From contig OZ365112.1 in assembly GCA_977030845.1 (NCBI GenBank), positions 5,766,001 through 5,830,000 of the forward strand: a stretch of DNA of 64,000 nucleotides. Direction: 5' to 3'. Below, in pieces: positions 1-64,000 of the stretch. The notes beneath the pieces were generated by a model, which worked only from the letters and a program-made list of their open reading frames with translations, was not told the origin of the DNA and made no database searches. Positions within the stretch are counted from its first letter, which is position 1. Each line of letters opens with the position of its first letter. Made by a program: the position numbers and the translations under genes. The DNA comes from Fimbriosthenelais zetlandica. Lineage: Eukaryota.

Positions 1-3000
1 CCTCCAGCTTTAAATTCACCCTCACTGCAAGTGCCACAATGATGCATGCAGACATTGCATTTGGTGGTGGGCGGCAAAGTCTGCCGCCTCGATGAGTCTC
101 CCAAGATTGCCTTTTTGGGGGGAAGGTGGTAATTCAGGCTTGGTGAGGCATCCCAAAGGCGAGACAGACAGGTGGATGTGCGGGTCAGGAAAATTACAAG
201 GGACTGTGTATAGAGGAAGGGGCTGATCGACCCAGGGATTGTATGAACCAAGATTTTACATGTCCTGGCTTTGTGCATGCACTGACATCCATGAAGACGG
301 TACAAGAGAAGTCATGTGCTCAGCGGAAGCCATTAGTCCTGTTAGAAACATAAAGCACTTCCTGGATGCGCGCGCAGCATGGCGGCGCCCATAACACATC
401 CTCACTTCCGGTAGAGCTTTCAGAGATTCGCCCATTGAAGGCGCCACAGCTGCGGAGGAGTGGGGGAGGATAGGGCCATAAAAACACCATCTGATTCCTT
501 CTCGGATTACCAAACACTGAATTTGATGCAAATAACTTGAATCAATAATGTCGCAGGATTAATCACTGGGGAATCCCATTATTTTAGCATTTTGATAAAT
601 AATCTCATTTCCATGTTGATAACACCTCTTGTCGGTTTGTCTTGGCATTGTAATTCTCTCTCTGCCAATGAGAAAATATTATTCCAAATCTGACTGTATC
701 TTCGGCAAATCTTGTTGCTTCGGAACAGAAAACATTTCCAGCAAAACTTGGAATGATAGAAGTATAAGACGAATTGTATTATTAGGAATATTATTTTTTT
801 TAGAGAAAATGACCTTGCAAACACCATTTTGGTTGGGAACACATGTCAATGCATAAAAAAATTTTCAGTTCAACCCGGGTGCCCCAATCCTATAGTTGCT
901 CTGTCACTATCGATTTGTTTCCTATAGGCCCACTTATATAGAAGTATTCCCAAGAAGAATATAAGGTCGGATCACAGGGAAATTGCAATTATAAACATGT
1001 ATGGTGCTTTCTAGAGATCCGATCGTCAAAACCTTTCGAGAAAAGGATTTTGGCATTGCTTTCATTCGGATATTGACCTGATAGGCCAGAACATTTTATG
1101 ACATAGGCCCTGGTCAGTGTTGACGCTGTTTAATACTGACCAGTGGAGAGAGAGTGGACAGACGTGACGGACATTGTGTGGGACGGTCCCATGAGAGTAG
1201 AGACTTGCTGGCTGGTATGTCTATCTCATTAAATAGGCTCCCACAGAGGTACACATACACCATAGTGAATACCCTACATGCCTGTCAGCCATTTTATACT
1301 AGCCTTCTCTATTCTTATTACCAGGCTTGAATCTGTCTTTATTTTTATGTTATATACTATGTTTCTAGATTCATACAAGGTGTGTCTGCACTATTGCCTC
1401 GTATAGATAGATAAATCTAATCTATTTTATTTTATTTTGTAAACACATTGGGGTCTTACTAATCCGACCATCTGAACTGATTGTGGACTTATTATAGAAT
1501 AATGGTCGCCCAAGTAAGTAGTTTTAAAACATTTACTTCTACCCATAGTGGACCCATACAGTGCATGCATTGACCTTCTCTATGAATAATGTTTGAAAAT
1601 GGATTGTCACCGAGAACATTTTAGAAAGCATTTGGCAAGTTACTGGGAAGTGGTAAAGACAAATTATGTTATTTCCCCCACACTTAGGGCCAACCCTTCT
1701 CCAGGAAATGGTGCAATTCAATATCTACAGCCGCCACACGGCCATTAATTGTATTCTGCGTTTACTTCTTTTTTCTGGCTTCCTGCAAATTTGATTTTCA
1801 ATTGCTTTAAAGCAGAGCAGCCAAGCAGCAGTTTAATATAGAAAATATGGGCTTGCATTAAAGGATTAAAAACACTAACCATTTCATCTAATTGTCTGGC
1901 AAATGAAAGCAATATCTTCAAGGAAAGAACAAAAGGGAACGATTTAGTGAAATTGGTTTGGACAGTGGGTTTTTTCACCAATGGTCGCGTGTATGGGTAT
2001 GATCACAATTCCAAGTTGCTCTTTGATTTTGCCTTCGTTTTATGAGACCAATTCCCTGGAATGGGTGCATGGTTGGGTTTTATTGGACTAAACCTTGCAG
2101 ATAGGTGCAAGCAATCGCCCTTTCTGGGGAGACATCCCATTGGCTTGCCTTTTTCATGCACAGGGGAATGTCTCATTATAAAAAGCAGGCATTCTGCAAA
2201 ACATAAGAAAGATTGTGGTTAGTTTTTGCACATTTCCCTTCTCTACTTTTTCAATAACTGACCCACGAGGCTTGTCATGTTAGAGTGCCGAGACTAATTG
2301 AAACTCTGTCCTTCATATAATTGCATTTTTTATGAAACAGCCCCCGGGTATTGCCACGTTAGGGTGCAGAACCAGAACCTATACTCGATACGCCGTGAAT
2401 ATTAAGATGATAACCCCGATAGACTGGCCCTCTATTGGAAGAATGTCATATTAGATGTATTGAAAATCAATGTTTAGAAACAAGTATATTGTATAGTTCT
2501 ATCATCCACTGTTTTGCATGGGGTCCCTAATTACAAATATGTCCAGAATTGTCTCATCGATTTAATTCATTCTGGCTTCATATACTAAGGAAAATTCAGG
2601 CATCATGCTCATTGAAATTTGGATTTCTCGACCTTCGGCCTCGCAACAGTCAATCCCATAGAGCACGAGTCCTCATGTCAAAATAATTCTTTCCGTATAC
2701 TACTTCCGTAGAGTTTTTAATGACTTTGAACACTTCTGTGATGCAGGACACTCCAATCCTGAAAATACAGAAGCGATTGTGGTAATCTAAAACGGGAGGA
2801 TTTAAGATTAAGCTTCTCTACTACTATCAGCCTTCCATGTGTGTTGAATGAGATACTGGAATTGAAATTGTATATGAGAATCCATCCTGGAATATAACTC
2901 CCACTGGAGGAACAAATTCCAGGTCTCACTTTAAATCTGAGCTTCCTTCCCTCAAAATGTCTCCAGGCCCTTCAAGAAGGGACTTTGATGGGTGAAAGAG

Positions 3001-3182
3001 GATGTGTTTTAATCACTGCAAAGGGCATTCCTGTCCCATGTTGGGAGTTTTGCCGGCTTATCCTTTTACGTTCTACTTCCCAGTAAGGTCATTTGAGAGT
3101 CAGTTGCCCCGTGCGTGGAGTAATACGATCTGCTGATGAAATGTGCAAAAACAGAGGAAGTTGAAGGTCCCTAGACTATCTG

Positions 3183-3391
3183 TAAAGCTGGTCCTCCACT
3201 GCTGCGATTTTGCTTGCGACACTACTGCGACAAAGGTGATGCTTGGGTAGGACTAAAATTTATAAATTGTGGTCCAAGTGTCCAAGGCCTTAAGGACGTC
3301 CTCCAATGGTGAATTTGTCAGTGAAACACAAGCATCACCTTTGTCGCAGAGGTATCGCAAGCAAAATCGCAGCAGTGGAGTCCCGGCTTTA
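3183..3391. mobile_element. Non-autonomous MITE with ~65-bp imperfect TIRs, probably PIF/Harbinger-type (copy 1)
   Basis: Left end taa-AGCTGGTCCTCCACTGCTGCGATTTTGCTTGCGAC...GCGACAAAGGTGATGCTTG is the reverse complement of the right end CAAGCATCACCTTTGTCGC...TCGCAAGCAAAATCGCAGCAGTGGAGTCCCGGCT-tta. Flanks are TAA/TTA. A second full copy lies at 18864-19079. Confidence 0.8.
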
Positions 3392-6300
3392 CTCACAGAA
3401 TCAAAGTGACAGATTTCATCTCTGGGTTTTGCTGCATGATGACATTATGGTATGACAGAGCAATGGCAACCCTATTCACTCTTTCAAGGAAACCCTAAAA
3501 AAGCAGCACTCAAGGTCTAATAGTGTATACTTTGTTAAGCATTCAGGAAGGGTGGTTGTCCACTAGACCTGCAATTCCAGACGCTCCCTTGGGTAAGGCG
3601 AGATATCGATTGGTAGGTCTCGCTCCAGAGTGCCTCTGCTCCCACGCCTCCAGTGTACGGCCATATGATAGTATCTAAGGAACCGATAGCGTGCTATATC
3701 TCCATGGCAACACAGCTCTTATTTCGGTAGGGAAAATGGGCGTTTGGGAGGAGCCTGACGAGCTATTACTAACAGTGGGAGATCACTATTACACATGATA
3801 TCAATTGTGTTCATGGCATTCCAGCAGTAGGCCTCGAGGCTGCAGGCTCCGGAGTCCACTTGAACAGGGTCAAAAACAACCCAAGTCAATACCCACTGAA
3901 GTAGGAGACAAGAGTTGTGTATATATCAGGGGCTTTGGAGAGACAAAATGAAGGCATGTCATACATATGAGTAGGCATTGACTTCAACATATCTTTATGC
4001 TCAAAGAATTGGAGTGAAAGCATCCAAGAAGTTTACAATTGTTGAACGTGTTTGGTCAAAACCAGCAATAGCTGAGAGAATGCCTACTGGATAGCCCCAT
4101 TTCCCTATACTTCTCACTAGCCCACTCATTCAGCTTGGGGATGCTTTGCAAACGATTCCCCTTAATGCGAACTTTTATACTCTCTACTCCTTAATGGGGT
4201 GAAAGCAGTTAACATTGTCTATTAGAAAACACCTAGGTACATCATGTGGGTGGGTCCATTTTGATGAAGAAACGTTTCCAAACCACTGCCTTCCTGAGCA
4301 ACAGCTCAATAAAATGGTGGACTTTATCGTTGAGAGTCGGCGAGCCTGGCATGATCCAGCACATTTACCATGTTCTTTACAGTCCCACACTACATGAATA
4401 CATCAGAAAGGGCATGAGAAAAATACCAGCCCATTTCCATTCCTTATCCACAAAATTTGCCACCAGTTCTTAAACTCAGCCTCAAAAAAATGAAAATAAT
4501 AAAAATGGAAAGAATGAGAAAAAAGTCTTTTGACCGTGTTATTTGCCATGTAAAAAAAGAACTGTCCTCGGAAGGGCTCTGACGCGGCCCTAAAAACGTA
4601 GTTTTCTTTTGAATAAAAATAATGATTTGGAGCGTGGTTCTTCAAGATGGTTGTTTGATCGTGGGTGATTGATGGAGAGAGTGGTCCAATCTTTATTGAA
4701 GCACTTTTCAATTAGCAATGTTAGAGACATGGTCGGGGGTTGAGTTGATATTAATATCTATACATGTGTTGTTTTTAGTATAAAAATGAATCAATAATAT
4801 GGACTGATCTATAATATTGCACTTAGTACAGTCCACAGAGTTCCATACAGAACAGAAAGGTCCCTTTAATTACATTAATAATCTTTCCATCATAATTATA
4901 CGGAAACATTATGGTTTTTAATTAAAATATCAAGAATCTGTATCAACCATAATGAAATTAATGATAAAACTAATTAGAATATTAAAACAATGGCCATGAG
5001 ATTTGCAAATGGAGACAAGGCAAAGATCCACCCTTTAACATTGACCGAGATAACTAATGGCTTCTGAGATAGCACTCGATGTTATGTCATTTATGACATT
5101 ATGTTATTTATGAATTATAGATCTGTATGCACTTCTTAATTTTCGTGCAGCAGAAGCGGGGGATAATGAAATCCTAGCACCATGGCGCTGGGATATTATT
5201 TCATAGGTTATAAATCACAAGCCTGTCAAAATAAGATGCATTCTTATCCATATCCTAGTCCAACAAACTGTTACAGTATCGGCCAGTAGGCGTGAAATAT
5301 TGCTTTTTAAAATCGGATCAATAGAGATAGCATTAAGCCTGATTTTGTCAAGGAATCTATCCCCTCGCTACAACCTAGCATGTAATGGCTTTCTTGGTGT
5401 TTTATTTTTATGTCTTTCACAGTCATAAATCATTTCCATGGATGGGTTCTGCACGCATACCATTCATACTAACCGAGCCATGCCTGCAAGGCCCAGTTAC
5501 ATGCTATATCGAAACATGAGACTCAAATGCATTCAACATGTTTTTATTCTTGCATCTGCGATAATTGATTTATCGTACGTAATCATTTAAAAAGGGGCCT
5601 GTTTCCATGGGGAAGGCATTTCTACTTAGTTCTTACTCATTGTATTGACCTTTGTGGCCCTGTATTTTCAGTCCGCATACTGGTATTGCCTCCATAAGCC
5701 AGTAAAAGCTGGAAACCATTTTACTCATATTTCACAGCCGACCAGGCCTGTGTTAGGAGGGGAGGAGGAGCTTCCCGCCATGGCCTCCCATCCTGTCTGT
5801 TTTTATGAATAAATATCTAAGAGAAGAGGCTGGGGTCAGGGGGCCTGACCTTTGTGTTCACTGCTTGGGCTCTATTGGGGGGATCTGGTACGCCCGGAGG
5901 GCCTGACTCATAAAAAAGATTTCATGAATCAAGTACTCAAAGACCCTAATACTGACTTTGAGCAACGATATTTTTAACATATCAGATATTTAACATCTCA
6001 ACTCACATTAATTTTATGACTACAGTCGTGCAATTGATCAATGTGCAATATTGTACATTTAATGAGTACATTTGTAAGGAGGACATTTTTTGTTGTTAGG
6101 TAGTTATTTTTGGAACAAGCCCCGAGCTTGTCTGCCAAATTTGAAGGATAAGATCTATTATAGGATCAGTTGTGAAACTAGGCCCACACTAGCCCGACCG
6201 ATCTACGGATGGAAATTGGATGAATATCAGTCCGATCATTTGGCTGGTGACAAATCAAGGCCTATAGATCTGCATACTTTTTATCGCCATATATAATATA

Positions 6301-7627
6301 GGTGTGTTTCCTTACTCGCAGTATGGTTTAGAAATCTGCGTTTGTCGGCTTAGGACCTCTGTAGTTTCTGGTTTGGAGCTGCCTTCCAGGCTTGATGGAT
6401 CTGGCCAGCTTTGTTCTATAATGTGAGATATCTGATGCGCATTCCCCCTATTTCACGTAATGCATTTTCACTGTTTCTGTTTACTCTATGAATATGCTTT
6501 TCACTTGGTTTTTATTGATTGTGGCTTCAATAAAAGCTTTCCTGATATCCCGGCACTGGACCGTTTCAAATCAAAGAACTGTCTGGCATGTGGATGAATA
6601 CCCTTTCATGAGATTTTGCCGAATTCTGATGGCGAAATGTAAATGCAGAATAATGTTTCACATCTGAAATGCTGCAAGTATTTTCAGTATTCAAAAAGAT
6701 AAGATAATAGGATGAATTCATGCCTCATAAATATTGAAATGGTTTTCCATCTTATTCGTCACACAAATACGCTTAATATCAGAGTCCCCCCTCTGATATG
6801 AATAAACCGTATGACTATAGTATGCATGGTAGGGTGGGGTAAATAGGATTTCATTCAAACAAGTTGTATTTATTGTATGACCTTATCGTATTCTGTTTAG
6901 TCAGTCATTTCTTTGAGTACGTGTTTATTGGGTACATACTCAACAGAGTTTTCCACTTTGTTTGGATGACTTTTCTGTCCCTCAAGTCAGTCCCATTCAT
7001 CTTTCTACCATCAGCCCATATATACTTGAACCGTATTACTCGTGATGATCCATCAAGATTATCCTACCAGAGCAGCTGTTTCTGAGTAAAGGCAATCTAT
7101 AATTAAACTATCAATACTCAAGAGAATTTCCTACGAGGCTTGCTTATTGGCCACCTTTTAGTAAAGACGCCATCTTGAATAAATTAAGACACTCTCATCA
7201 CGTGATCTTTGAGAAGGGACCACCTGGCGGCCACTAACTGAATCAAGGATGATGACTGAACTCGCAGCTTCTGGGGATCCTTGGTCATCTAGATGTCAAT
7301 TAAGTGTAGGTTCTCCCCTTAGCTCCTGGCCTTTCCTTACTTTCTCAGTCCCTAGGGTGGAAGTGTCAAAACTGCTAACCTTTCCCGTTTGGAATCCCTA
7401 GATGGTTGACGGGCTCTCTAGCGTGGGTGTTAGTGAGTGCCATTACATGAAAAGCAGGTTGAAGTAAAAGGCATACATGTATGTGGGGGATCCAGAGGGA
7501 TGGGGAATGTGCATAAGGAAGGCAGTCTGAAGTTTATTGATATCAATATTCACGTTGCCTGTGTATTGTATAGTGGGCGGGTGTTTCTCTGTCTCTTTCT
7601 GGGTACCTGTCTGCCCGCCTTCTGTCT

Positions 7628-7741
7628 CTCTGTCTCCATCTCCCTCCCTCTGTCTCTCTCACTCACTCTGTCTCCATCTCCCTCCCTCTGTCTCTCTCAC
7701 TCACTCTGTCTCCATCTCCCTCCCTCTGTCTCTCTCACTCA
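7628..7741. repeat. Pyrimidine-rich minisatellite, 3 x 38 bp
   Basis: Unit CTCTGTCTCCATCTCCCTCCCTCTGTCTCTCTCACTCA starts at 7628, 7666 and 7704. Confidence 0.9.
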
Positions 7742-10700
7742 CTCCTCTATCTCTCTCTCCCACTCTCTCGACTAAGATCTGAATGTACATGCAGTGAAAT
7801 GTCATCCAAACTTTCAATGTTTTCTTAAAAATATTTAACATCCTTAATTCTCTGTTTATAGAGGCCAACATGTGCCTTATATAGGCCTATACATGTATAA
7901 TGCTGGCTGATATGAAGCAGCGACAGGAAATAGAGTATTTTTCCATACTAGATCCTATTGCACGTGCACAAATCCCCAGACACAATGGGCGAATCTGATC
8001 CTAACTTACTTGTTTTGACAGGCTAAAATCCAAGCAACAGTCTCGTCTGTGCCAGCTCTAGAGTACCTCTCTAACAGGCACGTACATAAGTCATAAATTC
8101 TAATCCAGCATCCCCTTTTCCTTAACTTTACTAGGTGTTCCAAAGTCTGATATTTCAAGAGATGAACTTGAAATATAAGTCATTCTATAGAGATCGACAT
8201 AAGCCGACGTTTCTGTTTGTAATAGAAATGCGACACCTCCTTAGATTACTTGATATATAACGGTTTTAGTCAAACAGGCATCAAGGGTGAATATCCGTAA
8301 AAGGTAATCTAAGCCCTGGATTTTCCAGTTACTTTCCTACTCATAGTCCTATTCTGTGGGAATCTACCGGATGTTAAAGAGACTGAAGTAGATGGAACGT
8401 TACTGTTATTCATCCTCCCATAGGGAACACGTCTAGACTTGAGGAATGTAGTTCTAATGAGTATACTCTATTGATATTAATGTGTATCATTCTTTATGCT
8501 CTTTATAGCCACATATATATCATAGAACAAAGGACAAGAGTCATACAACTATTAAATGTATGTATATATATATGCTTTGTGCTTAGATGAGGCATCTTCC
8601 TGCTAGGTGAATACAAAATAATATTATATAGAACATCACTGTATTCAAAGAGATCTCAGATATTTCCATTTTAACGAATTTCTAAAGCCTTATCTCGTCT
8701 GTAAAATTTAATATTGGTATGATATCCATGGGAGAATACGCCTGCATAAAGGTGATTACATGCAATGATATCCCGTTTCAGACTAATTTAAATCAATCTA
8801 GACATGCACCAAACTGAAATATGTCAGTAAAACAGCTTATAACATTGCTCACTTTCCTCCTTTAAGGTTTAAGCTCTACTCGTCATATATAGGATTGAAG
8901 GAGGTTGGATATGGCTCTTCAGTGCTGCCTATGACACTGTACACTGATACCATTCCTCCATCAAACACCATGACAAATATGAAGCTGTAAATGAGGGAGA
9001 AGGAGGGGGATAAGAGATAGGAGGACCAGGAGGAGGGGTACTCTCATATCCAATCCATCTGTGTTAAACTAAACGGATATGGCCAAGAAAATATCATTTC
9101 TCGAGAAAATTTGGGTCGGAAGAGCTTGTATTGGACATCATTTGCCATCAATTATTTTGAAGAATAATATTCAGTTCGGTTTTGCTTGAAATATTGAAAT
9201 GTAGCTAATATTGATTATTTCTGGCTAAAGTTTACCTTTTTGTCAGCGCATGTCACTCAGTGACTTTCAGAGGGTTTAATAACACTGCCAGCAACAGCAA
9301 GACTATACTAGACCCTGATCTAAAAATATGGGAGTCAACCCCCTCGACTCTTTGAAGGGAGGTTAGGGAGAGCTGCGCAGTTAGAGATACAAGTGGGAAT
9401 CCGTGGCTCTCTCTCAGATCGGCTTTTCCTCGCCTCCTCTCATCCCATCCCTACTTCCGGCAGATCACGTGAAATCTCCTTCAAGACGAGATTCTCGTCC
9501 CTCACGCTACCAGCCCACCATGTTGTCTGCAGCCAATGGCTATGATGCCTTTGAGATGGAACCATGTGCCTTGGAATGACTTAATTGGCCTCGTGGACTC
9601 TTCTCTTACACTCTTTGCTTTCACTTTACCGAAAGGCAAAAGGGAGAGGGAGAGAGGTTGAGTGATCCTTTAAAGGTTTTGTTTACACTGACTGGACAGG
9701 GGAGGTTTTTCTTGTGCCCCAAAAAAGATCTGGGCTTTAATCACTGAAAGTGTCAATGTCTGCTGAGTCAACACCATTTGTGAACTATTTGCTTTTTGGG
9801 GGACAAATGACTTGCAAGAAAAGGATGTCAATTGGCGATCCATGGCATTTTGTCATCTTAAAACCAAAAGATTACGGTTTCATTGAATTTATATTTTTTT
9901 AAATCCATAAAATTTTCATGTTAAAATACTCGTATCTGATGGATTGGGAATAAAGATACCGTAATCGTGTGGAAAACATGAAATGAAAACTAAGACAAAA
10001 AGGCGAATAATCCAAGCCATAAAATGGGGGCTTTCCTGGATAAGGACCATGCTTCCTGGCCGAGAAGGTCGTCCATTTCCAAGTCGTCGTCCCCCGACTC
10101 CAGAAGCAACCTTCACTTCCGCCAGAATGATTGATTCAAATGATCTATTATATCCATGAACCCTTAAACACACGGGCATTCACCCTTAAACACAGCCCAT
10201 CCTTCTCCCTGCCTGCCATTCCTCCAAACACACCCCTCCTCACTTTCCCTCTCCCCCTCCTCTCTCTCCTTTACCGTCGTCTTTTAGAGAGTGCTCAAGA
10301 ACATGCTTCTTATCGATTGGGTTGAACTGTGGGTTAGGCAGGATACATCGGGCAGATCGACCTATTGGTTATTCACCGATTAGTTCAGGCTGGACAAATG
10401 CATCTGGGCACTGCATGCATATCCAAACAATGAACAATTGTTGTTAAGATTTATCAAAAAAAGCAATCAATTCCTTCAAGAATTTCATATAATAAGGTTG
10501 ACAACTTTGAGGATTGTCTGACTGGCATCCCACAGACGACTGCTCATCAGGTTGTTTGATAAGTTCGTCAGCTAAAATTCTGTCTTTCAACGACAGATAA
10601 AATGCCTGCTGAAGTAACTTATTCGACGGAGCCTGAAAATAACTGATGTTAGAAATTTTAAATCAGTTCAACGGCCATCCAATGAAAAATCGTTGCCTCA

Positions 10701-13700
10701 GTGTATCAGAGGCTTCAGGAATTGCACAAGAACCATTCATATTGATTTGTGTGATGCTGGTGCAGAGGTGCGACGTCTGGTGCAGACGGGAAAATGGGGA
10801 GAAGGTGCCTGGTGCCCCGTGTCTCACAGAGAGCTTCCCCAAGGCGTCACTCTGAGGGAAAAACACCAACTGCAGGTGTCAAATTAAGATTATTAATGTT
10901 CATTCACACTCTCCCATTGCTAGGTAATGGGTTGGGCAGGAGGACACCTCTTTTGTTGGTTCACATATGACTGACTGTCTGCCTTTTCCAGCCAAATCGA
11001 AAATTGAACGTATATATACATACATCCAAAGGTTGGCCTTCAATGTATGGAAGCACCGCAGGGATGTTTAAAGGTAATTTATCTTTGCCTTTCATGTGAT
11101 TTCACCCAATTAAACTGGTGGAAGGAAGAGCACTGATTGAACTTAGAAGCAGCGGGGAATGGTGGGCAGCGCCCCTGCAGGAGGCTGTGAGAAGAAGGCC
11201 TGACAGGAGGCTTCAATCACTGAGCGAGCTCCGTCCAAAACCAAAGTGTTCTTTTACACCCTCGGCAAAACCTTCCCTCACTCTTCTCCCTCAGATCTTT
11301 TAGCAATGGATAACTTTGATCTCGTAGACTTGGCGGGGTTATAGAAGCCATGGAGTAGAGAGAGTTTCATCCGACTGTTGCTTTTATAAAATATACACTG
11401 GTATTGATTTCAAGAGATATTCCCTGTCTTTGTTAAACCATGCAATTGACGAACAGAATCAATGAGGTTTTTTCTATTCTATACCCCCCTTGCATCACAC
11501 AGACCTATAAAGGTTTATGTTGAATTAACTTCTTGTTAAAGTCATTTCTTACGATATCTCTGCATGGGATATGTGATAATCTTTTGATTCCCATTCATCC
11601 CTTGCATCAAATCCTTCGATGTCAACAATATTTATAAGAAATTTCAATCTGTATCAGAAAACCTATCGGATTTGTCTGGAAAATTTCATTATGAATTGCG
11701 TATGTATACATATATGTAAGGGATATTTATTGCGTTCTCGGCCAAAGGGCAATATCCTGGGAATTGTAAATTAATCTTCTCAGATTGCTTCAGAGACATT
11801 TTACACTTTAAATTTCACAATATATTGTTGTCTTCAAAGTTGCCTTAGCCTCTTCGGCAGCTGGGTCAGCGAACATAAGTTAGAACATCAGTTAGTACAA
11901 GGCTAGTTCAGTGCCTTGTCGGGGGTAATGAAATTAAAGGCTTCATTTGGTTAGGGCAACAAACTCCGATGCTAGTCTACTAAAACCTTCCACTAAAAAC
12001 GCCTGATGATGACTCATAGGCTTGATTCTCTACATGAGCCTAGTACTCAAAGGTCATGGTACCCATCTAAAAGCCTCTTAGCATCGTGACTGCAATATTA
12101 ACCATTATATCATGTTAAAACATGGGCAATCCCAATAGGTTTGGGAAGCTATTAATAATGAATTTTTTAAAACTAAATAATAGAGGGTAGTACTCAAAGG
12201 GATCTTTGAAGAGTAAGGTTAGTTTGCTGGATCGAAGCACGTTTTAGGATAGTTATTTTGATTTATTACAGATCAATGGAAACAATGCAACCGCAATCTA
12301 TTCTATAGATTGGATGGATGGAATGAAATTATAGAATTATTACTTTGATGACTCCATATTCAATATTATGGTCTGCAACATAATAGTCCATGAGAATGTT
12401 TGAGAGTTCTGTTAAGCAGAGAGATTCTTGAAACTAAGATCTTAGAATAAAAATTGCCAGTTTGGATCACGCAGGCTAAGGACGGAAAGGCTGTGCCTTG
12501 TAAAATAATCCCGCCATCAAAGCTTTAACGAGTGATACATGCTTTGCAGTTAATCCTATTTGCTTGTGACAAGCTATGAGACAGCCTTTGTTTTCTTTAC
12601 CCTTCTCCGTTTACCCCAACAAGAGAACAAAGCCTCTTGTAGGAGAATAAAGGGGAAATAGTTGGTGCCAGGAGAAGCCTTTCTCTTCTCCCATCCTGCA
12701 ATTCATTAGTACACTGACACTGATTTATTAGACAATTTGCCTGGAGAGAGACAAAGACAGGGTGATTATGGGCCACCATAGCCGTACAAGGTGTGATATT
12801 AGACTGTCGGTGATGGGGGGCTATTAAAATAGCTTCTTTAACACTCAGGTGTGGGGTGGAAGGCATAATATTCTCATCAATATTGATTTTCTACCATCAG
12901 CTCCCCCACCCCCACTCGCCTTGCTCCCCCTCCCCCACTACATCCCCCCTCCACCCCACTCCCTCCCCACCCAGCCTTTCCTCCTGCACTTCCTTCCGCT
13001 CTTCTTTTCTCAACAGCTCCTCCTATTTCAACCACTAAGGCCTCAACTTCTTCCTACCACTTAAATAAAATGACAGTATATTCAGTCATACTTCTAGTTG
13101 CATTTTCCCAAAGCTAGGTATTCTGGACATTAAAGCGATCGATAGGCCTATCTTCTGGGACTTATTTCGATAGAAAAATTAACAATGATAAGTCTATGGC
13201 TAATTTCTGTTTTGAAATGTGCTCCAGATAAAGACTATAATATACACCGTTGATTATGCATGAAACAGCTCAGAGATGTCCTGTTATTTAAAGGTTAATC
13301 TCAGATTAAAATGTGCATGTACAAGCGTTGTCTCTTTCGCTTTCCCCCTGTCCTCTACCTTCTATACCTTAACCTTTCCCTCCCCCTTTCCTCACCGTTG
13401 CATGCTGAGACCAGTAATGCTGAGGAATTGCCATCGTCGCGAATACAGACCCCCTACACTGTCATTGCTTTCCGTTTGACCACAATGAAACCTCGTTTTT
13501 TTTACGGAAAATCTACCTAATCCGCCAATCTTGTATAATTACAAGATTGGTTGCCGCATTCTACGTTCCCTCGTGTAATTATGAGATTAGATTCCCCACT
13601 TTACGAGGTAATACATTATACGCCCCCCTCATCTTACGATGTAGTTACGTAATACAAGATAGGACCATCGAGGAGTGACTTCCTCCTCCACATCCCTGCC

Positions 13701-15367
13701 CCACCACCAGTCGAGTGACCACAGACAAGCAAGCAAGTTCTCAAGCGAGGAGATAGGCTTCATGTATTCACCAAACCTTGAATACTGTGTAAAATTTGGA
13801 TAATTTTAGGCACATGTTGGATCTAAGCATATGGCAAACATGTAAGTAACTACCTCAATTTAATAATATCAGATGTGTGCTTTCACCGGTACATTCATAA
13901 GTTCTTTGATTAGAAGTTTAGATTTGTAAAAAAAGAATGTATACATGTGGAGGGAGTTTAACTTGGAAGCTGTTATGGATGCATTTCACACCTATGGTTC
14001 TACAATGGTCTTGTCTTATATTAATAATATGTCACTTATTTTTTTATCTTATAAGGAATTCTCGGAGATGAAGAAACTCGAGAGGGATATAAACAGTGCG
14101 AAGACAAAGTGGAGAATTCAGATGAAAGTAGGTATAATGTATTTATTTTAAGGGTCAGGCAGCAAGTGTCTGGCTATCGGGAGGGCGTGTGTACTCATTT
14201 CCCTAAGCTTTTATCCCGTATAGTATTAGAGGGCTTTTAAGCTTGTATTAAGATTTGGCAAGTTTTGTTAATATAAAGTTACCATCTCTAAAAAATATAG
14301 AGTAACAGATAACCGTTTACTAATAAATTAACTTTCCGTATTGATTTGATTTTTCAGATCTTCTGCCTCAACATTTATTCATGTGCAGTTGCCTTCTCTT
14401 CGCCTCTGTGACAAACCATCTATCTATTTTCTATATTTAAGTTCATTAGATCTGTGTCCATATAGATTGGAGGAAGTTTTACTTAATGGATGCGTGATGT
14501 TACATACTTATAATTATAACCATAATTATTTACCTTTATTGGTCCGGTTTAATTTAACTTGGACAAAGGTTTACTTGATATATCTCTGTCAAATTACTGG
14601 TCATTTTTAAAAGTAACTCCTGAGTGAGCACATGTATACATGTAGTTATAACAATTGTAACAAGCCATTGAACCATTGTCTACTAAGCTTACATAATCTC
14701 AGTACAATAGCTTTGTTCAAGTTCACACATGGCCGACCTGGACTGGGGGACTGTGAACAGGGGGAGGGATGGGGGTAGGTGAGACAGGGTGGCGGGGACT
14801 TTCCTCCCCTCTCAGACTCGGTGTTTGAACTCGGATTAAATATTGGGTAGCTTATCGAGAGAATGAATGTATAATTATGGATTCATTTGTCAGATTTGTA
14901 AGGTCGACTTCAGAGGAATTTAAACTTATTGTTACCCAATGGTTTTTCCTTTCAAATGACATTTCAATACAAAGAGTTAACACCAAATTAAAACTCAACC
15001 ATGTGGTTTGCATTTTGTTACTGGTGTCTCAGATATGCTGTTTGCAATATATGTATAGGCCTATCGGGTAGTTTAGCATGTGAAAGAGCTAATTGTTTTG
15101 TGCAGAGGACAACTTCAATAAATATAATTGACTAAATACATTTTGTTGACTTTCTCATACGGTACCCTTCCATATTCTCATCCTGAAATATTGCACATTA
15201 TATAATAAACAAAATCTATTTGAAAGAGAAGGGGGATCAAATAAAAACACCCATAATTATCAATGAATTAATATTCCATATTACTGCCTATATATACCAT
15301 AGAAGCGCAGGAGCTAATAGTATTTATAGCGGCCGCCTGAGCGCTAGTAGTGCGTCCTTAATCCCCT

Positions 15368-30300: not shown

Positions 30301-33300
30301 ACCAGTACATACAAAGGTCATTCAGGCCTGAATACTCTACACTGAACGTGGCGCTAGACCGTCACTGTTTCACATAACCTAGCTGGGCCTCCTCCAAGAA
30401 CAACTTATAACAACTGTCGGTGGAGTTAATATACCCTATATTTTTTTCAAATATATTTATGAACATATTATATTGTATAATTGTTATTGAAATATTGATT
30501 ATATTGTAAATATAGAATGCGCCCGTATTTCAACTATGGGAATTTAGTACACATTTGATACTGCACGGCATGGGATGCGCGGCATGGTAGTATCCGGCAC
30601 AGGGGCGGGCATGAAACAACTTTCCAGCATTACGTAAGGCCCTTCATATCAATAATGAAATGCTCAGGTTGAAAAACAATAAATGACCCCCCACCCCGAC
30701 CCCTTCCACCCCACACCCAAAGAAGACAAATCTTGGGAAATCACAAAGTTCAGACTTGTCCAGTACATTGTATTCTTTTGGAGGAATTCCAATCCACCCT
30801 CATATCACCTATAGGTTATTATTTCTTTCTATTTATCCATATTCCATTTGCTAATAATTATATCAAGGATTTTTCCCGCTTGGACGACCGTTCAATGGGT
30901 TCACCTGCTTTGAATCATGTATTAATAATATGCTCCTACCATTGCATTGGAACTAATTTGTTATATGGGAATAGAATGGAGGCACCTGCTGTCAATTATG
31001 TAAGAATAATGACAATGTGTCTACCGGGATGAATGGGAGAAGGATGGTACTGTATATATAACAGATTGCTTACCTTGTCATATGGCTTAGCTGAGGCCAC
31101 AACTAGCAGAAGCGTCGCTACCAGTAGCGCCAAGGCACCTTTAGACCCCATGTTCCTGTGGACCAGAAAAGCAAGAAAAAGGCAATTAATAAATCACCCA
31201 ACGGGATTTGAACCCTTGATGCTATGATAGTGCTGTAGTTCTAATTAAGCGGGTGTTTTGTAGAGAGGGAAGAGTGTTTGGGTGCTCTCTAGCTGGTGGT
31301 TGGCAGCAGTGTCTGGTACCAGACTCTATAGCAGTATTGACATCTCTTCTCTTTCCCTCACCCACTGACGGCTTCCAACAATGCTTGCAATGCAGCAGCG
31401 CGACATCCCAGAGCCCCACCCACCCCCCATAGCTCTCCCTCAACCACACTCAATTACCCCTTCACAATATCATTTCTCTGGTATATTTAGTGAATTTCTC
31501 TATTTCTATCAAGACTTACCTTGGGTGGTTGTGATGCCAATATCTAGCCGGGTAATATAGAGTTATGACAAACACAGCGCCGTATCCAACCCCTCCTGCA
31601 GCCTGCACTGCCCAGCCTCACTCTGAGAAGCTCCAGCGTCTGGCCAGAACGAGGCTGGCAGAGAGTTGCTCCAACATGGCGCCCACCAGATGGACTGATC
31701 CCAGTCAGGGGATGATGGGTGCTGCAGCTGGCGCTAGTAGTACAGGCAATGTGGATGAATCACCATCGCCCAAACCATGAATGAGTACTTGGGGGGGATG
31801 GGAGTCGGGGAATGAGAATTCGGGTCGAGGCAAGGTTAATGGAATCATGGCGGACTTTTAAAAGTTTCTTATTCCATGGGATATGGTAAATGCGTTTTAG
31901 AAATACAACATATTTTCGTTATTATAGATTAATTTTTATCTAAAACTAAGCGGGATTAAAACTAAGGGGTGCATCTGGGCAGACGGGTTGGCAAAACATA
32001 AGTCCCCTCGCAATGTTTTTGTCACGAGTGGCGAAGCGTAGCCTAGCTATGAGTTGCTCTCATAATGGTGAGAGCACTGCTATAAATGGAATATTAATTT
32101 TGCTGTTTCCAAATCCTTTTAGGGTTGAGGACTAGCTATCATTCGCATTTGCCGATGTGACATTGTTGTTGGGGAAGGGCCCTCTATTAATTTTTGATAG
32201 TTGTTACTTGTGTTTTTGACAAGGCAACTTGAAGGGTGTGCATGTAATGTGGCAGATAGTGTTTCAGACACGTACATAACCCCTTGTACCTGATAACATT
32301 TGACATATAGACATTAATGGGCTGTGTAGGGTGTCTTAGGGTCGCCCTCTGGTGACATCAGGGTAAAGGGCCATCCTATCACACGACATCCACCCATCGA
32401 AATATGATGGCTTGCATAGGATTCTTGCATGATGCTCTTAATCTTGCTCATATTCCACCTGAGATTCCTTCTTGTCACTGAGTATGGTATACCATCCTCA
32501 TTTTGGTTAAGCACCCCCTAAAGGGCATTTGGACCAAGCAGGGTTTCGTAGGTTGTGGTTAGTGGCTTAAGGGGCACAACTTGCTCACATACCATTTTAG
32601 ACTTTAGTCATATAGAAGCTACAATGACGGTACCAACACAATGGATCTCCATGGTCTCTCTGATATTGGTCTCATTAGTTTTCTATTTTACTCAGTCGTT
32701 GCGTTGTTAATAATGCCAAAATTAATGTCTCAAATGGTTCAGTGGTAACATAAATGATATATACATTTGGGGATAGAAAACTCTAGTATAATGTAGGATT
32801 TTCTCTGGATAAAGACGTCACGTTTTACAGGGAAGCACGGTCAGTGGCCCCCTCTGTTGTATAAAGGCCTAAACCAGCCTCTCCATTGAGGCTTCTCCAT
32901 TGCCGTTGCGTTTTCTTGACGAAAATCACACGTGAAATCTGCATTTTTCAACAGTAGTGAAAGTAATGGTCATAAGTCATAAAGTTTTGAGGTAGACGTT
33001 GTGATATAAATATGGAATACAACTCGACATTGATCTGCTCGATTATCTGAATGTTTTCACCCCTTGAGCGATCCATCTGCTCTCAGAGATCAATGTCTTG
33101 TTGTATTCCATATAATTATGTCACAAACTTTCACAAATTATATATTACATGGACTCAAACTTTTAAACTCGCAACCTGTAACTGACAAATTATGACTCAT
33201 CTCTTTAAGTTAGACTGACATCTTCTATAAGTATGGTCTACAATATCAGATTCTTCAATCCAGTATACGCCTTTATTATAATTTCATCCTTTTTTTCAGA

Positions 33301-33571
33301 TGATCTGATTGGTACGGTACCAAGATATAGTAATGGTTCTTCATACTCCCGCTGGCGATCATCAGGTAGCCGACATCTCCCTCCATCGCCCACTCATCCA
33401 GCCAAGCTATCAGCAGAATCGGTTGAATAAAATAAAGATTTTGCAAGATACCTGTACTGGATTTTATTTTTACATCTGCCTATGCTTTTAGACCTTAAGT
33501 AGAGAAAGAGCCGATTGGAGTGAACTGGCAAACCGGCTCAGCATTCCAAGCAATGTTGAAAAAAATTAATA

Positions 33572-36500
33572 TATGGTCGAATCTCATGAGTTTGGGGATT
33601 ACAAAATTCTGCATTTGCCGCCCAATATCTTGAAAAGGTTTTGGTATTATCTATTTTTATCACTATATCTGAATTCCCCGCATCGAAATCTATCAGGGGA
33701 ACCCCACTTTTGTGTACCTGCGACCAATATTAAGGAAATTACGGCCAAAAATCAACGTTTTGAGGGCGTTTTTTTGTTAAAAATTATTTTTTTCTATCTT
33801 TGCTTTTGTATATTAAAAAAATAATTATGGATGTGATGGTTTATAAGTCTTTTTGAGATTAAAAAATGCCTTGACTATACCTTTGACCATTTCCTTTGGA
33901 AATACGGTGGCTACTCTGTTCACAGGACTGAAAAACATTTTGGGGTAGTTTTCTGTAACGGGCGCGACATGCAAAACTGTTGCCATAGAAACATAATAAA
34001 TAATTGAGATATATATTCAATTCTATTCTCATTTAAAGCATGAATTACCGAAATATTCAGGATAGTGAAAAGGATGTTAATGTGCCTCCGTGTTTTGAAA
34101 CAGGCAACAAAAGAATGACTAAACGTCCTGTTTGGTGTAGTTTAAGCATAACGGGAGCGACCATGTTTAAGTAATTGCTGTCCTCAGTATATTTAAGATT
34201 AGTGAAAAATATCAATACCAGACTTAGAGCTATGTCTAATTTATGTATTCCATACAAAAAAATATTTTTATCATCACATCTTTTTCCAATATAGACTTAA
34301 TATATCAAAGAATAACGGGCGCGACATGCATAACGGGCGCGACATGCTGCCTGATTGTATGTGAAATCCATGCACAGTGAAGGCCTGCATGAAATGCCGC
34401 CCTACGCAGGCACACTACTTCATGTCAACCATAGCAAATTATGTTATGCGCCTAGAAAAATGACATAGAAGTACAGAATTTCCAATTATATCAATCAAAA
34501 AGGGAAATATTGAATTGTGGAATATTGTCCATCATTATATTTCAATGCTAGATATAAGCGGATACAAGTAACATTAGAGAGAGAAAAAATTAAAACAATA
34601 TTACATGTGTGTGAGCTTAAAATAGGGCATGTTCAAAGGCACGAAACATTTTTATAACCTTGTGTTTTGCTTTAGTCTTTGTGCTCAGGTTATCCATGTC
34701 GCGCCCGTTATGAGGAAAGTTTTATATTCAATCAATATAAATGATCAACAATTGTTGGACATGTTTTATAGGGGTTCCATTATAGGTATCGGGACATTCT
34801 TCCTGCTTCATCGCAGTACAAAATCCCCACTAACATGTCCTTATACATCAGTATTTTCTGCTTTGATACATGTTTTTGATCTAATGGTAACAATATACTC
34901 CAACCTATTGTGATTATCTTTGGAAGAAATATATTTATTTAAATAAAAGGTGGGACTTTTCATCTCATAAGTAGTTAATACAATGCATTATTGAACAGAT
35001 CCATTGGTTTTGCGCATTATGTCCATCTTTTCTAAGTGATTATACTGATTATTGTGGCCATGTCGCGCCCGTTATATGTATTACATTGTCTTGTTCAGTA
35101 CATCATTCATAGAGTGATGTAAATTCTATCAGGGAGAGTTGGAAGGGAGAGGGGGAGGTGGAATAGAGGAAAGGGAAGTGTGGAGGGTGATCTTGGAAGG
35201 AGGGAGAAGGGAGAGGGGGAGGAAGAATTGAGGAGGAAGAGATGGATGGTGGAGAGGCGGTGGTTGGGTGGGAGGGAGTGCAGGGGAAGAGGTTTTCTAG
35301 GGCCGGTGATCTAGGAAGGAGAGGGGAATGTGGGGTGGGGAGGAAGAACTGAGGGAGGGGAAGATGTGTAGGGTGGGGAAGTCGAGGGGAACGGGGTATA
35401 TTAGATTGGGTGGGTGTCATTTAGCACAGTTACAATGTTACACCAGTTTACCACTAAATAATTCCTCTAAAATTTCAGTTTAAATAATTCTCAAACATCA
35501 TCCAAGTCTAACCCTTCATGTAACAGTATCACTATATGAACCACGATATTTTAAATTATAAAAGGCCTATAATTTAAATTATAAAAGGCCTATAAGGCCT
35601 ATATAATAACTCAATGACTCAAAATACAGATTTTTTTTAGGGAAATGGTTTTCCCGGAGTGTGAGTTATACACCCGGGGTTATACATGTATACGAAAAAG
35701 GAAAAATAGTAAATTGGGAAAACGAATGACGAAGTTAATCCTTCACAGTTTCCTTATTTCTGATCGAATTTGTATAAAGTAAATTCATTTTATGATGTCA
35801 GATTCTTTTCATTAGGAAGGCAGATTATTTTTTCATTAGGAAGGCAGATTAATATTTCTGTTTTCTCCTTGGCCGATTGCATGGTAGCAGTCCAAAGCAA
35901 ATGGACCTCTTGAAACTTTTACTTCAAAATTTAATTATATTAAAGATAATATTAAAGTTTTAGTCAATATGTGATTTTTACATCAATATGGCCAAATTGA
36001 ATGGTTTTATATATTCATAGACGTTCTATGTCTATGATATATTCTACGAACAGTAACGGGCGCGACATGGAATTATTACACTCACAGATGAATAAGAAAA
36101 TGGATATGTATCGGAAACATAGGCAAAAAATGAGAGGAGCTCCTAAATGTGTCCAGTCAAGTTACCATCTCAAATATAGACTCTAAAATGACATGGTAAC
36201 AGAAATAGGAACTACCTCCTAAATTGAACATAATTATTACCTAAATAATATAAGATTTCCCCCCCAAAAAAGAACTGTAGCAAATGAAAATGTGTTTAGA
36301 ATTGTAGCACAAAAGTGAGAAAGTAAAAAGGACATAAAACAATTTTTCTATTTGATCATGGTACATCAGGGAATGTGAAATACATCCATACATTCAGTTA
36401 TGATAAAATTAATTGAAGTGTAACGGGCGCGACATGCCTCCTTAATTCCCATATAGAATATTGGCAAATACATGGATGAATTTAAGTTTTTAGCATCTAT

Positions 36501-36988
36501 AAGGTATTGACCTTCCTCATATAATCATGGAATTAAATTAATATAACACTAATTTTCTACTCGGTAAGCAAAACTGACGTGAAGTGATGTTACGCAGACC
36601 CAGGAATAGTGAAATCGTCTGTAAACTTCATAAAACCATATCATAGAATAAATTATGTCTTAGATTATAAAATTGAAGGTCAAATGCTTGTTTAAATCAT
36701 GTATTTCATTATTAAAGTGTACAAATGAGCGCGACTATAGAATATATTTAGTAAAATCTATATAACTCATTCAATAGCAGACCATGTCGCGCCCGTTACA
36801 TGGATTTCAAGGGTATTCTTTCATCAGTCTGCCCTATAGTTAATTTTAAAAATTAGTGTTCCCAACTTTCCACGGAATTAGGGCGAGGCATGCAGTTTTC
36901 ATTGTTATTCATGATTTAATAATAATAGGTAAATTATTTTTTGCCATATCTGAGATTGTAATCCCCAAACTCATGAGATTCGACCATA
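33572..36988. mobile_element. 3.4-kb non-autonomous DNA transposon with perfect 33-bp TIRs and TA (or TATA) target duplication
   Basis: TATGGTCGAATCTCATGAGTTTGGGGATTACAA at 33572-33604 and its exact reverse complement at 36956-36988, with TA on both outer flanks. No transposase ORF inside; eight internal copies of TAACGGGCGCGACATG. Confidence 0.85.
33956..36798. repeat. Dispersed exact 16-bp motif TAACGGGCGCGACATG, 8 copies plus 1 variant
   Basis: Plus orientation at 33956, 34313, 34331, 36054, 36421; minus orientation at 34695, 35059, 36783; variant TAACGGGAGCGACCATG at 34149. Confidence 0.95.
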
Positions 36989-37090
36989 TACAGACCCACC
37001 GCCCCCTACTCCCAAAAACAAAGCCAACATCAACACAGCTAAGCCGTATATAATGTGTAGTGATGCAGGAATCAGTGAAAAGTGTTTTGC

Positions 37091-37158
37091 AATACAGGGA
37101 ATCGAACCTCAATCTGTCGCGTTCCAGTCCAGTGTCTTACCTCTAGACTACCTGTCTT
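37091..37158 (-). pseudogene. Degenerate tRNA-derived sequence (copy A of 40391-40460)
   Basis: Minus strand GGTAGTCTAGAGGTAAGAC...GAGGTTCGATTCCC retains the D-arm/A-box and the B-box. The anticodon and T stems are decayed. Confidence 0.6.
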
Positions 37159-37239
37159 ATAGCTTGCTACCCTACACTACATGCGCCGAATTTAGCCTGA
37201 TCCGCCCTAGCCAAGGCTAAGTCACAATATAATTTTTTG

Positions 37240-38100
37240 GCCCCGACCACTCCCCGGTCCCCAACCACCCCAAACCCCAAGTCTAGGCCTACCACCGGCA
37301 CTCCCATCAACTCCCTCCAAACACCCCAGTCCGATTTGAAACCGCTAACCTGTCAAAATACCTTGGAATAGGCCACTGTGTTGGTACTGCCCATAGGCTC
37401 CAATGTTAAAAATTATTTAGCCCCCCGGACCCCTCCCAGGCCCCCAACCTCCACCCCGAGCCCCATGCCTGCCCCCGGCACCCACCCCAACTCTCTCCTA
37501 AAAATTCAGCCCGTTTCAAAAAGGCTAACATGTCTAAATCTATTGAATTCTGCAAAAGTGTCCCGCCCATAGGCGCAATGTTAAAAATCACTCACGATTA
37601 CAGGAATGTGTGCTACAAAGCCGATTTACCAGTCCACTACAATCGGCTTTTACTCTACCTAATACATATTATTTTCACTCAAGACCACGGTTATGTATAA
37701 CTTATGACATCTACTGATAAATCTCAAAAGATCGAAGACGAAAGACGTGGAAAAATCCGATTTCTGCGAAGTTGACAAGTCGGCCGTGCGTATACAGGCC
37801 TATAATTTGGCCTTTTAAAAACCTTAACAGCGCCCTCTCACTAAAAGTCGAATAAGTTGAATAACTCTGTAAATAATCGTTCTAAAATTACAATTCAAAC
37901 GGATTATTCTTAGTTGGAAGCATCTCCAAGTATCCATATGGTTTTTGTTCAAGTAAACTTTATTTAAAATTTCGACTTTTGAAAATGCAGCCAAATGAGG
38001 TCTTTAGCATTGGACTCTATGGAAGAACAAGCCAGAGCGTTTGAAGCGACCCCGAGATTTATAGCGGCAAAAAGATGAACTACACTACTATGATCTACCC
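37240..38100. repeat. Composite repeat unit, copy A (direct repeat of ~40540-41389)
   Basis: 37331-38100 aligns by eye to 40621-41389 at a constant offset of ~3290 bp, with long identical stretches. Confidence 0.9.
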
Positions 38101-39204
38101 AAGGATACAACGCTCTCAACTCCTGGCTGATATCAGAGTGGGTGGGATTGTTTGGTATGGGGAGTGGGTCAGATTTGTGCTGGGATTTAGGGATGGGGCG
38201 GGGGGGCTAAATAACATCGAGCAAAATTGTATGTGTTTTTTTTTTATTTCTTTATTTTCTCGAAAACTAAGGGGTCTAAAATTAGGGGAAATCTTAGTTG
38301 AGAGCCGAAGTATGGTAGTACACACTTTTTGAATGAATAAAATTGATTTAAAACTTGAGATTTTGAAAATGTGCTGATTTTTCGGGGTTGACACCGCCAA
38401 TGCTAAATCGTCTAATAACTTCACTGAAACTGGATAGAGAGAGCACTGGTAGTTCACCTAGTCGCCGCTGCAACTCGGGTCGCCACTTTCGCGCTTGCTG
38501 CTTCTTCCATTGGGATCAATGCTGAGGGTGAAAATTCGGTCAATTTTGAAAATCGAAAGTTTTAAATCAACTTTATTGATTCAAAAGGTATGTCCTAACC
38601 TAGTTCGGCTCCCAACTAAGAATATTCCGAAGAGATCGTAATTTTAGGCCCGGTAGTTTTCGAGAAATTAGAAAAATAAAAAAATCGTCATTTTTATGAA
38701 CTACTCACAATCGATCGAGGCGCGCATAATTAAGGCCACTAGAGGAACTAAGCTCCATTCAGTTGAAGTTGGCCTTTTAGTTTCGTATTTACTTAGATCA
38801 CCAACTAGACATTATCCCACAGAGGTAAAAATACGCAGTGATATACTTTTTCGATGTCCGAGTTTTGACACTGATTTGACAAGTCCTTGTCCTCCTATAT
38901 TTGATGTTTAGTTTCATTCCAGTCGTGAGTTTCGGAGAGTGGGTGGGCGGGTGGTCCAAGTTACTGCGCACTGAAGCATGAGAGGGGGTAGGTGCATGTC
39001 CCCAGCTTGTCATCTGTGCATAGGCCTATACCTTTGCATAGCATACCAATACATAACGCTTCAGTGGTCAGAGAGCTTCAAGAGGCCACGGGTGGGAGGT
39101 TCGCAGAGTCACATTGAGGGGCACTGAAGGGGTGTGGCATTGGATACAGAGAACGGAGAGAGCGGAGAATGAAGAGGACAGAGGAAGAGAGACGCCGCAA
39201 GGCA

Positions 39205-39206
<2 letters not shown>

Positions 39207-39281
<75 letters not shown>
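39207..39281. repeat. (AT)n microsatellite at the 5' junction of the Penelope-like element
   Basis: Perfect AT run of ~37 units. Confidence 0.95.
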
Positions 39282-39286
<5 letters not shown>

Positions 39287-40299
39287 GATGAGTAGATTTC
39301 TGAGTGAAGTGATATTCCTCTCAGAGATAAAAGACTATTGGAGCTCCACCAATACCTTCTCAAACGGAAATACCCAACCACCCTCATAGATGCAGGAATA
39401 GAAAAAGCTAAATCACTTCGCATGGAGGAATTACGTTCTCCAAACACTGAGAGGGTTCAAGAAAATACAAACACTTTAACTTTTGTCAACACAATGAACC
39501 CAAAACACTGTAACATGTTCAAAACCCTAAAAGACAACATGACCATCATGGAAAACAATGACATTATGAAACAGATTATGAACAACACAACATTTATTAA
39601 TGGCAAGAGGCAAGCCCCCAATCTTAAAAAACTACTAACTAGGGCGAAGTTTGAGAACACCTGCCAAACTGTAGGTGTTACTAAATGTGGTCAAGCAAGA
39701 TGCCTTGCATGTAAATATATCATAGAAGGCGAATCATTTAATTTCCATAAAGCTAATTTCAACTTCAAAGTACAGTCAGCACTTAACTGTAACTCAAGCA
39801 ATGTATTATATGTGCTAATTTGCCAAGGTTGTAAACAATATTACATTGGTAAGACTAAAACTGCTCTGAGATTTAGACTGAATAACCACAGATCTCACGT
39901 AAACAACCCACAAAATGCTATTCTTTATTGTAGTCGCCATTTTGCTGCATGTGCCTCTCAACATGAAATTAAAATGAGAGTCATGCCATTTTATCAAGTC
40001 CATTCGTCAAATGATGACCTATTAACTGTCAAAGAACATTATTTCATTGAAAAGCTAAAACCAAGCCTAAACAGGGAATAATAACGAAGCCAGTAACTAT
40101 AGCTTCCTGGGCTATGACGCCCCATTGTAGCTTTCTAACATGTAAAAATGGACTATATGTCAAAGCCTGTATATTACAATGTGTATATATATGTAATTTA
40201 TTTCATACTTTAGCAGAAACTGGTGTGATGATCGCTTAAAAGCGAGAAAGTACTTCCACAATAAATAATGAAAAGCACATTTTTGCCATTCATTTTTTG
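39282..40299 (+). mobile_element. 5'-truncated Penelope-like retroelement (Neptune-type): RT C-terminus/linker, Cys-rich motif and GIY-YIG endonuclease
   Basis: Open frame 39308-40081 (ORF track 39338-40081) contains RDKRLLELHQYLLKRKYP, RQAPNLKKLLTRAKF, KCGQARCLAC, LNCNSSNVLYVLICQGCKQYYIGKTKTALRFRLNNHRSHV and LTVKEHYFIEKLKPSLNRE. These are typical PLE GIY-YIG features; the Cys-rich linker marks the Neptune group. No RT catalytic core is present. Confidence 0.9.
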
Positions 40300-40324
40300 A
40301 TATATATATATATATATATATATA
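40300..40324. repeat. (AT)n microsatellite at the 3' junction of the Penelope-like element
   Basis: AT run immediately after the element's 3' UTR. Confidence 0.95.
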
Positions 40325-40390
40325 CTCCTCTCATCAGCAACTCAAACAACCAAAGCCAAAATCAACACTCTAAGCAGCGAAAAGTGATTT

Positions 40391-40460
40391 ACAAGACCGG
40401 GATTCGAACCCCGGTCTCTCGCACTCCAGGCGAGAGTCTTACCTCTAGACTACCACGCTC
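40391..40460 (-). pseudogene. tRNA-derived (tRNA-Pro-like body, GGA in anticodon position) Pol III-type sequence; SINE-like head or tRNA pseudogene
   Basis: Minus strand GAGCGTGGTAGTCTAGAGGTAAGACTCTCGCCTGGAGTGCGAGAGACCGGGGTTCGAATCCCGGTCTTGT. D arm GTCT/AGAC and anticodon arm CTCGC/GCGAG pair perfectly and the TTCGAAT T-loop is present, but the acceptor stem is poorly paired. Confidence 0.75.
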
Positions 40461-40539
40461 ACACACACAATCTGCCTTTCAGGTCATTGCAGGACACTCC
40501 CTCAAATTTGAAGGCTCAATCACAATGTTTATAATTAGC

Positions 40540-41389
40540 TCGCCCCCCGGGCCCCTCCCCGTCCCCCAACCCCATGTCCACCCTCCAGCGGTCCCATCAA
40601 CCCCCTCCAAAAACCTCAGTCCGATTTCAAACGGCTAACCTGTTAAAATCCCTTGGAATAGGCCACTGTGTTGGTACTGCCCATAGGCTCCAATGTTAAA
40701 AATTATTTAGCCCCCCGGACCCCTCCCAGGCCCCCAACCTCCACCCCGAGCCCCATGTCTACCCCCGGCACCCACCCCAACTCCCTCCTAAAAATCCAGC
40801 CCGATTCGAAAAGGCTAACATGTCTAAATCTATTGAATTCTGCAAAAGTGTCCCGCCCATAGGCGCAATGTTAAAAATCACTCACGATTACAGGAATGTG
40901 TGCTACAAAGCCGATTTACCAGTCCACTACAATCGGCTTTTACTCTACCTAATACATATTATTTTCACTCAAGACCACGGTTATGTGTAACTTATGACCT
41001 CTACTAATAAATCTCAAAAGAGCGGAGATGAAAGACGTGGAAAACCTCGATTTTTGCGAAGTTGACAAATCGGCCGCGCGTATACAGGCCTATAATTTGG
41101 CCTTTTAAAAACCTTAACAGCGCCCTCTCACTAAAAGTCGAAAAAGTTGAATAACTCTGTAAATAATAGGTCTAAAATTACAATTCAAACGGATTATTCT
41201 TAGTTGGAAGCATCTCCAAGTATCCATGTGGTTTTTGATCAATTAAACCTTATTTAAAATTTCGATTTTTGAAAATGATACCAATTTGAGGTCTTAGCAT
41301 TGGACTCTATGGGAGGAGGAAGCCGAGCGACCGAAGCGACCCCAAATTTCCAGCGGCAGAAAGGTGAACTATTCTACTATGATCTACCC
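40540..41389. repeat. Composite repeat unit, copy B
   Basis: Direct repeat of 37240-38100. The downstream block 41746-41865 also repeats 39055-39190. Confidence 0.9.
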
Positions 41390-42206
41390 AACCCACCGAG
41401 AAGGGAGTAGAGAGCATTGGCGAGATTATAGTGCTGTAGTTCACCGATTCGCCGCTGGAAATTTCGGGTCGCTTCAACCGCGCTAGCTTGCTCTTCCATA
41501 GAGTTCAATGCTACAGACATCAAATTGAGTTCATTTTCAAAATCCGAAATTTTAAATCAATTTTCTCGCTTCAAAAACCTGGCCACTATTTAGAATACCT
41601 CACAACTAAGGAAAATCCGTTTAGTTTGTATTTTTAGACCCCTTAATTGCGGAGATATTCAACCTTTCAAAAATCGAGCTGCAAAGGATCATGGGAGGAG
41701 GCAAACTTGGAGAGAAAATTGGCCAGAAATAGCCTCAACTTTTTCAACGCATCAGTGGTCAGAGAGCTTCAAGAGGCCACGGGTGGGAGGTTTGCAGAGC
41801 CAGGGGGCACTGAAGGGGCGTGGCATTGGACACGGAGAAGGAGAGCACGGAGAAGGAAGAAGACAGAAAAAATATGGCAATGCCTTTTATTTCTTTTATT
41901 TCTCGAGAACTACTGGGCCTAAAATTACCGGTACAGTCTAAACGGAAAAATGTCTGATTCCATAATTATAGTTCCACTGTGGTACAGCAGAAGCCCGAGG
42001 CGGCGGCAGCAGAAGACGTTATAAGAAAGTGTTGTTATAAATGAGTCTGTATATGTGTCATTTTCGGGATATGATATTATGAAAATGCCAACCATTTATG
42101 CATATCAAATAAGACTAGATAGGCATATATCGATAGAACAGCGAAATGTATCACCGGTCTCCTCATATTTGATGAATGGTGCTGTATATTAGGCCTATTA
42201 TAGCAA

Positions 42207-43848
42207 TTACTCTGCCTTCATCTGGATGCAGACCTTGATGATACTGTCCTTCTTTGACAGCTTCTCAAAGTAACCAGACAGGTGGGGTCGTGTAGAGAGA
42301 AATCTGTCACTGAAGCCAAGCAACCTGATACGAAAAAGTAAGACAGCCAGGGCGATGTCCGCAGCAGTGAAAGTTTTTCTCATCAGCCAGAAGCCTTCCT
42401 TTGACACATCTGCTGGGGAAAAAACTGTCTTAGGTAAAAACTACGAATAATTCCAACAAAGGCAAACTTAGGAATGATATTTTTCATTCATGAAACAATA
42501 ATGAAACTCCCAATAATTTCATCTCGCAGAAAATTAAAATCTAAATATCTAACCTTTTGAATTATCTGCCAGTTTTTTCTCACATTTATCCAGTACTTTG
42601 TCCGTGTGGTCTAAAGTCGCAAGTAGAGCCTCCCTAGAAGGAAATGATGAATAAGCATAGCCGGCTATTTTCTCTTTGTAGGCAGCTTCCAGAATTGGAT
42701 CATCTTTGACTTCAGACAGGTGTTTCTTCATAGTCGCCAGCCCTAACTGACCCTGGATCTTCTCTGAATAGAAAAATTAAAATAATAATATTCTTATATA
42801 CTTTAATACATGATGCTATCTTTCTTAATCGAACCAGTGAAGCAATCAGAGGAAAGTGGTTTGGAGACATTGTGTACTCGTATAATATACCTTTCTGCTT
42901 CTCTATCACATGTGGGGGTAATTTAGAATCCTTTGTCAGATCTTGGTTAACAAATGATCCAAAGGACATAACGGGGACGTTAACACTGTCAATGAGGGTG
43001 ATAAGTTCGGCAGCCTCAGCAGCGGTGGATTGTGGGAACAAGGCTGGACCATCTGAAATTATACATGTCATTTATATCATTTTTTTCCAAAATAACAAAA
43101 ATATCAATTAACAGGTTGTAAATAACAAAAATAAAATTTATCTTTTCGAAACATCTTTCCGAACGTTTTAGTTACTTTAGATAAACTAATCAAGTATTTA
43201 TATACTATACCTACCAAAGTTGTTGTCAATATACTCGGTGATGGTTTTGGAGTCAGCTATATACTTATCACCATGTTGGAGTAAAGGAACCATTCCTAGG
43301 CGATTCTTTTTCATGAACCAGGGAGCAAGGTTTTCATTCTCCAATATATTCACCATGTGAATCTTGTAGGGCACTCCTTTTTCCGCGAGAGCCAACCGAG
43401 CCTGTGTATACAAACAAAAGTAGGGGAATACAAAAAATCTTGTTTTCTTTCCATTTTCGTTAGGTGTTATGTATGGAAAGGGGATTGGTTGTGGAGTTCT
43501 CTGGTCAGATGTACATGTATACATAAGGAGAACGTGCAAATAACATAGGACCTTGACTGATTTTAATCCCTACAGTATAATAAAACTGTATAATATTCTA
43601 CGCAGTGAATCTTTTCAACGATACACATTTGGAAATATACATTTATTTAAGATATTATCCTCACTGTTGATGCATCCCACAATGGAATTAAATTAGGGCC
43701 CCTCACATTGTTGTCTATTTGGAAACAGGTCCGACAATGATAATAAAAAAATATTTGTTCATATTAGGTGAAAACAATTCTTAAAACTCACCTTCTGGGA
43801 GTAGAAGGAACCTGGATGCATATACAGAGCCACGTCGGAATTAGCCAT
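42207..43848 (-). CDS. GDAP1: GDAP1-like glutathione S-transferase-fold protein, 5 coding exons, 273 aa
   Basis: Exons 43848-43792, 43401-43215, 43052-42891, 42763-42554, 42412-42207; all GT-AG, phases consistent, 822 nt. Contains MANSDVALYMHPGSFYSQK-ARLALAEKG...ENLAPWFMKKNRLGMVPLLQHGDKYIADSKTITEYID and WLMRKTFTAADIALAVLLFRIRLLG, matching GDAP1-family motifs (SFxSQKVRLxxAEK, EPWFMRLN...VPVL, FTLADxxL). Strict orthology to GDAP1 versus a GDAP1-like paralogue is not established. Confidence 0.85.
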
Positions 43849-45085
43849 GGTAGCAGATTAATAATATCAAATGTGAATGGATGAGTGGATTCAGATGTGA
43901 CAGAACTCTCCCCTCTCAGTTCACCTCAGATTGTGGACCACTGACACCGATTCATGTCCCCAATGTAGGCTTACATGTACTCTGTCTAAACACAAATGTA
44001 AACATTCAGCTCTAAGGACGATTACCATTCATGGCCTGTAGATAAAAGAAGGGATCATTTTATCATTGTTCTGAAACAAAATTAATTAATGTTATAAAAT
44101 AAGTTCATGTTATATATAATATTCATGAGATTCTAACTGTCTGGTGAGAGATATCCACATTTCCACTTCTAGAGCATGAGATTCTAGAATGTTCTTAGAG
44201 GTCAGAAATTCGGTATGGTCCATGGTGAATTCACTGCCTGGTTTACCAGGAACTTTCTATCACGTGGTCATGTAAGACTTTGACCATTGATAAAAAGTGA
44301 TACTATAGTACTCCAATATTCTATTGCAATGCTTGTATAATATTGTCTTATCAATGAACGAGTCACTATAGATTGATATACAGTATTCATGTCTTGATTT
44401 ACTTCCACTTGTGACACGCTCAAAAATAATGTGTTTTATTAACTCCAGTAAATATTGTGCACCGTCGACAAAAATAACACAAGAATCAGATTAATGTCAA
44501 AGTCAAAATTTTACTGGTGAAAGTGCAAATACAGAGAGTAGTACACACATAATATATGGATGTAAGTGGGTTGTAATAGAAAGAGAAGAAAAGCCAGCAA
44601 GAAAACTCTAGCTACCTGCAGCAACTATAAGGCATTTACTATGAAGATATAGGGATATAAAATACAGCACAGTTATACCATCAAAACTCTATTACAATCA
44701 TAGAATGACATAAAGCTGACCAAACTCTCTCTGGGCTGAGGTATTAATAATTTCCATTGACTAGTAGAAATGAGGAATTCTAGAAGTGATACCTTGTATA
44801 TGTTGGAATAATATGACATAATATCTAAAGTCACAGGAACTCTTACAATACATATTATTATGTCGGGTACATTCTAATGAAGTGATAAATAAAGACATGG
44901 AACATCCACTGATGTCATAAGGGCATAAGAGAGTTTTACTACTTCAAGGTTTCCTAAGCCATATAGTTTTAAAAACACCCAAAACGGTCATAAACAGAAT
45001 GTTCCTAAAGCACTGATGTAAGGATATCCTATCTTATGAATGGATTTCAAATTAATTCTTCAGATAACATGAAAAGTTATGACTA

Positions 45086-45220
45086 TAAAGCCGTCCTACA
45101 TTGGTGCGATTTCCGTTGCGATACAAGCGCGACAAGGGCAGCGCCTCTCGCAAGGAAAAATGTCCCAGTGGAGGACGCATATAATGCTTTAAAACCTTGG
45201 ACCACAATTAATTATAACTT
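45086..45220. mobile_element. Partial, diverged copy of the 3183/18864 MITE family
   Basis: TAAAGCCGTCCTACATTGGTGCGATTT...GCGACAAGG and CCAGTGGAGGACG...AAACCTTGGACCACAATT resemble the family's TIR and internal sequence. Confidence 0.55.
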
Positions 45221-47276
45221 TATTGCCATGTGATATTATTACGAAAGCAGTGGCTAGCCACTGTGACGCATCAGTCGAGCATGCATGGACTTCAGACCGG
45301 TCGGCCAGATAACTATTACATATGGTATACTGGCCTGACATGAGGCTTACTATTCTCAAACCCTCAGTGGGTTGCTGTTTGTACCCAAATAATTATCTCT
45401 AAACGTTAGTAAGCATTTATAAAGAGCCAAAGATCAATATATTTAAACACACCACACACGTGAGATATTCGACGCTAAATCATGTGAAAGGCAAGATGTC
45501 TAGCAATATCATAAAGACAATTTATATGAGACACATATTGGATAGAACAATATTCTTCCCTATTTATCTTGAGATGTAAACATTATGTTCATCCTGGCAA
45601 AACACTAACATGCAATGAATTCATAAATAAGTAGAAACCTGAAACTTGAATGTGATGCTACATACGTTAGGAATTGCATGAAGTATGCTTGGATTTTCTA
45701 CCCATGTAAATAACAAAAAGAAAACAAAGGTTCAACTGTAACTGAACGATGTTAAAACTATATAATATATATTTGAGATAAATACAAAAGGTTGGATAAT
45801 AATAATTGGCAAACCCTATCTAATACATTAACTAGCAAATACCATACACCTATTCTCATACTGTATAACAACGATAATAATTTCATCACAGTATCATAAC
45901 GCAACGAAATAAATGCAAGAACAGCTGTGAAATAATTACATGCAATTATCACACAAAATGATGCAATAATCAATTTGGTATTTCTGCCACAGCCTGCCGT
46001 GACAGCTGTATCTAAATAAATGATTTAATAATAAATGAGACATTATAAAAAATGACTTAATAACAAATAAACGTATTCAAAACTAATTATAAAACATAAG
46101 AAATGTTATTAGTAAGGCTTTCAAAAATTGACTAAATTAATGGGGTTTTCTGGTGTTTTGGTCCTTTGTGTTTTGGCCTTTTTTTCAATTCACCATGCAT
46201 TTGAAGCAACAAGTATACCGTTTTAAAAAACATGACGAGCTACAAGATGGTCAGTCGTATACAGATTACATGTACAATCTTAGCTTCGTCATTATTCACT
46301 ACATATTTCTCTGGCCGGAGTTGAACCAGCCAATTTTGGCCCTATGGTGAACGAAGAATGTTTTGAGCAATTCAGGGAAATGTTCATGAATGTGAAACAT
46401 TTGTCCCTGGAATAGACACTTGTGTTGTATAATGAAGGTAGAGTATCAATCTAGTGAACGATCTCAATTCATAGAACTGGATCCATCAAATAAGTCTCTT
46501 TCAACTAAATCACGTAAGAGCCTATCGTAATCGGAATTACTCGGGATTTTCACCCTCTGATTGACCATTCATAGAACAAGTACAGAGAGAAAAATTCCAG
46601 AAACACAGAATTATGCTGAGAAATGAACCATAGAGTTATAGGTTATCTAACAAGCACATTTAGTTCATACATATGAGCAGTTAATTTTCCACATTTTGTT
46701 TTTCTACTATCTCAGTCAAGTTGCTTGAAGAATAGGAATACCCTTAAAAAGTCAATTTTCCTACAGAACATGCGTTTTAAATTCGATTTGTTGGTGATTT
46801 TTTCTTGAACCTACAAACTTAATAACTGAAACAGCGTGTTCAATCCACTCCGATTATACATTTCAACATTGAATAAGATTAATTATAGATACATAAATGT
46901 AAAGATATAATAATTATGTTGTATAGTATAGATAGTAACAATATCACCTAAATATTCTCGAATATAAGTTTAAACCCCCATCCATACTAAATCAGATAAG
47001 AGAAAAACCACAAAGAAATGAGACATATATAGGAAAACCTAGAGAAAATCTAGGTCTAGGTTGAAAAGACTTAGATAGCATTAAGTCCATTTGGAGACAA
47101 ATTTCATCATATCAGTATTACAGGTAGATCTCTTATGTTCTTCCTTGTTCTTATGTTCTCGTTCCATAATAATATGATTTTGCTCGTAACTTTCAACGCG
47201 AATCTGATACTCATTATATATACTGGTTAATCTTCCACTGGTTTTCGACTAGTTGTCACCCATTTTGCCGTACCGA

Positions 47277-47435
47277 TACCATATTTTCCAAGATATAAGC
47301 CACGACTCTGTCCGAAAATGCGGCCAAAATCGGCAAAATGCGGCTTATTAACCGATTGGGAATAACTTTTCTACCTGTGAAGCCATGGGTGCGGCTTATT
47401 ATAGGTAGCAACTTATACACCAGGAAAACATGGTA
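47277..47435. mobile_element. Small pogo/Tigger-like (Tc1-mariner) MITE
   Basis: ta-CCATATTTTCCAAGATATAAG...CTTATACACCAGGAAAACATGG-ta. Imperfect TIRs, TA TSD and internal GCGGCTTAT repeats. Confidence 0.7.
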
Positions 47436-47847
47436 CGTTGTAAGTTAGGGACATGATAAGGCTGAGAAGCATGGATATCTTTGACAATGATGTTTGTGAG
47501 CCTTTGATATGCACTGTGATTTTTGTATAATGATCCTTTTTAATTAACAAACATGCCACAAACCACTTTCAATGGATCCTATTGCAAAGGGATGCAAACC
47601 AGTCACCTCAAAAACCGCTTTTAAATTACATTCTGAAATTACACCTGAAATTGTACACTTGAAAACATTATTATTGGCATGTTTGGGTCCCTCGATTTCT
47701 TATTCCGCTAAATATAATGGGTCAGAAGGCTCAGTGTTTCAGAAATTGAAAAATTGAAATCTGGATTTTTGCCTGAGAAAATTTGGAGGGTTTTGATTTG
47801 GATTGACGTGGATTTTAGTCTGTATGTTTGCATCTCTTTGTTGTGGC

Positions 47848-50800
47848 TCAGTCTTTAGGCTCGGGGTGGGATTCTAGTGTTGACAGGAGTTCATCATAAT
47901 GGTTGAAGACAGTGTCAATGTACTGACTGAAGACACGGTCGCTATAGTTCTGATGGCGTGGGTTGAGACCCTCCAGGAATCCAATATGGCCGCCATAGTC
48001 AGTCAGCATGATGGTCACGTAACGGCTCTTCCTGGCAGCTTCCATGGGGATAGCTAACAAAATAAGTTCATTCCTTGACTCATTCAGTCATTCAAATGAG
48101 TAATTAATCCATTATTTATTTACTCAATTTCTGTATTTCCCAGTCACATACCGGAACTTCTTACAGGTTTAACAGCCCATTGAATATTTCTGATATGAGG
48201 GGTATATTCTGGGCTGTGGTGGTATACTGTTAGGCTGATATAGCCCCAGGATATAAAATGTGCTAGCTTGAATTAAACCCTGGGATATATTCTGGGCTAG
48301 CCTACCAGCAGAGTATCCCCGGGTATAAAGTAGGAGGGGGTAGTTACTCTTGGAATTTGGAATCTTTTTATTAAAACTTTTATTTTAAAAACAAATTTTT
48401 TTTTTAAAGTTAGGTGACTATGGTGTACTCACCATGTTGAGGGGAGAAGACATCGTCAGCAGAATTAAGACAGAAGAGAGGAACCTTGATGAGGTGTATC
48501 TTATTGTGGATACACGCGTCCTCATAGTATTCTATGTAGGACCGATAGCCAAACTGTTTAGCCGTGAAGCTATCGTCAAACTCACGGATAGTGGTACTCT
48601 GAAACATTGTCCACAAACTCGGTCAATGTTACATGAAAACATTACATAAAACAAAGCAAAGTTCACCTGAACTTGTTTGATAACGGTTCAAAGTTACACT
48701 GGGCCAAATTCCAACATCTTGCCACAGACAGTGGGAGACATGGCTGAACTTTGACATGCCTCTCACCAGAGACAGTGGGAGTCATATCTTGCTTTGGCCC
48801 CTACCGCTAACAATAGTCAAATAAAGTTATAATTACCTGGTAGACTTTTTCGAGGTCGAATTTTCCTAATTTCTGGAACATATTGTCATACCTAAAAGGA
48901 AATTCAGGCAAATCGTTACACACTGTACGAATAAGTAATCATGTAATAACTTTTAAAAAAGGTTTATGATTATATTACGATAATAAATGCTTACTTCTTC
49001 ACATTTTCCACAAGGTTGTTGGTGAGGAAACGGTTAAAGAGGAACTTGTTAAGGGGTTCTTCGAGAGTTTTGTAAGATTCAAACGGATTCCATGCCACAG
49101 AAATGGACATACCAGCAACCATGCGACAGTCCTTACCAGTCTTAGCAAGGTAATTGGTGAGGATAAGTCTGAAACAAATAGCAGGTAAATAAACTGGTGG
49201 TATTTGAAATAAAGCAGTTACCAGTCCAATAATGGCTTCAGTCAAATGACTGGCCATTCCAGCCAAGCCTCAGACCCAAAACATTCGGATGGCTTCATTG
49301 AAAGTCAATGGAATTCTAATTCTTCTGGGTGGGAGCAGGGCCTGGAGTTAAGGCCCCTGGCATACATTTTTTTGTAACACTTTTCAACATAATCATTCCA
49401 TCATAGGACGTTAGCGAGAAGTTCACTGAATTGGTTGAAATATATGAATAGAGGATACTAACCCGCCTAATGAGACACCAACACCAATTAGAGGAGCATC
49501 AGGATATAGGGTCTTGATGTGGTTCACCACAAGACTCAGATCTTCAGTATTCGAAGCATTATAAGTACGCGGAGTCTGAGATAGGAGAACAATACAGGTA
49601 GAACTAATACAGGTAGAACTAATACAGGTAGAACTAATACAGGTAAGACTTACACAGGTACAACTTATACTGGGTTACCAGCAGTCGATGTGGAATCGGT
49701 GAAAGTAAAACACTAATAAAGGCCAATGAAATTCCTTAATTTTCCCCTGACTTAGGCATTTTAAAAATATTCCCTGATTGGATAAATTGAAAGTTGTTTT
49801 CCAGAATGGCTGGTTAAGGTGTTATATAACACTCCATAATCAAACAACTAAAAAAAATTACTCAAATATATTTCAAAATCAAATTTAATTGGCATTTGAA
49901 AGTATGAACAATTACCTTTAAATCAACTCCACCATTACCCCTATTGTTGAAAACGACGCTCCTGTAAATTACAATATACATGTTATGTAAGAAAAATAGT
50001 AAAATTGCCAAAGAAAATGCGAAGAAATCTACCAACATATATATCGTCCAGAATAAAATTGGCTCCAATATAAATGTAAGGCTTAAATATACCTGTATCC
50101 TTTTCTGGAAGCTTCATGGACGAAGTGCAAGGCATAACTTTCCTGACTGCTCCCTACATTATAAAATTGTATTAGTTATTTTTCTGTCATTAGTCTTTAT
50201 AGATGTTTTTGTAATTTCTAATTTCTCACTCACTATAGTGACTATCGCCCACTATTGTATATAACTGACTTTCATAACAGTGTGACGAATACTACCCTTC
50301 TGTAGAGAGATCACCAATTTAAATTAATAAAAACAAATTATAATAAATTGTTAATAATTAGTTTACCAGTAAGGCCGGGGAGGATGAGTACGGTAGGACG
50401 GGAAGCTCTCTTGTATTTATTGTTATCATTTTCCACCCAATCCAGAGCGATCATGCCATTGTCCGGTGTTTTCATTACTTCCCTGATTTACGAAAGAAAA
50501 TAATATTGCACGCACGTGATCCCGCATGTAAAAATACGTACCGTACTTCTTCTATTACCAGGTATCAATGACGTAATACTTTAATACTTAACTAGGCCTA
50601 TTGATCAATCTTAATTATATTTCGGATAAAGGCACCGGTAGATTAAATCATATCTGATTAGGGGAAAGTCCATGTATAATTTAAGCTTAACATATCATTT
50701 CATCACTGAAAAATGAAAATTGTTACTCAATACAATGAATGTTATTAGTCTTTATTACCTTTGATATGGGACCGGGGGGAAGGACTTGTAAAGGCTTCTA

Positions 50801-51748
50801 AGGATTGTCTGGGTTCGCGTCTCAAAACACCAGAAAGTGGGCCAGAACTTGTCACGTACAATAGGCATGTGATCCCAGAAGAACGTATGCATGGCATGGT
50901 TACATGCCAAGACAGGACGCTGTCAAAAGAAATAGATAGGACAATGAAATGGTTCAGAAAATGGGGTGTGGCTACCCTAGGGCCTATAGGCCTACATGAA
51001 TGAATGACTGGGTTGGTGAATGGATNNNNNNNNNNNNNNNNNNNNNNNNNNNNNNNNNNNNNNNNNNNNNNNNNNNNNNNNNNNNNNNNNNNNNNNNNNN
51101 NNNNNNNNNNNNNNNNNNNNNNNNNNNNNNNNNNNNNNNNNNNNNNNNNNNNNNNAGGAATGAGTTATGTAATGGATGGANNNNNNNNNNNNNNNNNNNN
51201 NNNNNNNNNNNNNNNNNNNNNNNNNNNNNNNNNNNNNNNNNNNNNNNNNNNNNNNNNNNNNNNNNNNNNNNNNNNNNNNNNNNNNNNNNNNNNNNNNNNN
51301 NNNNNNNNTGAAAGTTTAAAAAATGTGTTGTTTTTGTTTTTTTTTGCTTTAATTAAAAATGGATGAGTACGGTATGCCTACAGGTATAGAAAAAATAGGT
51401 GATAACCTAAACCTGAATGAATATGAATGAATGAACAAAGCAGGCCTACACAATGACAAAGTAATTCAAAATGCAGAAATTGATGTAGATCTAACAAAAT
51501 TCAAGGGCACAGAATGTGCATATTGACGAATCTACCATGTTGGCCTATACTAGGTCTACCCTAATGAAATTAGTAGACATGAATGATAGATCTAGTTGAG
51601 CCATTCTTCTAATTGCATAATAAAATAGTAGATTTATACGTACCTTGACCACATTCAGTAGATAGTAGGTGACAAATGCTGTCGCTGAACCGATAATGAA
51701 TGAAACCATAGGGTTCCTTTTCATGATATCAATCTCCAGGCCTAACAT
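47848..51748 (-). CDS. ABHD3: Alpha/beta hydrolase of the ABHD1/2/3 family (ABHD1/3-like phospholipase), 10 coding exons, 400 aa
   Basis: Exons 51748-51644, 50919-50759, 50482-50367, 50153-50093, 49961-49916, 49575-49463, 49168-48995, 48891-48837, 48598-48433, 48053-47848; all GT-AG, 1203 nt in frame. Has an N-terminal hydrophobic anchor, IALDW, LILPGLTG, VVFNNRG, nucleophile GVSLGG, IREFDD, Asp in NSADDVFSP and His in GGHIGFLEG. An in-frame TGA lies upstream of the first ATG. Confidence 0.92.
49591..49670. repeat. 15-bp tandem repeat (AATACAGGTAGAACT)x3 plus decayed copies, in an ABHD intron next to the acceptor
   Basis: Units at 49591, 49606 and 49621, then diverged units to ~49670. Confidence 0.85.
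51026..51308. other. Assembly gaps (N runs 51026-51155 and 51181-51308) in ABHD intron 1, probably a (GAAT/GGAT)-type microsatellite
   Basis: The N runs are flanked by TGAATGAATGA and ATGGATGGA. Confidence 0.85.
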
Positions 51749-52748
51749 TGTGATTGTCAGTGACTGTCAGTACAGTACACAGTCGTCAGTAATGGTAAGT
51801 ACCAACCGGTACCAAAACAAGAACCTTACACCGAGACAACGATCACTTCATCTACCGTCATACCTCCACCCGCGGCCTCATAAAACCCAGTCTTAACAGG
51901 TTCCAACGGTCAATGAGGGCAAAAACTCGGCCCACAGTTCAGAAATCAAGACAGACGAACTCTGGACTAAAGTCAGCGACTGGCCTATCTGGACGTCCTT
52001 GACCTTTGGAGCTTTCCGACCGACCCCTTGGCTGACTCGGCTTGTCACTTTCGTCAAAAGCGTTTTCCCACAGAATTGTCTTCTGTATTGGGGTTTAAAA
52101 CGCGGGTATTGTAAAATGAACAAATATATATGGTATTCAGTGGATTTCTATATATTGGGTGACATTTCCTTGATGTTTTAGGAGTTAATACTTTTGACAT
52201 CTAGAAAACTGTTTTCGTCAGCCATCTTGGCCCGTTGTAACGGGTGGCCCGGTACAACTCTCACCCTTTTCTGCTAGTTTCCCTTTGTCCTGGTGGTGGC
52301 GCACTACAGCTATTTACTTCAGCGAGAAACCACCAGGTGCCAGCACTGTTTATAGTCGCATCCATCATAGACCGTCAAGCACGGTCATGCCACCATCAGC
52401 TGAGTGCCCAAGCCGCGCGAGCGAGCATGTTTTCTGCCCAATGCGACTACCCCACAACCGGCAAAAGCGGGAACTAATGCTCAATGCTAAGTGAATGCAT
52501 AGAAGTGTTCTATGGTGAATGGTAACCCGACATCCATACGGGGGAACGTTACAACTCTCACCCTTTTCTTCTAGTTTCCCCTTTTCTCTGGCGGTTGCGC
52601 ACTTGTACAGTCTCAATCCAAATTAACTTCGTTCATAGGATTCTATTCTAAATTTCATCAGGGTCCCTTTCTTTCCCTTTTTTAAAAACTAAATATTTAA
52701 GATATTACAGAAAACAAAGGTCAAAACCATTTTCCACTTTCAGCCAGT

Positions 52749-52754
52749 TTTATT
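52749..52754 (-). promoter_or_regulatory. Candidate RACK1 polyadenylation signal AATAAA
   Basis: TTTATT on the plus strand, ~100 nt past the RACK1 stop codon. Confidence 0.6.
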
Positions 52755-52856
52755 AGCGTCTTCACCACTGGGTTGGGAACATCGTGAAGCCCAACATTCG
52801 ACGAAACAATCCTATCGTACAATAATTAACCGAGTCCATGATTGTATGCATTTAAT

Positions 52857-56772
<3,916 letters not shown>

Positions 56773-56847
56773 CTTGGCTGATGGTTCCGATTCCCGTGGA
56801 TTAAAATGGCCACAGCAGCAATAGGCCGGCCTCAAAGTATGGCCGCC

Positions 56848-56861
56848 AAGAAAAGAGGAAG
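56848..56861 (-). promoter_or_regulatory. TCT initiator / 5'TOP polypyrimidine tract of RACK1
   Basis: Minus strand CTTCCTCTTTTCTT followed by GGCGGCCAT, ~80 nt upstream of the ATG. This is typical of ribosomal-protein-class and snoRNA host gene start sites. Confidence 0.7.
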
Positions 56862-57075
56862 TGAACCCTGCGGAAGCTCGGTACAATGGGTCACCACTGA
56901 GTGGCGCCACTCGTGGCCTACCCGAACATTCAACATTTTCCGTCGGAATTTTTTTATATGTCACAATTTATTTAGTTGATATTCTCTTTAAACTAATTTT
57001 AATATCGGATATTACAGTTTTTCTCTGAATATAAGTTTCAGAATTTATTATCTCGTTGGGGCGAGATGAACTCTC

Positions 57076-57083
57076 TGACGTCA
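57076..57083. promoter_or_regulatory. Full palindromic CRE (TGACGTCA) upstream of PP2Ac
   Basis: Exact TGACGTCA ~170 nt upstream of the PP2Ac ATG, followed by YY1-like GCGGCCATTTT at 57111. Confidence 0.5.
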
Positions 57084-57254
57084 TTACGCCTCGCCGAGAA
57101 GATTTGCGGAGCGGCCATTTTGGGGGAAAACAAGATCGCAACCGTGACATTGTGAAGAATTAAACCATTTTCTTCATTTGTCTTTTGGTGGTTGGAAGTA
57201 AAACAGTTAACGTTACGAGGGGAAGACCTTTAAGATTTAAATAGCGTATTTGAA

Positions 57255-61062
<3,808 letters not shown>

Positions 61063-63436
61063 GTGGAGCCGACTCGGGTGGGACAACAGAGAGATAGAGA
61101 GAATGAACGAGAGAAAGAGAGCGAAAGGAAACGAGAGAGGCTGCTGTCAGAGGGCAGTGGCAGACGCTTCATCAAAAAACCTGATCAACTCCTGCTTCTT
61201 AATACTTCTCCTCCAAACTTTAAACAGAAGAAAGCCACATCCAACAGCCATCCCCACCCAGCGCCTACCTTTACAAGCTACCCTAGGTCAACAGACTTTG
61301 CTGGTGTGATAAAAAAATGTTAATTCAATTCATAATGGAAGCAACAACCAAAAAAATGTTTGGAAATTGAGGAAGATGAAGGTGATGATATGGGTTTTTT
61401 TTAGTATGTGCGACAACCTGCCTAAAATAAAATTGTTGTAGGGTTCTCGACCTGGTTATGCATTGGTGAGGCAGTGCAACCTTTGCATGCAAGTGAATGA
61501 TGTGATGAACTCTCATTGTAGAGACATACAACCAGACTCTGTCACCACAGGTACTCGGCTGTCTCTATGAGGGCTGGACTGGTGGGCGGAGCCGAGCGCT
61601 GGCCTTCTTCAGGGGAAGTCCTTTTGCTCGGACACGCCCACTTTCACCAGGGGACCCTCCCATGAAGCCCTGGCCACGCCCTTGACAGAGACAGCGGCTT
61701 CTATGATAATGAATCTGCAATCACCTACAAAAGCTGCCGCTATAGCTCTTGATTACTCCCGACCTCCCCTCATATTTCACTGTTATCTCAGCATTTTATG
61801 TTGGACTTTTTACCTGCACTTGGAACGTGTCAAACCCTGGTGGTGGCAGAGCTTTGTGTGTCGTTGTGGCTAATCATAATCATGTATCGCCATTTTGATT
61901 TGACGTGATGTTTATGATTGTCACGTGTGAACGGCCATATCCAGATTTGTGACTGTGTTATTGCATGGTGTCCTATAAAGATAATTGTTACAGCACCCGC
62001 AGATTAGAAAAACATAGTCTTGTAATTTCAGTATATTTCATTTTTAAGAAAATCTTAACTTAATCCTATCACTAGTTTCTCAAGAAAAATGAAAACTTAT
62101 AGATTCTGCAAAATGTTTCAATGATTCTCCAGCAGTCCCTTTTGCTGAATAAGATACACTATTTTCTATTTGGAATTTACAGATTTTGTTTCGTGCATAT
62201 TTTCCTAGAGACAAAAGTGGCAATAAAATCAATAGTATTTATGTGTTTGTTTGAGCGTTGTGAACTGCTGTAGCCTAAAGAATTGGTTGATGAATCAAAA
62301 CTGAAATGTACGCTGTAATTAATCCAATATATACAGTAATTTATAAGGTATATTTCAGTTGTGTGGGTACATAATCTATGTATATATATCCTGGTACTTA
62401 TTGACGGATGGCTAAGAGGTTAGGTGTTGAGGGGTTTGGATTGTTTGTCAGTATCTGTGCCCTACTCCACCCCTAATGCTTCTACATACGAAAATACAGC
62501 CCGTTCTTCATGAGTCTAGGTGCGCTGTTCATTGGTAGGCGAGATTAAAGTGCTCCCTCTACCTTTTTACCCTTTACCCCTCCTACCCCATGAATAACCA
62601 TATTGATATGATTAATCGTTTATTCCTTACTCTTCATTTATATGTGCAAAAAGAAATTGTTGAGATGGAAAGCCTACATAATATATTGTTACCTTGGGGT
62701 GTTTTCTGTTTGTCTAGAGGCAAGCTGTTGTTTTAGAAATTTAGGCGAACAGCATGTGGCCGTTAAGTATAGCTTGACAAACATATCTTTAATATCCATA
62801 AGTATGTTCAGTGGTTATTTAACGTAAGATAGTCGGATGGGCGAAGAGAATTGTTGGTAGTATAATAATGGGGTTGTCCGCCTACGAGCTAGAGTTGCGC
62901 GTCTTTATTTTATGTTCTGACATTGGGAACAATACCTATCCTTTGTAACTCGGCACCAACCAACGTACACATTCAGATTTCATCAATAGTCATCACACAC
63001 TCACACATACCTAGCTTTATCTTATAAATACTGTTTTTAAAGTTTTGAATAGTTAGATTCTGAAAAATGGAGATTCATCTGGGACTTATGTTCCATGTCT
63101 GTTATCCGGAATATGCAGAAATAAAAAAATTGTGCCGAATCAGCGTGTTTTATTTTGATTAGCCTAATGGGGGATTTATTAAGCTATTCCAAGTAGATAA
63201 ATATCGTGGATTTTGTAGCAATCTTTCATCCATTTTGATTTTCTTTTTAGTGGTGGCACAGTGCTGCCGCGGGTGGGAATTTCAGGAACTAAACTGCATA
63301 GACTTTCAGGACTTCATTTCAATGCCTTTCACCTGTGGCATAATTATTTATAAATTGATTATATATTCTCAATTTCAATTTCCCGGATACTTAAAATCTC
63401 CCCTTAAATGATGCACTTGGCTCAGCAAAAGGATTT

Positions 63437-64000
63437 TTAACCCTTTCGCGGCGAGCAATGCCTCAATGCATTCCCGTGCAGAGGGCGGGCAATGCATTAA
63501 TGCATTATGAGCTCTTTTTGACCAATCTAGAGTGGGGAATTTGCTATATTTTGGTGAAAATTTTGTTTCAATATTCCAATTAGAAGCCGAGATATTGACT
63601 TTCGAATTCGGTTATGTCCATTTGTTTTCAGAAATATTGATTTCTCGAAAGCACAATATTTATATAGGAAAAATGACTCTACATTTGGAAGAAAAAAAAT
63701 ATAGGAAAACTAATATTAAGTATTTTATTCACTAATTCCTTAATTCTCATCCGATTTATGCAAAGTAAATTTTATTTGGTTAGTCAGATTCTTGGCTTGG
63801 GACATTTATTAGTATTTTAGAATTTCTTTTGAAGACCGTTTCCATGGTAACAACGAAAGGCGTGGAGCTCATTTTTTCAGAAAATTCCGTTGCCATAGTA
63901 ACCAACATTTCAAGTTAGAAAATTATTTTTCTGCCAAAAAAAGAATGTTATTTAATTCGGGGGAACATTTTATGTCTGAGAGGTTTTGGTGTTTTGGCGG
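63437..64000. mobile_element. Probable left end of a piggyBac-like non-autonomous element, running off the window
   Basis: TTAA-CCCTTTCGCGGCG followed by repeated subterminal CAATGC(A/C)T motifs. The other end is not in the window. Confidence 0.45.

What the first reader, a model, noticed from the sequence alone, without database searches (positions are those of the whole stretch)
33572..36988. Non-coding transposon carrying a phased lattice of identical 16-bp motifs (~364 bp apart) with unique spacers and flipping orientation
Seen: perfect 33-bp TIRs enclose 3.4 kb with no transposase ORF. Inside, TAACGGGCGCGACATG occurs exactly eight times, orientations + + + - - + + -. Start-to-start gaps are 357, (18), 364, 364, 995, 367 and 362 bp, regardless of orientation. 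I see no similarity between the AT-rich spacers or the motif flanks. The 995-bp gap equals 2 x 364 plus ~270 bp, about the size of the GA-rich block at ~35130-35410. Two cassettes bounded by inverted motifs have almost the same length (34331-34710 = 380 bp; 36421-36798 = 378 bp). Inference: ordinary tandem duplication would not leave a CpG-rich motif invariant while spacers are unrelated but constant in length. Options are a binding-site lattice phased to two nucleosomes (~2 x 182 bp, with a variant motif near the half-period at 34149), an ancient satellite keeping only a CENP-B-box-like element, or recombination sites that invert or shuffle fixed-length cassettes. I know of no described element with this layout.
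Basis: partly seen in the sequence, partly recalled or inferred. Interest (0 to 1): 0.85.

Follow-up and report, generated by a model that had tools for sequence, protein, structure and literature searches.

The report
Transposon carrying evenly spaced identical 16-mers
A 3.4-kb non-coding jumping gene in an invertebrate genome holds eight letter-perfect copies of one 16-base motif about 364 bases apart, pointing either way, with unrelated DNA between them; the pattern is real and matches no described element, but it was seen at one locus only and its purpose is unknown.

Summary
TAACGGGCGCGACATG occurs exactly eight times (+ + + - - + + -), all inside a 3.4-kb non-coding element. That element is bounded by a perfect 35-nt inverted repeat with TA at each outer end. 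Five start-to-start gaps are 357-367 bp (simulation P about 1e-5). The spacer from the left TIR to the first motif (351 bp) has the same length as the spacers between motifs.

Spacers show no homology, conserved columns, RNA structure or coding signal. They are AT-rich and as CpG-depleted as the host DNA, while all 24 CpGs in the motifs are intact. Copies are either perfect or absent, apart from one 2-edit variant at half phase. No relic motif lies at the node predicted inside the 979-bp gap. Together these results argue strongly against a diverged 364-bp satellite.

My best reading (about 0.3) is that the 16-mers are protein-recognition sites, each copied into place on a grid of about two nucleosome lengths. 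Rivals are recombination cassettes, a composite of miniature elements sharing ends, and an artefact.

No other copy could be retrieved: no sequencing runs were listed and every public collection came back empty. The decisive cross-copy tests are therefore still open. Unverified earlier notes of this scan mention other transposon-borne motif arrays in this genome.

The parts
33570..33604 (+). Left terminal inverted repeat (35 nt, including the outer TA, which may be the target-site duplication)
   Evidence: I1, 100% complementary; only two copies in the window
36956..36990 (-). Right terminal inverted repeat (35 nt, including the outer TA)
33605..33955 (.). Spacer S0, 351 bp, between the left TIR and motif 1. 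It has the same length class as the spacers between motifs.
33956..33971 (+). Motif copy M1 (TAACGGGCGCGACATG), preceded by TG
34149..34165 (+). Variant motif TAACGGGAGCGACCATG (2 edits). It sits at half phase and splits spacer S1 into 177 + 147 bp.
34313..34346 (+). Motif doublet M2-CA-M3: two direct copies 18 bp apart
   Evidence: period 18, 2.0 copies
34329..34712 (.). Cassette A: 348-bp unique spacer between convergent M3 and M4, with 18-nt perfect inverted ends (CATAACGGG...)
   Evidence: I9
34695..34710 (-). Motif copy M4
35059..35074 (-). Motif copy M5, exactly 364 bp after M4
35075..36053 (.). Long spacer S5, 979 bp, the only one between divergent motifs. It holds a GA-rich degenerate minisatellite (about 35130-35410) and two short tandem duplications (35546-35595 and 35806-35858). 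No relic motif is present.
36054..36069 (+). Motif copy M6
36419..36800 (.). Cassette B: 346-bp unique spacer between convergent M7 and M8, with 18-nt perfect inverted ends (TGTAACGGG...)
   Evidence: I7
36799..36955 (.). Spacer S8, 157 bp (about half length), between M8 and the right TIR

Best explanation
This is a real, recently inserted, non-autonomous TIR DNA transposon, TA-flanked and therefore probably Tc1/mariner-like. Its non-coding cargo is unique, host-like, AT-rich DNA.

The same asymmetric 16-bp protein-recognition site has been copied into that DNA at separate nodes of a grid of about 364 bp. The repeated unit is the site, not a 364-bp monomer. Each node carries the site in either orientation. 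One node carries two copies, one half-node carries a mutated copy, and the left TIR itself occupies a node.

I infer that a sequence-specific DNA-binding protein occupies these sites and forms a regularly spaced nucleoprotein array. The protein could belong to the element's mobilising machinery or be a host chromatin factor. The period is about two nucleosome repeats, so each spacer could hold two nucleosomes.

Shown: the anatomy, its statistics, the absence of spacer homology, and the youth or maintenance of the sites. Inferred: that a protein binds the sites, that the ruler is chromatin, and how the sites were written.
For: Eight perfect copies with sharp edges and none elsewhere in the window.

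The spacing is regular at P about 1e-5 and does not depend on orientation. M3-M4-M5 are exactly 364 and 364 bp apart across an orientation flip. This fits sites placed at nodes better than inversion of segments with arbitrary breakpoints.

The spacer from the left TIR to M1 (351 bp) falls in the same 341-351 class.

Spacers are unrelated, non-coding, without excess RNA structure, and compositionally continuous across nodes.

Spacers are as CpG-depleted as the host (o/e 0.50 versus 0.60), while all 24 motif CpGs are intact. The sites are therefore younger than, or protected relative to, the DNA around them.

Copies are perfect or absent, which points to copy-and-paste rather than decay of a repeat.

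From established knowledge, not tested here: TAACGG is the canonical Myb recognition element YAAC(G/T)G. Several transposon families also carry internal transposase-binding motifs in both orientations (Ac AAACGG, En/Spm 12-mer, the direct repeats of IR/DR Tc1-like elements).
Against: No known mechanism inserts a 16-mer without a target-site duplication, and none is visible at the motif flanks.

Internal transposase-binding sites in known families lie tens of bp apart in subterminal regions, not 364 bp apart across the whole element.

The 16-mer does not convincingly resemble this element's own TIR. The only shared piece is a 7-mer, ATGGTCG, with the variant copy, read from the sequence.

Transcription-factor sites normally tolerate degeneracy. 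Eight perfect copies suggest templated copying more than selection.

The model does not explain why both convergent pairs have 2 extra symmetric bases (18-nt inverted ends; chance about 1/256).

There is only one locus, and no binding, chromatin or population data.
Confidence: 0.3

Rival explanations
1. Composite of miniature TA-flanked elements sharing a 14-16-bp terminal inverted repeat (TA|ACGGGCGCGACATG). The convergent pairs are complete mini-elements. One is nested 2 bp inside the left end of another, and the unpaired motifs are one-ended remnants.
For: Both convergent pairs have 18-nt perfect inverted ends whose outer 2 bp differ between the two cassettes (CA...TG and TG...CA). This is what a palindromic TA target would give, and chance is about 1/256.

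Read as brackets, the orientations nest: M2(M3M4 )M5 and M7M8. Removing the inner unit leaves an outer unit of about 384 bp, close to 380 and 378 (coordinates).

From established knowledge, MITE families moved by one transposase can share TIRs while having unrelated interiors.
Against: The interiors are unrelated yet equal in length to within 1%, which copy-and-paste families do not produce.

Independent insertions would not abut so that every interval is 341-351 bp. S4 lies between two 'right' ends. M1 and M6 have no partner. The motif does not occur anywhere else in the 64 kb.
Confidence: 0.2
2. Recombination-site array. The 16-mer is the site of a site-specific recombinase or transposase that inverts, deletes, shuffles or acquires fixed-length cassettes. 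It would be a natural counterpart of bacterial shufflons or the synthetic Polylox barcode.
For: The sites are identical, sharp-edged and in both orientations, and they bound unrelated cassettes.

Crossovers inside the sites would preserve the grid through inversions, as seen for M3-M4-M5.

[quoted passage not shown] That its spacers are unique and of fixed length is my recollection of the design and was not checked in that paper.
Against: The 16-mer lacks the dyad symmetry of tyrosine or serine recombinase core sites (3 of 8 position pairs, read from the sequence).

No recombinase ORF lies in the element.

Recombination does not explain why cassettes are equal in length, nor the direct doublet M2-CA-M3. 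No hybrid or rearranged sites are seen, and no second copy was available to compare order.
Confidence: 0.12
3. Assembly or library artefact, or engineered DNA. The 16-mer would be a linker, barcode or primer joined to size-defined fragments.
For: Sixteen bases is a common barcode length. Constant fragment size, a constant linker in either orientation, a linker dimer (M2-CA-M3) and fragments with the linker at both ends all look like ligation or amplification products. No reads could be laid on the locus to check it.
Against: The array sits inside a perfect 35-nt TIR pair with TA flanks.

The spacers look like host DNA: AT-rich, CpG o/e 0.50, and carrying a GA-rich minisatellite and short tandem duplications.

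The spacers match nothing else in the window, nor plasmids or phages. The motif matches no sequence printed in any searched paper.

A length spread of about 1% is tighter than physical size selection gives.
Confidence: 0.07
4. Ancient 364-bp satellite in which only a functional box (CENP-B-box-like) survived while the monomers diverged beyond recognition.
For: The period is constant. Box-only conservation across otherwise divergent satellites is known from the literature (CENP-B box; this is my recollection, not tested here).
Against: No residual similarity in pairwise or column-wise tests, and no TRF period.

Length conserved to 1% is implausible once substitutions are saturated. Motif orientation flips in phase. 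No graded decay of motif copies is seen. The perfect TIRs and intact CpGs indicate youth.
Confidence: 0.03

Closest known systems
Non-autonomous TIR DNA transposons with internal arrays (MITE-like elements with central tandem repeats; foldback elements)
   Same: Perfect TIRs, TA at both outer ends, no coding capacity, and an internal periodic feature.
   Different: In known cases the internal units are homologous tandem monomers in one orientation. Here only a 16-mer repeats, in both orientations, and the 341-351-bp spacers are unrelated.
Internal or subterminal transposase-binding motifs (Ac AAACGG hexamers, En/Spm 12-bp motif, direct repeats of IR/DR Tc1-like elements such as Sleeping Beauty and Bari)
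   Same: A short asymmetric motif repeated in both orientations inside a transposon, with non-conserved DNA between copies.
   Different: Those motifs are degenerate, cluster within about 250 bp of the ends, and in IR/DR elements resemble the terminal site. Here the copies are perfect, span the whole element at a 364-bp period, and do not resemble the TIR.
Shufflons and the synthetic Polylox cassette
   Same: Identical sites in mixed orientation separating unique DNA blocks. [quoted passage not shown]
   Different: No recombinase gene, no dyad-symmetric site, and no evidence of rearrangement. Orientation is not strictly alternating. Shufflons are bacterial and Polylox is man-made.
CRISPR arrays and REP/BIME arrays of bacteria
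   Same: Identical short repeats with unique spacers of constant length (CRISPR). Regularly spaced repeats in alternating orientation (BIMEs; PMC2817692, abstract seen).
   Different: The host is an animal. The spacers are about ten times longer. The orientation is mixed, unlike CRISPR. The motif is not palindromic, unlike REP. There is no associated gene.
gypsy Su(Hw) insulator and other transposon-borne binding-site clusters
   Same: A transposon carrying a cluster of sites for one DNA-binding protein, separated by AT-rich DNA (from memory).
   Different: Those sites are degenerate and tens of bp apart. Here they are identical and 364 bp apart.

Membership tests
Non-autonomous TIR DNA transposon (TA-target, Tc1/mariner-like) | Terminal inverted repeats | tested here: met
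   35-nt, 100% complementary, at 33570-33604 / 36956-36990
Non-autonomous TIR DNA transposon (TA-target, Tc1/mariner-like) | Target-site duplication (TA) | tested here: inconclusive
   TA (or TATA) is present at both ends, but it is palindromic and extends the inverted repeat. No empty paralogous site exists in the window.
Non-autonomous TIR DNA transposon (TA-target, Tc1/mariner-like) | Multiple genomic copies and an autonomous partner sharing the TIR | not testable with these tools
   Only one copy in the window. No sequencing runs were listed. The TIR is absent from metagenome and viral contigs. The ORF that starts in the TIR has no homologue.
Non-autonomous TIR DNA transposon (TA-target, Tc1/mariner-like) | No transposase coding capacity | tested here: met
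   Longest ORF is 105 aa and low-complexity. No significant Pfam match; the two matches to one 61-aa ORF have E 0.076 and 0.12, below the curated cut-offs.
Satellite / tandem repeat | Homologous monomers arranged head to tail | tested here: not met
   No TRF period of 364. Spacer pairs give z of at most 4.0, mean 0.22. No conserved columns. Orientation is mixed.
Site-specific inversion system (shufflon-like) | Recombination sites in inverted orientation bounding the segments | tested here: met
   5 plus-strand and 3 minus-strand copies. Two segments are bounded by convergent sites.
Site-specific inversion system (shufflon-like) | Site with inverted recombinase-binding arms around a core | tested here: not met
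   Only 3 of 8 position pairs of the 16-mer are self-complementary (central GCGC plus A2/T15), read from the sequence.
Site-specific inversion system (shufflon-like) | Variable order or orientation of segments between copies or cells | not testable with these tools
   No reads and no other copies were available.
Site-specific inversion system (shufflon-like) | Linked recombinase gene | tested here: not met
   There are no ORFs with Pfam matches in the element. The nearest enzyme-like ORF is a GIY-YIG domain at 39338-40078, outside the element.
MITE family (for the 380-bp cassettes) | TIRs plus TA flanks | tested here: met
   18-nt perfect inverted ends at 34329-34712 and 36419-36800
MITE family (for the 380-bp cassettes) | Homologous interiors among copies | tested here: not met
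   S3 and S7, and all other spacer pairs, are unrelated in both orientations. Genome-wide copies could not be tested.
IR/DR Tc1-like element | Internal direct repeats resembling the terminal transposase-binding site | tested here: not met
   No 11-mer of the TIR recurs inside the element beyond one 1-mismatch chance hit. The motif and the TIR share only ATGGTCG, and only through the variant copy.
Known structured RNA genes (Rfam, tRNA) | Match to a covariance model, or excess folding energy | tested here: not met
   No Rfam match in the element at E<=1. No tRNA. Spacer z-scores range from -2.1 to +1.5.

The most novel reading that the evidence does not exclude
An animal transposon carries a natural cassette array. 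A 16-bp site would be used by a dedicated recombinase or transposase to acquire, invert or shuffle DNA cassettes of fixed length (about 348 bp, dinucleosome-sized). This would be a eukaryotic counterpart of shufflons, integrons and CRISPR-type repeat-spacer logic.
Probability: 0.1. Interest if true: 0.95.

Novelty: new variant of a known kind. Interest (0 to 1): 0.62.

Why it matters
If the lattice is functional, it would show that a transposon can carry a built-in, regularly spaced array of recognition sites on otherwise unique DNA. That would make it a mobile module able to impose phased chromatin, insulation or recombination wherever it lands. It would also imply a mechanism that writes short sites at a fixed distance, and I know of none in animals.

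Even a mundane outcome would be informative. A composite of end-sharing miniature elements would define a family with a strict length rule and no sequence conservation, which is itself unusual.

The finding is cheap to resolve. One BLAST of the full assembly with the 16-mer and the TIR separates most of the models.

Tried and rejected
Cryptic spacer homology: rejected by pairwise local alignments against shuffles, anchored column conservation and TRF.

Relic motif at the 'missing' node of the 979-bp gap: none found.

Structured RNA or ribozyme units such as retrozymes, hammerheads, snoRNAs or tRNAs: no Rfam or ARAGORN hits and no excess folding energy.

Decayed transposase or captured coding fragments: no ORF longer than 105 aa and no significant Pfam match.

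Spacers copied from elsewhere in the window: only one weak 92-bp match at 73% identity.

Empty paralogous insertion site: the neighbouring 1-kb repeat starts 80 bp beyond the element, so there is none.

Vector, plasmid or phage origin: no matches.

Other copies: none found by any route.
- No sequencing runs were listed, either for the element or for the RACK1 region, so read laying could not be used.
- Motif-pair pattern: absent from metagenome, viral and prokaryote-genome contigs.
- TIR 22-mer: absent from metagenome and viral contigs.
- Single 16-mer: absent from viral contigs.
- Ten element ORFs are not in the 15-billion-protein collection.
- The ORF that starts in the TIR has no homologue.

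Literature: no paper prints the 16-mer or the TIR. The 12-mer hits are chance matches in unrelated papers.

Earlier scan notes: nothing on this locus or sequence.

CTCF-like reading of the motif: rejected by eye. It shares only GCGCCC and lacks the CCCTGGTGG part.

Nodes as compositional change points: not supported, except at the GA-rich block.
Full report
**1. What is there**

The sequence at 33400-37200 contains exactly eight perfect copies of TAACGGGCGCGACATG. They lie at 33956+, 34313+, 34331+, 34695-, 35059-, 36054+, 36421+ and 36783-. No further match exists in the 64-kb window even with three mismatches, against 0.11 expected by chance. An edit-distance scan adds one near copy, TAACGGGAGCGACCATG at 34149-34165 (two edits). 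All weaker matches occur at the background rate.

The array lies inside a 3,421-bp element bounded by a 35-nt, 100% complementary inverted repeat at 33570-33604 / 36956-36990. This repeat occurs only at these two places in the window. Its outermost bases are TA on both sides. The TA cannot be proven to be a duplication, because it is palindromic and no empty site is available.

**2. Geometry**

Start-to-start gaps are 357, 18, 364, 364, 995, 367 and 362 bp. In a simulation of eight random sites in the interior, five gaps agreeing within +-5 bp occurred about once in 100,000 trials. The spacers between motifs measure 341, 2, 348, 348, 979, 351 and 346 bp.

- The spacer from the inner edge of the left TIR to M1 is 351 bp. 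The TIR therefore behaves as a node of the grid, while the right-hand spacer is 157 bp, about half a period.
- The motif has sharp edges. Oriented on the motif, the only extension is a purine before it and C or G after it. Within +-175 nt, the columns are no more conserved than in shuffles (14 versus 15.2+-3.6 columns at 6 of 8 or better).
- Both convergent pairs have 18-nt perfect inverted ends. They read CATAACGGG... at 34329-34712 and TGTAACGGG... at 36419-36800. The two extra bases are symmetric within a cassette but differ between cassettes (chance about 1/256).
- The only divergent pair (M5-, M6+) encloses the only long spacer.

**3. The spacers**

All 72 oriented pairwise local alignments among nine spacer pieces give z-scores against shuffles of at most 4.0, with a mean of 0.22. 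TRF finds no 364-bp period. The spacers match nothing else in the window beyond one weak 92-bp hit.

They contain no ORF over 105 aa and no significant Pfam match; one 61-aa ORF gave two matches at E 0.076 and 0.12, below the curated cut-offs. There is no Rfam family or tRNA. No spacer folds better than dinucleotide shuffles on either strand (z from -2.1 to +1.5).

They are AT-rich (33.7% GC, against 41.5% in the flanks) and as CpG-depleted as the host DNA (o/e 0.50 against 0.60). All 24 CpGs inside the motifs are intact. Dinucleotide composition does not change at the nodes, except next to the GA-rich block.

The 979-bp spacer contains a GA-rich degenerate minisatellite and two short tandem duplications.

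**4. What this excludes**

A diverged 364-bp satellite is very unlikely, for four reasons:
- No homology remains.
- Length is conserved to about 1%, which could not survive saturating divergence.
- Orientation flips stay in exact phase.
- Motif copies are perfect or absent rather than graded.

The perfect TIRs and the intact, hypermutable CpGs indicate that the element and its sites are young or actively maintained. The spacers, in contrast, look like old host-type DNA. It follows that the 16-mer, not a 364-bp monomer, is the unit that was copied. Something must also have acted as a ruler of about 348-364 bp.

**5. What it most likely is**

I favour, at about 0.3, a transposon-borne lattice of recognition sites for one sequence-specific DNA-binding protein. 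Each site would have been written separately at a node of the grid.

This description accommodates several features:
- Orientation is independent of phase.
- One node carries a doublet and another site lies at half phase.
- One stretch has no site.
- The TIR occupies a node.
- Composition is continuous across nodes.

The period equals about two nucleosome repeats, which is the only natural physical ruler I can name.

From memory, as leads only: TAACGG is the canonical Myb recognition element. CGCGACA resembles half of the palindromic site reported for the BED-finger protein hDREF/ZBED1. Several transposon families carry internal transposase-binding motifs in both orientations.

The model has clear weaknesses:
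- No known process inserts a 16-mer without a target duplication.
- Known internal binding motifs are degenerate and subterminal.
- The motif does not resemble this element's TIR.
- The 18-nt symmetric ends of the two cassettes are left unexplained.

**6. Rivals**

- **Composite of miniature TA-flanked elements sharing a 14-16-bp TIR (0.2).** It explains the 18-nt ends and a neat nesting: the M2..M5 unit minus the inner unit is about 384 bp, against 380 and 378. It does not explain equal lengths with unrelated interiors, nor a gap-free lattice.
- **Recombination cassettes, shufflon- or Polylox-like (0.12; design described in PMC9237189).** It explains identical sharp sites and phase-preserving inversions. 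Against it, the site lacks dyad symmetry, there is no recombinase gene, and no rearrangement could be observed.
- **Artefact or engineered DNA (0.07).** It would explain a linker-like 16-mer, a 'linker dimer' and double-ended fragments. It is contradicted by the TIR/TA boundaries, the host-like and CpG-depleted spacers with minisatellites, the 1% length spread, and the absence of vector similarity.
- **Ancient satellite (0.03).**
- The remaining probability goes to mechanisms I have not thought of.

**7. Search for relatives**

The other searches were also empty:
- The motif-pair pattern is absent from metagenome, viral and prokaryote-genome contigs.
- The TIR is absent from metagenome and viral contigs.
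- The single 16-mer is absent from viral contigs.
- Ten ORFs of the element are not in the protein collection, and the ORF that starts in the TIR has no homologue.
- No paper prints the motif or the TIR.

Earlier notes of this scan hold nothing on this locus. They do list other transposon-borne motif arrays in the same genome (s1-217067, s1-214127, s1-191771). Their sequences were not visible and they remain unchecked.

**8. Verdict**

The layout matches no element I know or could find. I class it as a new variant of a known kind: a non-autonomous TIR transposon with an unprecedented interior. The evidence is one locus, and the mechanism is inferred. A whole-genome BLAST and a check against raw long reads would settle most of the alternatives.

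Noticed in passing
window 39338-40078 (+): A 247-aa ORF with a GIY-YIG catalytic domain (Pfam E 6.5e-05). It may be the endonuclease part of a Penelope-like retroelement lying about 2.4 kb from the element.
   Followed up: no
window 37070-38102 and 40372-41391: Two copies of a roughly 1-kb repeat, 86% identical. The second carries a tRNA-Ser(GGA) call at 40390-40458 on the minus strand. The first has a tRNA-like stretch at about 37090-37170 that ARAGORN does not call. It may be a tRNA-derived SINE or a larger repeat, and it starts 80 bp from the right TIR.
   Followed up: partly
window 39207-39281: A perfect 74-75-bp palindrome (self reverse-complement match at 100%).
   Followed up: no
window 41142-41667: A stretch of about 530 bp that matches its own reverse complement at 73% identity. 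It looks like a foldback and adjoins the second copy of the 1-kb repeat.
   Followed up: no
window 53270-53975 and 55116-56055: Two sets of 4-5 identical 13-mers in one orientation at 138-465-bp spacing. They are a useful contrast: short functional RNA genes with unrelated flanks.
   Followed up: no
window 34689-34711 versus 34312-34334: The 6 nt on the CATG side of M4 (GATAAC in motif orientation) mimic the start of a second motif, as in the M2-CA-M3 doublet (23-nt inverted match at 96%, I3). This may be a truncated second doublet, or it may be chance.
   Followed up: partly
window 51026-51155 and 51181-51308: Two runs of N (130 and 128 bases).
   Followed up: no
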